Under the pieces are notes generated by a model, which made no database searches, was not told the DNA's origin, and saw only the letters and a list, made by a program, of their open reading frames with translations. Positions 1-62,215 of a stretch of DNA of 62,215 nucleotides are shown here, piece after piece. Source of the DNA: a virus (taxonomy: Duplodnaviria; Caudoviricetes); the IMG/VR virus record IMGVR_UViG_3300037042_003397, positions 1 to 62,215 of that record; one strand, written 5' to 3'. The stretch's first letter is position 1, and the number at the start of each line of letters is the position of its first letter. Both the position numbers and the translations under genes were made by a program.

Positions 1-148
1 GCCACCACTCCATAGAGATACCTGAATAATCAGGATGTTCGATAAGTGAAAGACCTTTTTGGTTATTGCAAGAGCCAATAATTATAGCCAGGTCTTTATT
101 AGAGAAACCTTTGATCTTATCAATCATTGACACCTGTTTGAGTGCCAT
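1..148 (-). CDS. N-terminal part of a hypothetical protein spanning the window ends
   Basis: ATG at 148 after GGAGAGGAG; 49 stop-free codons to the edge; joins in frame with 62215->61899 if circular. Confidence 0.7.
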   Translation of the reverse strand, partial: MALKQVSMIDKIKGFSNKDLAIIIGSCNNQKGLSLIEHPDYSGISMEWW

Positions 149-693
149 TAGTACTCCTCTCCATTCTCATCGTAGTATTCACTATCTGCTTTTTCAGCAT
201 CTTTGAATGACCATTCTTTAACAACTTCTTTCTCAATTTCTTGAGCGATCTCGAACAAGTCGCAAGGCGTATGCGGCTCGCCAGTCTCGTCATACACATT
301 CAACTCATTCTCGTTGCAGAATGTTTCAGCCAGTTTGGTGCTGTTCAACTCGCCGCAGTCATCGTAAAGATCACGGTAAGCAACTGCTTCATCGATCAAC
401 GCTTTCTTGATAATCGCATTGATCCGTTTCCGATCTTCTCTCGCCCAAGAAGGGCCATCGGAAGACCACTCGATGCGTGAGAGAAATCCTTCTGGCATAT
501 TGACGACTTCAACAAACTCAACCATGCCAGCAAACTTGGTTACGTGATGCTGTCGCAGATAGTCTTTCGCCATATTGAGCGTATTGAAGCGCCTGGTATT
601 GAGGTTGTCATCTTCTAAAACAACCTCAATCAAACCCTGGTTGAGTGGCGCCACGCCATCTCCACCACCTGTCCTTTTGATAATGTAGCTCAT
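148..693 (-). CDS. hypothetical early protein, acidic
   Basis: 181 aa ORF with AAGGAG RBS; no recognised motif. Confidence 0.75.
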   Translation of the reverse strand: MSYIIKRTGGGDGVAPLNQGLIEVVLEDDNLNTRRFNTLNMAKDYLRQHHVTKFAGMVEFVEVVNMPEGFLSRIEWSSDGPSWAREDRKRINAIIKKALIDEAVAYRDLYDDCGELNSTKLAETFCNENELNVYDETGEPHTPCDLFEIAQEIEKEVVKEWSFKDAEKADSEYYDENGEEY

Positions 694-733
694 CTTGTAT
701 CTCCTTTTCTAAAATAAAGATTGTGAAGCCGGT

Positions 734-761
734 ATAGATCAGAACAACAGTTCTGATCTAT
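734..761. other. intergenic hairpin
   Basis: 12-bp perfect inverted repeat ATAGATCAGAAC/GTTCTGATCTAT between two minus-strand genes. Confidence 0.6.
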
Positions 762-771
762 CACAGTTTCC

Positions 772-993
772 TCAATCCTTGCTCAACATTATCCGTTCTG
801 CCAATGTATCTTTTACGGTGCAGGCCAGGTCGTGGTTCTTCTTGCGTCCTTCCGATATATTGGGATTGCGAGAGAATGCATAGTGGCTTACGCATACTTC
901 ATTCACGGTACGCAACATTGCCGCATATTCGATCAGCGCATTTCGCATGACCACTGCTTCTTCTACGGTAACGAGAACATCGACAAATTTCAT
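772..993 (-). CDS. hypothetical protein
   Basis: ORF 772..1041; likely start MKFVDV after AGGAGG. Confidence 0.55.
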   Translation of the reverse strand: MKFVDVLVTVEEAVVMRNALIEYAAMLRTVNEVCVSHYAFSRNPNISEGRKKNHDLACTVKDTLAERIMLSKD

Positions 994-994
994 C

Positions 995-1411
995 TTAGCC
1001 TCCTGAAGGCAACCACTTTGGCAGGTAACTAGAATGGACAAAGATGGTCAGCCCACAATCCTTACCGCAAAAAATCGAGTGTTCGATGATGATGACATCT
1101 TTGGTCATCTCGAATGTTTTACCTTCAATCGGATTGACCCAAGGTGCTGGCGCCGAGTATTGTAAAGATGATCCATCACCTTTTACGCCGATGTACTTGT
1201 TGCGAGTGCCACCGCTCCAGTTTGTTTCCCAGAAGGTGATCTCATTGGTGAATTTCATCTTGATCTTTCTGCCTGTGTAATGGATACCAGCAGCCTTGAT
1301 CAGTTTATCCACCTGCGCTCTTTTGACTGGCATTACCTCGTATGGAGTCATGAGAGTGCTCCCATTCCGAGACCGATCAAGAAGCATAAGGAGAATACGA
1401 TCAGTGCACAA
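995..1411 (-). CDS. hypothetical protein (true start probably further downstream)
   Basis: 138 aa ORF in the minus-strand gene run. Confidence 0.65.
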   Translation of the reverse strand: MCTDRILLMLLDRSRNGSTLMTPYEVMPVKRAQVDKLIKAAGIHYTGRKIKMKFTNEITFWETNWSGGTRNKYIGVKGDGSSLQYSAPAPWVNPIEGKTFEMTKDVIIIEHSIFCGKDCGLTIFVHSSYLPKWLPSGG

Positions 1412-1438
1412 AATAGCAAGAACATTAGACTTGGCATA

Positions 1439-1723
1439 TTACCATCCCATCCTTTCTTTCAGTTTCGCAGTCGCAGAATCGACAAATCCGGTAAACTCAT
1501 TCAGCCATACCCGGTTAGAGAAATAGGCATTGAAAGATACCAGAGTGAACCATCCCTTTTCCTCCACCATCGCATAGTGGAAAGGATAACCAAACTCATC
1601 CGTGAGAACATCCCGGACGATCAGAGCATTATCCAACTTTGTCACTGGACACAGGTGCTCATTCTTGAGCAAAAACTGTGTTTGTTTCTTTGTCAACTTG
1701 ATCCGCTTGACCATTAGTGGCAT
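1439..1723 (-). CDS. hypothetical protein
   Basis: start MPLMVK after AAGGAGATACAAG, the same leader as the ORF starting at 693. Confidence 0.7.
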   Translation of the reverse strand: MPLMVKRIKLTKKQTQFLLKNEHLCPVTKLDNALIVRDVLTDEFGYPFHYAMVEEKGWFTLVSFNAYFSNRVWLNEFTGFVDSATAKLKERMGW

Positions 1724-1817
1724 CTTGTATCTCCTTTTATCTTCTATCAAGATTACCTGCTTTGCACAGGCTCAGTCTAGTTTTGCTAGACTTCTCTCTT
1801 TCGAGGTAAACTTGATA

Positions 1818-2021
1818 TTAGCCGGTGATTTCGTGAAGCGCCAGTCGACCAGCCAGGTCGATCATCTTGTGCTGAAACTCCATTTGTTCAGCAGTAAGAA
1901 CTTCGGCGTACTCGCTATCAGTGATGAGCCCACGCAGATGATCTTTCATCGCCTTGCCGATAAAGGCGTTGCTTTCCATTGTCATCTTTTTCAATTCAAT
2001 CAGGTACTGCTTGACCGTCAT
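1818..2021 (-). CDS. hypothetical protein
   Basis: 67 aa ORF with GGGAGAT RBS. Confidence 0.65.
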   Translation of the reverse strand: MTVKQYLIELKKMTMESNAFIGKAMKDHLRGLITDSEYAEVLTAEQMEFQHKMIDLAGRLALHEITG

Positions 2022-2192
2022 CTTATATCTCCCATGTATCAGGTTTGATTATCTGCTTCACATCCTCTCGTCAGGTCGTTGGGTGATACGAGGCATTGAG
2101 CAGTTTGTCCGTGTCAAAGATAATGTGGCGTCCTGACCATTATTGTATAGTCAAGACGCCACTCAGGTCATGTGACAGATGTCATGGAAATG

Positions 2193-2351
2193 TCATAAAG
2201 TTGATATGACAGATTTCTCCACAGGCCGCTGAGCATCCCATTTCCCGGTTGCTCCGTTGTACTTGACCATAGCCGCCCAATACTCTACGCCCATCTGCTT
2301 GAACAGGTTCTTGCTCAAGGCCAATACAGAAATCTTGATCTGGTTTTCCAT
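2193..2351 (-). CDS. small hypothetical protein (52 aa, not in ORF track)
   Basis: MENQIKISVLALSKNLFKQMG...; GGGAGATAGAAG leader. Confidence 0.5.
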   Translation of the reverse strand: MENQIKISVLALSKNLFKQMGVEYWAAMVKYNGATGKWDAQRPVEKSVISTL

Positions 2352-2502
2352 CTTCTATCTCCCAATGACTAATACGTAAAAGATTTGGATCAAGTCATCC
2401 ATCACGAACGGATGACCGATCTCGGATGCGCTGTACAAGATGTACATGGCGTGAATGAAGTGGATCTTTGAAGCGATGAACAGAACGATCAATGCTTCCA
2501 TA

Positions 2503-2796
2503 TTACCTCCGGATAGTTGACTTGAGAAATGCGTCAAAGTCATTCATGGCCTTTATCGTGGCCTCATGAGCAGCATTGACCATGTTGAAAGTAGCCGGAA
2601 AACGTTCCGGGTATTCTGGATGCGCATCGAACCAATTGAGGAATAGGGCGGTCGCCATGTTCTTGCCGTAAAGCGCAACCTTGATATCGTACGCCTTGCT
2701 CAGCTTGCTATCCGTCATGCTGTCATCGAGAAACGATGTGACCCGCACGAAAGGATTGCCGAGCATGGTATTGAGTTGATCAATTTCTTTGGTCAT
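2503..2796 (-). CDS. hypothetical protein, paralogous to C-terminus of 2892..3329
   Basis: AAGGAG RBS; shared F..WF......RFP..F motif. Confidence 0.7.
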   Translation of the reverse strand: MTKEIDQLNTMLGNPFVRVTSFLDDSMTDSKLSKAYDIKVALYGKNMATALFLNWFDAHPEYPERFPATFNMVNAAHEATIKAMNDFDAFLKSTIRR

Positions 2797-2891
2797 TTGT
2801 ATCTCCTTAACGCTCAGCTTTGAATGAGCCGCCGGTGCGTTACGAGATGCCCACTACATCTCGTCATCCGCTTCTATTTTGCCGTGTATGC

Positions 2892-3329
2892 TTACCGTAA
2901 GCCGTGATCTAGATCAATCATATCGGCTACGACAAAAGCGAACGCTTCCGGGAAGCGATCCCGCCGTGTTTCGTATTGCTCGAACCAGGCGATAAACATC
3001 TGATTAGCTAGATCAAGCCCACGCAGGCCGGTACACATCTGATAGGCCATCGTGAATTCATCATCTGAACAGGCATCTTCAATGTGGTTCGGAAGCGCCT
3101 CGATTGAAGATGCATACCGCTCAACATACCCCGCCTGGTACACCTTGGTCACTATGATCGTTGTGGTGACGGTAACCTCGTTGAAGGCGACGCTGTATTT
3201 GTTGAACGTGTACGCCGCAGCCATCTGATGCAGGCAATCAGCCACCTGCTCAAAAGATAACCGGCCCTCGATGCGAGCGACCACCACGCCATCTTCATTA
3301 TCCGATACGAGATCAATATTAACTGACAT
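2892..3329 (-). CDS. hypothetical protein
   Basis: 145 aa ORF with GGGAG RBS. Confidence 0.7.
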   Translation of the reverse strand: MSVNIDLVSDNEDGVVVARIEGRLSFEQVADCLHQMAAAYTFNKYSVAFNEVTVTTTIIVTKVYQAGYVERYASSIEALPNHIEDACSDDEFTMAYQMCTGLRGLDLANQMFIAWFEQYETRRDRFPEAFAFVVADMIDLDHGLR

Positions 3330-3430
3330 TGCTCATCTCCCAATACACGATACCGCTTGATTTGCTCCAGAGCTTTGGATCTGGACGCCGGTTCGTTACG
3401 GTAGGTCTCCATCCTACCGCCATCCGTGTG

Positions 3431-3910
3431 TTACGGTCTGCTGTATTTATCCGGTGATTTCTGATAGGCGGTTGATGCCATGCCGATACCGGTCTGATTC
3501 GCATTTTCGCCTAATCCCATCGCAATCATAAAGTTACCCCAGGTCGATCCGTGATGCTGAACCGGCCCAACAGAAAATCTTGCTGCTATATGCGCCAATT
3601 CATGTATGATTACCAGGCGCAGTTTTTCTTTCGCATAGGCTTCGCCATGCACCGCTTTGAGCGCACGGAAGATAGGCATGTGGATGTACACGCCCCATTC
3701 TTCCCCGCTGACACCGATGCGCATATGCCGATCAGGTGTCACGCCCGGATACGATGCGCACGCCATCTGGCGCTTCGATACGCCTTCAAAGCGGTACGCA
3801 TGTATCATGCCTTCTGCTGGCAATGATCCGATACCCCATACAGCCAGGCATTCTGCATATTGGGTATGGATGGAGATGGAATGAAAAAGATCTTGGTGCC
3901 GGAAATCCAT
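3431..3910 (-). CDS. SprT-like zinc metalloprotease domain protein
   Basis: IIHELAH (HExxH) followed by HHGSTW, the SprT-like pattern. Confidence 0.65.
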   Translation of the reverse strand: MDFRHQDLFHSISIHTQYAECLAVWGIGSLPAEGMIHAYRFEGVSKRQMACASYPGVTPDRHMRIGVSGEEWGVYIHMPIFRALKAVHGEAYAKEKLRLVIIHELAHIAARFSVGPVQHHGSTWGNFMIAMGLGENANQTGIGMASTAYQKSPDKYSRP

Positions 3911-3984
3911 GTTTGCACTCCTATTTTAGAATAGTAAAACCCACCGGATATGTGCTATCCGGTGGGGTGATTGAATGACGGTGA

Positions 3985-4851
3985 TTATAGGGTATCTACG
4001 GCTTCGGATAGCTGTTCATCAGCTGGCTGTTCATCAGCTGGCTGTTCACCGGATGGCTGTTCACCGGATGGTTTTGCAATATGAAGCGCTTCCCAATTTG
4101 CAATCCAGGCCGCTTTTAGCGCAACGCCTGATTTTACAACCACGATGCTATCCGTCATATATTCCATGACAGCCGCTTTTGCGTTCACGGACTTTTTGTT
4201 TGCGGTGTATTCGGCGCAAGCTCGAATATAGATGTCATCAATCGCCGCGGATTCCGCTTCCAATGTGCTAGTAAAGCCATGCGCGGTGTAGCATGATGTA
4301 ACCGGACGGTGAAAAACACTGTCAATTTCGGTCGCCCGCTTGACAAGCGCAATTGGGTCGGATAATAGCGCATTAATGACACCGGCAAAAGATCCGGTCC
4401 GTGATGCGTTGAATGTGTCGGTACCGGAATGGTATGAAACATAACCCGGAAGCGCTTCCAGGCTAAAAACAGCTTCGTCCAAATCGGCACCAATGACAAC
4501 CCGCAAATTTGCGATTTTGGTGTTATTAGAACGGGTTATGGCTGGCTTGATCGGCTGCGGCGTTGTGCCATCAGCGGCTGGCGTCACAGGCGTGCCATCA
4601 TCGGATGGCTTGCTATCAATCAGATTCCACGCTTTGCGTGCGGACCAATAGCGGTTGTCCATCCATTGTTTCACCTGTGGCGTAACAGCCGATTCGGCTT
4701 GTTCCCGCGTCCATGTGTTTTTTCCAGCTTCGCCCATATACACTACGGACAATTCCGGATCCGCCGCAAATTTTGCGGACAGATTGTTGAATACGGCTTT
4801 CATAGCCAAATCTAGTTCGGCACGAACACACTGATACGATTTTGTAGCCAT
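3985..4851 (-). CDS. hypothetical protein, first gene of the leftward early run
   Basis: 288 aa ORF, GGGAG RBS, C-terminal PSGEQ/PADEQ repeats. Confidence 0.8.
   Translation of the reverse strand: MATKSYQCVRAELDLAMKAVFNNLSAKFAADPELSVVYMGEAGKNTWTREQAESAVTPQVKQWMDNRYWSARKAWNLIDSKPSDDGTPVTPAADGTTPQPIKPAITRSNNTKIANLRVVIGADLDEAVFSLEALPGYVSYHSGTDTFNASRTGSFAGVINALLSDPIALVKRATEIDSVFHRPVTSCYTAHGFTSTLEAESAAIDDIYIRACAEYTANKKSVNAKAAVMEYMTDSIVVVKSGVALKAAWIANWEALHIAKPSGEQPSGEQPADEQPADEQLSEAVDTL
4011..4070. repeat. 4 x 15-bp tandem repeat within coding sequence
   Basis: GCTGTTCATCAGCTG x2 then GCTGTTCACCGGATG x2. Confidence 0.9.
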
Positions 4852-5159
4852 TGTACATCTCCCAAAATTTAGAATAAATCACGGGCGGCCAAACCCCGGT
4901 GGGGCTGGGTCCGCATCGAATTTCGATTTTATCTATAATTTATTCATTGACCAAATTCTACCGTACAAGATGTGTATGTCATATGTGACGAATGTCAAAT
5001 TATAGTCATTTTTGTGGCTGTTTTGTAACCGGTTCCCCTATTACATTTTCATAAATCTATGCGAAATTGTCATGCCCAGTTTATGACTTTCGTCGCATGA
5101 ACGTTCAGTAAGTTGTGAAAGTTGACAATTTAGGTAAAAAATATCTAAAATTGGAGCAG

Positions 5160-5300
5160 GGTGGTTTCGGCATTATCTCAGGATCGGCCCTCATTTTTGA
5201 CAAAATATTATGACCATAACTTGAAAATCAGCATCCATTGTGGTGGTTTCGGCATCCACTCACGATTGCACCTCATTTCTTGAAAAATAATATGACCATA
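5160..5300. repeat. imperfect ~59-bp direct repeat, two copies 82 bp apart
   Basis: GGTGGTTTCGGCAT...CCTCATTT...TATGACCATA at 5160-5218 and 5242-5300. Confidence 0.85.
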
Positions 5301-5483
5301 TTCATCCATATTCCTATACAGACATTCTCTCATCCCATTCTCACAAACCCTATCAAAAGCTATCAAATTGAAAATTAGCGCAGAGAGTCAGTGAGGAGCG
5401 AAGCGACGAACTGACAACGGAGAAAATTCAAAAAAAATAAGTCGATTCTGTTAATTAATAATATAAGTATAGAACAAAGTACA

Positions 5484-5564
5484 ACCATGAATAATTATTC
5501 ACAGCCGATTGACCATGAATAATTATTCTTGCCTATTGACTTTTGAAAAAAAAATGGTTACACT
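5484..5564 (+). promoter_or_regulatory. sigma70-type promoter with two upstream palindromic operators
   Basis: ACCATGAATAATTATTC at 5484-5500 and 5512-5528 (each contains palindrome GAATAATTATTC); TTGACT(5536-41)-17 bp-TACACT(5559-64). Confidence 0.6.
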
Positions 5565-5735
5565 TAGGGAGGGTGGGTGGGGAAAGGGAAAATAGAAATT
5601 TAATTAATATATATATATATATTAATATAACTTGTTGTAATTTTTGTAATTTTTGTAATTTTACTACATGCATGTAATTTTACTACATGACACCTCTTAC
5701 CCTGCCTGGTATGAGTGTGGCATGGTCACAATACA

Positions 5736-5845
5736 ATACTCGGCAAGCGTACTCTACCATACCACATACCATACTCGGCAGATGGAACCTGCTACCTCAC
5801 AAGACATACTCGGCAGGGTGAACTGCACATAGCACATACCGGGCA
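5736..5845. repeat. iteron-like 10-bp repeats
   Basis: ATACTCGGCA at 5736, 5771, 5806 (35-bp period), ATACCGGGCA at 5836, related inverted copy at 5702-5713. Confidence 0.8.
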
Positions 5846-6137
5846 AGGTATACTCACTGAGTAAGGACAGTAGGAACACGCTTCGCTTCGCTCCGCTACT
5901 ATATACTCGTCGCTCCGCTCCTCGTATATAGTAGCGGAGCGTACCTAAACATTTTTTGAATTTTCGATTTGAAATTGAAATTTTCCAATTTGCTGCTTAA
6001 ACTTGGAAACCGTGGAGTCGCCGAAGGCGTTCCTCGCTGCCTATACCGGATAGTATAGAAACTGATAGGCTATGCGCATATGCTACTGTTGTAATTATGA
6101 TGAACATAGTCGTATAATATAAGGTGAGGAATTTGAT

Positions 6138-6740
6138 ATGAGCAAAGTTGAATTGATCTTGGGAGACTGTATGCATTTTATGCAATCAATGGGAGATAAA
6201 TCCGTGGATTGCGTTCTTACAGACCCGCCCTATGGTTTGGGAAAACGCAATACTGGTGGAGGTAGGAATACACTTCAAGATATCAAATGGGACATAGTAA
6301 ATCATGATTTAGTTTCTTTGGCCGTAAGTCTTGGAAAGAAGGCTATCGTCTGGGGAGGCAATTATTATTCGTTACCCCCTTCTCGATGTTGGTTAATTTG
6401 GTATAAGCGGGATGCGGTTCCTTCTGCTGCTGATTGTGAAATAGCCTGGACGAGCGAGGATAGAAATTCACTTGTATTCGATTGGACTATTGCAGCGACT
6501 AACAAAGAGCGGGTCGATCATCCAACTCAAAAACCTCTTGCACTTATGCGTTGGTGTTTGATAAATTTCACTAATCAAGGCGATCTTATATTTGATCCTT
6601 TCATGGGCAGCGGCACGACTGGCGTGGCCTGTATCCAGACTGGTAGGAATTTTATAGGTTGTGAAATTGATGAGAATTATTTTAAAATTGCAAAACGGCG
6701 GATCGAGATTGCACAGATGCAGCCCAACCTGTTTTATTAG
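6138..6740 (+). CDS. DNA amino-methyltransferase (N6/N4 family, beta class)
   Basis: TDPPY catalytic motif, [19 protein letters not shown]-binding motif. Confidence 0.95.
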
Positions 6741-6757
6741 GAATGTGGAAGATGAAC

Positions 6758-6970
6758 ATGAGAATTGTCGAATTTGCAGTACCTATACCCGGCACCAGAC
6801 TTTGGGCCATACTCCTTGCTTGTGGTCACGAATTCTCTGTTCCTGTGCTTCAATACAGAATGGATGATGGTGATTTTGTACCTATTGAGGCTCCAGCTTT
6901 GGTCAATTGTCGGATATGTAATGGCGATGAAGTCATATCGAACCAGGTGGTAACTAAGGATGAAGTATGA
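6758..6970 (+). CDS. small hypothetical protein, possible zinc ribbon
   Basis: LACGH and CRIC motifs; start uncertain. Confidence 0.45.
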   Translation: MRIVEFAVPIPGTRLWAILLACGHEFSVPVLQYRMDDGDFVPIEAPALVNCRICNGDEVISNQVVTKDEV

Positions 6971-7212
6971 GAGAAGTAGCCTATACGCACAGGTCGTTCC
7001 TAAGAACGTTTACATTGGTAAAGTTTCTATCAGTTAATTATGATAGTGATTGGACTGATTTGCTGATAAAGGATTTCAAGTTCAAATGTTACTTCACGAT
7101 TAAGAAAAAGATGATGGTAATTAATGGTGACTTTGTAAGATTTAATGGCAAAGGAGAATTAGAAGATATCCTTAGCAAGGAATACGCAAAGGAAAAATAT
7201 AATGTGGAGTGA
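6967..7212 (+). CDS. hypothetical protein
   Basis: 81 aa ORF, ATGA overlap with previous gene. Confidence 0.6.
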   Translation: MREVAYTHRSFLRTFTLVKFLSVNYDSDWTDLLIKDFKFKCYFTIKKKMMVINGDFVRFNGKGELEDILSKEYAKEKYNVE

Positions 7213-7226
7213 TAAAGGATTAGTGG

Positions 7227-7583
7227 ATGCCTGGAATCGGGATAACAGATAATGATCTTGAAGGTATCTACGAGGTTATTGTCAATTCTGGAATTGAAGG
7301 AATTAGCAGAGAAGAATTTATAGAATTGATAAGACCACTAAAGCGGAGTGTTCAGTCACTTCTCAAAATGATGGAATGTAATGGATTCCTTTTATTTGAA
7401 GATTGTGTTGGAGAAATTGATTTTAGGATTTATGCTTTTACAGATGAAGTTATTGATTTGTATGATGATCTGGAAAGGATGAAGGGAGCAAAGAATGGCA
7501 ATGGCAACGGACAAAAGAGTGCAGAGAGACTTGTCCTGGGGGTTGGACTCAAAATCAGAGTTGAGAAGAAGCAGGGTGCTTGA
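7227..7583 (+). CDS. hypothetical protein
   Basis: 118 aa ORF in the plus-strand run. Confidence 0.6.
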   Translation: MPGIGITDNDLEGIYEVIVNSGIEGISREEFIELIRPLKRSVQSLLKMMECNGFLLFEDCVGEIDFRIYAFTDEVIDLYDDLERMKGAKNGNGNGQKSAERLVLGVGLKIRVEKKQGA

Positions 7584-8106
7584 ATTTAGGATTGCTGGAC
7601 TTAGTTATGATGATATATTCAAAGAACTAAATAAAGATAAGAGTTTGTTTCTTCCTGATAACTATTCTGTTAGTGCAGTAGTTATTGATGTTCGCAGGTC
7701 TATAGAAAGTATAAGAAGTAAAGCAGCGGATTATGCTGTTGAAATCTTAGAGATTGATCTGCTTAGAATGGAAAATTTGCTGATGGTATATTATAACAAG
7801 GCTCTTGCCGGTGATGCTGCTGCCGCAAATTTGACATTGAGAATTATGGAGCGCAGATCAAAGGTGCTTGGTCTTGATACACCGAGAAGGGTGGATGTAC
7901 ATGATTGGAGATCTGAAGTAATTGAACTTTACAAGAGTGGAAAGCTGACCAGGGATCAGATCGAGAAGGAGTTAGGTAATGAGCTTGCTGGAAAATTATT
8001 TGAGTCTGGAAGCGTTGAATTCTCTGAAGATGGAAAGGCTGAAAGCGGAAGGAACGAAGACAACATCATCGAGGGGAAATTGGCCGGACAAACACCTTCA
8101 CGATGA
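7495..8106 (+). CDS. terS: terminase small subunit
   Basis: N-terminal HTH (AGLSYDDI), RIMERRSKVLGLDTP motif, directly upstream of TerL. Confidence 0.75.
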   Translation: MAMATDKRVQRDLSWGLDSKSELRRSRVLEFRIAGLSYDDIFKELNKDKSLFLPDNYSVSAVVIDVRRSIESIRSKAADYAVEILEIDLLRMENLLMVYYNKALAGDAAAANLTLRIMERRSKVLGLDTPRRVDVHDWRSEVIELYKSGKLTRDQIEKELGNELAGKLFESGSVEFSEDGKAESGRNEDNIIEGKLAGQTPSR

Positions 8107-10945
8107 TGTTGGAAAACCAATTCCTTTCCATAAAGCTCAGGAGTTAACTTGGGATAGTACCAGAAGAACTGTGGCTATGATAGCTGGCTCGCAGGGCGGT
8201 AAGGGGATAACTTTGGTAGAATTAGTCCCAATTGAGGATAGTTATACCACAATTGGAGAAATAAAGGTAGGTGACAGGGTATTTGGATCTGATGGGAAGT
8301 TGTGCAATGTAACCTATGTTTCACCTGTACATCATTTGAGATGTTTTGAGGTAGAGATTGATAATGGGCAGAAGATTATTGTCGATGAAGAGCATCTATG
8401 GAAGGTGAAAAGTTATAAGCATAGAAAGAATGAAAATAGGTCGGTCAAAGATCCGGACTTAGAATTTACAGAGTCGAGGTGGCAATGCAGATTGAGAGGT
8501 GTTGGTTATGAAGTCCTTGATACTTTGTATATGTCTAAGCACGTTATCGATGCTCATGGTGGATCAAATTATTCAATAGACCTGTGCGAAGCTTTGGAAA
8601 TAGAAGATAAAGTTCTTCCCATTATGCCTTATACATTTGGGGCATGGCTTGGAAATGGCGTATCTGACAATTGTTATATTTCCTGTTGGGAGCCTAACAA
8701 TGAAGTTATCAGAAGAATAAATATTGATGGGTATCCGACTGAAAGGTTTGAATCGTCAGAAGATAATAAGTGCTGGACTTATGCAATTGGAGGAAAAGAG
8801 GGAGGAAGGAGAATTGTAAATCCAATATTGAAGTCTATGGATGTACTGCATAATAAGCATATTCCAATGATTTACAAGAGATCGTCAATAGAACAAAGAC
8901 TTCAATTGGTAAGAGGTATGCTGGATACTGATGGATACATTGATCCGAGAGGACATATTGAGTACTGCTCAATAAGAGAAAAACTGGCAAATGATTTTCT
9001 TGAAGTTGTAAGATCGCTTGGCATTAAGGCAAAAATAAGAACAAAGATAATCCAGGTAAAAAGTGAGGACTACAATGTTTATCTGGTTACTTTCAATAGC
9101 AATAAGTATAGATTTTTCTGGTTAGATAGGAAATATGAAAGACAAAGCAATAAGCAAAAACCTAACACAAATTTACTTTACATTGTGTCGATAAAAGAGG
9201 TAGAGAGTGTTCCGACAAAATGTATCGCAGTTGATAGCTACGATCATACGTTCTTGGGATCAGGAGCTTTTATAACTTTACACAATACGTCTTTTGGTCC
9301 TTGGTGGCTACAAAAAGAGATCTATGATATAAGAGGATCAGGAGATTATATCGCTGCAACCGCTTCCTTTGACTTATTCAAGTTGAAAATGCTGCCAGCG
9401 ATGCTTCAAGTGTACGAACAAATACTTGGCATTGGAAGGTATTGGGCAGGAGATAGGATCATTGAACTCAAAGATCCAAAGACTGGTGAGTTTCTTGCAA
9501 AACGTTCTCAAGATCCAATGTGGGCAAGAATTATTCTTAGATCGGCAGATGCGTTGGGTGGTCTGGAAAGTTCTACCGCTAAAGGAGCCTGGTTAGACGA
9601 GTGCTTATCGCCGGAAACAATCATAAGTACAGAATTGGGAGAGATGCAGATAGGTAGGATCGTCAATCACTCCACTGATGTTCGTGTTTGGTCTTACGAC
9701 ACTAAACTGCACAAGTTTGAATTGCGCAGAATAAATCGTTGGATAAAACTACCTCAGAGTAAACCACTACTTCAACTTGGTTCTCTACGTATTACAGCAG
9801 ATCATAAGGTGTGGACAGAAAATGGCTACATAGAGAGTGAAAAAGTACTGGCATCTTTTGAACATAAGTTGTTCAAAATGAGTAAAGTATACGGTAGTTT
9901 CATGTGTGGGGAGTGGATTGATGTACCAAAAACGTTAAACCCTTCAGAATGTGATTTATCTAGTGACGGATTTGTTTATAACATCGAAGTTGAAGGGAAT
10001 CACAATTACGTCGCTGGCGGAATACTTGTATCCAATTGCGGGCAGGAGCGATTTGGCTTTGATGCATTTAAAGCTATACGCAGAAGGATAGCTTTGCATG
10101 TGGGTCGTATCCTGATGACAACTACTTTATATAATCTCGGATGGTTGATTGATGCAATTATTGAGCCGGCTATTTCATCTGGACAGCAGGAATTCTTTTC
10201 AGATGGAATTGGAGAGATTGAATATACAGACTGCGAAAGTAGAAAAACGGCAGTAATTCAGTTTGATAGTATTCTTAATCCATCTTTTCCGGTAGAGGAA
10301 TACGAGGAACAAAGGAAATTACTTTCTGATGAAGAATTCAACATGCAATATCGGGGGAGAAAAGCATCAAGAAGAATTTTGATTTATAGCAGCTTTAGTC
10401 CCACTCTTCACAAGTGCGATCCATTCGAGATACCAGATCATTGGAAAAGATACCTTGGACTTGATTTTGGCCCAGTTCATACTTGCTGTATGTACTATGC
10501 TGAAGATCCAATTTCGCACATTCTATACTGCTATCGGGAATATCTGGCAGGAGGAAGGACGATTGCGGATCACGTGAAACATATTCTGGCCGGGGAAAGG
10601 GGTGTTCCATTGTGCGTAGGTGGGGCAGGATCTGAGGGACAGTGGCGCATGGAGTTCGGATCGGCCGGATTGCCAGTTTATAAGCCGCAGATCATTGATG
10701 TGAACTTGGGTATCAACCGTGTATACGCGCAGCATCAGAATAATGGTATTATGTACTTTGGTAATGTGTCAGGTATTATTGACGAAAAAGGGAAATATCG
10801 CAGAAAGATGAGCCAAGCTGGTGAGACTTTGGATGAAATTGCTCAAAAGAATATCTATCACCGCTTGGATGCAGAAAGATATATCATCTCCTGGATAAGA
10901 CCAGGATATATCAGGAAAGCTAAGGTACTTCAGCTAGGAGACTAA
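7979..10945 (+). CDS. terL: terminase large subunit with two inteins (482 aa after splicing)
   Basis: Walker A GSQGGK/T, Walker B AWLDE, coupling motif TTT, RNase H-like GLDFG and HRLDAERY. Confidence 0.95.
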   Translation: MSLLENYLSLEALNSLKMERLKAEGTKTTSSRGNWPDKHLHDDVGKPIPFHKAQELTWDSTRRTVAMIAGSQGGKGITLVELVPIEDSYTTIGEIKVGDRVFGSDGKLCNVTYVSPVHHLRCFEVEIDNGQKIIVDEEHLWKVKSYKHRKNENRSVKDPDLEFTESRWQCRLRGVGYEVLDTLYMSKHVIDAHGGSNYSIDLCEALEIEDKVLPIMPYTFGAWLGNGVSDNCYISCWEPNNEVIRRINIDGYPTERFESSEDNKCWTYAIGGKEGGRRIVNPILKSMDVLHNKHIPMIYKRSSIEQRLQLVRGMLDTDGYIDPRGHIEYCSIREKLANDFLEVVRSLGIKAKIRTKIIQVKSEDYNVYLVTFNSNKYRFFWLDRKYERQSNKQKPNTNLLYIVSIKEVESVPTKCIAVDSYDHTFLGSGAFITLHNTSFGPWWLQKEIYDIRGSGDYIAATASFDLFKLKMLPAMLQVYEQILGIGRYWAGDRIIELKDPKTGEFLAKRSQDPMWARIILRSADALGGLESSTAKGAWLDECLSPETIISTELGEMQIGRIVNHSTDVRVWSYDTKLHKFELRRINRWIKLPQSKPLLQLGSLRITADHKVWTENGYIESEKVLASFEHKLFKMSKVYGSFMCGEWIDVPKTLNPSECDLSSDGFVYNIEVEGNHNYVAGGILVSNCGQERFGFDAFKAIRRRIALHVGRILMTTTLYNLGWLIDAIIEPAISSGQQEFFSDGIGEIEYTDCESRKTAVIQFDSILNPSFPVEEYEEQRKLLSDEEFNMQYRGRKASRRILIYSSFSPTLHKCDPFEIPDHWKRYLGLDFGPVHTCCMYYAEDPISHILYCYREYLAGGRTIADHVKHILAGERGVPLCVGGAGSEGQWRMEFGSAGLPVYKPQIIDVNLGINRVYAQHQNNGIMYFGNVSGIIDEKGKYRRKMSQAGETLDEIAQKNIYHRLDAERYIISWIRPGYIRKAKVLQLGD
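8204..9286 (+). mobile_element. intein 1 (361 aa) with LAGLIDADG homing endonuclease, inserted in Walker A
   Basis: VGDRVFGSDG, DEEHLW (block B), FGAWLGNG and RGMLDTDG, TKCIAV (block F), ends HN followed by Thr. Confidence 0.9.
9602..10036 (+). mobile_element. intein 2 (145 aa mini-intein), inserted just after Walker B
   Basis: starts CLSPET, TADH block B, VYNIEVEGNHNYVAGGILVSN followed by Cys. Confidence 0.9.
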
Positions 10946-10946
10946 G

Positions 10947-12626
10947 ATGCCGGATTCGATTGATACATCATTAGACAACACTATACAACAGTCGATAAAG
11001 ACTGGCGGTGGTTCCGGTGTTGGCATTTTATCATTACTGCTTTCAATGGGCGCTGCCGATGGTCTTATCTCAAAGTGGTGGTCTCCTACCCGAGATCAGC
11101 AGTTAGATGATTTCTGGAAGTCGTCTGATCATCTTTCCGGAGCCGTGTATAGTATGGTATCCAAGATGACGACCATTCCGGTAAAGGCAATTCCGAGAGA
11201 TACGTCGATCAAGTCTCATGTTCAGATAGCAGAGCAATACACGGATAATTTGATTAATGCTTCTCAGTTCGGAGAAGGTTGGATGACGTTCTTTAGTAAG
11301 TGCGTAACCGACTTATTGACCAGGGATAACGGTGTTTTTGTTGAAGTGATTGGCCCAGGTGATAAGTTAGGTCCAATAACAGGACCTGCTTTCTCGATGG
11401 CGCATCTGGATAGCGCAAGGTGCTTTAGAACAGGTAATCCAGAATACCCGGTAGTATTTACTGATGTGGATGGTAGAAGTTATAAGCTGCACAACTCAAG
11501 AGTGATCTATATGGCTCAGATGACTTCTCCGAGAAGGGAAATGAACGGGGTCGGCTATTCAGCGATTTCAAGGTGTATCAATGCTGCTCAGAATTTGATT
11601 GACATTTCCGTGTACAAGCAGGAGAAGATGGGGTCAAGACCGCAGCGGCAGATATTTATCACTCGTGGTGGGCTTGATCCAGAAGATCTAAAAGAAGCAA
11701 TTCGAGTATCAGATAGTACTCTTAGTTCTCAAGGATTGACACGGTTTGCTAAGTCTATCGCAGTGGGTGATAGAACCATTCCGGACGCAGACATGAAGCA
11801 GATTGATATTGCTTCTGTTCCGGATGGATTTGACGAGAAGGAAAGTACCATTTTGGGAATGTCTGTAATTGCGCTGGCCTTTGGCACCGATGCCAGAGAT
11901 TTATTTCCTGGTATGGAGAGTGGCGCAACCAAAGCAGATGCGATTATCCAGCATATCAAACAAAGAGGAAAGGGCGCTGGTCAGATTTTGCAATCATTTG
12001 AGAATGCGATCAGTCAGAAATTCTTACCACAGTTTTTGAAGTGCGTGTTTGACAATCAGGACGACAGTGAGGATCGTCAGGCGGCAGAGATTTCCAATAT
12101 CCGGGCGCAGGCCAGAGAAAGGGATGTTGCCAATAAGATCACCAATATTCGGGTTGAGCGAGAGTTGATGTTGAAACGGGGCGAGATCAGTGAAGCTCAA
12201 TTTGAGGAACTTGAATTGAATGATGGTCGGCTTGAAGATGGGGTTGAAGTTGAAGTTCTATTTGAGTCGAATGATAAGGATTACGTTGAATTTTTGGGTG
12301 ATGTCGATGAAAATAACTACGAAGAAAGAAAGACGAAGATCATGGGGTACGTGGTTAATTCAAAGGACGTGAATCGGATAAAGAAGGCAAGGAGGGCGAT
12401 TGCGGCAATAAACCATAGATATGACACTGAAGACATATTAGGGGCTGAGATTGACAAAAACAAGCTTTCAGCGATCAACCAGGCAGATGTGTCTAATGTT
12501 GATAATCCTGTAAAAGTAGCAAAACCGGATACGTCCTATCAGGATGAGAAATTTGGTAGGAAATTACCGAGACAACTGGTAAATGCAGTTGACGAAGTGA
12601 GTGTGGCTCAGTCGGAAGGAGTTTAG
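10947..12626 (+). CDS. portal protein
   Basis: 559 aa, immediately after TerL; size and position. Confidence 0.8.
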   Translation: MPDSIDTSLDNTIQQSIKTGGGSGVGILSLLLSMGAADGLISKWWSPTRDQQLDDFWKSSDHLSGAVYSMVSKMTTIPVKAIPRDTSIKSHVQIAEQYTDNLINASQFGEGWMTFFSKCVTDLLTRDNGVFVEVIGPGDKLGPITGPAFSMAHLDSARCFRTGNPEYPVVFTDVDGRSYKLHNSRVIYMAQMTSPRREMNGVGYSAISRCINAAQNLIDISVYKQEKMGSRPQRQIFITRGGLDPEDLKEAIRVSDSTLSSQGLTRFAKSIAVGDRTIPDADMKQIDIASVPDGFDEKESTILGMSVIALAFGTDARDLFPGMESGATKADAIIQHIKQRGKGAGQILQSFENAISQKFLPQFLKCVFDNQDDSEDRQAAEISNIRAQARERDVANKITNIRVERELMLKRGEISEAQFEELELNDGRLEDGVEVEVLFESNDKDYVEFLGDVDENNYEERKTKIMGYVVNSKDVNRIKKARRAIAAINHRYDTEDILGAEIDKNKLSAINQADVSNVDNPVKVAKPDTSYQDEKFGRKLPRQLVNAVDEVSVAQSEGV

Positions 12627-12628
12627 CG

Positions 12629-13147
12629 ATGTCATATAGCATTTTCGTCAAGAAGATTGGTAAGTGGAAAAAACGAATGGATGATAAGGTCTTTGTTAGA
12701 GTTATAAAACAAAGGATTGAAGACTTTGCCATAAATTCAGCCATTCCTGTCTACAAGATGACCACGCAAACCTGGAAAGAACACGATCCAAAGTTTGTGT
12801 ATCGTCGTTTTTTCGATAGTCCTAACATTTTCAGATTAGCCGTTGGAACAGATGATCGGATTTGGAATTTTCTTGATAATGGAACTAATATCCGGTGGGC
12901 GATTATGTCTACAGATTGGACAAGTAAGACGCACGTTGGATTGATACCATCCACATTTGGAAGTGGCAGGGTTACGTGGAAGGGGCGTAATTCGTACTTT
13001 GAAGAAATGGGATGGTTGCCAAAGCCAGGTATTGAAGCTAGAAATTTCACACAGTCAATCGAGGAATTTCTATTGCCAAGATGGAAATTGCAGATGCGAT
13101 ATGCGGTTAGGGATGCAAAAAAAGAAATGGAAAAATTTTGGATGTGA
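12629..13147 (+). CDS. putative neck/head-completion protein (HK97 gp10-like)
   Basis: basic protein with LDNGT and PGIEARNF motifs reminiscent of that family. Confidence 0.45.
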   Translation: MSYSIFVKKIGKWKKRMDDKVFVRVIKQRIEDFAINSAIPVYKMTTQTWKEHDPKFVYRRFFDSPNIFRLAVGTDDRIWNFLDNGTNIRWAIMSTDWTSKTHVGLIPSTFGSGRVTWKGRNSYFEEMGWLPKPGIEARNFTQSIEEFLLPRWKLQMRYAVRDAKKEMEKFWM

Positions 13148-13150
13148 AAT

Positions 13151-13369
13151 ATGGACTATCCCGAAGATGTCAAAAAAGAGTATTATTCTCTTATCAGAAG
13201 AATGCAGAGCGTGGCAAAAAGTCAGGGATATTCTGTGGTCACGATCAGTGTCCTTATGGACGCTGATGGCACTCCAATTGCATGGACTGAACCGGAACAA
13301 AGAAAAATTGAACCGAAAAATAATGTTAGCTTGCTCCTAAAACTTGGAGCAACCTCTAATCAATCGTGA
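13151..13369 (+). CDS. hypothetical protein
   Basis: 72 aa ORF in operon. Confidence 0.6.
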   Translation: MDYPEDVKKEYYSLIRRMQSVAKSQGYSVVTISVLMDADGTPIAWTEPEQRKIEPKNNVSLLLKLGATSNQS

Positions 13370-13426
13370 TGTATTGATTTTTGCAACGTGATAAAATACG
13401 AGTTGTTCGTATAGTCGAAGGAGACT

Positions 13427-15061
13427 GTGATGGATAATATGATCGAGGATACAACCAGTGAAAATCAAACCGTGTCTGATGCAATAGAAACGGCTGAGGA
13501 AAACATTTATGATACTCCTGGTGCGACCAGCTTTTCCGAGATCGAACAGGTGGACACGGTTGGTGAGTTGACCGATGATATCAAAAGTCTATCGGACTTG
13601 TTTAGACAACTTCTGTGCAATATTGAGTATTACAAGACGCCTGACATGGATCAATACTCGGCAGTAAAGAAACTGGTAGGTGAGTATGTGGATCGGTTGA
13701 ACGGGTTGGTATCAGAATACTCGGTAGATAAATCATTATTCTCAAAGGCGATCAAGGCTATCCGGGTAGGCGTGTTCAAGGAACAGGATTACAAAACCGA
13801 AGGTGGGAAGAAGTTTCATTCGTCCGACTTTGCTTATGTTCCGGACAAAATGAAACCATCTACCTGGAAATTGAGATTAGCAGAAGATCCAGGAAAGATA
13901 ACGGTGGCGCAATTGGGAAGGGCTGCTGCGGCATTATCGAGTGCCGGCTTTATGGGTAATCAGGTTCAGATGCCCATTAAAAGTATGGCTTCCGCAAAGG
14001 CGAGGGTCAGGTCGGAATATCATAAGTTGGGGGTGAAAGATGATGAAATTCCGGACGCAGTGAAAAAGAAAGAGAATGCGATGATGGTTTGGAAAGAAGC
14101 TAATGGGGGTTATCGTTGGTTCTCAAGTTACAGCAATGCTTATCGAGATAATGACAATCCACCTGAGATTATTAGTTCTGAGTCTCATATCAGATTTGTC
14201 GAGATGGTTGATAAGAAAGAAGTGGATTATCCTGAATTGTGGCATTGGCACATTCCAGGTACTGCTTATGGAAAAGCAGATTGGGTTGCATTTGATGCAG
14301 ACAATAAAGTGGCTATGGCTGCCGGGTATATCTATCCTGGGCATGAGAAAGAAGCGGAATTGTTATCTGAAATGGGTGACATTGCAACCTCTCATGGTAT
14401 GCCATCTGATACTATAACGCGTGATTTGAAAGATCATACTATAATCAATTCACATATTACTGTTGAAATCAGCGATTTACCCAGTCGGGCGGCTGCTAAT
14501 CGCATGACGACATTTGGAATTTTGAACAAGGAGAAAGATATGTCGATACCCGATATCAAAAAGAACTATCTTCGGGAGCTTGGTTTTTCGGATGAGAAGA
14601 TTTCTGAGATCGAGGAAATGAGTAATGGGATCAAGAAGTCTGCTGATGAAAGTGGGATCGAATCTAAAGAGGTTGCGGAAGTGAAAGAAGAAGTGAAAGA
14701 AGAAGTTGTACATACTTCTGATTTTGCAACCCGAACTGAGATTGCGACTGCCATTTCGGAGATTATGACCCCGTTGGTTGAGGCGATCAAGAATCTCAAC
14801 TCAGAATTATCGGCTTTGAAGAATGAAGTCAAAGAGGTGAAGGACAAGGAAGTTCTAATTCCTCCTGCCTCGTTAGCCGCCATGATTGCTCAGAATATGA
14901 CTTCCATTGGTAGCAAGGAAACTCAGATTCCAAAGAACAGCACATTGTTTAAGAGTGGGCCGATGGAAATGTTGGCGAATGATGGATCGAAGGCATTTGA
15001 ATTTCCAGAAAATCCGATCATTGGTGGAATCGTAACTGGGATTATCAACAAGAAACGCTAA
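13427..15061 (+). CDS. putative prohead protease/scaffold protein
   Basis: between portal and capsid genes; charged coiled-coil C-terminus with an internal RBS/ATG at 14540. Confidence 0.6.
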   Translation: MMDNMIEDTTSENQTVSDAIETAEENIYDTPGATSFSEIEQVDTVGELTDDIKSLSDLFRQLLCNIEYYKTPDMDQYSAVKKLVGEYVDRLNGLVSEYSVDKSLFSKAIKAIRVGVFKEQDYKTEGGKKFHSSDFAYVPDKMKPSTWKLRLAEDPGKITVAQLGRAAAALSSAGFMGNQVQMPIKSMASAKARVRSEYHKLGVKDDEIPDAVKKKENAMMVWKEANGGYRWFSSYSNAYRDNDNPPEIISSESHIRFVEMVDKKEVDYPELWHWHIPGTAYGKADWVAFDADNKVAMAAGYIYPGHEKEAELLSEMGDIATSHGMPSDTITRDLKDHTIINSHITVEISDLPSRAAANRMTTFGILNKEKDMSIPDIKKNYLRELGFSDEKISEIEEMSNGIKKSADESGIESKEVAEVKEEVKEEVVHTSDFATRTEIATAISEIMTPLVEAIKNLNSELSALKNEVKEVKDKEVLIPPASLAAMIAQNMTSIGSKETQIPKNSTLFKSGPMEMLANDGSKAFEFPENPIIGGIVTGIINKKR

Positions 15062-15074
15062 AGGAGAATATGAG

Positions 15075-16505
15075 ATGACTGATAATTTTAATGAGCAGAT
15101 GGTCGGGCTCCTGACAAAGCAGACCGAAATTCTGAATGAGTTGAAAGAAGGGATGCACACCAAGACACCAGCTACTTCGCAGACTGCAAATAAGCTGCAT
15201 GGTGCAAATGGACTGTTCTCAAGTGGCGCCCTGGAACGAGATATTATCTCGGCTGTTGTTCGACCAAAAGGTGTTGCCAGCATGATTCCGGCTATTCCGG
15301 GTGTCAACGAAGATCCTCGGTTTGGTTCAATCACCGGCTTTACAGCAGTTACTGGTTCTCAGCCAACTGCTGTTTGTGCAGACGCACCTACTGCGTACAT
15401 GAAGGGTTGTAACCTGACAGCTATGTTCGGTACAACTCGCTTTGATACTAACACGATTGATATTGAGAAAACGATGCTCCGGCTCAATCGTGGCGATCCT
15501 CAAGACCTGGTATTGCGTGGGCGACTGTTGGGCATGGACAATCTTGGCCCGGCTGGAATGGACGAAAACAAGGTTCTGAATATCCTGACCGAATCCGAGA
15601 TGGTGACCGCTGCTGTTTCTGCAGAGCGGAAAATCTCACAGGATATTTGGCAGGGTACCGTTGCCGGTGGGACGTTCCCCGGTCTTGATGTTCAGGTTGC
15701 GACCGGTCAAAAAGATGCTGATAGTGCCGTTCTTTGTCCTGCGTTGGATAGCGATGTGAAAGATTTCAACTATGATTTGGTCGATGGGTCAAGCCGTGAC
15801 ATTGTTGAATATCTTTCCATGCTTGAGTTCTATCTGCGTAACAATGCTGTTACGATGGGTCTCGATCCGGTCGAGTGGGTCATTGCAATGCGCCCTGAAC
15901 TGTGGTTCGAGTTGAGCGCAGTTTGGCCTTGCCGGTATCAGTCCAATCGCTGCTCCAATGCGTCCGGTGGTGTTGTCAACGTTATCAATGATAACGGAAA
16001 TATCGCCATGCGGGATGCAATGAGAAATGGGATGTACATAGACATCAATGGAAATCGGTATCCAGTTGCAACGGATACGGGTATCTATGAGCGAACTAAT
16101 GTCAATGACGCCAATGTTGCTCGTGGCTTCTACGCTTCCAGCATCTACATGCTACCCCTGACTATTCAGGGTAACTTCCCGGTGTTGTATCGTGAGTATT
16201 TGGATTACAGCAAGGCCAGTCGTGAAACGCCTTCTTTGCGTGGTCTTCCTACTTTCTGGACTGATAGTGGGATGTACTCATGGGCGATAGAGTCTCACAA
16301 TTGGTGCTTCAAGCTGGCGCTTCGGACTGAACAGCGGATCGTACTCCGCACTCCACAGTTAGCCGGTAAAATCCAAAAGGTGAAGTACTCTCCGTTGCAG
16401 CACCTGCGTGAACCATATCCTGAATCTCCGTACTTCGCTGATGGCGGGGTGAGCACGAGAGGTTATAGTTGGGGACAGGCTGCTTGGGTAGGAGCGTTAC
16501 GGTAA
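15075..16505 (+). CDS. major capsid protein
   Basis: 476 aa after scaffold, AAGGAG RBS, followed by a strong terminator; call by synteny. Confidence 0.75.
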   Translation: MTDNFNEQMVGLLTKQTEILNELKEGMHTKTPATSQTANKLHGANGLFSSGALERDIISAVVRPKGVASMIPAIPGVNEDPRFGSITGFTAVTGSQPTAVCADAPTAYMKGCNLTAMFGTTRFDTNTIDIEKTMLRLNRGDPQDLVLRGRLLGMDNLGPAGMDENKVLNILTESEMVTAAVSAERKISQDIWQGTVAGGTFPGLDVQVATGQKDADSAVLCPALDSDVKDFNYDLVDGSSRDIVEYLSMLEFYLRNNAVTMGLDPVEWVIAMRPELWFELSAVWPCRYQSNRCSNASGGVVNVINDNGNIAMRDAMRNGMYIDINGNRYPVATDTGIYERTNVNDANVARGFYASSIYMLPLTIQGNFPVLYREYLDYSKASRETPSLRGLPTFWTDSGMYSWAIESHNWCFKLALRTEQRIVLRTPQLAGKIQKVKYSPLQHLREPYPESPYFADGGVSTRGYSWGQAAWVGALR

Positions 16506-16540
16506 TCTAACCAAAGTTATAGACCGAAATTAATTTCGGG

Positions 16541-16574
16541 AATCACCCGGAGATTTTCTCCGGGTGATTGTTTT
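16541..16574 (+). terminator. intrinsic terminator
   Basis: AATCACCCGGAGA/TCTCCGGGTGATT stem followed by GTTTT. Confidence 0.85.
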
Positions 16575-16626
16575 ATATGGTAAAATAACAACATGTCAAT
16601 AATTCAATCTTCGCACTGGAGAAAAC

Positions 16627-17637
16627 ATGAAACCTGTTCTTGAATTTTCGTCAAAAGTTTTGTTCTACATATTTTGTGTGGTGATCGTTGTTTGGACTGG
16701 ATCGCTGACTGTATCTTTTGTAACCCGTGTCATGCCTGGAGCAGGGGTGGAGCCTTTTCTGGCTTTGGCCGTGTTCGATGGTGGCGCAATCTGCTGGCTA
16801 CTTGTCTTTTTATCGTATTCGAAAGGTCTTGGGCAGCGGTCGGTAAGCCTGTTGATGATGGTAATGGATTTGATCGGAATTGGTCTTATGACCGTTGCCG
16901 AATTGCTTATGGGCGGACAGACATTTACTGATGCACCTGAACAACTTGGGTCAGTAGCAGTGTGGGCGATTGCATTGTGGACTATTGCCAATGTTATTGC
17001 CGCTTATTCTTTTCATGTGCTGTCTCCGTCCGCCATGAAGGAAATAGCTATGGGAGTGGCCAAGGATAAGGTTGAAGCTCAAGGGATTAAATATCTTGAG
17101 GATAATTTGTCAAAGTTAGGTGAACAGCTTGGAACAGAAATGGGGAAAGCATTGTTAGATCAGGCTATTCGAGATATGGGACTTCATAAAGATGGTGGAT
17201 TGCGTGGCGGTTCTATTCCCCTACCCCCTTCAAACTCGTCATCTTCTTCTACCGTGAATACATCAGCATTATTTTCTCCACAAACTTATCCTATTACACA
17301 TAACAGAAGTTCCGATGAAAGTCCAGAAGAAATAATGGCAAAGATACGTAATGGATCATCGCCGTTACGGTCGGATAAAATGTCAGATAAAGCGAGAGAG
17401 GAGGCTGAAGAAGCATTATCGAATAGGATTAAGACACCCGTTACGCATGACGATCAATCTCGTAAAAATGGAAAGCTACACGCAACCTATAACGAGGATG
17501 TTATAGAAGCGGATATGGTGAATGTTACACTTCAAAATGATCCGAGGGCATTACAGTCAGGTGAACAGGAAACCCCCCGCCCAAACGGACTAAAGCCGCT
17601 GCCAAGAAAGAAGTTGGACAGTCGGCAGCTAGGGTAA
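16627..17637 (+). CDS. membrane protein (about 4 TM helices) with long disordered tail
   Basis: four hydrophobic segments in the first ~130 aa; Ser/Pro-rich C-terminus. Confidence 0.8.
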   Translation: MKPVLEFSSKVLFYIFCVVIVVWTGSLTVSFVTRVMPGAGVEPFLALAVFDGGAICWLLVFLSYSKGLGQRSVSLLMMVMDLIGIGLMTVAELLMGGQTFTDAPEQLGSVAVWAIALWTIANVIAAYSFHVLSPSAMKEIAMGVAKDKVEAQGIKYLEDNLSKLGEQLGTEMGKALLDQAIRDMGLHKDGGLRGGSIPLPPSNSSSSSTVNTSALFSPQTYPITHNRSSDESPEEIMAKIRNGSSPLRSDKMSDKAREEAEEALSNRIKTPVTHDDQSRKNGKLHATYNEDVIEADMVNVTLQNDPRALQSGEQETPRPNGLKPLPRKKLDSRQLG

Positions 17638-17774
17638 CTGTAAAGAAACCATCACTAAAATGTATGGAGTGCGGTAAGGTTATTTCTGGGCGCAGGCGTT
17701 ACTGTAATAGCGCATGTAGGCAAGCTAATTATCGTAGAAGAAAATTAAATGTTACGGTTAATGTCGTAACTTGA
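17565..17774 (+). CDS. C4 zinc-finger reading frame with no start codon before its first Cys (possible -1 frameshift extension of the membrane protein)
   Basis: reads ...KCMECGKVISGRRRYCNSACRQANYRRRK; frame opens after TGA at 17562-64. Confidence 0.5.
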   Translation, partial: TGNPPPKRTKAAAKKEVGQSAARVTVKKPSLKCMECGKVISGRRRYCNSACRQANYRRRKLNVTVNVVT

Positions 17775-17777
17775 CAT

Positions 17778-18146
17778 TTGCGAAGTGTAACTGGAGTTAT
17801 GGTGAGATTTCTAATTCTTTTAGTTGTTACAGTTTGTAGGGCTTTTACGGGTGTTGTGTTTGGCGTGAATATTGTAGCAAAACGTAAAGTTACTGTAACA
17901 ACAAAACGAAGAAATCGACTACACGAACTCAGGTCAATGCCTTATCGTGACTATCTCAAAACACCGGAGTGGGACAAGACTAGAAAAGCTGCGTATAGAC
18001 GAGCCAATCATACTTGTCAAAGATGTAGAAGAACTGGCGTTATGCTGAATGTACATCATAAGACTTACGATAACTTGGGTCGTGAACCTGCAAAAGATTT
18101 AATCGTATTATGTTGTTACTGTCACAAAAAAATTCATAACATATAA
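17778..18146 (+). CDS. HNH endonuclease
   Basis: YLKTPEW..CQRC..NVHHKTY..LIVLCCYCHKKIH. Confidence 0.85.
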   Translation: MRSVTGVMVRFLILLVVTVCRAFTGVVFGVNIVAKRKVTVTTKRRNRLHELRSMPYRDYLKTPEWDKTRKAAYRRANHTCQRCRRTGVMLNVHHKTYDNLGREPAKDLIVLCCYCHKKIHNI

Positions 18147-18158
18147 AAGGAAAGTGAT

Positions 18159-18353
18159 ATGGAAATAGGTGAAGTAGAGAAGGTGAAAAATGAGTTTCAG
18201 ACGATAAAAGTGTGGCGTAAAACTTACAAGTCGCTAAAGTTAATAGCAGCATTGACCGGAGAAACGATGGTGATTTTATTTCAACGATTGACATCTGATG
18301 AACTTTCTAGGGTGAAATCAAAGGAGATTAACGATGCCACAGTGGGAGAATAG
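18159..18353 (+). CDS. small putative DNA-binding protein (ribbon-helix-helix-like)
   Basis: TIKVWRKTYKSLKLIAALTGETM pattern. Confidence 0.5.
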   Translation: MEIGEVEKVKNEFQTIKVWRKTYKSLKLIAALTGETMVILFQRLTSDELSRVKSKEINDATVGE

Positions 18354-19821
18354 GATCGTTGAGACAGGTGAGATCGACATTAGTAAAGTTATTTTGAATC
18401 CTAATAATCCGAAGCAGCATCCTGCTTATCAGAAACAGATGTTGAGTGGTTTTATTGAAGATGTGGGATGGGTCAATTTTACGATCATCAATAAAAGGAC
18501 TGGACACCTGGTTGATGGAGAGGGAAGGTATTGGAGTGCGATTGAGAACGATCAAAAGACACTTCCGGTTGCATGGATCGACGTGTCTGAAGAAGAAGAA
18601 CTTAAGATACTGGCAAGTTTGGATACAACTACTTCGTTTGCAACGATTAACATTACCAAGATGACCGATGTTGTCAAGCGGATTGTTGCGAATAATGATG
18701 GGATGAGAAACATCATCAAGGCGATCACTCAAAGAAACAAGATCGACATTACCGATGTGTTGAATAAGAATACCAATATCGATAAGCCTAAATCGGATGG
18801 TATAGAAAAAGAAGGGGATGACATAGAGAAAGAAGATGATGGATATACGCAATTGTCTGACAAGAATGATGAAATCATGAAGAAGGAGAATGAAAAGTTA
18901 GATCAGATTGCGTTGGACAATAACATCAAAACGGGTGATGTGTGGGAGTTGGCTCCGAATGTCTTTGTTATGTGCGGAGACTCCAGGGAAAAAGCGGATA
19001 TTCTCACACTGGTTTCAAGGTCTGGTGCGTTGAAAAATGTAGTAGGCATAACCGGCGTTTTCACTTCGCCACCATACGCAATGCAGAGAAAAGATCAGTA
19101 TGGTGGTATCAGCGAAGAAGAATATGTGGATTGGTGGGAGTTGGTTCAGGAAAATTGCAGAGAAATTATGAATGGGGATGGTAATTTCTTCTTGAACATA
19201 AAAACTGGCGGGACAAAAGAAGGGCAGTTATCTTTATACGTTATTGATCTGGTTCAGTCGATGGTCAGGAGATGGGGATGGAAACTGATCGAAGAATATT
19301 GTTGGGTGAAAGCATCTGTAATGCCAAGGATGGTAACTAGAAGATTTAAGAACAAGTTTGAACCTGTTTATCAATTTTCCAATTCGATGGAGTTCAAGTT
19401 CATTCCAACGAATGTGATGAATATGTCCAATGATGTTCTTAATAATCGTGGTGACGGAACTGGAAATACATCGTGGGGGAGATGGCAAGGTAAACCAGAC
19501 GCTGAGTCACCAAAAGATATGAAAGGTATTCACGAAGGAATGGCTTATCCAAGCAATGTTATAGAGTCTACGTGGAGTAAGGCTTATGGTCACGAAGCAT
19601 CATTTCCTGAAGGGTTGGTTGAATTCTTCATCAAGGCATACTCGGCAGATGGAGATGTTTGGTTTGATCCTTTTGGTGGAAGTGGAACGACTGGCGTTGT
19701 TTGCAATCGGTTGGGAAGGGGTTGTATCATGATGGAGAAGCTTCCAAAGTATATTGCAGTGATGATAAATCGGTACAAGGAAGAATTGGGATCAGAACCA
19801 AAAAGGATATACCAATTATGA
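18334..19821 (+). CDS. ParB/Srx-like domain fused to DNA amino-methyltransferase
   Basis: NPNNPKQH and LVDGEGRY at the N-terminus; TSPPY and FDPFGGSGTT at the C-terminus. Confidence 0.9.
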   Translation: MPQWENRIVETGEIDISKVILNPNNPKQHPAYQKQMLSGFIEDVGWVNFTIINKRTGHLVDGEGRYWSAIENDQKTLPVAWIDVSEEEELKILASLDTTTSFATINITKMTDVVKRIVANNDGMRNIIKAITQRNKIDITDVLNKNTNIDKPKSDGIEKEGDDIEKEDDGYTQLSDKNDEIMKKENEKLDQIALDNNIKTGDVWELAPNVFVMCGDSREKADILTLVSRSGALKNVVGITGVFTSPPYAMQRKDQYGGISEEEYVDWWELVQENCREIMNGDGNFFLNIKTGGTKEGQLSLYVIDLVQSMVRRWGWKLIEEYCWVKASVMPRMVTRRFKNKFEPVYQFSNSMEFKFIPTNVMNMSNDVLNNRGDGTGNTSWGRWQGKPDAESPKDMKGIHEGMAYPSNVIESTWSKAYGHEASFPEGLVEFFIKAYSADGDVWFDPFGGSGTTGVVCNRLGRGCIMMEKLPKYIAVMINRYKEELGSEPKRIYQL

Positions 19822-20534
19822 AAGTAGTTGTGTCCGTATCCGATAAATATCTATGGTGTTTGCAGCCATTTTCCTATTTCTTCAACAAGTATTGGTCTGA
19901 ACTTCAGGATGTTGTTGTTGCCGGGTATAGTCTACCCAACTTTGAACTGCCTAAAAATTTCACGTTCTACCAGATAGACACTTATAATTATCCTAAAGAG
20001 AAATGGGTCGACGGAATGTTGAGGTTCTTGTACTGGCTTTCCGATGATACATTCACGCTTCTGCTTGAAGATTATTGGTTATGCAGAACAGCAGATGTAA
20101 CTGGAATAAGAACACTTAATGATTTTATGCTGTTCAATCGTAATATACTAAGGATGGATTTGACAGCAGATCGACTGTACGCAGGCGGCTGTAAAGATGT
20201 TGATTACTTTGGTCATTACGATATTATAGAGGCCAGGGGAAGTCAATATCAAATGTCACTTCAGGCTGGAATATGGAGTAAGAAACTTCTGATTGATATA
20301 TTTGAGAAGTTACCAATAACCAGTCGATCAGCGTGGGAAGTTGAGTTCATGGGAACTGAGTTTATCAATCTATCTCCGGATAAGTTCCTTGTTTTCGGGA
20401 CAAAGCAAATTCCGATCAGGTATGTTAATGCATGTAATAATGCGTTAGGTATTAACAAAGAAATGGAAGGATTCGGAAAATCAGATAAAGAGATATTACA
20501 AAGGATGATGCCACAATGGATAGCGCAGCGTTAA
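19818..20534 (+). CDS. putative GT-A fold glycosyltransferase
   Basis: LLLEDYWL (DxD-like), SLQAGIW and SAWEVE motifs; ATG at 19818 coupled to previous stop. Confidence 0.6.
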   Translation: MKVVVSVSDKYLWCLQPFSYFFNKYWSELQDVVVAGYSLPNFELPKNFTFYQIDTYNYPKEKWVDGMLRFLYWLSDDTFTLLLEDYWLCRTADVTGIRTLNDFMLFNRNILRMDLTADRLYAGGCKDVDYFGHYDIIEARGSQYQMSLQAGIWSKKLLIDIFEKLPITSRSAWEVEFMGTEFINLSPDKFLVFGTKQIPIRYVNACNNALGINKEMEGFGKSDKEILQRMMPQWIAQR

Positions 20535-21058
20535 AGTTATCAAAAGCATTCGGTTTTTTATACGAGAAAGAAGTAATGACACTCAATACGATTGCATCAA
20601 AACTTCCAGATCGAGCATTGTGCGTCAATATTGGCGCAGGAACTGGAACATCAGCGATGGCAATTCTTGAGATCAGACCAGATTTGACAGATACATTTTA
20701 TACAGTTGATTTCTGTGAGTCAGGTCCTCTTGGATCGCTTCAAGGTGAGCGCAACGAGTTCGATGTGGCGAAGATGAGATATCCCAATCAAATACTCGGT
20801 GATAGTTTTGAAGTATCACGAATGTGGTCGCATGGGTTGATTGATTATCTGTTCATTGATGCGAATCATGATCGTGAATTTATTATCAGGGACATCAATG
20901 GATGGATCAGATATCTAAGACCAAAAGATGGAATTCTTGTCTTTCACGATTATGGGTCGATGAATTGGTGCGACGTGAAAGAAGTGGTTGATGAGTTCTT
21001 TGGCGAACCTCACCTGGTAGTTGAAACTATGGCAGTGTTCTACGGGATAAATTTATAA
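20516..21058 (+). CDS. class I SAM-dependent methyltransferase (Methyltransf_24-like)
   Basis: NIGAGTGTS, IDYLFIDANH, LVFHDY. Confidence 0.85.
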   Translation: MDSAALKLSKAFGFLYEKEVMTLNTIASKLPDRALCVNIGAGTGTSAMAILEIRPDLTDTFYTVDFCESGPLGSLQGERNEFDVAKMRYPNQILGDSFEVSRMWSHGLIDYLFIDANHDREFIIRDINGWIRYLRPKDGILVFHDYGSMNWCDVKEVVDEFFGEPHLVVETMAVFYGINL

Positions 21059-21060
21059 TC

Positions 21061-24000
21061 ATGAAGATAAAGATGATACCGAACCTCTCGCAAGGAGGTA
21101 ATAATCCGAGTGGAATATCAAGGGTAGTTGAAGCCTATTATAAATATCTTCCCATGTTTGGAGTTGAATTTACAGATGGAGATGACTATGACTTGAGCGT
21201 GGTTCATGCTGGTGTAACTGGCGCAAATTGCGATGTTGCTGTTTTGCATGGAATTTACTTTACAGCAGATTATGAGTCCAGCGGGTATGAATACAAGTCA
21301 AACGAGAAGATTGTCAGGGCATTGCGAAGTGCGAAGCAGATAACCGTTCCATCTTATTGGGTATCTGAGATTTTGCAAAGAGATATGCGGATCACTCCAT
21401 CCGTTGTTCCTCATGGTATTGATAGTAAGTTGTGGGAACATGACAAGCCTAATGCCGGATATGCTTTGTACAATAAGAACAGGGATGCGATGGATGTGTG
21501 CGACTCGAAACATCTTGTCGCATTGGCAAAGTTGAGAAAGGATATTCCCTTTTTATCGACATTTTCAAAGACTGCATTACCCAATATTAAAGTAACTGGA
21601 GTGCAGCCTCACGAAATTATGAAGGATATGGTTCAGCGGGCAAATGTTTACTTATCACTTACTAAAGAAACTTTTGGAATTGGAGCCCTTGAAAGTTTGG
21701 CGTCGGGCGTTCCTGTTCTCGGTTTCCGCTATGGTGGAAATGTTGATACTATCACTCATGGTGTTACTGGCTATCTCGCTAATCCCTACGACTACGATGA
21801 CCTGGCAAATGGTCTTGATTACTGCATTAAGTATCGTGATATTCTTAGTGCTAACTGCTTTGAACTTATTAAGGCTTGGACTTGGGAAAAAGCAGTAGAA
21901 AAGTTGTATCACGTTCTTGAAAGTGCCATGGTGTTAGAGAAAGATACTGTGTCTGTGATTATCCCAACTTTCAACTATGCGAATAAAGTGGGTAGAGCGA
22001 TTGAGAGTTGTGAAAAGCAGATCAAGAAACCGGATGAGATTATTGTGGTGGATGATGGATCAACAGATAATACCGAAGAAGTTGTGAATGACATAATCTC
22101 GAACAGTACCAGCAACATAAAATACTTCAAGAAAAGTAATGGTGGCGTTGCAACTGCAAGAAATTATGGGTTCGAGCAATCTACCGGAAAGTATGTTTGT
22201 TTTTTGGACGCTGATGATGAGATTGCACCGAAGTTTTTGGATGTGTGCGTTGATTATCTTGAAAAGAACAGATCCATTTCGCTTGTCTACACAAGTTTAA
22301 TGTATGTGAATGGGGATAATCGTAGTGTGTCGCAGTGGCCTGGTGTGTATGATTATGATGCTCAATTAAGACGAAAGAATCAGGTTCCAACCTGCAATGT
22401 AGCCAGAAGGGAATTGTGGAGCCGGTTGGCAGGACAGAGACAGCGATATGCGCCCAATGGAGCCGGATCTGAAGATGCGGATATGTGGACAAGGGCAGGC
22501 GCCTACGGTATGGATGCAAGAAAGATTACCGAAGAACCATTGTTTATTTATCATGGTGGTGGAAGAACATCGGTAGACTATCGTGAGGTAGATTGGTTAG
22601 GATGGCATCCTTGGGCAACGGATAATCTTCATCCATTTGCAAGTTTAGCATTGGCGCAACGAGTATCTCACCCGGTAAGACAGTACGATCAGCCAGCAAT
22701 ATCTGTGATTATTCCGGTTGGAAAGGGACATGAGGAACTGGTGATTGATGCGCTGGATAGTCTCGATGCTCAATCATTCAGGAATTGGGAAGCGATTGTA
22801 GTGTGGGATAGTCCTAATCCAATTCCGCATCTTATCAAAGTTGGATTTCCGCACGTGAGATTTTTTGTCAATGAAAAAAGTGGCGTTGGGCCTGGTGTTT
22901 CAAGAAATATTGGCGTGAAACAATCCAGGGGAAAGTTGATATTGTTCCTTGACGCTGATGACTACCTTATACCCGGCAGGTCATTATCGAAGATGTACAC
23001 AGAATGGCAGTTGTCCAATTCGATTGTGTACTCTGACTATCTTGGAATATCAATCACGACCGATGACGACTTAATAAAGTTCGGTGATAGGGTTGTGAGT
23101 TATAACAAGAGAACGCACGAGGTTATCTCAACGTTCAAGTCGGCTCCGTATGATTGTGAGTTGGCGCAACAACAGCCCAACGAGAGAATGTATCACTGGT
23201 GCCTGGTAACTTGTCTTATCCCGAAAGAATTTCATAATGCCATTGGTGGTTTTGATGAAAGTATGAAGTCGTGGGAAGATGTGGATTATCACTGGCGAAT
23301 GGCGAGAAAGGGGTATTGCTACAGCAGGATACAAGAACCTCTTATTATGTACCGGTTCACGACCGGTTCAAGAAGGGAATTAGCATCAGCTTACAACAAT
23401 AAAGATGCTGGAATAGAATTGATTAAGTATATGTCAGACAAGTACAAAGGAGTACCTAATATGCCTTGTCCTGGTGGTTGCGGAAATAGATCAAGTTTTG
23501 TTCAGAATGTTTCATCGGAACAGTCTGCTAGAGTTGACATAAAAGATGATGAGCTTGTGATGATAAGACTGATCGATCCAAATAAGGGCGATCATTCTAT
23601 CATTGGCCCAATATCAAGACAGAATTATGGATACAGATCAAGCGGTGATACATTCTTGGTGAAAGGCGTTGACGCTGCTTCGGCTCCACATATGTTCCTT
23701 ATCCTGAACACGGATGGAAGCTCTATGTCAAAACAGGTTGTTGAGAAACCAAAAGAACCTGTCTTAGTGAAACAACCAGAAGTGGTGAGTAAACCGGTTG
23801 CAGTCGCAAGTGAAATTAAAGCCCAATTTCGTGTAGCCGAATTATCTCCGGTTACGGTAGTTGAACCGCCTGTTATCCAGAAAAGATATGAATTTGTGGA
23901 TGCGGTTGAACCTGAGAAAGACTTTACGGATTACAGCCAGTACAGTGATGAACCGATGGACTTGCAGTTGATACCGGGTATCAGTCTGACGCATGCTTCA

Positions 24001-24135
24001 AGATTGAAGGACTTATCCATCAATTCAAAGAGAAGGGTCATGAAATTGGGAGTTGAGGGATTGATTGAGATTAAAGGAATTGGAATAACGAGGGCCGAGG
24101 TAGCCATAAAATACATCAAAGAAAATCCACGATGA
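21061..24135 (+). CDS. multidomain glycosyltransferase: GT4 + GT2 + GT2 + C-terminal HhH-containing module
   Basis: ETFGIGALESLASGVPV (GT4); VSVIIPTFN..VVDDGSTD..FLDADD and ISVIIPV..FLDADD (two GT2); IPGIS..IKGIG HhH. Confidence 0.9.
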   Translation: MKIKMIPNLSQGGNNPSGISRVVEAYYKYLPMFGVEFTDGDDYDLSVVHAGVTGANCDVAVLHGIYFTADYESSGYEYKSNEKIVRALRSAKQITVPSYWVSEILQRDMRITPSVVPHGIDSKLWEHDKPNAGYALYNKNRDAMDVCDSKHLVALAKLRKDIPFLSTFSKTALPNIKVTGVQPHEIMKDMVQRANVYLSLTKETFGIGALESLASGVPVLGFRYGGNVDTITHGVTGYLANPYDYDDLANGLDYCIKYRDILSANCFELIKAWTWEKAVEKLYHVLESAMVLEKDTVSVIIPTFNYANKVGRAIESCEKQIKKPDEIIVVDDGSTDNTEEVVNDIISNSTSNIKYFKKSNGGVATARNYGFEQSTGKYVCFLDADDEIAPKFLDVCVDYLEKNRSISLVYTSLMYVNGDNRSVSQWPGVYDYDAQLRRKNQVPTCNVARRELWSRLAGQRQRYAPNGAGSEDADMWTRAGAYGMDARKITEEPLFIYHGGGRTSVDYREVDWLGWHPWATDNLHPFASLALAQRVSHPVRQYDQPAISVIIPVGKGHEELVIDALDSLDAQSFRNWEAIVVWDSPNPIPHLIKVGFPHVRFFVNEKSGVGPGVSRNIGVKQSRGKLILFLDADDYLIPGRSLSKMYTEWQLSNSIVYSDYLGISITTDDDLIKFGDRVVSYNKRTHEVISTFKSAPYDCELAQQQPNERMYHWCLVTCLIPKEFHNAIGGFDESMKSWEDVDYHWRMARKGYCYSRIQEPLIMYRFTTGSRRELASAYNNKDAGIELIKYMSDKYKGVPNMPCPGGCGNRSSFVQNVSSEQSARVDIKDDELVMIRLIDPNKGDHSIIGPISRQNYGYRSSGDTFLVKGVDAASAPHMFLILNTDGSSMSKQVVEKPKEPVLVKQPEVVSKPVAVASEIKAQFRVAELSPVTVVEPPVIQKRYEFVDAVEPEKDFTDYSQYSDEPMDLQLIPGISLTHASRLKDLSINSKRRVMKLGVEGLIEIKGIGITRAEVAIKYIKENPR

Positions 24136-24470
24136 GTGATCTTGCTTTCAGGATAGTTGAGTTCGTTGTGGTAGCAATGGCAGTATGGAGAGTGTCGAGC
24201 ATTGTTGCAAGGGAAGATGGGCCGATGGACATCTTCCCAAGGTTCAAAACACGAGTGTTGGACTTATCCGAGAATAAAAGAATTCATATATCCGTAAGGA
24301 AGATGCTCAACAGTTTCTATCGTGGATTGAATTGTATCTGGTGCAATTCAGTTTGGTTCTCTGCAATTGCTTCTATCTTTATTTCTGTATCCTTTTTAGA
24401 GTGGATCGTTGTGACCCTTTCTTTGAGTACAGTCGCTATAATGGTAGAAACATTCATTAAAGGAGAATGA
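24132..24470 (+). CDS. DUF1360-like membrane protein
   Basis: WRVSSIVAREDGP and LNCIWCNSVW motifs, hydrophobic helices. Confidence 0.7.
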   Translation: MSDLAFRIVEFVVVAMAVWRVSSIVAREDGPMDIFPRFKTRVLDLSENKRIHISVRKMLNSFYRGLNCIWCNSVWFSAIASIFISVSFLEWIVVTLSLSTVAIMVETFIKGE

Positions 24471-24471
24471 T

Positions 24472-25671
24472 ATGGCAATTTCTTCAACTAAAACATTACT
24501 ATCGCTCGATAGATACTGCACTATCATGGGGATAAATCCAGTTCATTTCAATGGTGGTGGATCTGTCTCGCTCATATCCGGGAAAACATTATTTCCAATT
24601 GAAAATGCCAGTAACCTGGTATGGCCTCAATTCAACTGGCAGAACCACGATCAGGTTAGTCGGGACGAGTTGGCTGTTGCCATATCAAACGCTGAGAATG
24701 AGATCAAGTCTTACGTTGGCTTTTCCGTTTCTCCAGACTGGGAAGAAAATGTCAGATACGATATGAACCATTCGTTCAGACCTGGTTATGCTTCTTATTC
24801 AAGTGCTGTGAATTTGACTACACGCAAGTTTATATCAGGAGGTAGAAAGTTATCTACCAAGCTAGGCGCATACTCGGTAACATTGACTGATGTAGATACG
24901 GATGGATGGAAAGAGATTGCAACAGTCACATTTCCAGTTGGAACAGATACTGATTTATTTAAGTATAAGATTAAATTTGTTGGCAGGGATGAAGAAATAA
25001 GGCCGGCTAAGACTAAGCAAATTATTGGTGCGAATGTGGTAGTGACTTTTAATCGGTGGATGTTGGTCAGTCCACTGTTATGGGAAGCATTTGAAACAGA
25101 TGATACTGCTGGAAAATCAATTGATATGTCAGTTGATGCTAACTTTGTGACAACGGTTGATGTGTACTATGAAACAAACGATGCTACAAAAAGTCATTGT
25201 GACTTCAATTTATTCGAGAATGGAGTCACGTCAATACAGGGTGGATATTCTTTATTGTCATCTGGCGATAATATTATTTCAGTAAGTCCTGGAAGTTATA
25301 ATTCAATTACCGGATTATGGGAGTACTCTTGCATGGATATGAGTGATGCAATTTGTATGAATTTATGGTACTATGCAGGTGCAAGAACTCAGAACCTTAA
25401 CAAGTTTTTTGATTACATGCCAGATCAGATCGCAACCGCAATATCTTATCTTGCTACTGCCAGGCTTGAAAGACCATTCAATTCAAACACAAATACGACT
25501 TCTCTTTCTGAAGAATTGAGAACGGATGTGTCCGAGCCGTTGGTTGGAAAATTCAGATTGATCAGTATGAAATTATTGGAAAGTCCATTTGGAACAAAGC
25601 GTGGTGAGATATTGGCGTATAACTATCTTAAGAACTTCTCGAAGAAGATCATGGGAAGTGCAGTAATATGA
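24472..25671 (+). CDS. putative head-tail adaptor
   Basis: AISNAENEIKSYVG helix near the N-terminus; position before tail genes. Confidence 0.55.
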   Translation: MAISSTKTLLSLDRYCTIMGINPVHFNGGGSVSLISGKTLFPIENASNLVWPQFNWQNHDQVSRDELAVAISNAENEIKSYVGFSVSPDWEENVRYDMNHSFRPGYASYSSAVNLTTRKFISGGRKLSTKLGAYSVTLTDVDTDGWKEIATVTFPVGTDTDLFKYKIKFVGRDEEIRPAKTKQIIGANVVVTFNRWMLVSPLLWEAFETDDTAGKSIDMSVDANFVTTVDVYYETNDATKSHCDFNLFENGVTSIQGGYSLLSSGDNIISVSPGSYNSITGLWEYSCMDMSDAICMNLWYYAGARTQNLNKFFDYMPDQIATAISYLATARLERPFNSNTNTTSLSEELRTDVSEPLVGKFRLISMKLLESPFGTKRGEILAYNYLKNFSKKIMGSAVI

Positions 25672-25970
25672 AAATTGTAATTTGGCAGGATAAGAATGGA
25701 TACAAGCATGGATCATTGTTGAGGGATTTGGATTCTAGCGATGCTCCCGAAATTGGAATACCTCTCGATCCGCCCGACGTGAGGGAAATATTTTCGGAGT
25801 GTGAAAAAGAAGTGCATAATGCGTTAGTTGATCGAAAATTGTTTACCTGGGAAGATGTGCAACGGTCTCAGGATGGAGTAACATCCGTTATAACGTCAAT
25901 TGTAAGAAGAAGGTTCATAGAACGTTATAAGGAAAAACATATTAATCAAGGAGTCAGAGATGGCAAATAA
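25668..25970 (+). CDS. hypothetical structural-region protein
   Basis: 100 aa, translationally coupled. Confidence 0.65.
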   Translation: MKIVIWQDKNGYKHGSLLRDLDSSDAPEIGIPLDPPDVREIFSECEKEVHNALVDRKLFTWEDVQRSQDGVTSVITSIVRRRFIERYKEKHINQGVRDGK

Positions 25971-27468
25971 TGTTTATGATCCTTTGAAATCAGCGTACTC
26001 CAGAGTATTTCTGATTGAAGGTAGAGCTTCTCCGGTGAATGTCCCAGCGTACATGTCTCAGCTAAAAGCGACAGGCATTACCAGGAACTTTGGAGATACG
26101 ACCAAGATAGAGATGCCCGATCCCGTCAATTACGGAAAGTTCATTGAAGTAGATAGTATCCGTGGTGTGACTGAACGGGCTACAAGTTCGTTAGTTGGGA
26201 AGTATGCGCTCAATTTGAAGTCAAAGCTGCTTCAACTTGCAACCCAGGGTTGCGCTATTGATATTCAAGTTCACATGGGAAAGTGTACTGATCCTAGTTC
26301 GTTCAATTCATTCTCGAAGTCACTCATTTTTGAGAGTGTTATCGTTGGGAGTTGGGCGACTGAAGATTTGGGCGCAATCTCATCCGATGAAAATGCGAAA
26401 GTGGACGAAACGGCTGAAATTTCTGCTGCAAATGTGTACGAAGTTGTTCCTCTTTTATACCAGTCAAGATCGAATGATGTGGTCACTAATCCAGTGATTG
26501 ACATCAAAGTGATTGACTACTCGTCATGTGGTGACTGCGGCAATGCCAGTGATGGTTGCTATCAGATTTTTGCAATTTCAAAAGCGGCTGGTGGTTCTCC
26601 TACTACTCCAGCTGATGTGATTTTCTCCACCGATAAGGGAGCGACGTTCAAGGCGCATGACATCGATTCGATGAATGTTGCCAGTGATGGAAGTTCAATC
26701 TTTGCGGTGGGTGATGATATTGTCGCAGTTAGCAAAGACGAGAATGCATTATTCTATGCGGCAAAATCGGAGATTATTGGAGGAGGTGATCCGCTTTTCG
26801 TCAAGATAACATCCGGGTTTGTGTATAAACCGCTGTATGGTTGCTCTGCTGGAAGAAAAGCGTTCATTGTTGGGATGTGGGGTTACATCTATCTTTGTGA
26901 AAATGCGGCCGCCGGTGTTACCGTACTTGAAGCTTCTTCTATAACCACTTCCAATCTCAATCATGTGTACGCCTACGATGAGAATAATGCGGTAGCGGTT
27001 GGTAACAGTGGTGTTGTTCTGTACACAACCAATCAGACCAGTTGGTCAATGGCGCCCACGGTTCCGGTTGGCATTGCTGTCAATCTGAATTGTGTGTTCA
27101 TGAAGTCAAAGACTGAATGGATTGTAGCTGCATCCGACGGGAAATTGTACTATACCATTAATTCTGGTACTACTTGGATATCAAAAGTAATGCCTGGTAC
27201 TGCTCCTAGTGCGATGACTCATGTTGCGTTTTCTACTAATTCTGTTGGGTTTGCATCTGGAACTGTATCTAGCAAGGGTAAACTTTACCGGACGTTTGAT
27301 GGTGGATATAGTTGGGTTGTTGTTCCATCGAGCGGTGGTACTTTTGTCAATACCACAGAGATTACCAGGCTTGCGACTTGCATGAGTGATCCTAACTTTG
27401 TTGCTGCGGGTGGTCAGAATTTCCCGACTGCCGCTGATGGGATCATCATAATCGGCAGTTCTATCTAA
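25960..27468 (+). CDS. putative major tail protein with C-terminal Asp-box/BNR beta-propeller
   Basis: upstream of chaperones and tape measure; STDKGATF, TINSGTTW, TFDGGYSW repeats. Confidence 0.65.
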   Translation: MANNVYDPLKSAYSRVFLIEGRASPVNVPAYMSQLKATGITRNFGDTTKIEMPDPVNYGKFIEVDSIRGVTERATSSLVGKYALNLKSKLLQLATQGCAIDIQVHMGKCTDPSSFNSFSKSLIFESVIVGSWATEDLGAISSDENAKVDETAEISAANVYEVVPLLYQSRSNDVVTNPVIDIKVIDYSSCGDCGNASDGCYQIFAISKAAGGSPTTPADVIFSTDKGATFKAHDIDSMNVASDGSSIFAVGDDIVAVSKDENALFYAAKSEIIGGGDPLFVKITSGFVYKPLYGCSAGRKAFIVGMWGYIYLCENAAAGVTVLEASSITTSNLNHVYAYDENNAVAVGNSGVVLYTTNQTSWSMAPTVPVGIAVNLNCVFMKSKTEWIVAASDGKLYYTINSGTTWISKVMPGTAPSAMTHVAFSTNSVGFASGTVSSKGKLYRTFDGGYSWVVVPSSGGTFVNTTEITRLATCMSDPNFVAAGGQNFPTAADGIIIIGSSI

Positions 27469-27514
27469 TATTCTTTCGCATAAGCGGATTGAACCTTCCT
27501 ACTGGAGGAATTGA

Positions 27515-28012
27515 ATGAAACTTGCAAAAGCTGTAAAGTTTGATGAAATAACACTATCGAGTGGAGTTGTACTGAATATCAATAAAATTCCCAGGCTGTT
27601 GATTGGAGAATTAGTAAAAGTATCCAGGCCAACTCCTCCGATAGTGATGATTGAAGCGATTGGTCGAGAAGAAGAAAATCCATCTGATCCTATTTATTTA
27701 GCGAAGGTTCAGCAATGGGAAACAGAGGTATCAATGAAAATGGTTGATGCCTTTGTTTTGTTTGGTACTGCTCTCAAGTCTAAACCTGATGGTTTTTCAG
27801 ACTTCTTAGATAATTCAATTTCTGCCAAGTTGAAGATATTAGGAATCACTGCGAACACTTCAGATGAAAGATACCTGGCGTGGGTCAAGTTCATTGCCTG
27901 TGCCGATGATGAAGATATAACCTTGATCGTGGATAGTGTTGGACGGTTATCGGGCGTTTCCGAAAAGGATGTGAGTGAAGCTGTAAGCAAATTTCGGGGT
28001 GACGCTAAATGA
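27515..28012 (+). CDS. tail assembly chaperone (gpG-like)
   Basis: position between tail tube and tape measure. Confidence 0.7.
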   Translation: MKLAKAVKFDEITLSSGVVLNINKIPRLLIGELVKVSRPTPPIVMIEAIGREEENPSDPIYLAKVQQWETEVSMKMVDAFVLFGTALKSKPDGFSDFLDNSISAKLKILGITANTSDERYLAWVKFIACADDEDITLIVDSVGRLSGVSEKDVSEAVSKFRGDAK

Positions 28013-28268
28013 AGAAATAATCACGGAGCTTCCCGTGAGTCAGAAAGATATACTCGGCATTTCAATTGAAGAAACAAAACCGCCGGGTATGGTTGCATTA
28101 TACGAAGAATACGCGGTGAAGGATGAAGGTGGTTATAATGTGATTGAGTGGGAAGGGTTATCTCCCATTCAAAGAGCATACGAAGTGGCTTATTTGAGAA
28201 TAAAAAGATCAATTGAATATCAAAAATCGAAAGCAGAAGAAAAGGCGATGAAGCGAGGTAGCTCATAA
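27999..28268 (+). CDS. tail assembly chaperone extension (gpT-like), +1 frame
   Basis: overlaps the end of the previous ORF; no clear RBS. Confidence 0.6.
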   Translation: MTLNEEIITELPVSQKDILGISIEETKPPGMVALYEEYAVKDEGGYNVIEWEGLSPIQRAYEVAYLRIKRSIEYQKSKAEEKAMKRGSS

Positions 28269-28269
28269 A

Positions 28270-31200
28270 ATGGCATTTGAAACTTTGGGATTGAACCTTA
28301 TCGTGCAGGGTGCTGCCACTTTTGCTAGAGATATCGGGTATGTCAATTCATCCATGATCCGATACTTGAATTCAATGAATCAGTATCAAAATAAGATTGT
28401 GCAGATCGCAACTAGAGAAAGTACGATAGCAGATAGAAGGGTTGCGTCCAGCCTGAGAATGTACGATCAGCTTTCTCGTGGTGCTCAGAAATATTATCAG
28501 ATGACCGTTGATATTGGCGGTAAACTGTACGCACAACAGACAAAGATAATCAATTCTTCCATTACAAAAGGAATACCATCTGCATCGCTCACTACCAGGG
28601 AGATAGATTTAAATAACAAGGTATTGGCGATTAGAGCAAAGATACTTGCAATACAGACAGCAGGTGGTGTTCCGGCTCAAAATATGCTGGATAGAGAAAA
28701 GCTGCTTACCGATAAACTTATCATTGTTAGAGAGAAAATTCTCAATGTAACCAGAGCGGCTAACGCTGCCAACAATACGTTGCTTTCGAGAGAAATTGAA
28801 CTAGCGAATAAACTGGTTATTACAAAGGCAAAGATAGCTTCACTTACTTCTGCCGGTAGAGCAATTCCAGCTACCTTGATAACAAAAGAAATTGCACAGA
28901 CCGCAGAACTTGTTGTTGTAAGAACTAAACTAGCGGCAATTGTCAAAGCTGGATCGATCGTAAATCAAACACTGCTGGATAGAGAGATAACTTTACAGAA
29001 TGCATTAAATAGTGCGACTTCTGGTCATACTGCAATTGTTAGTCAGCAAGCTGCTCAACTGGTAGATCTGACCAATAAGACAACAGAAGCTGCGAAGGCA
29101 CAAGCTAACCTGGTATCTGTTCAGAGCAGTCTAAAGAGTGTTGGCGATATTCTAAAATCTGTGCTTTCTGTGCTTTCTGGTGATTTTGGCACAAATGTAA
29201 TTTCAAGTACAGCCCTTGGAGCAGCATTAACAAAACTTGTTCCTCAGGCTGCTGCCCTCTCTTTTGTATTGGATATTGTCAAGATCTCAATTGATGCTGC
29301 TAACTTTGCGATCAAGTTATTTGTTGGTGCATTGAAACTTATATGGAACATAATCTCAACTACGATCACTTTTGTCTATAATCTTGTCAAAGCTATTGGC
29401 ACTTATCTTTGGAACGCAATCGTTAATATCGCTAAAGTGATCGGTAATGTTTTAGTGAGTGCGTTAAAGACTGCATTGGATTGGTTCAAGAAGATAGGCC
29501 AGGCTGTTCTTAATATTGCCACGCTCCCATTTCAGGCGATTATTGGTTTCTTTCAAAACTTAGGAACATCAATACAGAGGATAGTTGAATACACGATTGG
29601 GATGGGCTTTGACAGAATACTTTGGGGTGTTGGCGAGAAATTAAGATATGTTGCCAACATGGCGAAGGATGCTGGCATTTCATTTCAATTGCTTCAGATT
29701 AGACTTAGGGGTCTTATCCAGCGAGAAATGTCTGAGACAAAGGGTATTCCGTTTAATAAGTCTCTTGCCGAGGCAACAAGGAGAGCGAAAGAATTATCGT
29801 GGTGGATTTCTGAACTAGCCGTAAAATCTATATTCAACGCAGAGTCGATAGCTAGTTTGGTAAGTCTTGGCATGTCGTACGATATGACCGAGACTGAAGT
29901 AAAAACATTAACAACTTCAATTGTCAAGTTCGCAACACAGATGGGACTTGGCGATCAGGAGATGATCAGAATTATTGAAAATATGGGCCAGATGAAAGCG
30001 GTCGGAAAGATGACCGGGACAGAATTGAGGGATCTGGCAAGAGGCGCATTTGTTCCAATTAATCGAGTATTCAAAGTTATGGCAGAAATGCCGGAAGTTG
30101 CCAAATTTGGAGTTGCTCAATTCAAGGTATTGCCCGAATATGCAAAAAAATCTGCCAAGGAATTAATACTTTTGGAGAACTCTGGGAAAAAGGTATATGA
30201 AGCTCTTGGCAAAGCTGCTATCTCTTGGCAAGAGTTGAGAGAGATGGGTAGAACTGGTGATATCCCAGCAGAACTTTTCATGAAAGCATTTATCAAAATG
30301 ACGGAGAATGATTTTCCAAATGCCATCGAAGATGCTTCTGCGTCAATGACTGCGATAACAAGTAATATTGAAGATTTCATTCAAACTGTTATTGGATGGA
30401 GTGTCGTTACTCCGATCATTGATATTGTTTCAAAGAGAATGAAGAAGTTTACTGATATATTGGTTGGTAAACAATCAAGAAATCTGTTTGAGTCAATTGG
30501 ACTGAGTCTTGTAGTGATTGTTGAAAAGTTTTTTGCAATTAGTGATGCCGTAAGTCCTGATATGGGTGCTTTTTTCTTAAAGTGGTTAGGTCAAGTGGAA
30601 GCATTATTGAAATTTGTTGCGATTGCTTTCAAGAATTTAGCACCCGGAAACCTAAATCTAAGAGGACTTATCTATTACGTTGAACAAAATCAGGACACTC
30701 TTGGTGTATTCTTTGAACCACTTATCAAAGCACTTACTTGGATGAGCGAGAATGAAAATGTTGTCAATGCAATTCTTACTGATCCGATCAAGTGGATTAG
30801 AGAGAATGGTGTAAGGATCATTCAAGACTTAGCCGTAAAAGGATTTGAATTACTCAAAACTAAAGCTGGTGAAGCGTTTGCTCTGTTCAAAGGATTTGTT
30901 GATAAAAATGGGCCAGACTTTGTCAATTCGATAACAGATGGAGTCAAGGGTGCTCTCATTGGACTGCAAACTTTTATTCAAGAAAAGTTTGGTAAAGATA
31001 ATTATCTTTACTCATTTGTCGACACTGTTCAAAGCGCAATTGAGTATGTTCAAAGGTTATTCAATTTCTCTATAAGCAGTTCTGCGGGGAAAACTCCCGG
31101 AGAACCAATATTTGATCCAAATTCTGGCGTTCCTTCATTTCCAGATGCAGCACCTTCCAATGTTGGTCTTATTGCTTCTCTAATGGAACTTGAAGCTCAA

Positions 31201-32262
31201 TTAATAAAATTGAGAGACAAAGTTCTTGTAAGTGTTCAGGAGAAGTTTATCGAATTTAAGGATAAGGCGATAATAGAAATAACGAAACAATTTGAATTAT
31301 GGCGTATAGAATTAACAAAACTTACCGATGAGTATGGGCCAAAAGTTTATAAATGGTTATCAGATAATGTTCCATTATTTGAAAAACTTTCGGTTACAAC
31401 TGTAGAAATTGGCAAGTCGATTGAAATGATATCAATATCACTTACTAATTTATTAGAAGCTATAAAACCATTTGATACGATGAATGGAAAATCACCTCTA
31501 GTTAAAGTATTTGATATGATATTTGGTCCAGGAATTGATATGGCATCTGTTCAAATTAGAATTGCTTCTGCCTCAATAGGTAGCATGTTCAATGCTATAA
31601 CTGCATTTATAAACGCATTCAATTCAATGGTTCCTCTACAATCAAAATTTGGTGCTGATTTAATAAATCTTATCAAATTGATATTTTCCGGAGATAATAA
31701 AACATCATTTCTCGATATTATGAAGAAATTATTTGATCCTTCAGATCCATCTTCGGCAATTGGAATTACTATAATATTTTATAGAAAATTTGTAGATGAA
31801 ATATTAAGACTTACAAGTGAAATGAAAAGAGAACTTGTGGATCAATCTATAATTCCAAAAATGATGGAAGCGGTAAAAAATTCAATCAATGGAGTACTTG
31901 ATATTATTATTGCAGGATTACCAGCAAGAATAAATGCTATTATTGCTGAATTCCAAAGATTGTACGATGCACTTGTCGGTCATTCTATTGTGCCGGATAT
32001 GATGGCGGGTATTCAGGATTCAATTGTAAATACGTTGAACGATACAATAGATAAACTTCCTGCATTGGCAAAGTCAATGTCGAATCAGTTCAAGGATATG
32101 GGATTTAATGGAAAACCAAGATATCCATTTGCTTCTGCTCTATCGACTAACACATCAACCATATCTAACACGACTAATAATTACAACCTGAACGTAAACA
32201 GCACCCTAAGTTCTAATGATCTTTCAATGCAATATAATACGCTGAGGTCACTGGCCGTATGA
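28270..32262 (+). CDS. tape measure protein
   Basis: 1330 aa, helical; NMGQMKAVGKMTGTELRDL tape-measure motif; periodic aromatic repeats. Confidence 0.92.
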   Translation: MAFETLGLNLIVQGAATFARDIGYVNSSMIRYLNSMNQYQNKIVQIATRESTIADRRVASSLRMYDQLSRGAQKYYQMTVDIGGKLYAQQTKIINSSITKGIPSASLTTREIDLNNKVLAIRAKILAIQTAGGVPAQNMLDREKLLTDKLIIVREKILNVTRAANAANNTLLSREIELANKLVITKAKIASLTSAGRAIPATLITKEIAQTAELVVVRTKLAAIVKAGSIVNQTLLDREITLQNALNSATSGHTAIVSQQAAQLVDLTNKTTEAAKAQANLVSVQSSLKSVGDILKSVLSVLSGDFGTNVISSTALGAALTKLVPQAAALSFVLDIVKISIDAANFAIKLFVGALKLIWNIISTTITFVYNLVKAIGTYLWNAIVNIAKVIGNVLVSALKTALDWFKKIGQAVLNIATLPFQAIIGFFQNLGTSIQRIVEYTIGMGFDRILWGVGEKLRYVANMAKDAGISFQLLQIRLRGLIQREMSETKGIPFNKSLAEATRRAKELSWWISELAVKSIFNAESIASLVSLGMSYDMTETEVKTLTTSIVKFATQMGLGDQEMIRIIENMGQMKAVGKMTGTELRDLARGAFVPINRVFKVMAEMPEVAKFGVAQFKVLPEYAKKSAKELILLENSGKKVYEALGKAAISWQELREMGRTGDIPAELFMKAFIKMTENDFPNAIEDASASMTAITSNIEDFIQTVIGWSVVTPIIDIVSKRMKKFTDILVGKQSRNLFESIGLSLVVIVEKFFAISDAVSPDMGAFFLKWLGQVEALLKFVAIAFKNLAPGNLNLRGLIYYVEQNQDTLGVFFEPLIKALTWMSENENVVNAILTDPIKWIRENGVRIIQDLAVKGFELLKTKAGEAFALFKGFVDKNGPDFVNSITDGVKGALIGLQTFIQEKFGKDNYLYSFVDTVQSAIEYVQRLFNFSISSSAGKTPGEPIFDPNSGVPSFPDAAPSNVGLIASLMELEAQLIKLRDKVLVSVQEKFIEFKDKAIIEITKQFELWRIELTKLTDEYGPKVYKWLSDNVPLFEKLSVTTVEIGKSIEMISISLTNLLEAIKPFDTMNGKSPLVKVFDMIFGPGIDMASVQIRIASASIGSMFNAITAFINAFNSMVPLQSKFGADLINLIKLIFSGDNKTSFLDIMKKLFDPSDPSSAIGITIIFYRKFVDEILRLTSEMKRELVDQSIIPKMMEAVKNSINGVLDIIIAGLPARINAIIAEFQRLYDALVGHSIVPDMMAGIQDSIVNTLNDTIDKLPALAKSMSNQFKDMGFNGKPRYPFASALSTNTSTISNTTNNYNLNVNSTLSSNDLSMQYNTLRSLAV

Positions 32263-34835
32263 CAAAATACTTACTCCCACAGAATGATACCGGGTATCCT
32301 CTCGATAAATACGCTTTTGGTGATTTATCTATTGTTGTCCCAGAAGATAGTACAAACCTTATACAACAACCATCTTTTGAGCAGTATTACAATAGCTACT
32401 ATAACGTTCATTCAACAATAACTCAAAGTAGTGCTTATCAAAAGTTTGGAACCTACTCGTTGAAGGTTGCAACGGACAATACAGCAACTTATTATGCTGT
32501 TCAATTGGCCGTTAGTTTATCACTGGGTTCGATCTATACTTTTAGTGTCTATATAAGAGCACCATACAGATCAAATATTGCTATTTATGTAATAAGGGCA
32601 GAACCTACTGCCAATCCTCCTTTCTATACTCCATTTATCACTGTTTCAAAGAAATATATTGGTAATGGTGATTGGCAAAGAATTACATTCACGTTTGAAA
32701 GTAGTTTGTTGGATAGCAATCATTATCTTGGATTGAAGGTTGATAAGAAAACGAGTACGGATTGTTTCTACACGGATGCATGGCAGCTTGAGAATAAACC
32801 ATATGCAACCACTTACTTTGATGGTGATTCTAATGTTTACTTTCCAGAGTCCAGGATACAAAAATATTACTGGAATGGGATAAGAGGAAATTCATACAGT
32901 ATCAGAGTTCCTTCTACCAGAACTGGCGGAAAACAAATTTCATTGTTTGATCTTGGTTATATCACTGCGGTTAATAATCTTGGCGTGAAAAGTACGACGA
33001 TCATATCGGATACCTTGAATGATGGCACCGAGTATTATCAGGGAACGATGACTTCAAAGAGAGAGTTCTCGATAACGATGTCGATATACGGCAAGAATTA
33101 TGGAGAATTATCTGCAAGGAAAAAACTTTTGTATGATTATTTGGAAGCAGTCAAAGACATAAACAATGAAATTCCAGTATTAATCTATACGAAATATGAT
33201 GAATTTAAGCAGGGGGGAGTTGAAGCTGTTATTAGATCAATTTTTGTTACTGGTCTAGAAGGATCTGTTGATAATGAGTATGATGCAAAACTATCTCTTG
33301 TTTTTATGATGCCTAATCCTTATCTATACGAGATTGGAAATTCAAGTATTGATCTTGCGTATAGTCAGCAGTTGGTAACAAAGAGAATACTCAGACAAAA
33401 AGCGGATTATACATTTGATACGATGATCGGTGGTGCTGATAATCCTGTTTACAAGGTTATACAAACATCAGACGGAAAAGTGTGGGTATGTGGAACTTTT
33501 GCCCACATTGGCGGTCAGGATATAAAATGTCTTGCCTATTTTGATGGAACTCAATTTGTAAAAGCTGGAGCCTCTTATCCATGGGACGGATGGACTGTTC
33601 CAACCATATCTGCCATGGTGTGGGATTACGGTAATTATATTTACTTCGGATGCTCAATAGATGATGGTGGCGGAAATGAATATAGTCTTGGTAGGATAAA
33701 TTTATCAACTTATGCAATAGATTTATATATCAAGTTTACGGGTGCAGTTCCGTGGGTATCAGACCTGGCAATATTCGGCAACTATCTCTATATAGCAGGA
33801 ACGTTTGACGATGTTGGTGTTGCAAAAACTAAAGGATTGGCGAAGTTCGATCTAACTGCACAAACTTATTCAGCTGTTTGTGGTGGTATATATACCGGGT
33901 ATTATATCAACTCATTGTGTTTTGATAAATCTGGCCTTCTCTATATCACCGGTCGTTTTACGGTTTTAGAGAACAATGATGGTGCGCTAGTATCTGTTGC
34001 CAATTTTGGCATTCTTTCAGTCGACCGAACAATATGGAATCCAACCGTTGGAGAATTAAAAAGTGGTTATGGTTATGTTGTAAGATGCGATAGATATAAT
34101 AATATTTACGTAGGCGGGACATTCCTTGAAGTTACTTATTCATATGGAGGAACAGATGTTTTAAATACAAAAGCATTAGCATTATGGAATGGAACTTCAT
34201 TTTCTTCTGTTGGTATAGGACTGGAAGCATCTGCTGGAAGTTATAATCCCGTTGCAACTGTTCTTGATATTGAATTTAATCCTTATGGGCATATGTTTGT
34301 TGTTGGTTCTTTTGATACCGCTGGAGGAAGAAAAATTCCATACGCTGTTGCTGTATGGAACGGAAGTACGTGGTCTCCATATATTTTATCTTCAACCGAC
34401 ACTGTAAATATTACCAAAGTGTGTCAAGTTATCAATGGAGATATCTATTTTCTTTTTTCTGCGGATGATACATTTTATGCATCATCTTCAGAAATTAAAG
34501 ATGTTGATAGTATGACATATCCGGTAATTCAAATATTGGGGCCAGGTAATTTGTCTATAATTGTCAATAGAACAAATAAAAGATCTATACTGTTTAATGC
34601 CAATTTCTATATTTATGATGGCGAGATAATTACTATTTCTTTTTACCCTGGTGGAAATAGCATATCTTCTAGTAGTTTTAGAGACATGAGTGGTTTTATA
34701 TTATCTGGAAATACTTTCTTTTTGTCAAAGGGAGATAATGTTATCAACACTTATATTTATAGTGGAAGTACTGGAAGTACATTGGTGAAAATGTGGACAA
34801 TAAAAACGTTCCAAAGTCTTGATGGAGTCGGCTAA
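32259..34835 (+). CDS. distal tail/baseplate protein with carbohydrate-binding-like and beta-propeller inserts
   Basis: TNLIQQPSFE..DAWQLE..ATTYFDG; repeated YxxGxF and WNGxxW blades. Confidence 0.7.
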   Translation: MTKYLLPQNDTGYPLDKYAFGDLSIVVPEDSTNLIQQPSFEQYYNSYYNVHSTITQSSAYQKFGTYSLKVATDNTATYYAVQLAVSLSLGSIYTFSVYIRAPYRSNIAIYVIRAEPTANPPFYTPFITVSKKYIGNGDWQRITFTFESSLLDSNHYLGLKVDKKTSTDCFYTDAWQLENKPYATTYFDGDSNVYFPESRIQKYYWNGIRGNSYSIRVPSTRTGGKQISLFDLGYITAVNNLGVKSTTIISDTLNDGTEYYQGTMTSKREFSITMSIYGKNYGELSARKKLLYDYLEAVKDINNEIPVLIYTKYDEFKQGGVEAVIRSIFVTGLEGSVDNEYDAKLSLVFMMPNPYLYEIGNSSIDLAYSQQLVTKRILRQKADYTFDTMIGGADNPVYKVIQTSDGKVWVCGTFAHIGGQDIKCLAYFDGTQFVKAGASYPWDGWTVPTISAMVWDYGNYIYFGCSIDDGGGNEYSLGRINLSTYAIDLYIKFTGAVPWVSDLAIFGNYLYIAGTFDDVGVAKTKGLAKFDLTAQTYSAVCGGIYTGYYINSLCFDKSGLLYITGRFTVLENNDGALVSVANFGILSVDRTIWNPTVGELKSGYGYVVRCDRYNNIYVGGTFLEVTYSYGGTDVLNTKALALWNGTSFSSVGIGLEASAGSYNPVATVLDIEFNPYGHMFVVGSFDTAGGRKIPYAVAVWNGSTWSPYILSSTDTVNITKVCQVINGDIYFLFSADDTFYASSSEIKDVDSMTYPVIQILGPGNLSIIVNRTNKRSILFNANFYIYDGEIITISFYPGGNSISSSSFRDMSGFILSGNTFFLSKGDNVINTYIYSGSTGSTLVKMWTIKTFQSLDGVG

Positions 34836-35950
34836 TGGGATACACGGAAGTCTTATACTTTGATCCATACGGAAATCAAATCTTTACTATTAGCAATTGG
34901 CTCAAACTTGAGTATAACCGAGCAGAAAGTAACTTTGGTTCTCTTTACATTGATCTTCCAATCACTTATTCCATTGAAGATTTCAAGATAGATGGTACAT
35001 TTCAAGTCGTAAATTATGATGATTCTGGTCGTGGTGTTATTGATGGAGATACAGTTTGGTTCATCAGATTGATAAGGCAGAAAGTGGATGAACAGAATAA
35101 GAATACACTTCATATTTTAGCACATGATGCAGTAAGTATTCTCAATAGAAGAATAGTAGCTTATCACTCTGCAAGTGCTTTTGCCGGATCAACTGCATTG
35201 CCGGACGATATGATAAAGCTAATCGTTAGACAGAACTTTGGATCATTGGCTACTGACACGACAAGAGATATATCTTCATTTTTATTAGTTGATCCAGATT
35301 TTAACTTATGCACAACGTCATTGACCAAAACTTATCCATGGCAAAAAGTGTTACCACTTCTACAGGATATTTGTTCTGAGGCTAAGTTGAATGGAGAATA
35401 TCTTGCCTTTGATGTTGTAAAAGAAACAAACTCAACAGTTAGATTAAAAACATATGTCGGACAAAGAGGATCTAATCATGGATCAACATCTTCTCGACCA
35501 TTATTTTTCAATCTTGAAGGATCAACATTATCATACGCTTCTTATGCTCATGACTGGTCAGAAGAAATCAATTATGTTTATGCCGGTGGTCAAGGTGAAG
35601 CTGCTGCAAGGACAATAAAAACAGCCAGCGATTATCCAAGAATAGCAATATCTCCGTATAATAGAATTGAAGATTTTATTGATGCGAGAAATGATAGCAC
35701 AGATGATGGTGTTCAGGGTGAAGCTAGTTCCAGGTTGAGGGAAGGATTACCAAGGAAAGCAATGTCGGGTCATATCAGGCAAACACAGAGTATGATATTT
35801 GGCATTGATTATAAGTTTGGCGACATTGTTGTTGCTCAATATGGAAAGTACGAGAATGATGTTCACATCTCAAGTTACTCAGTTGTGTATCAAAATGGAA
35901 AAAGAGATGTGACAATGTACTCAAGAAATTTGGATGAAAGTGAGTATTGA
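34835..35950 (+). CDS. minor tail protein (siphovirus Gp37-like hub)
   Basis: VYAGGQGEAAAR, RIEDFIDAR, FGIDYKFGDIV motifs. Confidence 0.75.
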   Translation: MGYTEVLYFDPYGNQIFTISNWLKLEYNRAESNFGSLYIDLPITYSIEDFKIDGTFQVVNYDDSGRGVIDGDTVWFIRLIRQKVDEQNKNTLHILAHDAVSILNRRIVAYHSASAFAGSTALPDDMIKLIVRQNFGSLATDTTRDISSFLLVDPDFNLCTTSLTKTYPWQKVLPLLQDICSEAKLNGEYLAFDVVKETNSTVRLKTYVGQRGSNHGSTSSRPLFFNLEGSTLSYASYAHDWSEEINYVYAGGQGEAAARTIKTASDYPRIAISPYNRIEDFIDARNDSTDDGVQGEASSRLREGLPRKAMSGHIRQTQSMIFGIDYKFGDIVVAQYGKYENDVHISSYSVVYQNGKRDVTMYSRNLDESEY

Positions 35951-36657
35951 TGATAAGAGAAGATAATGTTCTCGTTGATGTTGTAAGAAAAATAGAACGT
36001 CTCAGAAAAGACGTTGATAAATTGTTTACCGTTGGAAGTACGGTTGCATCTACAGTTATGTCTACCGAAGGTCCTGGTATTGATATTGCTGGTCTTGCGG
36101 TTGGATTGAGTGGTGATACGATCCTGGTCTATCATGCCGATCTGTCTCCTGTGGATGAGTTTGCGGCTACCGGTGCTGGCCTTACGGCGGCTCTGGCAGC
36201 GGCCATCAATGGCGATATTGTTATCTTTCCGGCCGGTGTGTCGCTGAACGGCAACTTTGTTATTCCGGATGGAGTGACACTTCAAGGTCAAGGATGGAGC
36301 AACTCATCTATTAATGGGACGATTACACTTGGAACTAATAGCGTATTAAAAGATCTTAATGTGGGAAGTTTGGGAATGTCTGCGTCTCCTACCCATGCCA
36401 TCATCGGTCCTGCCAGCGGAGATGCCAGAGTGGAGAATGTGATTTCAACTGTTTTTAATTTTAGTACTGGAATAGCCGACTGTCTTTACATGCCGAATAA
36501 CTTTGGGACGGTCAGTTTGTATGGATGCAAGTTCGACTCAACTTCATACAGTGGAGTAGGAGTGGCAATCCGGATTGACGAAGGTATTGCTGGCGACGTG
36601 TACGTTTATTTTGGATCAGTTAAAGGGTCAAGCGGGAGGTTCAGTTACTACTTATGA
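35947..36657 (+). CDS. tail-associated protein, possible short beta-helix
   Basis: GDIVIFPAG..GVTLQGQG pectin-lyase-like start. Confidence 0.55.
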   Translation: MMIREDNVLVDVVRKIERLRKDVDKLFTVGSTVASTVMSTEGPGIDIAGLAVGLSGDTILVYHADLSPVDEFAATGAGLTAALAAAINGDIVIFPAGVSLNGNFVIPDGVTLQGQGWSNSSINGTITLGTNSVLKDLNVGSLGMSASPTHAIIGPASGDARVENVISTVFNFSTGIADCLYMPNNFGTVSLYGCKFDSTSYSGVGVAIRIDEGIAGDVYVYFGSVKGSSGRFSYYL

Positions 36658-37295
36658 CTCAACCTACGATTACATCAGTCAGCCCATCTCAGTGGACGAT
36701 TAATTCCAGCGACAAAATCATAACTGTCAATGGAACAGATTTTCTTCTATCCAGCGTGGTTAGTCTGGACGGTACTCCATTGACTACAACTTATGTCGGT
36801 CCGACGCAGGTAACTGCCGTCATTCCGGCAGCATTGATGCTGGCAGTTCATACTTACGACCTGACTGTGAGTGGTATAGCGCCAAGTGCGTATGGTGTTG
36901 TGACATTTACTTTTAATAGCAGAGGTGGGAGTGCAACGGATTCAGGATATAACACTGACTACATTCACTACGAAGAAGGGTACGATCCTGGATGGTCGAT
37001 ATGGGATGCAGAGATTGACGCTGGTTCATCTCTGACTTGGGACAAGTGGGTTGGTAATAGTGCTAACTATTGGCTATACAAAGATAGTGTAATTGTCAAG
37101 TCTGGTAACGAATGGGGCAATGTGAGTAATCTTCCAGCTTTTGATCAGATAAAAATTACTGGTGAGAATTTTAGCGCTGCATCTGTATGGTTTCACGTTC
37201 ATGGTGTTGCGCAAGTTATATCCATATCTGATCCGGTAGATTTTGACATTTATACACCAGGAAAAATATATACCTACGGAGTGGTGTTCCCATGA
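36654..37295 (+). CDS. IPT/TIG (Ig-like) domain tail protein
   Basis: PTITSVSPS..ITVNGTDF..TTYVGPTQVTAVIP. Confidence 0.75.
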   Translation: MTQPTITSVSPSQWTINSSDKIITVNGTDFLLSSVVSLDGTPLTTTYVGPTQVTAVIPAALMLAVHTYDLTVSGIAPSAYGVVTFTFNSRGGSATDSGYNTDYIHYEEGYDPGWSIWDAEIDAGSSLTWDKWVGNSANYWLYKDSVIVKSGNEWGNVSNLPAFDQIKITGENFSAASVWFHVHGVAQVISISDPVDFDIYTPGKIYTYGVVFP

Positions 37296-38116
37296 CAAGT
37301 CCAACGATTGGTGACGGTACTCCCTTAGCAGGAGACCGATCTGCTATAGACGCAACTGATTTTCCGTTATTACACACAAACGACACTGATGCGGCGCTCA
37401 CTGCTATTCATCATACTTTAGGTACTGGTGCAAATCAATCTGCTGCGGGTAATCACGGTCATGCGCTCCTGCATAATCCGGTGACACTCGATGCCAATGC
37501 AGACACTATTCTGAGTTTATCAACTCAAGCATTAGGACTTGACGTTCAAATGGCAAATAGGATATTTGCTGGCCCTGTAGACGATAGCAATGGAGATTGT
37601 CCACCAACCTTCAGGGCTCTTGTTCCAGACGATATTCCAACCCTTTCTCCTGAAATAATTGGCGATGGAGATGAGCAATATCAGACAATCATTACGGGTG
37701 CATCGCCATTCACACCAGAATATTCTGGTTTTCTACTGGACGGCACGACCGGTGGAAAGACTAAACTTTCTGTTACAAATCTTAAAACACTAGAACTTAT
37801 CAGCACGGATGATCGGACATTGACGGTTGCTGGTAATGCGTCTGTAAGCGGTACTAACACTGGCGACATATCATTGGCGGCATCTGCATCCGTATTAATG
37901 GATTTATCCGGGCAAGCGATTAGCCTGGACACGCAAACTGCCAACTATGCTCTGATGGGGCCAACCACTGGCGCAGCCGCAGCACCTACGTTTCGTGCGC
38001 TGGTGGCAGCCGATGTCATTCAGGCGGGGCTAAAAAGGTATGAAATCCTGCAAGATTCGGACGGGGCTATAATCCAGGATAGCAACAAATCCATTGTTTA
38101 TGCGGAGGTGACATAA
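37292..38116 (+). CDS. tail fibre-like protein with internal duplication
   Basis: two copies of LS.QA..LD.Q.AN....GP......PTFRALV..D. Confidence 0.7.
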   Translation: MTSPTIGDGTPLAGDRSAIDATDFPLLHTNDTDAALTAIHHTLGTGANQSAAGNHGHALLHNPVTLDANADTILSLSTQALGLDVQMANRIFAGPVDDSNGDCPPTFRALVPDDIPTLSPEIIGDGDEQYQTIITGASPFTPEYSGFLLDGTTGGKTKLSVTNLKTLELISTDDRTLTVAGNASVSGTNTGDISLAASASVLMDLSGQAISLDTQTANYALMGPTTGAAAAPTFRALVAADVIQAGLKRYEILQDSDGAIIQDSNKSIVYAEVT

Positions 38117-38745
38117 TGCCACTTATTGACAGCTCTGGCGTGGTAATCAACGCCGTGAAATTGACAGACCAATCGGGCGATCCTGCGGCACCTGCGGCAG
38201 GGCATCTGCTGTATACCAAGTCCGGCGGGGTATACAGCATTGACAGTTCATCCGCAATATCCGGCCCATTTGCGGCGGCTACCGCTGGGGGGACGCTGAA
38301 CGATTATATTTGTATACAGGATCAGAAAACGCAGGACACTCACGGGGGAACGTTCACTACGGGAGCATGGCGCACAAGAGACCTGAATACAGAGGTATCA
38401 GATACTGGGGGCCATGCCAGCGTTGCAAGTAATCAAATTACTCTTGCGGCCGGGACGTATACTTGCCGAATACTAGTCCCCGGTGTCAAAGTCAATGCGC
38501 ATAAAGCAAAATTATATAATATCACCGATGGGGCAGATGTATTATTGGGATTGAGTGGATTTTCTGATACAAACAGTATACAAAACTATTTTGCAACAAT
38601 TGTAGGTAAATTCGTAATAGCTGCGCCCAAAGTGTTAGAGGTACAACATAATTGTTCTAATACCAATGCGAATTATGGCTTTGGCAATGCCAGTGGTTTT
38701 GGTGTAGAAGTTTATACGACCGCTGAATTTTGGAAAATAGCATAG
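38116..38745 (+). CDS. tail fibre-like protein
   Basis: GGTFTTGAWRTRDLNT..ITLAAGTY beta-sandwich tip. Confidence 0.65.
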   Translation: MPLIDSSGVVINAVKLTDQSGDPAAPAAGHLLYTKSGGVYSIDSSSAISGPFAAATAGGTLNDYICIQDQKTQDTHGGTFTTGAWRTRDLNTEVSDTGGHASVASNQITLAAGTYTCRILVPGVKVNAHKAKLYNITDGADVLLGLSGFSDTNSIQNYFATIVGKFVIAAPKVLEVQHNCSNTNANYGFGNASGFGVEVYTTAEFWKIA

Positions 38746-38755
38746 CGAGGGATAC

Positions 38756-39100
38756 ATGACTGATTACGCATTGATGGTTTACAGATTGAGGCCAACGAGT
38801 GCCTACCATATCACCGGTGCTGCTGGTTATGCTGGCATCGGCGATTGGCGTGACACTGGCACAACGAAGCCGACCCAGGCCGAATGTGATGCGGAGTGGA
38901 TCGTCTACCAGGCCGAGCAAGCGACGGCGGTAACGAACAAAAATGCCATCCTGGCGCTGGCACAATCTGCGGTCGGTGTCCAGCTATCAGCATTGACGGC
39001 GGCGCAAATCAAGGCACTGACCGCCTGTATTTTGTATCATGTGGGCGGAGTGGATGCAAGCACGATGACCGTAAAACCGCTAACGGACTGGCTAAAATGA
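38756..39100 (+). CDS. tail fibre-associated protein (XkdW-like)
   Basis: W.D....KPTQAE pattern. Confidence 0.5.
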   Translation: MTDYALMVYRLRPTSAYHITGAAGYAGIGDWRDTGTTKPTQAECDAEWIVYQAEQATAVTNKNAILALAQSAVGVQLSALTAAQIKALTACILYHVGGVDASTMTVKPLTDWLK

Positions 39101-40386
39101 CCCTGAGAATATATGGTTTTGACCACGGGATCAGCATAGATGACGTGACCCAGGCGATAACCATCGGGGTGGGACCGCTGACCATCGGAACAAAAGCATT
39201 GACGTTGACCGACTCCCTGACGGTGGAAGGTGGTAATGCTGGCGTGTTGCATTTCGATGCGGCGGCAACCCTGACCATCCCTGCAGCGGGAACGGCGGCG
39301 CTGCTAAATCAGGCCAATTCGTTTACACTGAAAAACCCGCTGACCACGATTGCGGAGAGTTGGATTGGGCCATCGGAAACTGCTGGTGTTTACTTCAAGG
39401 CTGCCAATGTCGGCATTGGAACAACGGCTCCACGAGTTAATTTAGATATAAATACAGCAAATGTTGCAAACTACGTATATGCGGGAACAGCCGGGTTTGG
39501 TTCAGCCGCCACAAGTGCGCAAAGCTCACCTAAGAATTGGGCAAATTTTGGATCCGATCATAACGGTGGACTTCTTATCGGGAACAACTTATACATAAAG
39601 AATCATGCGATTTATGTTGCCAATACTCACTCAGCGATAGCTGGTTCCGCAATTCAACTGGCCGGAAACGGATCTTCACTTGGAACAGACTCCATTGTGT
39701 TTTGGACCACACCTTCCGGAGCTGTTACAGCCGATGCCGCCTATGCTCAAACCGCCCCAAGAATGATTATCAATGCCACCGGCAATGTCGGCATCGGGAC
39801 GACGACACCGGTAACTCTAACCGAAATCCAGGGCGGACTGACCACCACAGGCGCAGTCCTAACGCTTTCATCAAAAGAACCGCACACCGTCGTCAATGAT
39901 GTTCTAGGTCGGATCAACTTCCGTGCGGCTCTGGATACGGCTGGCAGTGATGCGATCCTGACAAGTGCCTCCATCGCAGCGGTGGCAGAAGGCACGTTCT
40001 ACGCTTCAGTGAACACGACCAGCCTAGTATTTCAGACAGGCGCTTCCGAAGCGGCGACCACGAAGATGACGCTGACGAGCGGCGGCACGCTGACCGTTAC
40101 CGGCTGGATAAAATCAACCGGACGAAGGCGAGCGGTAGTCACCAAAACAGGTGATTACACCGTAACCGTCAATGATGAGGTTGTAAGGTTCACGACTTCT
40201 TCCACCTGCACGATGCTGGCCGCCACCGCAACCGGTCAGGAATATGAGGTGATAGCAGACGGTTGTACCGTTGTGGTCGATGGGGCCGGAAGCGAAACGA
40301 TCAACGGTGAATTGACCCAAACCCTGACCGATGGCGATGCAATTATCCTTATCGACACGGCAGCGGGCAAATGGAATATCGGGTAA
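39097..40386 (+). CDS. tail fibre protein
   Basis: two NVGIGTTxP repeats; ATG at 39097 coupled to previous stop. Confidence 0.75.
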   Translation: MTLRIYGFDHGISIDDVTQAITIGVGPLTIGTKALTLTDSLTVEGGNAGVLHFDAAATLTIPAAGTAALLNQANSFTLKNPLTTIAESWIGPSETAGVYFKAANVGIGTTAPRVNLDINTANVANYVYAGTAGFGSAATSAQSSPKNWANFGSDHNGGLLIGNNLYIKNHAIYVANTHSAIAGSAIQLAGNGSSLGTDSIVFWTTPSGAVTADAAYAQTAPRMIINATGNVGIGTTTPVTLTEIQGGLTTTGAVLTLSSKEPHTVVNDVLGRINFRAALDTAGSDAILTSASIAAVAEGTFYASVNTTSLVFQTGASEAATTKMTLTSGGTLTVTGWIKSTGRRRAVVTKTGDYTVTVNDEVVRFTTSSTCTMLAATATGQEYEVIADGCTVVVDGAGSETINGELTQTLTDGDAIILIDTAAGKWNIG

Positions 40387-40396
40387 CGGAGGGATT

Positions 40397-41422
40397 ATGA
40401 GCTATATAGCACAAGATTGGTTGCAAAAAGTTGCTTTTGGAGATGTGGCCGGCGTTACGCCGTGGTCTAAACTTGGCTTTAATGCGTCTCTAACCACAAC
40501 GGAAGAGGACATTTGGAGTGCGGGGGGACTTTATGTTTTTCCAACAGCCGCCACAGCGATGGAAGTGGTATCAAGTTCGGCAACGGATAATGATTTAGGG
40601 ACGCAAATTCACAGCGGGGGAGCGACTGATGTTGATGGCACTACGACAACCCTCAAAGTTACTGGCGAAGATTTCTCTACCACGACAGCGGTTGGGGATT
40701 TAATAATTTTAGATAAGGCTGGAACAAGTCCAGAATGGGGATATATCACAGCAGTAACGAGTAATACCGTTCTTACCTGCTCTGGTGGATTTTCAAGTGG
40801 TGGGAGTGGTGCATCACGGACAACCTATCATGTTATAGACGTTTCAGCCACCACTGGTATTCACGCAGTCAGGATTGAATATCTTAATACATCATGGGCT
40901 ACTAAAAGCGAGATTGTCATTCTTGACGGAAATACCGCAGTAGACCTTATCAACTCACCGTACAGGATAAATTCATTACGGGCAATATCCGTGGGCACTA
41001 ACGCTGGTGCAATTGGAAACATCACTCTTGAAGCCAACGGCGCAGGACAGGATTACTCCTATATTACGTTAGGATATACCAGAGCACGAAATTCTGTTTA
41101 TACAGTTCCTGCCGGGAAAACACTTTATATAGTTTCCGGTGAAGTAGGATTTTCGACAACCGATAAATCTGCGGAGTGTGCGAGAATACGACTTAAGGCA
41201 AATGTTGTGGACTCTACTCAGTTTGTGATGGGTGGGGTATTGGGAATAGGATTAGCTACATTCTGGGTGCAGGCAGAGGTGATTACAAGTAATGGATCAG
41301 CGCCCCTGATATTTCCCACTTATCTGAAAATACCGGCACGGGTAGATATTAAGTGCAGTGCGACGGCATCAGGGCCGGGGGCAGTAACCACTATGCTGAG
41401 AGGCTTCTTGGTTACAAATTGA
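40397..41422 (+). CDS. putative virion structural protein
   Basis: GGAGG RBS; Thr/Gly-rich; YTVPAGKTLY motif. Confidence 0.65.
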   Translation: MSYIAQDWLQKVAFGDVAGVTPWSKLGFNASLTTTEEDIWSAGGLYVFPTAATAMEVVSSSATDNDLGTQIHSGGATDVDGTTTTLKVTGEDFSTTTAVGDLIILDKAGTSPEWGYITAVTSNTVLTCSGGFSSGGSGASRTTYHVIDVSATTGIHAVRIEYLNTSWATKSEIVILDGNTAVDLINSPYRINSLRAISVGTNAGAIGNITLEANGAGQDYSYITLGYTRARNSVYTVPAGKTLYIVSGEVGFSTTDKSAECARIRLKANVVDSTQFVMGGVLGIGLATFWVQAEVITSNGSAPLIFPTYLKIPARVDIKCSATASGPGAVTTMLRGFLVTN

Positions 41423-41453
41423 AACAGTTTTGATAGTTAGAATAGGAGAATAA

Positions 41454-41777
41454 ATGACTACACAAGATAACGATTACGTAACACGAGCAAGAGAATATAA
41501 CCGTCAGGTATGGGAAGGTATTCAAAAACTTCTAGCACTTCAGGCGCAGTGGAACGCCCTGGATTACGGGAATACCCTGATTGTTAGTGATGAGGGATTG
41601 ACCGCTGCCGATATTGGGGCCGTGGTGTTCGATGCGGCGAACGCATTTAACGCAGTGCTGGCTACGGGAATTGCTACCAATATGGCCCGTCTATTATATG
41701 CGGACTGGCTACGATCCGCCAAAATAAAGGTTGAAAATGAGCATAATCGGCACAGGGCACGGATTGCAGCGTCATAA
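41454..41777 (+). CDS. hypothetical protein
   Basis: AGGAG RBS, 107 aa. Confidence 0.65.
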   Translation: MTTQDNDYVTRAREYNRQVWEGIQKLLALQAQWNALDYGNTLIVSDEGLTAADIGAVVFDAANAFNAVLATGIATNMARLLYADWLRSAKIKVENEHNRHRARIAAS

Positions 41778-42245
41778 GAGATGTTTCCAGATTAATCCAT
41801 GCAATATATTCTCAATATTTGATCTACTGACGCCATACTCTTTAGCAAGTTTGAATTGAGAATAAATGCGAGGAACATACTTAGCCCTAATTTCTTCGAC
41901 CTGATCGGAGGTAAGAATTGACTTGGGATCATCGTCACCGCGTAGAGTACGCTTTCTACCTTTGCGCATCATATCATCACTATTGTCCTGATAAGTTCCA
42001 AGGAATAAATGATCTGGATTGACGCATTTCCCATTATCGCAGTGATGACAAACAAGCATCCCATCTGGAATTGGGCCTTTGATAAGCGTCCACATCATCC
42101 GGTGGGCCTGCCAATTTTTATGACCGATACTAAAATTACCACGCCCATTTTCCTTAATCCCGCCCAACCAAGGCCAACATTCATTAGGCCCACGCATATC
42201 GACTTTCGCCCAAAATCTAATTTCAACAGGAACAACCTTTCCCAT
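41772..42245 (-). CDS. free-standing HNH homing endonuclease with C-terminal HTH
   Basis: RFWAKV..CWPW..AHR..VCHHCDNGKCVNPDHLFLGT..N; LAKEYGVSRS HTH; extended -10 TGATATAAT at 42278-42286. Confidence 0.92.
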   Translation of the reverse strand: MGKVVPVEIRFWAKVDMRGPNECWPWLGGIKENGRGNFSIGHKNWQAHRMMWTLIKGPIPDGMLVCHHCDNGKCVNPDHLFLGTYQDNSDDMMRKGRKRTLRGDDDPKSILTSDQVEEIRAKYVPRIYSQFKLAKEYGVSRSNIENILHGLIWKHLL

Positions 42246-42299
42246 GACAATCTCCTTGTCTTTCCATAGATATATCTATTATATCACGGAGGTGATACT

Positions 42300-43205
42300 A
42301 TGACCTATACTGTACAAGGTTGCGACATTTCTGTCTGGAACGACGACATCAGCACGCCTCAGCACGTGGATTTTAACAAGATGCTGGCTGCTGGTGCAAA
42401 GTTCGTGTTTATCAAAGCATCTCAAGCGTGTAGGCTAGATCGTGACTACACAATCAACAGCGAGAATGCACGATTGGCAGGGATTCCACGAGGGTTTTAT
42501 CACTACATGGATTGGACAAGATCTGCCGTAGATCAAGCCAGGTTCTTTGCCGGTGTGATTCAGTCCGATCCAGGTGAATTGCCAGCAGTGTTGGATTGCG
42601 AGGAACAGAAAAATGCTCCCGCCGACAGTGCTTCTAAATTCATGGTGTTCTGCCATGAGTATTTCGTTCTAACTGGTAAGCAGGTCATGATTTACACGAG
42701 TAATGGATATTGGGGGGAACATGGATCAACGGATCGCAACTGGCTTGAACATAAATTATGGCTTGCAAATTACCCGTTCTTTCAGCCACCTCCGCCAACG
42801 TACAAGCCTATTATTCCGAAACCATGGACTGAGTACAGGTTTTGGCAATATACGAGCCGAGGTGATGGATATGCCTATGGCGGGGAAGAACCGTACATGG
42901 ATTTGAATGAGTATCCGGGTACGGTTGAAGAAATGAACGCAGAGTTCGGCATCAGTGGATCGATCCCTCCATCTCCGACCGATCCTGTAAATTATTTGAT
43001 CGGAAAGGTTGTGAGTCCAGATGGGCTGTGGCTCCATACGATTCCATCGACTGCCGTAAACACACGGATCAGGGTGATGCCGAAGGGTGAATCGCAGAAG
43101 ATCGTGGATATGAGCGCACCGAAAGAGATGTGGGGAAAGAACGAAAATGGAGAGTGGTTTGCTCTAACTTACGATGGAGTCACACTGATGGAGGTTACAC
43201 CTTGA
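42300..43205 (+). CDS. endolysin, GH25 muramidase with putative C-terminal cell-wall-binding domain
   Basis: GCDISVWN, FVFIKASQ, VLDCE, FWQYT, MDLN. Confidence 0.92.
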   Translation: MTYTVQGCDISVWNDDISTPQHVDFNKMLAAGAKFVFIKASQACRLDRDYTINSENARLAGIPRGFYHYMDWTRSAVDQARFFAGVIQSDPGELPAVLDCEEQKNAPADSASKFMVFCHEYFVLTGKQVMIYTSNGYWGEHGSTDRNWLEHKLWLANYPFFQPPPPTYKPIIPKPWTEYRFWQYTSRGDGYAYGGEEPYMDLNEYPGTVEEMNAEFGISGSIPPSPTDPVNYLIGKVVSPDGLWLHTIPSTAVNTRIRVMPKGESQKIVDMSAPKEMWGKNENGEWFALTYDGVTLMEVTP

Positions 43206-43885
43206 CACCTGAACAAATACACGAACTTATCTCGATAATAGAGCAACATGGATTGTCTCTGGTTGCACTCATTGTGTTAGTTGTATTCGTCCTATGGCCT
43301 TGGGTAAAAGGATGGAAACAACGGGCCGAAAAAGCAGCCGAAACAAATGAAACAATATCGGCTGACAACCTGGAATTGTCTATTGCCGCCGAAGTAGAAA
43401 TCATGAATATCCTTGCAATGGTAGCATCATCCTTAGGTGCTCAATGGGCCGTCTTATGGCAATTTCATAATGGAATCGTGACATCTGCTGAAATCCCATT
43501 TATGAAACTGAGCGTAACCAATGAGTTTGCCGAGGAAGGAAAAAACCTCCGTGGTAGCAACTACCAGGGAATACCAATAAGCGTATTTTTAGATGCGGTA
43601 ATGGAGGTGAAGGATAAAACATTTATTAAAGTGTGTCTGGATAGTCAGTACAAATCAATTGTTAATTCATACAAGGGTGATGGCGTAGAATGCGGGTACC
43701 TGTTTCGAGTAAACGGTATTCGTGGTGCTATGGTGGGAATTTTGTCTGTATCTTTTGACAAACCTTTTGAATTAACTATTGAAAAGATAGAAGAAGCTAA
43801 AGGCATGAGTGCCAGGCTATCTATGGTATTGGCAAGATTAAGTTCAAGTTTATTAAAATATCATCGTAGATCAGATGATAAATAA
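43202..43885 (+). CDS. single-TM protein with GAF-like domain (holin/antiholin candidate)
   Basis: TTG start after GGAGG; one TM; QFHNG..SVTNE..VGILSVSF. Confidence 0.55.
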   Translation: MTPEQIHELISIIEQHGLSLVALIVLVVFVLWPWVKGWKQRAEKAAETNETISADNLELSIAAEVEIMNILAMVASSLGAQWAVLWQFHNGIVTSAEIPFMKLSVTNEFAEEGKNLRGSNYQGIPISVFLDAVMEVKDKTFIKVCLDSQYKSIVNSYKGDGVECGYLFRVNGIRGAMVGILSVSFDKPFELTIEKIEEAKGMSARLSMVLARLSSSLLKYHRRSDDK

Positions 43886-43895
43886 GGATAGCTAA

Positions 43896-44252
43896 ATGAC
43901 AGAAGATCAGATTGTTGACCTAGTAAAACAAATACTTCAAGCGCCTGTACTCATGGGAGCTGCCGGGGCACTTATATCGCTGCTGGCAACTTATCTTCCT
44001 GGATTTCGAGAGTGGTTCGCAGCACTTAGTTCATCTCACAAAGCACTTGGAATGTGGGTTGCGATTACTGTGCTGACGATCCTGGTAGGTGTGTCAAGTT
44101 GGACCAAGTTCGTGGTAATCGTGACGCCGGATAAGTCGGGTGCGATCGTATTGATCTTCACTTATTTCACAACGTTGATTGCTAACCAATCGACCTACAC
44201 GCTGACTAAGGGGTCGCTTCCAGAAAGTGTAAAAATTATCAAAAATAAGTAA
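43896..44252 (+). CDS. holin
   Basis: three hydrophobic helices, ANQSTY, basic C-terminus, next to lysin. Confidence 0.7.
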   Translation: MTEDQIVDLVKQILQAPVLMGAAGALISLLATYLPGFREWFAALSSSHKALGMWVAITVLTILVGVSSWTKFVVIVTPDKSGAIVLIFTYFTTLIANQSTYTLTKGSLPESVKIIKNK

Positions 44253-44254
44253 AA

Positions 44255-44286
44255 TAAAATGCCTACGATAAATCGTAGGCATTTTA
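44255..44286. terminator. bidirectional terminator between convergent arms
   Basis: TAAAATGCCTACGAT/ATCGTAGGCATTTTA inverted repeat. Confidence 0.9.
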
Positions 44287-44289
44287 CTA

Positions 44290-45150
44290 TTAACAGTATT
44301 TTGATAATTCAACGATTGACTCCTTGAGCGTATACCCGGTCATCGCTCCGTAGAAGTCAAATATATCCATCCCCTTTGGATTGTACAAATTGCATCTTCC
44401 GCTTAGACAGGTACACCTATCCATTGTCGTGTCTGCCCTAAAAGATGGATGTTTATCTTCATGTCTAATATCCGGACACCTACCCATCCACCATCTTCCA
44501 TCGCTAGAATTTCTTGCCAATTTCGTGTAGTCAAATACCAGATCAAGTATTCCGATTTTGGATTTGATATATTTGATTGAATAAGATTGATCTTCGTCCA
44601 GTGTATTCCATACACTAGATGGTTTCAGATTTTTAGGTTGTATTTCTTTTTGAATTTCATACGGAAATAATTCATGAAGTGAACTTATTGTAATCACCCT
44701 GGATAAGTTTCCAGTATACACGGCGCCACTTGGGTGTACACTCGGTGGTGAGAGTACGAATGTTCTTTCAGATTTTATGTCAACGCCAGTTTTTAGTTTT
44801 TGGCTATATTCTTTTTCCCTAACTTTAAAGTAGAAGTGAATTCCTCTCGAAGTGATGACCTGGTATGTGGTGTCAAATATCTTCTGCCATGTCCTTTTGA
44901 GTCCATCATACCATTGTTGAAAATAGGCCATATCATCGAAATCGACCACGACCAATCCATTCATGCCACAACAAAGGCCGATATTTCGCCTAATTTTGGT
45001 GTTAAACCATCCATTGACCAAATCCATATCCGGTAATTTTGTATTCCAATTACCCCATTTTACCAATGGTATCTTTGTTCTAAATTTTACTGGAATCGGA
45101 GACACACCAAAATCAATCCAGTACTTTGCGTAATCCATCGTTGTGTTCAT
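44290..45150 (-). CDS. bifunctional primase/polymerase (Prim-Pol) with C-terminal zinc finger
   Basis: NIGLCCG..VVVDFD, TSRGIHFYF, PPSVHPSG; CPDIRHEDKHPSF..C. Confidence 0.9.
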   Translation of the reverse strand: MNTTMDYAKYWIDFGVSPIPVKFRTKIPLVKWGNWNTKLPDMDLVNGWFNTKIRRNIGLCCGMNGLVVVDFDDMAYFQQWYDGLKRTWQKIFDTTYQVITSRGIHFYFKVREKEYSQKLKTGVDIKSERTFVLSPPSVHPSGAVYTGNLSRVITISSLHELFPYEIQKEIQPKNLKPSSVWNTLDEDQSYSIKYIKSKIGILDLVFDYTKLARNSSDGRWWMGRCPDIRHEDKHPSFRADTTMDRCTCLSGRCNLYNPKGMDIFDFYGAMTGYTLKESIVELSKYC

Positions 45151-45295
45151 TAATTTCTACCTTTTTCGTTCTATCAATACTGCCTGGTATGATGATTGCT
45201 ATACTTTGTTCTTTCATTCCATGAAATGTAGATAGGTAGATTTTCTTTTCTTTGATAGCTTTATCCAGAAGTTCATAAAGTTCCTTTAAATTCAT
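45113..45295 (-). CDS. hypothetical protein
   Basis: 60 aa ORF coupled to neighbours. Confidence 0.45.
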   Translation of the reverse strand: MNLKELYELLDKAIKEKKIYLSTFHGMKEQSIAIIIPGSIDRTKKVEINEHNDGLRKVLD

Positions 45296-46946
45296 GAATA
45301 CTCTCCTTGAAGTCTAAAGTATAGTTTCTCATTGAGTACGGATCAATCATTGACCCATCTGCCAATGCAGCCACATTATACATATAACTGCCATCATACT
45401 CCCTTTCTCCACGAATGACACGCCCACATGCCTGCTGAGTGCCACAATGGGCACTCCAAAACGCATACCGCTTTCCTTCTTTTGTGCTCATCCGTAAACT
45501 TTGGAACCGATCAGCAGGATTGCTATGATTTATTCCACCAACAATTGCAAATCTTCCCCTTTCATCTCTCAGGTCAGTTCCAGTTCCTAATCCCTGTAGA
45601 GTGTCGACCATGATCGTACCTGGTTCAGAATCAATAAAGGAATTCAATCTTTCAGATACTCCCATTCCTTCTTTTGTTCTTAATATTCTTAGTGGGAAAT
45701 CTCTTATCAGATAATCTCTCAATGTTTTCACCTTATAATTGCTGCTGGTCAAAACGATCCCACGCCACTTTGGATCGAACATATTAATAAATTGAGTTAT
45801 CGCATTGGCTTGAATTTTATAAAGTGATGGGTTTTTATCGAGATTTACTTTGGTCATTTTCGGAACATCCAAAGAGTAGACCGGTCTTTTCTCAATAGGA
45901 ACCGGATGTGGATATTCAAAGAACTTGAAATCTTCTACTCCCAATTCGCCGAATAGCGGCTGTGGATCTCCAATGGTTGCACTCATCAGCATTACCATTT
46001 TCTTGTTTGCGAATAAAGTGCTGGCAATGTTCTTCGCCGTTAGCGTTCTTATCGAGAATACAAGTTGATTTTGCTTCCGGCAGAACGATCTCCAATCATT
46101 ATCGCCAATCGACTTTGAAGAACATTTATAGAATAAATCTTCTTCTTCAATAATGAGATTGAACAATTTATTCAACGAGTCAAACACCTTCACTGTTTTT
46201 GATCCAGTAGGTGTCATCTTGTCAAACAAGTCTTTATTGGACACTTCATTGATGCATTCCGATAACCACTCAATAATTATTGCCTTAGATTTTCCGTTTA
46301 GAATATCGCCATCTCCGGAAGGTCCATAATCTATTAGCGGGAAAGTTGGAAATCCATACTTTTCTCTTTCCAATTCATCCATCTCGAAACTGGATAATTT
46401 TAGAAGTTGTTCGACTGAGGTATGCGCTTCATCAAATATTAATATTCCATCACGCTCCTTTACTGCGTCGCTCAACGAAGCATACGCATAAGTACATGCC
46501 ATGCGATTAGATTGAAGTGCAATATTTCTAGCAATTTGATAAGGGCAACTATTTGCATCAGGACAATTCTTCATATCCTTAAAGTGACAGTCTGATGCCA
46601 TTGGCATCAGACTGTAGGACGATTTCCATGTATTTACTTTTGTTTTCAACACACATGGATACTCTTGCTTTCCCTTAATAATATCAAGTCCATATCCATT
46701 TTTATATTGATCCAATAGTCCATGATTTTGAACCAATACTGTCGTTTTTGCTAAACTTGACAATGCCTTTGCTACTCCACTCTTTCCAACGCCAACGCAT
46801 AATTGAAAGCCGGCGAACGTTGCTCCAGATGATCCACTTTCAATGAACCCGTTATAAATCTGAGATGCTTTTCTGAAGGCTTGAAATTGAGATGGTCTCC
46901 ATTGCGAATGAGGTAATCCTAATGAGCGAGGGTCTAATGATGGCAT
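45273..46946 (-). CDS. DinG/XPD-like superfamily 2 helicase
   Basis: WRPSQ, GVGKS, DEAH, SAT, QACGRVIR; Cys cluster suggests an FeS site. Confidence 0.85.
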   Translation of the reverse strand: MPSLDPRSLGLPHSQWRPSQFQAFRKASQIYNGFIESGSSGATFAGFQLCVGVGKSGVAKALSSLAKTTVLVQNHGLLDQYKNGYGLDIIKGKQEYPCVLKTKVNTWKSSYSLMPMASDCHFKDMKNCPDANSCPYQIARNIALQSNRMACTYAYASLSDAVKERDGILIFDEAHTSVEQLLKLSSFEMDELEREKYGFPTFPLIDYGPSGDGDILNGKSKAIIIEWLSECINEVSNKDLFDKMTPTGSKTVKVFDSLNKLFNLIIEEEDLFYKCSSKSIGDNDWRSFCRKQNQLVFSIRTLTAKNIASTLFANKKMVMLMSATIGDPQPLFGELGVEDFKFFEYPHPVPIEKRPVYSLDVPKMTKVNLDKNPSLYKIQANAITQFINMFDPKWRGIVLTSSNYKVKTLRDYLIRDFPLRILRTKEGMGVSERLNSFIDSEPGTIMVDTLQGLGTGTDLRDERGRFAIVGGINHSNPADRFQSLRMSTKEGKRYAFWSAHCGTQQACGRVIRGEREYDGSYMYNVAALADGSMIDPYSMRNYTLDFKESIHEFKGTL

Positions 46947-46982
46947 AGCATATCCTTTTGAATTGTATTATCTAAAGTAGAC

Positions 46983-47015
46983 AACAATACCCCACAATCG
47001 GCGTGGGGCATTGTT
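46983..47015 (-). terminator. possible terminator hairpin
   Basis: AACAATGCCCCAC/GTGGGGTATTGTT stem on the minus strand. Confidence 0.5.
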
Positions 47016-47041
47016 ATATATTAATCATAGCACGAGATTGA

Positions 47042-47452
47042 CTAAAATGTTTCTTCTTTTGGCACCAAAATACTTTTGAGGCGTGTGATATTATTGAACA
47101 AATAAGTTGGCTGAAGCGTCATATCGAGAATTATTTGTGCAATTCTATCCAAGTCCTCTCCATCTGTTATCAATTCATTCAGAAGTAAAACGGCCACATT
47201 GATATAAGAACTTGTATATTTTCCTTTTCCGAATTCTACGATTTGCATTGTTCTTTTTAGCGTGTCAGGAGGTAATGTGATTTTTAATGTTACCTTTAAA
47301 TCCTTTCCTGAAAATGTTTTTTTTCTTATTTTTTGCTGGTCAACGTAGATAGATACAAATTCTGCGCTCTGGTTAAATTCTTTTTCCAATTTCACCTGTT
47401 CGTTATTTTTCTTTTCAACCATCCACGACATGTACTTATGCTGTTTTGCCAT
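47042..47452 (-). CDS. hypothetical protein
   Basis: ORF 47042..47530; likely start MAKQHK. Confidence 0.6.
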   Translation of the reverse strand: MAKQHKYMSWMVEKKNNEQVKLEKEFNQSAEFVSIYVDQQKIRKKTFSGKDLKVTLKITLPPDTLKRTMQIVEFGKGKYTSSYINVAVLLLNELITDGEDLDRIAQIILDMTLQPTYLFNNITRLKSILVPKEETF

Positions 47453-47984
47453 TATGTTTACCCTTCGCCTTGATACTTTTCTTAGACTCGGCGACTGCAT
47501 CGTAGAAGTTTTTTCTCCATTCTTTTCCAAGAATTATTGATGCGAATGTCTCGATTGAAATTACAAATAATCCACTAACTCTTTCCTTTGAAAATCCTTC
47601 TTGAATAACGAGTAATGAATTAGCGATCATGAACAAGAATTTATTGATTTCAATTACCGACGCATTATCTTCTAAGTCGCCGAGATAATACCATCTCTTT
47701 TCTTGCTCATCGTATCCATTCTCCACTAATTTTACAATATTCTTACACCCTTGAATGAACGTGTCTACATTTTCACTTTCGTTAGAGGCGATAAACATCC
47801 CATCGGCATACCTCTTTATTTCTATAAACCACGGAGATTCGTTTGCAAAAATGATGAAATCGCATAACATCCTTGATTGAGTTGTCTTCTCGTTCATCAT
47901 TGAGATAATATCAATGACTGCCAATTGTGCCTCGCACGGATTTTTCCATGTGTAATCGTACCCATTACTTTTGTTTATTTGCAT
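47436..47984 (-). CDS. hypothetical protein
   Basis: 182 aa, GAGGT RBS. Confidence 0.7.
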   Translation of the reverse strand: MQINKSNGYDYTWKNPCEAQLAVIDIISMMNEKTTQSRMLCDFIIFANESPWFIEIKRYADGMFIASNESENVDTFIQGCKNIVKLVENGYDEQEKRWYYLGDLEDNASVIEINKFLFMIANSLLVIQEGFSKERVSGLFVISIETFASIILGKEWRKNFYDAVAESKKSIKAKGKHNGKTA

Positions 47985-48725
47985 TTATACCTCACTATTT
48001 AAATTTGAAATTTCCTCAAAAGTTCCAAGATCGTGATATTCACAATTAAGGATAATATTAGCGATCACACTGTATCTCTCTTTTGAGGCTGCAATATTGA
48101 TGATATTTGCAAAATCAAAAATACCATTTTTTACGCAAGTATGAATCAGTTCTGTAAATCGTTGATGCCAGTACATAAATCCCCATACGTATTCCAGCTT
48201 TGTTACTTTTGGCTTATCTACCACATTAACCACTTCTATATTCTTCAGTTCGACCATCCCGAACTTTTCTGGATGATCTGTTTTGAACAGTCCCATAGAC
48301 ACATAATACTCATCTCCCGGAACGGTCATAATATCTGCAAATATATCTATTGGGCTTATGATCGTATCTGCCATACCGAATACTACTCTTTTTCCACTGG
48401 TCAAATGATAAGCAGCGTCAATCGCACTTGCAAGACCTGGTGATGTTGACTTGTAATTACTATCTGGCAAATCTTCTTGAACAACGTAACTTATATTACA
48501 TCCAAATCTTTTTCCACTTCCAAAGTATTTTATCAACTGACTTTTCTCATCATTAATAACAAATACGATATGATTTACTCCAACATACAACATATTTTCA
48601 AGTATGTACTGCGCCACTGGTTTATACTTGTTATCCCTAATGATCGGGTACAATTCTTTCGGAAATGGAATATTAAGTCTTAATCCCTTTCCGGCAGCCG
48701 GTATCAATCCAATAATTTTATCCAT
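47985..48725 (-). CDS. sugar-1-phosphate nucleotidyltransferase (RmlA/GalU-like)
   Basis: GLIPAAGKGLRL..PKELYPI, YVVQ..GLASAI, VVDKP, DLGT. Confidence 0.9.
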   Translation of the reverse strand: MDKIIGLIPAAGKGLRLNIPFPKELYPIIRDNKYKPVAQYILENMLYVGVNHIVFVINDEKSQLIKYFGSGKRFGCNISYVVQEDLPDSNYKSTSPGLASAIDAAYHLTSGKRVVFGMADTIISPIDIFADIMTVPGDEYYVSMGLFKTDHPEKFGMVELKNIEVVNVVDKPKVTKLEYVWGFMYWHQRFTELIHTCVKNGIFDFANIINIAASKERYSVIANIILNCEYHDLGTFEEISNLNSEV

Positions 48726-48816
48726 GTAAAATCCTAATAGTTTTTGTTTGTGGCTGTCAAGTTGGCGCTAGTATGACAATTTAAGGTCTCGTCCTATGAC
48801 CACACCACTTTGTTAT

Positions 48817-50961
48817 TTACATATCAACCTTGATCTCTCGCATCGTGAACAGGAAGTCAAATCCGGCAACGTTCATAGTTGCCCCTTCTCTTTGCGTCAA
48901 ATCAGGGAACCACTTCTTTCCAAGAAGAATAGCAAACTTTGTTCGATTTAGCGTGTTGCGAACATTCTTCAGTATAGACTTTCTGTTTTCAATCGCAGCC
49001 TCCAACCATAGAACAGCCAGCTTCTTTTCGGAAGTACTATCGGAAACGGAAATACTTTTGACTTCCGATGGTAGTTCTCCCATCGCTGCCCAGATCATCA
49101 TTTCCGATTCGGTCATTTTCTTTCCACTTGAATTTTTCAGCAACACAGCATTGATACTCGGTAACGATGAGAACTTCTGCATCTTCACATCAAATTCTCT
49201 CGCTATGTAGAAGTCCGTGATCGGGTAATCTTCCTTTGGAGGATTGTACCCATTCTTTGTTACTCCCTGAGTATCAAGATAAGTTACCTGATCGTTGCTC
49301 AATGCGACCGTTTCAAGTTTATCATCTGGATCAATTTCATTCTTTTTCCATTTCATAACCTTGAGCAATGCTTCTGAGTACTTCTCAGTAGATAGCAACG
49401 AGCAGTAATCCAATGCTTTCACTTCATCGAATTTACGGTTCATCACTGGAATTCGTTTCAGGTTAATCACGTATATTTCATCTGCATTCCAGTCACCCTT
49501 AACGATCTTTTCTTTCTTCAATGTATTGAATGACGCTTCCGATAACTTGACTGGCAATGATGTTACGTTCAGGTTGCCATCAAGAACGATAGTGTAATTC
49601 CTGAAAATCCAGGTCGGGTACACTTTCGCAAATCCAAACTTTTCACAGTCATAATTCAATTCAATCATACCATCTATCTTTACCAGGATACTGATATTGA
49701 GCCTGGTTGCATTCCATGTCAGATCGGATAACCTGCAAGCTGGATTAGTTTCCTTACGCTTGAATTCAGAATAACCATCATGCTGTCTGGTGCGAACACC
49801 TGTTCGCTTGTACTTGAATTCAGGATGATAAGGATAAAAGAACGTGTCCTTATCGTCCCGCAGCATTTCAAGTAAATCCAACATGCAGAACCGATCAACA
49901 CGAGGAACGTACCCCAACCGCCTTCCATCGGTGTATCTCTTATCCTCATGGAACGTTGCATCCAGCAGTTCTTTCTCTACCAACCCATATTCATCGTTGG
50001 TGAACGCATTGTAAAGTCGATCAACCAGAGCAACATCGCCGATCTTGCCGAGTATGGATAGTGCAATATCGCTGTGCATCTTCTGAGAGAAGATCATCGC
50101 ACTTGCGTACAGTCCAGGAAGAATTTCCTGAACATTGATCTTGTCCATGTCCATTGGCGGAGAACTTGTGATGAAGTAAATCTCGTCCGCTTCATCGATC
50201 ATCATACTCGGCATTTCAACGGAGTATTGAGTAATAACACCATCTTTCAGAGTGAAAGCAACATCCATGTTCTTATCAATCAAGAAGCTGATCGGGACAA
50301 CAAACACCTTTCTCGGTGATGCTTTGGCTCCGATAAAGTCTTTCATCGATGAACTGAATTCTTCAAGTTCAGACGAATGAATAAGTTGTCCTCCAATTCT
50401 GGCTGACATATCTGACATCAACTCTTTGTTGTAATAACTTCCATAACCAACAAAGATTGCCTTGCTGATAGTGCCCTTGATGTTATCAATCGCTTCCTTG
50501 ATGTTACGAATTTCTTTGGTGTAATCGCTAACCACCGGGTATCCATCTGTGAAGAACATCAGTCCAAAATTGCTGCACAGCGGATAAATCTCATCAACAA
50601 CTTCCCTGGTATCGTATAGGATTTCACTGAAGCAGGTTGTCCCGATTGGAGATTTATTACTGGCGATGATCCTTTTGAATGTTTCTACATCATCATGCGA
50701 TTGCTTTACGAACCCTTTCAAGATGAACCGGAATTTTCCTTCACCGGAGAACCACCCCAATGACATGATATCGCCAATGTCGATGCTCTTGTAATGTTCA
50801 ACCAGATCAGCAGCTAATCCGTCCAACATATAACTCATTGACCCGGATCGGTCATAAATCCAGATGTGATTGACTTTTTGCTTTGACTGCTTTACCTCTG
50901 GCTGCTTTGGTATCGCTACTCTTGTCAAAAAGTGATTACTATCCAACTTGATTGTGTCCAT
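48817..50961 (-). CDS. vWA domain protein (714 aa)
   Basis: MIDAS motif DRSGS, T and FFTDG; long uncharacterised C-terminus. Confidence 0.85.
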   Translation of the reverse strand: MDTIKLDSNHFLTRVAIPKQPEVKQSKQKVNHIWIYDRSGSMSYMLDGLAADLVEHYKSIDIGDIMSLGWFSGEGKFRFILKGFVKQSHDDVETFKRIIASNKSPIGTTCFSEILYDTREVVDEIYPLCSNFGLMFFTDGYPVVSDYTKEIRNIKEAIDNIKGTISKAIFVGYGSYYNKELMSDMSARIGGQLIHSSELEEFSSSMKDFIGAKASPRKVFVVPISFLIDKNMDVAFTLKDGVITQYSVEMPSMMIDEADEIYFITSSPPMDMDKINVQEILPGLYASAMIFSQKMHSDIALSILGKIGDVALVDRLYNAFTNDEYGLVEKELLDATFHEDKRYTDGRRLGYVPRVDRFCMLDLLEMLRDDKDTFFYPYHPEFKYKRTGVRTRQHDGYSEFKRKETNPACRLSDLTWNATRLNISILVKIDGMIELNYDCEKFGFAKVYPTWIFRNYTIVLDGNLNVTSLPVKLSEASFNTLKKEKIVKGDWNADEIYVINLKRIPVMNRKFDEVKALDYCSLLSTEKYSEALLKVMKWKKNEIDPDDKLETVALSNDQVTYLDTQGVTKNGYNPPKEDYPITDFYIAREFDVKMQKFSSLPSINAVLLKNSSGKKMTESEMMIWAAMGELPSEVKSISVSDSTSEKKLAVLWLEAAIENRKSILKNVRNTLNRTKFAILLGKKWFPDLTQREGATMNVAGFDFLFTMREIKVDM

Positions 50962-51012
50962 GCTGCTCCTTTTCTGTATTTCAAAATTGAAAATTTATTG
51001 TGAATTAATACT

Positions 51013-51054
51013 ATTATACCATATGACCATAATAATGCAATAGGCAAAATACTT
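51013..51054 (-). promoter_or_regulatory. promoter for the vWA operon
   Basis: AAGTATTTTG box, TTGCAT-16 bp-TATAAT with extended TG. Confidence 0.75.
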
Positions 51055-51077
51055 CAATATTCTTACTCAAGAAATAA

Positions 51078-52158
51078 ATAACGATCTCTGGCATAGCGTT
51101 TTCGGTCTTGCGCTGACCTAAACTTTTGCATTTCCAGAGATCGTTATCCGGCTAACTTATACCGGTCGCCTTCTCCTTGTCCGGCTGGATGACGTTGACA
51201 AGTCAACGTGCCAACTTCTCAGGCGAAGCTTCAACTTAGTTTTCCACCACGTTTCTTATGTATAGATGGCTCGTTTTTCTTTTGATACGTTATTCTATCT
51301 TTTACTAGAATTATCATTTCTAGTGCCAAGTTATTGTTTTTAAGGAGAGCCTGGTGGAGATTTTCACCCACTCCGGATTGTCAGTTCCTTTTACCTGATC
51401 CTCTACGATGCGACACATCGTTACAAGATCATTATCCGAAGCAATCTCATATTCGGTCAGGCTCGTGTTAAATTCCGGTTACGTTTCCGGAGTGTTAGTT
51501 ACAAACACCGACTTATCCATTTTTCCGCAAGGAGTTTACATTCCTTGTCAATGCCAATTAGCGGTTGTGGGAAGGGGGACTCCACCATTTGTTCTATGTC
51601 GCTTCCTTATCGCATTGATGGTCGGAAGAAGCGTCCGAAGATACTACACATCTTTAATGGTCTATGATCGACTACTGGAATAATTGAAAAGTTTCCACAA
51701 AGATGTAATCTTTATTTTCACTTATCGTGTGGGTTGCAGATTTGTCCTCACCTCACCGGTCATATCCGGACAGGCACTCGTCTTCATCACGATTTCACGA
51801 TAAATTTCTGTTTCAATTTGTTTTCACTTCTAAGCTGTAAGCACTATGAAGCGATAACGGTCTCTTTTACAACATGGGAGATACAAAGCACACAACGGCA
51901 TCAACCCTTTGTCTGTTTTACGCTCTCATCTATCGTTGCGTACAAAACATACAGTGTGCTAACCACCTCTCGGTCCTTGACGAAAGAAATGAAAAGGTGG
52001 CTAAGTGAGACTTGCCAGCTTCGATCTGGCTTGCAGTTGTAGCGCAATTTGATTTCTCAATATTGGCAGTTCGACCACAATTCCAGTAGTCTCATGAATG
52101 TAGTTGATTGACACTTTTTTGGCTTTGTCTACCATAATTCTGCATCAATCAACTACAT
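51078..52158 (-). ncRNA. candidate large structured non-coding RNA (~1.08 kb)
   Basis: no credible ORF; many helices including 14-bp terminal hairpins, a 12-bp long-range helix and a pseudoknot-forming pair; G-U pairs favour the minus strand. Confidence 0.7.
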
Positions 52159-52162
52159 GGTA

Positions 52163-52204
52163 ATTATTACATAAAGAGAACACAATTACTAGTGCCAAAA
52201 TACT
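52163..52204 (-). promoter_or_regulatory. predicted promoter of the ncRNA
   Basis: AGTATTTTG box then TAGTAA-17 bp-AATAAT with extended TG; start falls at the first helix. Confidence 0.5.
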
Positions 52205-52241
52205 GTATTTTCTTATTACATTTATTACAATTTGCTATTTT

Positions 52242-52273
52242 AAATTGTACTTTTATGCCAATAAGTACAATTT
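52242..52273 (-). terminator. hairpin at the end of the clamp gene
   Basis: AAATTGTACTT/AAGTACAATTT inverted repeat. Confidence 0.5.
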
Positions 52274-53370
52274 CACAGCGACTTTGGCATCAATATCGAA
52301 GTCCAGCTTGAGTTATCTTTTCCCTTGAACTGGATCGGACTTCTTGGTGTGTTGATACTGGCTATCGTCATATCGCCAAAAGGTTTTGCCATGCCTAGTA
52401 TCATTTGAAGTCTTATCGGATCAAGAATAATGGTATCGCAATCTTCACTAACAACAGCTTTGCAATCCTCGTATGTTGATCCCTCATCTCCTTCTGCCAT
52501 AATCAAGATATTCCCGTTTTCTTTGGACATATCAATCTTGACGACATCTTCATTGAAAATCCTTGATCTCTTTATGACATTTGAGACAGTTTTGTTGTCA
52601 AATTCAATAAAAGATGCGAACCTTTTCGGGATAATTGAGTCTGCATTCGGATATTTCTCCATAATTAACAATGACATTAACTCAATACCAGGTGCGGTAA
52701 TAGAGATAGCTGATCTGCTCAACTTCACACTCAATTCAGATTTTTTGATACTGGCAATAGATGACATGAACTTGCCCGGTATGACATAGGATATTGGCTC
52801 ATCGAAATTACTGATCTTATCCACCGTAATCCCGATCCTGCTCAACATATATCCATCTGTACACGTGAGTGTAAAATCTTTATCACTGATTGTTTTTAGT
52901 TCAACACCCGTTTGCTCAACTTTTATGTTGAAGTTCTTTGATATAGAACCGATGATCGATGCGATTGCCCTGTTTAACTCGTCTGAATTTATCGTAAACT
53001 CAATTCCATCTTCTACCGGAGAAGCGACAGGATACTCGTAAGATGGAAACGACGTTATCGTCACCTTACTCTTATCCTGGAATTTCAAAGTGACAACACC
53101 CTTATTCTCGTAAATATCAATCATTCCAGTGTTCTGAGAAATGCAACTCAGCAGTCTTTCTTCTGGAACACAAATATCAAGACTGTCTATAGTCGAGATA
53201 ACATCTGTGGTAACAATGGCTCTTTGCTCAAGATTTGTTCCTTCAACAGACAACATAGCGCCATCGAACTTGATGCGAACACACTCCAGAATTGGAAGTG
53301 TACTTTTTCGAGGAACATAATTCCTGACAATGCGAACTGCACTTTTTAATATCTCCAACTGTATTATCAT
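52273..53370 (-). CDS. dnaN: DNA polymerase III beta sliding clamp
   Basis: KSTLPILE, GTNLE, CTDGYML, KYPNADSIIP, ILMP C-terminus; 365 aa. Confidence 0.92.
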   Translation of the reverse strand: MIIQLEILKSAVRIVRNYVPRKSTLPILECVRIKFDGAMLSVEGTNLEQRAIVTTDVISTIDSLDICVPEERLLSCISQNTGMIDIYENKGVVTLKFQDKSKVTITSFPSYEYPVASPVEDGIEFTINSDELNRAIASIIGSISKNFNIKVEQTGVELKTISDKDFTLTCTDGYMLSRIGITVDKISNFDEPISYVIPGKFMSSIASIKKSELSVKLSRSAISITAPGIELMSLLIMEKYPNADSIIPKRFASFIEFDNKTVSNVIKRSRIFNEDVVKIDMSKENGNILIMAEGDEGSTYEDCKAVVSEDCDTIILDPIRLQMILGMAKPFGDMTIASINTPRSPIQFKGKDNSSWTSILMPKSL

Positions 53371-53379
53371 TGTATCTCC

Positions 53380-53793
53380 TTAAGGTATTTCAAAAAATAC
53401 TTCATCTCTAAAAATATAAGCAACAAGAGGAATTGGCACTTTCAATTTGTATGCGAAGTTTCTTGCAGCAGCTTCAATCATCTTCAAGTCAAACATATCC
53501 GTATTATCTCTGTTTGCCCACGCAATACATCTTTGCGGAAACTCAGTAACTTCCTTTACGTAAACAATCCTCATTATCAATTCTTTAGTTTCCAAGTTAT
53601 CAATATCTCCCAGATAATAATTTCTTATCTTTTCAACAATCATAGCCTGGTCAATTGTCAATCTTTTGCTTTTTTCGACTATGCGAAGCAGCAGTTTTAT
53701 TTTTTTCTCGTCCGCTGTTGAGATCGGCAGGTCTAATAACTTGTTGCAGATTTCTATAATTTCTTGGGCAGATTGCGATTGATTGTCTATCAT
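53380..53793 (-). CDS. hypothetical protein
   Basis: 137 aa, GGAG RBS. Confidence 0.65.
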   Translation of the reverse strand: MIDNQSQSAQEIIEICNKLLDLPISTADEKKIKLLLRIVEKSKRLTIDQAMIVEKIRNYYLGDIDNLETKELIMRIVYVKEVTEFPQRCIAWANRDNTDMFDLKMIEAAARNFAYKLKVPIPLVAYIFRDEVFFEIP

Positions 53794-54067
53794 AAAACTC
53801 CAAAATTTCTAGTGCCTGATTTTCGTCTCTAACAACATGAATGGCGGAACCGACCCAGTTATCGTGAAACTTGATCTCGCTTTCTGTCAGTTTTGCATTA
53901 CCGTTCTTGATTTCAAGCAGAACAATAATTCCACTTTTAGACATAACCGTTAGATCTGGATAGCCACGACCAAGCATACTTGTATCTGCAAAACAGTATC
54001 CAGAATGGGTCAAGGTTCTTGTTATTGCATTTTGATTTAGATCAATCGACTTCGAGTAATTAGGCAA
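53651..54067 (-). CDS. PD-(D/E)xK nuclease (VRR-NUC/resolvase-like)
   Basis: GRGYPDL..LLEIK..KLTESEIKFHDNW. Confidence 0.8.
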   Translation of the reverse strand: MPNYSKSIDLNQNAITRTLTHSGYCFADTSMLGRGYPDLTVMSKSGIIVLLEIKNGNAKLTESEIKFHDNWVGSAIHVVRDENQALEILEFYDRQSIAICPRNYRNLQQVIRPADLNSGREKNKTAASHSRKKQKIDN

Positions 54068-54213
54068 TGTTATGCTTCTTATTCATCTCTTTTATTGCTT
54101 CAAATTTGACTTTATTGAACCATTCTTCATAAGTCATAATTTCTTCATTGTGAACTCTCGCATTGACCACGTACTTATTATATTCATCATGGATCGCTTT
54201 GGTTACATCCAGA

Positions 54214-54405
54214 TCAGTCGATTTCATTTTCTTCCTTCACGCTCATCGATTCGGAGTCCATGTAGTCTTCAAATGTTTCTCTTGCGATATCCTTTACCTT
54301 TTCTATCGCATCACTTTCGCTTTCTGCTGTTACCGATTGTATCATTTTGACTATGACATGTTCTCTAAATATCTTTAGCTTGACTCTATATTTCTTTTCC
54401 ATCAT
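54214..54405 (-). CDS. hypothetical protein
   Basis: V.AESESDAIEK motif common in small phage proteins. Confidence 0.6.
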   Translation of the reverse strand: MMEKKYRVKLKIFREHVIVKMIQSVTAESESDAIEKVKDIARETFEDYMDSESMSVKEENEID

Positions 54406-54613
54406 TCAAATCTCCCAATTTTGAATACCGATTTACAATATCTTTTATGCTGATTAACTTTGCACCACATCTTACGCAGTTATCCAGGTTGCAGCTTAAC
54501 GAAGCTGCGCTCAGTCCTGAAGATAATATACAACCACAGTAACCACAAATCAATCTGTAGGTTCCCTTTGATTCTGTTACTCTCAATTCAGCTTGCATTA
54601 TTTTAATACCCAC
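54386..54613 (-). CDS. small zinc-ribbon protein
   Basis: CGYCG..CVRCG. Confidence 0.6.
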   Translation of the reverse strand: MGIKIMQAELRVTESKGTYRLICGYCGCILSSGLSAASLSCNLDNCVRCGAKLISIKDIVNRYSKLGDLNDGKEI

Positions 54614-55494
54614 GAATGAATGCGAAACTTGTCCCTAATGTTGTCATAAATCTTGTCCCAATCGCTCCACTTCTCGTCGTAGCACAATGACCATTTGATC
54701 GCATTCTCATTTTCCGGTTTCATTACTTCGTTATACAATACCTCGTAAGCCGATCCCCTGGTAATCACTCCATCAGCATTGGCATTATATTTCTTTCTCC
54801 ACACGTCCATCCCGGAATGAATTGCATCCATCGACCGGTCTGCTCTTAGCTTTGCAATCACCGGATCAGTTCGCATGTGGTGAAGATAAAAATTAGGAGC
54901 GCAATGAGTGACTATTTTATGTCCAGTCAGATATCTCATTCGATGAGCATACTCCATCTCGGCGAAGTAACTCATGTGGCTATCCAATGTAGTATCGGGA
55001 AGGCCATGATTTAGCGCAGTTTCCCATTTCGTAAAGATGCTATCACCATTGAACCAAGGAATATTTAGAGATACACCATCCACGATAGAACTCGCATCCA
55101 TTCCATAATAATTATGTGGAGTGGAGAATGTCATCAATGCGAAGTTATACTTGAACCAAAAGAACACAAGTTCATTAATCAGTCTTGTACTATTTTGAGT
55201 AAACTCAATATCATCGTCAATATTACAGAAGAAGTTTGCTTCAATCCCGTTATTGACACAGTAGATAAACGCCCAATTCTGGTTGTACCAACTGTTGTTA
55301 ATGTCAGACACGAACAGGATATGATCACAAGTCGTTATGTTCGCACTCTTGATTTCATCAATATCTTCTTTTCTATTGCCGGATATGATGAACAGCACAT
55401 TGGCATGGATCATACTGACTGATCTCAGCAGTTGAATTGCCAATCTTGAAGAATGATAAGTAGACACACCGAAGACAATATCGTATTTATCCAT
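54598..55494 (-). CDS. putative GT-A fold glycosyltransferase
   Basis: start MDKYDIVFGVSTY; FCNIDDDIEF DxD motif; AEMEYAHR. Confidence 0.55.
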   Translation of the reverse strand: MDKYDIVFGVSTYHSSRLAIQLLRSVSMIHANVLFIISGNRKEDIDEIKSANITTCDHILFVSDINNSWYNQNWAFIYCVNNGIEANFFCNIDDDIEFTQNSTRLINELVFFWFKYNFALMTFSTPHNYYGMDASSIVDGVSLNIPWFNGDSIFTKWETALNHGLPDTTLDSHMSYFAEMEYAHRMRYLTGHKIVTHCAPNFYLHHMRTDPVIAKLRADRSMDAIHSGMDVWRKKYNANADGVITRGSAYEVLYNEVMKPENENAIKWSLCYDEKWSDWDKIYDNIRDKFRIHSWVLK

Positions 55495-55861
55495 CTTTAC
55501 CTTCAATATCAGGCAGTCCATAAACTCCATGAATATTCTCAGAAAGATACTTGAGCACAATATCCAATTCTGATTGATCCAGTGAGGTCCAATTAGAAGC
55601 ATCGCTCGATTTTGATCTAACTTCTTTGCCGTAAGTCACGATTGCCGAGTATTGTGATGTGTCTCTCAACACGATAACGGCTCCGTTGAAGTTTGCAAAA
55701 GATACCTGGCTGGATGCTTTAGCAAGAAGGATGAATTGCTTTGCAGATTTAGCGACTTCAATGAGTGTGTCTTCTAGAAGTTCTTTAGATTCGATATCTT
55801 TTTCCATCAGATATTCTTCATTGTTGCGACGATATCTCAAGTTAACCCTGTAAAGTGGCAT
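55487..55861 (-). CDS. hypothetical protein
   Basis: 124 aa, GGGAG RBS. Confidence 0.7.
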   Translation of the reverse strand: MPLYRVNLRYRRNNEEYLMEKDIESKELLEDTLIEVAKSAKQFILLAKASSQVSFANFNGAVIVLRDTSQYSAIVTYGKEVRSKSSDASNWTSLDQSELDIVLKYLSENIHGVYGLPDIEGKDG

Positions 55862-56036
55862 TTTGTTTCTCCCTTTTCAAACATATTTTACAAGTTGATT
55901 TAGTGTTACTTCTCTCGAACAATATCAAAAGTTCGTTTATTTTTACTGCATAGAGTTACTTTCCATCGTATTCGCATAAGTGAACAAGTCTACGCTTATT
56001 GAATATTTTGGTTGGTTGATACTACACTATTTTCAT

Positions 56037-56198
56037 TCAAGTTCCATCTTTACTAACTTGTATTACCTTCAAGCATCGCTTGCAAGTTACTTTTCGTACA
56101 TCATTTGTAATATAATCGTTTCCAACTGAAAATTTCACAATTCCACAAGCTACAACAGGCAAATTTCCATTATTGTGATATGTCTTGTCGGATTTCAT
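56037..56198 (-). CDS. small zinc-binding protein (53 aa, not in ORF track)
   Basis: YH..ACG..VTCKRCLK. Confidence 0.55.
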   Translation of the reverse strand: MKSDKTYHNNGNLPVVACGIVKFSVGNDYITNDVRKVTCKRCLKVIQVSKDGT

Positions 56199-56212
56199 GT
56201 GTACTGGTTTAG

Positions 56213-56458
56213 TCATTTAGTCACCTCGTTCATCGACCGGAAGACGATGATGTGTCCGTTGCCATAAGGGATGCCGCCGTATCCCGGAGCCTGAAGGATC
56301 GCCCGGTTTTTGTCAATTGCAGTCACCGTAAAAGTGACATCACTGGGCACTCCGATGAAACCGGAGAAGTCCTGCCGGTAAATGATCTGATTGCCAGGTT
56401 GGAATTTGACGGTTTTGTTAGGTAAGGATTTCATGCCAGCTTGAAAATTTATGCTCAT
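56213..56458 (-). CDS. hypothetical protein
   Basis: 81 aa, coupled start. Confidence 0.6.
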   Translation of the reverse strand: MSINFQAGMKSLPNKTVKFQPGNQIIYRQDFSGFIGVPSDVTFTVTAIDKNRAILQAPGYGGIPYGNGHIIVFRSMNEVTK

Positions 56459-56658
56459 TTTGCCTCCGTCAGCTTATGTATCTCGTCACAGGCGGCCATC
56501 CAGTTATCATTGACCTCGGATAGCTGCCCTTGCAGGGCTAGGATGCGGCCCTGCAAGGTTTCACGCTCTGCCCTCATATCATCCAGTGACGCCAGGCTGG
56601 TGAACTGCTGCACCATGCCTTCGGGATAAACCAATTTCATCAATATAGGTTCACTCAT
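56455..56658 (-). CDS. coiled-coil hypothetical protein
   Basis: GGAGGTG RBS; similar to parts of the ORFs at 61039 and 61368. Confidence 0.7.
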   Translation of the reverse strand: MSEPILMKLVYPEGMVQQFTSLASLDDMRAERETLQGRILALQGQLSEVNDNWMAACDEIHKLTEAK

Positions 56659-57061
56659 TCGTCACCTCCTCAATAATTTTTGCAATCCCATCGACCACAT
56701 GCCGCATATTGCTGGCTGATACGCAATCTATCGAGATACCACCTGCCGCAAGAACCTCGCGCACTCGCTCCCAATCTGGCTCTGGGAACACATCAATGGG
56801 ATATGCACGCGTCCAATTGGCGATTCGCTCCAGGGTATTCTCAAGTCTGGCGTTATATTCCTCAAGCTCGTTGATGCGGGCTTGCAGCTTGTCTTCGATT
56901 GGGCGATTGTTCCACAAATCATTGTTGTCCCAGTGAATATTTTGAGCCGTACACCCCTCGGTTTTGCAGATGAGATAGGTATTAGGCTCCTGGCGCATAT
57001 TGCGCCACTCTACAAACATCTCTAATCCGCAAAACGGGCATGGTTTCAATTCGTCACTCAT
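56651..57061 (-). CDS. Lar-like (restriction alleviation) zinc-finger protein
   Basis: MSDELKPCPFCG..C..C..WNNR. Confidence 0.75.
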   Translation of the reverse strand: MSDELKPCPFCGLEMFVEWRNMRQEPNTYLICKTEGCTAQNIHWDNNDLWNNRPIEDKLQARINELEEYNARLENTLERIANWTRAYPIDVFPEPDWERVREVLAAGGISIDCVSASNMRHVVDGIAKIIEEVTNE

Positions 57062-57200
57062 CTTTACTTCCTCCAAATGGGTTCAACACGAGTATGCGCT
57101 TTCCGCACTTCGGGCAAAATATCATCTGATTGTCGGTAATGCTGCCATTCTCGAACCACAACGAAAGGTCGCAGGCTGATTTCCAGTACTCGCCTTCAGG
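57054..57200 (-). pseudogene. 5'-truncated zinc-ribbon gene remnant
   Basis: PEGEYWKSACDLSLWFENG..IFCPKCGKRI; upstream frame hits TAA inside the tRNA without a start. Confidence 0.45.
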
Positions 57201-57204
57201 TTTG

Positions 57205-57277
57205 TGCCTCTGTCGAGAATCGAACTCGAATTATCCATTTAGAGGACGGAAGGTTTATCCATTTATCCTACAGAAGC
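57205..57277 (-). tRNA. tRNA-Arg (anticodon UCU)
   Basis: acceptor GCTTCTG/CAGAGGC, D-loop GG+A20, anticodon stem TCCGT/ATGGA with loop CCTCTAA, T-arm TCGAG-TTCGATT-CTCGA; CCA not encoded. Confidence 0.9.
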
Positions 57278-57314
57278 ATACGATTTTTAACTGATCGTGA
57301 ACAGTTTTATTTAT

Positions 57315-58325
57315 TTATTTCTTTAGCATTTTGATTACGATAGGAACTTTTGTCCCAATAGCTTCTGCGATTTGAAGTAATCCCATTCCATCTTCTTTCA
57401 TCTGTTTCACTTTGACAATGTTTTCAGGATCATTTTCGCTGAAACCATTTTCGACTTTATCACCAGCTATTGCATCTTCCTCGTACACCGGGGTGATCTG
57501 AAGGATTTTCAACTCATCTTCAGTTAGCGTCCCTTCGATCTGAGCTAGTTCCCATTTATTAGGAAGTTCATCAGCGGTCAATTCCCGATCGCCAACCGGA
57601 TTATCCCAATACCACCGGATATGTTTCCACGTTCCTGGATTGATCTTCCTAGGAAGAACTGAGATTGTTTCAATACCTTCTTCAGTGTTGTACCGTTTGC
57701 TGATCCGTTTCAATACTATAGCAAGCGGCGCCTGGCTGTTCGGATTATGTTTCAACACCAATCGCATCTGCGCTTTCTCGATCAATGGCTTTTTACAATC
57801 AGGAACCCAACGACCTGTTTCCTTCCCGTTGATCTTCTCAGGTTTCATTGGCGTTGAGATCAGAAGCATCCGTGTCTTGTGCAGTATCTTGTCAATGATC
57901 GCTGCCTCGTATTCATTGGCAGACTGCCATACTTGAGCACCCTTGATGTCACCTTTTGCAGACCAATATTTCCTAAATTTACCCATGTTTTCGAGAACGT
58001 ATGGTTGCAGTGTGGTCTCAAACTTAGTCCAGTTATCCCATGCAATCGCATCGAACTGTCCTTCTTTTATATTGTCGATGATCCCCATGCAGTAGTTGTA
58101 GTACTCGATCTCCTTCATATCTCTTGTTTCATGAAACAGATCAACGTACATTCCGAACGGTGCTTCTTTTTGGAATTCTTCAGCGATCTGCTTTCCCTTG
58201 ATATCTCCATCAATAAAAGCATACTCTGAAGATTTTGGGCCAGCGCCGAGAATGAAACTTGTCTTTCCAACATCTTGCCGGCCATGCACCAAAACCAATC
58301 CCTCGAATAAGGTTTTCATTTCCAA
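57315..58325 (-). CDS. P-loop ATPase (AAA_24/Sak4-like recombination ATPase)
   Basis: HGRQDVGKT Walker A, FIDGD, IAWDNWT. Confidence 0.75.
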   Translation of the reverse strand: MEMKTLFEGLVLVHGRQDVGKTSFILGAGPKSSEYAFIDGDIKGKQIAEEFQKEAPFGMYVDLFHETRDMKEIEYYNYCMGIIDNIKEGQFDAIAWDNWTKFETTLQPYVLENMGKFRKYWSAKGDIKGAQVWQSANEYEAAIIDKILHKTRMLLISTPMKPEKINGKETGRWVPDCKKPLIEKAQMRLVLKHNPNSQAPLAIVLKRISKRYNTEEGIETISVLPRKINPGTWKHIRWYWDNPVGDRELTADELPNKWELAQIEGTLTEDELKILQITPVYEEDAIAGDKVENGFSENDPENIVKVKQMKEDGMGLLQIAEAIGTKVPIVIKMLKK

Positions 58326-58330
58326 CTCCT

Positions 58331-58364
58331 AAAGTGGGGGATATTTGGGAATATCCCCCACTTT
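58331..58364 (-). terminator. 15-bp stem between the SSB-like gene and the ATPase gene
   Basis: AAAGTGGGGGATATT/AATATCCCCCACTTT directly before the ATPase RBS. Confidence 0.7.
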
Positions 58365-58374
58365 TAATAATGAT

Positions 58375-59229
58375 TTACTTGAGGAATTTGGCGATCTCGA
58401 TCACTTTCACGCCATAGCTGTCGGCAACTTTCTTACCACCTTCCTGTTTCAGTTCGTCGGAATGGTTCTTGATTTCATCCAGAACCTGTTCACCGGTAAG
58501 GCCTAAAATATCAGCGACTTCCTTTGCCGACATGGAGTAAATCGCTCCAATAGCATAGCAAGTCATTTCTGGATCGTCCCGATGGATCTCCAAAATCTCC
58601 GAACTTGTCGAACTGGAGTCATCCGTTATAGAAACGCCAGCGTCCTTCATCGCATCCTGAAGTGTTGCGTACACCTTCGATATATAAGGAATTTGGTTTG
58701 GCCGATCAGGAAGTTTTCTACCAGTGTTTGGATCAAGAGCACCCTCTCTCATGTATCCTGAAGGATCATCCATAAATTCCAACTTCGCAATGACTTCAGA
58801 CTTTCCAGGATCAATGTTGAATTTCTCCAGCGACGAAACAATGACCTCTTTGTATCCCGGTGTCCATAACTTATTCGGCCACCACATTGAAGTTACTTTC
58901 CACTGAGAAGTGTTACGACCTAACATATCTGAAGTGTCCATCCAGAAGCAAAAATTTGTTTCAACTTTATTGCCCTTCAGCTCAATGCCATGCTCAACGA
59001 TTGCACGCTTGAACGCAGCCTGTGCAGCTTCTTTTCCCTTGCCACCATCCTCGACAAAACGGTTATAGGGAAACCAGAGTTTGTACTGATCCACATCTTT
59101 CTTCATGGCCTTGAACCCGAAGCCATAATGAACGATCCCGATGTACGACTGAGAACCTTCCTCGGCCACTGTCGTTTCACCAGCAACGACCCACGCACTC
59201 TTCTTTACAGTTGAATCACTATCGGACAT
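58375..59229 (-). CDS. hypothetical protein, possible ssDNA-binding protein
   Basis: consensus promoter, strong RBS, upstream of the ATPase; function inferred from context only. Confidence 0.6.
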   Translation of the reverse strand: MSDSDSTVKKSAWVVAGETTVAEEGSQSYIGIVHYGFGFKAMKKDVDQYKLWFPYNRFVEDGGKGKEAAQAAFKRAIVEHGIELKGNKVETNFCFWMDTSDMLGRNTSQWKVTSMWWPNKLWTPGYKEVIVSSLEKFNIDPGKSEVIAKLEFMDDPSGYMREGALDPNTGRKLPDRPNQIPYISKVYATLQDAMKDAGVSITDDSSSTSSEILEIHRDDPEMTCYAIGAIYSMSAKEVADILGLTGEQVLDEIKNHSDELKQEGGKKVADSYGVKVIEIAKFLK

Positions 59230-59296
59230 TGTGTTACTCCTTTTGTATTTTCAAATCAAAGATTTTCAATATAAATATTGAAATTGAATTGTTCCA

Positions 59297-59340
59297 ATTA
59301 TAGCATTATGTACATATATTGTCAATACCCCAAAATACTT
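59297..59340 (-). promoter_or_regulatory. consensus sigma70 promoter
   Basis: AAGTATTTTG box, TTGACA(59320-25)-17 bp-TATAAT(59297-302), extended TG. Confidence 0.9.
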
Positions 59341-59341
59341 A

Positions 59342-59584
59342 CTATTCTTTATTATCCTCTTTTGAAAGAAACCACAAACAATCTAATTTATGTCTTTGTA
59401 TTCCATTTACATCTTCTTGAAATGTGATCTTTTCGCCGCAAATAACACAAACAAGATACCCGGCATCAAAATCAATCTTTAATGGATAACAAAGAGAAAG
59501 AGCTTTGTATAACTCTTTCTCTTTATCTGAACTACCAAATAAATTAAGTTGATTATTTGTTGTAATTCCAAGGCGTTTGCTCAT
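59342..59584 (-). CDS. small Cys/His protein
   Basis: CVICG..HKLDC. Confidence 0.6.
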   Translation of the reverse strand: MSKRLGITTNNQLNLFGSSDKEKELYKALSLCYPLKIDFDAGYLVCVICGEKITFQEDVNGIQRHKLDCLWFLSKEDNKE

Positions 59585-60326
59585 ATTCTTTTCCGTACAA
59601 CATTTTTCCTGATTTCTTCTTTCCTACTTTTTCGTATTTTAATTCCTCGTTATCATCAATATAGGGCGCATACTCTCCCCATCCCTTGAAAAAGAATGGG
59701 ATATTAAACTTCTCTGATTGTTCTAATAAACTTTTTACCCACCAAGGATGAGTTTGTCTGGAGTCATTTCCTGTTTCTCCACCTGCTATGATCCATCCAA
59801 TCTTTTCTACTCTACTTGCTAATGCCATATCGTAAAGTACAACATATCCCAAAAGTGGTTCGCAACTCAGGAATAGATTTTTATGGTCTACTTTCAATAA
59901 GTTTTGCAATCTCTTAGAACAAAGTGGTCCACCATCTTCCAGACTTGTTCCTAGCCAAACATTGTCCCATCCACCGTCCCAATCATCTGGAAGATTTGAT
60001 AGTATTCGATCTGTTCTTTTGGTAAGTATTAACCAGGTATGGTGAGGGCATCTTCTAATAATGTCCCATGCATCATTTCTCCATTCATCTGCTTTGGCAT
60101 GAAAGAAATCGCTCCAAGGATTTACAAAAATCACTTTTGGTTCTTTCCATTTCAATGGAGATTTGAATGTCGTTATCGAAGACCTTTCTACGTTATTGAA
60201 TATTCTTCCAAACTTCTCCATTTCTCTTTCAGCATAGCATTTTAAACATCCTCGACTTACTTTTGAACATCCCATCCAGAATGAAACAGAAGAATCGCAC
60301 CAGTCAACTCCGCTAACTTTTGACAT
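59553..60326 (-). CDS. DUF5131 (phage Gp37/Gp68) family protein
   Basis: GCSKVSRGCLKCYA, SDFFH, LTKR, WLGTS, SCEPLL, WIIAGGETG. Confidence 0.9.
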   Translation of the reverse strand: MSKVSGVDWCDSSVSFWMGCSKVSRGCLKCYAEREMEKFGRIFNNVERSSITTFKSPLKWKEPKVIFVNPWSDFFHAKADEWRNDAWDIIRRCPHHTWLILTKRTDRILSNLPDDWDGGWDNVWLGTSLEDGGPLCSKRLQNLLKVDHKNLFLSCEPLLGYVVLYDMALASRVEKIGWIIAGGETGNDSRQTHPWWVKSLLEQSEKFNIPFFFKGWGEYAPYIDDNEELKYEKVGKKKSGKMLYGKEYEQTPWNYNK

Positions 60327-60339
60327 ATTTATCTCCTGA

Positions 60340-60741
60340 TTAATGTCTTATCTTGTGTATTGTTTTATTCATAAAAGGTGAAGGTAGAGGACGCTTTGGG
60401 GCAACTTCATAATTTCGTGCGCATGTGAAATCGCAGAATTCTCCATACGGATTATCACCAAGATCATTCCCGCAGCATGGACACCGGGTCATGACAGGGT
60501 TAGGCAGTTCTGGTATCCCATTACCGATGAAATGCAATTTGCGTTCTAACTCTGCCTTAGAAATCTGCGTATACCTCGTTCTCTTTTCCTCAGCAGTCAA
60601 TCGGGCATACCTGGCATTATCTCTTGCCCTTTTCGACTCACGATTTAGCGCTTGCCGATGCTCACGTTGTTCTTGTGTGAGATGAGCGTACCGCTCCCGT
60701 TCCCGTTCTCTTTCTCGCAATTTACGTTCTTCTGTATCCAT
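60340..60741 (-). CDS. Arg/Glu-rich protein with C-terminal zinc finger
   Basis: CPCCG..FCDFTC. Confidence 0.65.
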   Translation of the reverse strand: MDTEERKLRERERERERYAHLTQEQREHRQALNRESKRARDNARYARLTAEEKRTRYTQISKAELERKLHFIGNGIPELPNPVMTRCPCCGNDLGDNPYGEFCDFTCARNYEVAPKRPLPSPFMNKTIHKIRH

Positions 60742-60763
60742 TTTTCACCTGTTTTGTTTCACA

Positions 60764-61042
60764 TCATGGAGTATCATGTGGCGCCCAAATAACCACACCG
60801 AATAAACCAAATAGCACTACGCCCCAGATGACCATCTCCGGATTGACACGTCCCAGGTCATCCTTGAATTTGACGACCGTCTCCAGCCAGGCGACGAACG
60901 TCGGATCTGTTACGACTGCCAGCGTACCTACTGCAAAAAATCCAACCACGACCGCATAACACGCCGCCGTGAGTAATGACCCACGACTACGCCACAGAAG
61001 CGCAGTGAATAGCAATGCCGCCACAAAGCCGATGATTATCAT
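60764..61042 (-). CDS. membrane protein
   Basis: three hydrophobic helices; likely start MIIIGF. Confidence 0.6.
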   Translation of the reverse strand: MIIIGFVAALLFTALLWRSRGSLLTAACYAVVVGFFAVGTLAVVTDPTFVAWLETVVKFKDDLGRVNPEMVIWGVVLFGLFGVVIWAPHDTP

Positions 61043-61371
61043 TTTGATACTCCATTCGCTTTTATCCATAGACAATCTTGAAAGTGTTCCGTTCCGCTCA
61101 GGCATCCGCAGATCGTACATACGCCACGCCAGTTTCCACTTTTCGTGACGGAATTTTTCCACGGATCGCACTCCGCCAGTGCGACGGTTAGCCGGTGGAT
61201 GGTATCGTACGCCACCATGAGCTGCTCGTCCACATCTGATATTCTCCGTTGCAGGGTCAGGATGCGATCTTGTAGCATTTGATTGTTTAAGGTCAATCCC
61301 TTAGTACAATCATCCTGGTGTCCATATGCTATCGTCATGCCGCACTCGTCACAAACACTCGTGTCACTCAT
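61039..61371 (-). CDS. Cys-rich coiled-coil protein
   Basis: CDECG..HQDDC and CTICG..HFQDC. Confidence 0.7.
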   Translation of the reverse strand: MSDTSVCDECGMTIAYGHQDDCTKGLTLNNQMLQDRILTLQRRISDVDEQLMVAYDTIHRLTVALAECDPWKNSVTKSGNWRGVCTICGCLSGTEHFQDCLWIKANGVSK

Positions 61372-61670
61372 TGTTTTTCATCCTCCTCCGGAAGATAATC
61401 TAAAAGTTCGCAGTATAAATCACCACTTATCTCGTCTGTCAATTCCTCTCGATTATCAGCAGTCCAACATGCCCAGGCCAATCGCTTTAGCAGAGTTGTC
61501 TTTTGAGCATTCTCCGTTTCCAGCTCCGCCACTCGCACGATAAGTTCCTGTATGCGCTCAACCGCCGCATTTAGCTCAGATCGCAACGAGATCAACGTAC
61601 CAATCTCGGTAAACTGATGTACCTGTCCATCCGGATAAATTAATTTTAGTAGCATAGGATCATTCATCAT
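61368..61670 (-). CDS. coiled-coil hypothetical protein
   Basis: 100 aa, coupled. Confidence 0.7.
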   Translation of the reverse strand: MMNDPMLLKLIYPDGQVHQFTEIGTLISLRSELNAAVERIQELIVRVAELETENAQKTTLLKRLAWACWTADNREELTDEISGDLYCELLDYLPEEDEKQ

Positions 61671-61912
61671 TTACCTCTGGTCTTTCCAGACCTAATTTCT
61701 ACAATTTGAGATTGTAGCGTTTTGATAAGTTCGTCCCGATTAGAGACATGCGCTTTGAGCGCCTCCACCTCGGCCAGTGCCACGTCTCGCTCCTGGCGTA
61801 CAATGTCAAGCGCCATCGTTAGCGCCTCTACCTCACGGATCATCTGCGCTTCACCCGGTGAGTGCCATTCCGATTTTGTTCCCATTCGATCATAGATATT
61901 ATTCTCGTTCAT
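61667..61912 (-). CDS. coiled-coil hypothetical protein
   Basis: likely start MNENNI after GAGGTGG. Confidence 0.6.
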   Translation of the reverse strand: MNENNIYDRMGTKSEWHSPGEAQMIREVEALTMALDIVRQERDVALAEVEALKAHVSNRDELIKTLQSQIVEIRSGKTRGK

Positions 61913-62215
61913 ACCACCTCTTTTGATTTTCATCCAGCGCCTTCTCATCTTGTGCTTGGCGGGTATCTACCGCTTCCCAATATGTTTTATATACCTCTGC
62001 GTAATCTGCCGTTGTTGGTTCACTCTCACACGACAATACTTTCCACGCCGGATTGTAAACAACGTCAGTTTTCAAGACGCCGTTCTCGTAGTGTTGGTAG
62101 TAATGCGCAAAGCAGGCTTTTTGCCCTTCCTCGGTGCCGCCTGCTGATCCAGAAGTGTCCCATCCGTCCAACCATTTCGGACGGTCAGGTGCAGCGATGG
62201 TATCTCCCTCCTCCC
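61899..62215 (-). CDS. C-terminal part of the protein spanning the window ends
   Basis: frame stays open from 62213 to the listed ORF start at 62171. Confidence 0.65.
   Translation of the reverse strand, partial: EEGDTIAAPDRPKWLDGWDTSGSAGGTEEGQKACFAHYYQHYENGVLKTDVVYNPAWKVLSCESEPTTADYAEVYKTYWEAVDTRQAQDEKALDENQKRWYERE

Follow-up and report, generated by a model that had tools for sequence, protein, structure and literature searches.

The window analysed here is a 62-kb contig of an uncultivated sediment phage, in which an ORF-free gap of 1311 nt (50962-52272) lies within a minus-strand transcription block. Immediately downstream of the gap is a gene for a vWA-domain protein (48817-50961, minus strand; 714 aa, phrog_2426), and immediately upstream the gene for a DNA polymerase sliding clamp (52273-53370, minus strand; 365 aa, with Pfam DNA_pol3_beta domains), residues 1-363 of which are matched by the 368-position profile of phrog_947. 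The surroundings comprise replication genes, namely the clamp, a VRR-NUC-like endonuclease and a Sak4-like protein upstream and a helicase and a primase downstream. The sole tRNA of the window, Arg-TCT, is found at 57204-57277, ~5 kb from the gap. GC content within the gap ranges from 0.36 to 0.46, no lower than in neighbouring sequence. The word CCGGA occurs six times in the gap against 0.7 expected, and the palindromic words UCCGGA and CCGG are enriched, which in a candidate RNA could provide for self-association; a CsrA-type GGA sponge was considered and rejected, GGA being absent from the enriched 3-mers. A second large gap of the window (gap A, 4852-6137) sits where transcription diverges and contains a four-fold CATACTCGGCA-type repeat that is iteron-like, a (TA)n run and five long inverted repeats.

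As put forward in a preliminary description of this DNA, which had noted ~1.3 kb free of any credible ORF, the gap is truly non-coding. All six frames are interrupted by 11-33 stops each, with TAA, TAG and TGA present in every one, and codon-usage log-odds over 50950-52299 are below zero in six of six frames; scored in the same way, the held-out flanking genes reach +9 to +21 per 100 codons and are positive throughout. No good SD precedes any gap ORF of at least 20 aa (real genes of this phage carry AAGGAG-type SDs), and Pfam and PHROGs returned nothing significant for six-frame translations of the gap in which each stop was replaced by X. On the plus strand, two ORFs (91 and 102 aa) and a frame with only 11 stops in 436 codons might point to some coding capacity, whether as small proteins, by way of a recoded stop codon or in a split gene, but these ORFs have neither an SD nor a family match, the distribution of stops and the codon usage argue against translation of any frame, and the full length of both flanking genes argues against an intron-split gene, making a coding role extremely improbable. 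The vWA gene can be taken as whole because it is 100% covered by full-length relatives. A self-splicing intron was likewise rejected, as neither this gene nor the clamp, matched over residues 1-363, is split.

Promoter-like boxes, hairpins and folding

The 9-mer AGTATTTTG is enriched in the genome, with six copies in the whole 62-kb stretch against 0.89 expected and none of 100 shuffles reaching six; four of the six copies have minus-strand orientation and precede genes or units of that strand. One box lies upstream of the candidate RNA (52196-52204, minus strand) and another between the 3' hairpin described below and the start of the vWA gene (51045-51053, minus strand). If the latter box is the vWA gene's own promoter, the gap would constitute a separate unit. 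The preliminary description had proposed a promoter carrying the genome's box ahead of the gap; the enrichment and position of the box agree with this, its promoter function being putative. A sigma-70 scan gave no promoter excess in the gap region (six against 4.8 expected). Other promoter or motif candidates were rejected: a sigma-54 promoter in TGGCAC... has the wrong spacing as judged by eye, an extended 21-nt promoter motif has only one match, and TTGAAATAC as a general motif has 24 matches against 28 expected when one mismatch is allowed. The surroundings of the upstream box (52185-52210) recur inside the gap as a degenerate direct copy (51316-51341, minus strand; 81% over 26 nt, repeat family D1), in which run X3, considered below, has a single-base deletion at 51337.

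Eight helices had been listed for this region, of which seven are complementary exactly as written and six are perfect; the remaining one, 51888-94/51954-60, was off by one base, the true pairing partner of 51954-60 being 51887-93. The perfect 14-bp stems at both ends (52098-52111/52145-52158 and 51078-51091/51134-51147) and the perfect 12-bp long-range helix (51670-51681/52080-52091) are complementary as described. Chance would rarely produce such a set, given that perfect inverted repeats of at least 12 bp number three against 0.033 expected and that none of 1000 shuffles reaches three. As perfect Watson-Crick palindromes, all three long helices are equally present in the DNA and in the plus strand. 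A strand preference is visible elsewhere: both mismatches that helix 51960-70/51993-52003 shows on the plus strand are indeed G-U pairs on the minus strand, and a 13-bp helix (52004-51992/51971-51959) depends on G-U pairs found only there.

The 5' hairpin (52098-52158, minus strand) is formed by a 14-bp perfect inverted repeat that G-U pairs extend to 17 bp on the minus strand only, and has a predicted energy of -24.4 kcal/mol on the minus strand (z -6.3) and -19.0 kcal/mol on the plus strand (z -3.7). At the opposite end a 3' hairpin followed by a U-rich run is terminator-like (51065-51147, minus strand; -33 kcal/mol, z -6.3), with a 14-bp perfect stem that is A-U rich at its base, a structured 42-nt loop, and U at six of the first eight bases past the stem. 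A simple consensus terminator scan does not call it, given the A-U-rich stem base and a 42-nt loop that exceeds the 8-nt limit of that scan.

Over 51078-52158 predicted folding is somewhat better for the minus strand than for the plus strand (MFE z -5.6 and -4.5, respectively; 60 shuffles), in line with the earlier preference for a minus-strand RNA. Measured against shuffled controls the unit as a whole stands at z -5.6, but six equally long coding windows gave z values of -4.4, -3.9, -2.3, -1.3, -0.2 and -2.2 (18 shuffles each), the first two both from the vWA gene, and local values in the gap resemble those of its flanks. By pair-probability measures the gap ranks second of nine transcribed-strand windows, with one coding window having a fraction of 0.39 of its bases at pair probability >0.9 vs 0.30 for the gap. 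Averaged over 150-nt windows, local z is -0.93 for 13 gap windows and -0.66 for 88 flank windows (Mann-Whitney p=0.18), and the only outliers are the two end hairpins (-5.7 at 51025 and -3.1 at 52075), interior windows resembling coding sequence. Shorter inverted repeats are marginally enriched relative to shuffles (45 vs 34.9 at 7 bp, 14 vs 9.1 at 8 bp and 5 vs 2.3 at 9 bp), placing the 7-9-bp helices previously described as nested or as forming a pseudoknot near chance. The picture of a gap packed with helices is consequently not upheld, as the interior folds no better than adjacent coding sequence. The crossing helices 51347-53/51458-64 and 51369-77/51486-94 are complementary, but the pseudoknot of 7 bp and 9 bp that they were thought to form was rejected, being of chance length and out-competed by local hairpins in the MFE. 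No GNRA tetraloop occurs among the hairpin loops of the gap MFE.

Two interior domains are predicted on the minus strand. Domain I (51664-52095, ~430 nt) is closed by the perfect 12-bp helix (52091-52080/51681-51670) and four more pairs; this closing helix has a pair probability of 0.96, and the domain alone a z of -3.5 (100 shuffles). Domain II (51258-51651), present in both MFE and centroid, is a weak prediction with closing helices of only 8 bp, a chance-level length. End hairpins that alone stand out in local folding, together with short helices at chance, are what might be seen if the gap were an untranslated spacer in a polycistronic minus-strand transcript, with only its ends mattering as a hairpin for processing or stabilisation, a terminator and the next promoter, and with a ~900-nt interior that has no function of its own. 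A perfect 12-bp helix across 398 nt would be unexpected in spacer DNA, and phage genomes rarely retain 1 kb of useless sequence; the strain data considered below bear on the same question.

Searches for RNA families and homologues

Profiles for GOLLD, ROOL and OLE are described as present in Rfam (PMC12286853). A cmscan of the whole 62-kb stretch against Rfam 15 (4227 models) identified one tRNA only at gathering score, and a scan of 50800-52400 at E<=10 produced five chance-level matches of 11.9-19.9 bits vs cut-offs of 39-80. Membership of GOLLD or ROOL, raised in the preliminary description, finds no backing in these scans, there being no gap match at gathering score and none to either family at E<=10; OLE, HEARO, RNase P, tmRNA and group I/II introns also had no Rfam match in the gap. 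Queried with the gap, distant-mode blastn gave no match among 50,697 phage records.

Scans of IMG/VR that used the clamp or the vWA protein as query yielded no relative, a scan of the same database with a 14-sequence vWA alignment recovered 12 loci (34-40% identity), and residues 1-200 of vWA recovered 14 loci (42-57%) from JGI metagenomes. The nearest vWA relatives, at 48-50% identity, are in Logan assemblies. Across the 26 IMG/VR and JGI loci, nhmmer detected no homologue of the gap and blastn gave chance matches only (best E 0.85 and 0.098), the clamp gene is encoded in none, and none has a gap of at least 600 nt when ORFs of at least 55 aa on either strand are counted as cover. In one locus (L011) ORFs of 69-86 aa, oriented like the gene, lie in the upstream gap. 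Rfam found only tRNAs in 10 of the 12 IMG/VR loci, L003 and L012 having been omitted as near-duplicates of L002. No clamp relative at E<=1e-10 was present among candidates drawn from 5.8 billion proteins.

The inverted repeats could alternatively mark a recently acquired mobile-element remnant or passenger, with the 12-bp repeats 398 nt apart as MITE-like ends or the hairpins as ends. Such an origin would suit the perfection of the repeats, a possible 381-nt presence/absence polymorphism, and strains that are identical in the gap despite diverged flanks (see below). Against it, the arm-pair patterns of all three long inverted repeats, including the hairpin arm pairs, have no match in IMG/VR, the 12-bp pair with its spacing is also absent from GTDB genome contigs, and no second copy exists in the 62-kb stretch. 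There is moreover no remnant of a transposase or homing endonuclease in any frame and no target duplication beside the repeats, and the skipped 381-nt segment coincides with neither repeat pair. We consider a mobile origin very unlikely.

Conservation between strains

Metagenomic runs X2 and X3 share one study, other than that of X1, and X4 is a metatranscriptome of X3's sample. All contigs of the second study on the gap are near-identical there and differ by 0.5-2% in the flanks, mostly at synonymous sites, a comparison based on essentially one diverged lineage; X2 is marked as a possible source. The three X3 contigs over the gap have one substitution and one single-base deletion in ~1312 nt, and the listed flank pieces 34 differences in 4665 nt; for X2 the gap has no difference over 1169 nt and the flanks have 45 over 4316 nt. 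Because these contigs explain the whole of the bin depths over 51138-52238, no copy diverged at >=85% identity is present among the contigs on the gap. The X4 metatranscriptome contributed two contigs (46927-47141 and 50641-50797), neither of them on the gap, and is uninformative either way; no RNA data set is listed as containing the gap.

Among 34 listed flank differences outside the X4-covered stretch, 22 are synonymous, 11 non-synonymous and one intergenic, and this predominance of synonymous changes indicates that neutral sites diverge several-fold faster than the gap. The nucleotide sequence of the gap as such thus appears to be under purifying selection, and on that ground we take the candidate RNA to be functional rather than a spacer. 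Strain-level conservation succeeded in setting the gap apart from coding sequence of the same genome, whereas the strongly negative MFE z over 1 kb failed to do so. Applied to the spacer interpretation, a neutral stretch of 1.2 kb should have accumulated tens of differences at the rate implied by the flanks, and 0-2 were found; all four differences of the X2 contig 51489-52544 fall within the clamp gene, and the first differences in X2 begin at 52293, 21 nt past the gap edge. The identity could instead stem from a recent recombination or sweep, as differences between the strains are clustered and a tract recombined not long ago might look like selection; in X3 the identical tract extends beyond the gap into the clamp gene, reaching at least 52544. 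One low-depth X2 contig also appears to skip 381 nt (51091-51471), possibly a structural variant lacking part of the interior; its joint (51090>51472) has a depth of 4.27 and a shorter side of 47 nt in this single contig, which aligns poorly at 51055-51071. If the skip is real, the 3' third of the unit, including the terminator hairpin, would be dispensable. Weighing these points, we see a functionless interior as rather unlikely, as is the view that the ends alone matter.

Conservation at the nucleotide level would also suit a cis-acting site, and the gap could be a DNA-level or R-loop replication element, whether as a secondary replication origin, as an origin of the primer-RNA kind known from ColE1 RNA II or T4 oriF, or through several palindromes bound by proteins. 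Replication genes on both sides, a promoter-like box leading into the gap, and perfect palindromes that are the same in DNA are consistent with this. The gap has only scattered two-copy repeats, however, with no iterons, tandem repeats or AT-rich unwinding stretch, and uniform conservation over ~1.1 kb goes far beyond what such sites need. An iteron-type origin was rejected for want of clustered direct repeats and of lowered GC, and gap A, with its CATACTCGGCA-type repeats, (TA)n run and five inverted repeats, is the better origin candidate. A replication element is accordingly an unlikely identity for the gap.

The candidate RNA and known systems

Our preferred reading, held tentatively and with slightly less than even confidence, is that the gap specifies a minus-strand non-coding RNA of ~1.1 kb as a separate unit, an orphan candidate. 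Beyond the three long helices we infer transcription, RNA ends, the remaining fold and any function as follows. The RNA would extend from ~52190 to ~51065, beginning after the AGTATTTTG box and entering at once the stable 17-bp hairpin. The ~430-nt domain I, closed by the perfect 12-bp long-range helix, would be the functional core, and the unit would end with the long hairpin and U-rich run just before the second box, which may serve the vWA gene. Most likely it would act in trans, as a long RNA belonging to the phage replication-gene block, with end hairpins that might guard it against nucleases or serve as targets of a double-strand-specific RNase whose cuts would release it from read-through transcripts. 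A bolder and unlikely version is that it represents a new class of >1 kb phage RNA unrelated to GOLLD and ROOL, freed at its terminal hairpins and acting during infection through its ~430-nt core as an RNA-only scaffold or decoy.

Few large structured phage RNAs have been described, and little is established about what they do; another unrelated one, if true, would imply a diversity above survey estimates. In its account of motif discovery, an IMG/VR-wide survey gives motifs of 29-151 nt only and a requirement for several non-identical homologues (PMC10690425), and owing to these motif sizes and this requirement it could not have detected such an orphan. GOLLD and ROOL are carried by phages and prophages, their function is given as unknown, and they are described as 'often near tRNA islands' (PMC12286853). 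The gap candidate resembles them as a large (>0.5 kb) non-coding unit of a tailed phage with no evident protein partner. It differs from them in having no Rfam match even at E<=10, in its distance of ~5 kb from the nearest tRNA (tRNA proximity of GOLLD being frequent and not obligatory), and in a predicted fold that is locally no more stable than coding sequence; moreover, GOLLD and ROOL are backed by covariation across many genomes, whereas the gap candidate is an orphan.

The long non-coding RNAs of Kayvirus have, in the comparison drawn in their description, been likened to GOLLD and ROOL by location and abundance only and not by homology (PMC9241854). As in these phage K-like viruses, the unit proposed here would be a long non-coding transcript borne by a phage, of unknown role. 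The Kayvirus RNAs were found by RNA-seq and are beside tRNA genes, whereas the gap unit is predicted from sequence and lies among genes of a replication module. ColE1 RNA II and the T4 origins oriF and ori(34) involve promoter-driven, structured, untranslated transcripts that act as primers or in R-loop origins. The gap candidate would similarly be led by a promoter-like box, structured, untranslated and situated in or beside replication functions, but its minus-strand transcript would not be G-rich and prone to RNA-DNA hybrids, and a better origin-like region is available in gap A. In the early transcripts of T7, long irregular hairpins between genes are processed by RNase III, which cuts out and stabilises the adjoining RNA segments. 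The end hairpins of the gap are comparable in being long hairpins between genes of one transcription block; those of T7 part closely spaced mRNAs, whereas here two candidate hairpins bracket ~1 kb without a gene.

A non-coding gap among replication genes

The gap is an ORF-free stretch of 1311 nt (50962-52272) inside a minus-strand block of DNA replication and recombination genes, which runs 5' to 3' from a Sak4-like annealing protein through a VRR-NUC/Holliday-resolvase-like endonuclease and the sliding clamp (52273-53370) to the gap, and on to a vWA-domain protein (48817-50961, 714 aa, phrog_2426), a helicase and a primase. The whole window, a single IMG/VR virus record of 62,215 nt, is estimated to be 80% complete. 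The phage lineage is isolated: among 5.8 billion proteins the best vWA relatives are 48-50% identical, all in Logan assemblies, identity to named phages such as PBS1/AR9 and Rhizobium phages is just 27-29%, and no relative of the clamp reaches E<=1e-10 among candidates drawn from 5.8 billion proteins. AAGGAG-type sequences stand ahead of most of the 12 genes checked, and the host uses Shine-Dalgarno (SD) sites.

By four independent tests the gap is non-coding. Each frame holds 11-33 stops, and TAA, TAG and TGA are each found in all six frames, so no stop reassignment opens it. A codon-usage log-odds score trained on 24 other genes, with both flanking genes held out, is positive throughout those two genes (+9 to +21 per 100 codons) and negative in all six frames of 50950-52299. 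Among all ORFs of at least 20 aa on both strands, only three (21-23 aa) have an upstream AAGG, a weak site, and the six read-through frames (X at stops) matched no Pfam or PHROG family, the best hits being one of 14.8 bits, where the cut-off is 27, and one with E 0.077. We regard hidden coding in the gap as extremely improbable.

The protein collection lists the clamp as a 327-aa product, so its source placed the start downstream of that of the 365-aa ORF; the phrog_947 alignment begins at clamp residue 1 and favours the longer form. Minus-strand ORFs 53380-53793 (137 aa) and 53651-54067 (138 aa) share 143 nt; the longer one resembles endonuclease/resolvase families, and the 137-aa ORF probably begins downstream of its listed start. 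The 11-nt TTTTGAAATAC occurs on the minus strand at 50976-50986 and 53385-53395, directly 5' of the SD in both gap-flanking genes, and the similar TTGAAAATAC lies ahead of gene 58375-59229; these may represent a shared leader or late-promoter element.

Helices and the predicted minus-strand unit

Three perfect inverted repeats of at least 12 bp, paired within 600 nt, occur in the gap, where dinucleotide shuffles give 0.033 and none of 1000 reached three. The whole window has 17, including five in the other large ORF-free gap (4852-6137) and nine outside both gaps that are mostly short-loop, terminator-like hairpins. Seven of the eight helices listed in the preliminary description are present exactly as it gave them, the eighth being shifted one base in register. 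Its 'nested' and 'pseudoknot' helices (7-9 bp) carry no weight because such lengths barely exceed shuffles (45 vs 34.9 at 7 bp, 14 vs 9.1 at 8 bp, 5 vs 2.3 at 9 bp). The stretch 51078-52158 does fold better than its dinucleotide shuffles, the comparison proposed for it at the outset, with a minimum free energy of -320.8 kcal/mol on the minus strand (z -5.6) and -301.0 on the plus strand (z -4.5). These z-scores are weakened by a control of six equally long coding windows, folded on the sense strand, which gave -4.4 and -3.9 (both vWA), -2.3, -1.3, -0.2 and -2.2. Bases with pair probability >0.9 make up 0.30 of the gap vs 0.39 of the second vWA window, and mean positional entropy is 0.71 vs 0.57. 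For 150-nt windows the mean z is -0.93 in the gap (n=13) and -0.66 in the flanks (n=88; Mann-Whitney p=0.18), the only ones standing out being those with the two end hairpins (z -5.7 and -3.1). Thermodynamics sees three remarkable helices in the gap and no dense ornate fold, and the folding controls lend no support to the initial picture of a giant ornate RNA. That the ends alone function, the rest being spacer, is possible and rather unlikely; the two end hairpins speak for it, and the near-identity of the gap between samples speaks against it.

On the minus strand, a AGTATTTTG box (52204-52196) stands ahead of the 5' hairpin. The window holds six copies of the box vs 0.89 expected, and we read it as promoter-associated since four copies on the minus strand precede minus-strand genes or the candidate RNA unit. 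If the box holds a -10-like TATTTT, transcription would begin near 52190 and not at 52158-52156, where the preliminary description put the start. The 5' hairpin (52158-52098; -24.4 kcal/mol, z -6.3) has 17 bp, G-U pairs among them, the same sequence on the plus strand giving only -19.0 kcal/mol (z -3.7). Predicted domain I (52095-51664) is closed by 12 perfect pairs and 4 more (pair probability 0.96) and has well-supported arms, including those at 52004-51992/51971-51959 (13 bp with G-U, probability 0.83) and 51805-51796/51729-51720 (10 bp, probability 0.90); predicted domain II (51651-51258) is weakly supported. The 3' hairpin (51147-51078; -33 kcal/mol, z -6.3), with 14 perfect pairs and a loop that is itself structured, is followed by UUAUUUCU, and 24 bases further a second AGTATTTTG box (51053-51045) lies ~85 nt before the start codon of the vWA gene. 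Elsewhere, plus- and minus-strand gene blocks converge at a perfect 15-bp hairpin (44255-44286; 2-nt loop, A and T runs alongside), likely a bidirectional terminator, after which a AGTATTTTG box occurs on the plus strand.

A DNA-level replication element, as the neighbouring replication genes might suggest, is an unlikely reading of the gap, and an iteron-type origin was rejected, the gap lacking both an AT-rich stretch and clusters of direct repeats. The gap at 4852-6137 lies at the divergence of the minus- and plus-strand gene blocks. It contains CATACTCGGCA-type repeats (four), the paired direct repeats GGTGGTTTCGGCAT, CATGAATAATTATTC and TAATTTTACTACATG, a (TA)n run and its five perfect inverted repeats, 12-18 bp long, and looks like a replication origin with divergent promoters. 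Inverted repeats could also mark a mobile element; a spread one is excluded and a remnant very unlikely, as the inverted-repeat pairs of the 50962-52272 gap are found nowhere else in IMG/VR and the long-range pair is absent from GTDB contigs too.

Conservation between samples

Near-identity between samples is the best evidence that the gap sequence itself matters. The gap is present in three DNA runs from two studies, whose contigs were aligned over 46000-57000; two runs (X1 and X2) are marked as possible sources, so X3 is the independent one. Its three gap contigs (50961-51429, 51417-52013 and 51989-52544) together hold one substitution and one single-base deletion (51337), and its flanks 34 differences over 4665 nt (among the pieces listed). 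X2 has no differences over 51104-52272 and 45 over 4316 nt of flank (among the pieces listed), excluding piece 50122-50578, where 68 of 457 positions differ; in its contig 51489-52544 all four differences fall within the clamp gene, from 52293 onwards. By our arithmetic, the summed depth of three bins over 51138-52238 equals that of the listed contigs, so no more diverged copy, down to 85% identity, aligned to the gap. Outside the stretch that the metatranscriptome of the X3 sample covers, 22 of the 34 flank differences with the best support are synonymous, 11 non-synonymous and 1 intergenic, so neutral sites have diverged a few percent and tens of changes would be expected in 1.2 kb of DNA free of constraint. 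At the raw X3 flank rate of 0.73%, ~9.6 changes are expected in the gap and 1-2 are seen, a deficit whose Poisson P of ~0.001-0.004 (our arithmetic) overstates conservation because differences are clustered. These figures come from the 23 of 113 aligned pieces and 40 of 392 differences listed, and from effectively one diverged lineage.

A recombination tract could mimic this conservation. One observation speaks against the importance of the whole sequence: an X2 contig of low depth jumps from ~51090 to 51472, following a diverged version of the box region next to the vWA gene. If this is genuine, a strain in the same sample does without 381 nt that take in the 3' hairpin and a large part of domain II, which would make 51472-52158 the core of the element. 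The 5' part of the vWA gene (~50100-50960) is hypervariable between co-occurring strains beside the identical gap, and X3 contigs break at 50836 and 50871 with unrelated loose ends.

Relation to known RNA families

No Rfam 15 model matched at gathering score, and the five matches at E<=10 were all chance-level. GOLLD, ROOL, OLE, HEARO, RNase P, tmRNA and group I/II introns are excluded as Rfam 15 models define them, leaving the suggested GOLLD/ROOL-class membership without a match, and the gap falls outside every known RNA family. An intron is ruled out since both flanking genes, vWA and clamp, are whole. No search route found a homologue of the gap, and the 26 fetchable vWA-relative loci (34-57% identity) share no DNA with it and have no clamp adjoining vWA. 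Three IMG/VR loci from different metagenomes (L002, L003 and L012) have an identical gap layout and match the query equally (37% identity, same E-value), and look like one phage sampled three times. The published IMG/VR-wide motif-discovery pipeline would have missed the gap, as it depends on having more than one non-identical homologue, several in fact, and its motifs measured 29-151 nt (PMC10690425).

The gap is a real non-coding unit: it is conserved, its ends resemble a promoter and a terminator, and three of its helices are highly unlikely by chance. Its single most likely reading, which we hold tentatively, is a functional RNA of ~1.1 kb from the minus strand, and the gap is a credible orphan RNA candidate. 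GOLLD and ROOL are usually set near tRNAs (PMC12286853), whereas here the sole tRNA in the window lies ~5 kb from the gap.
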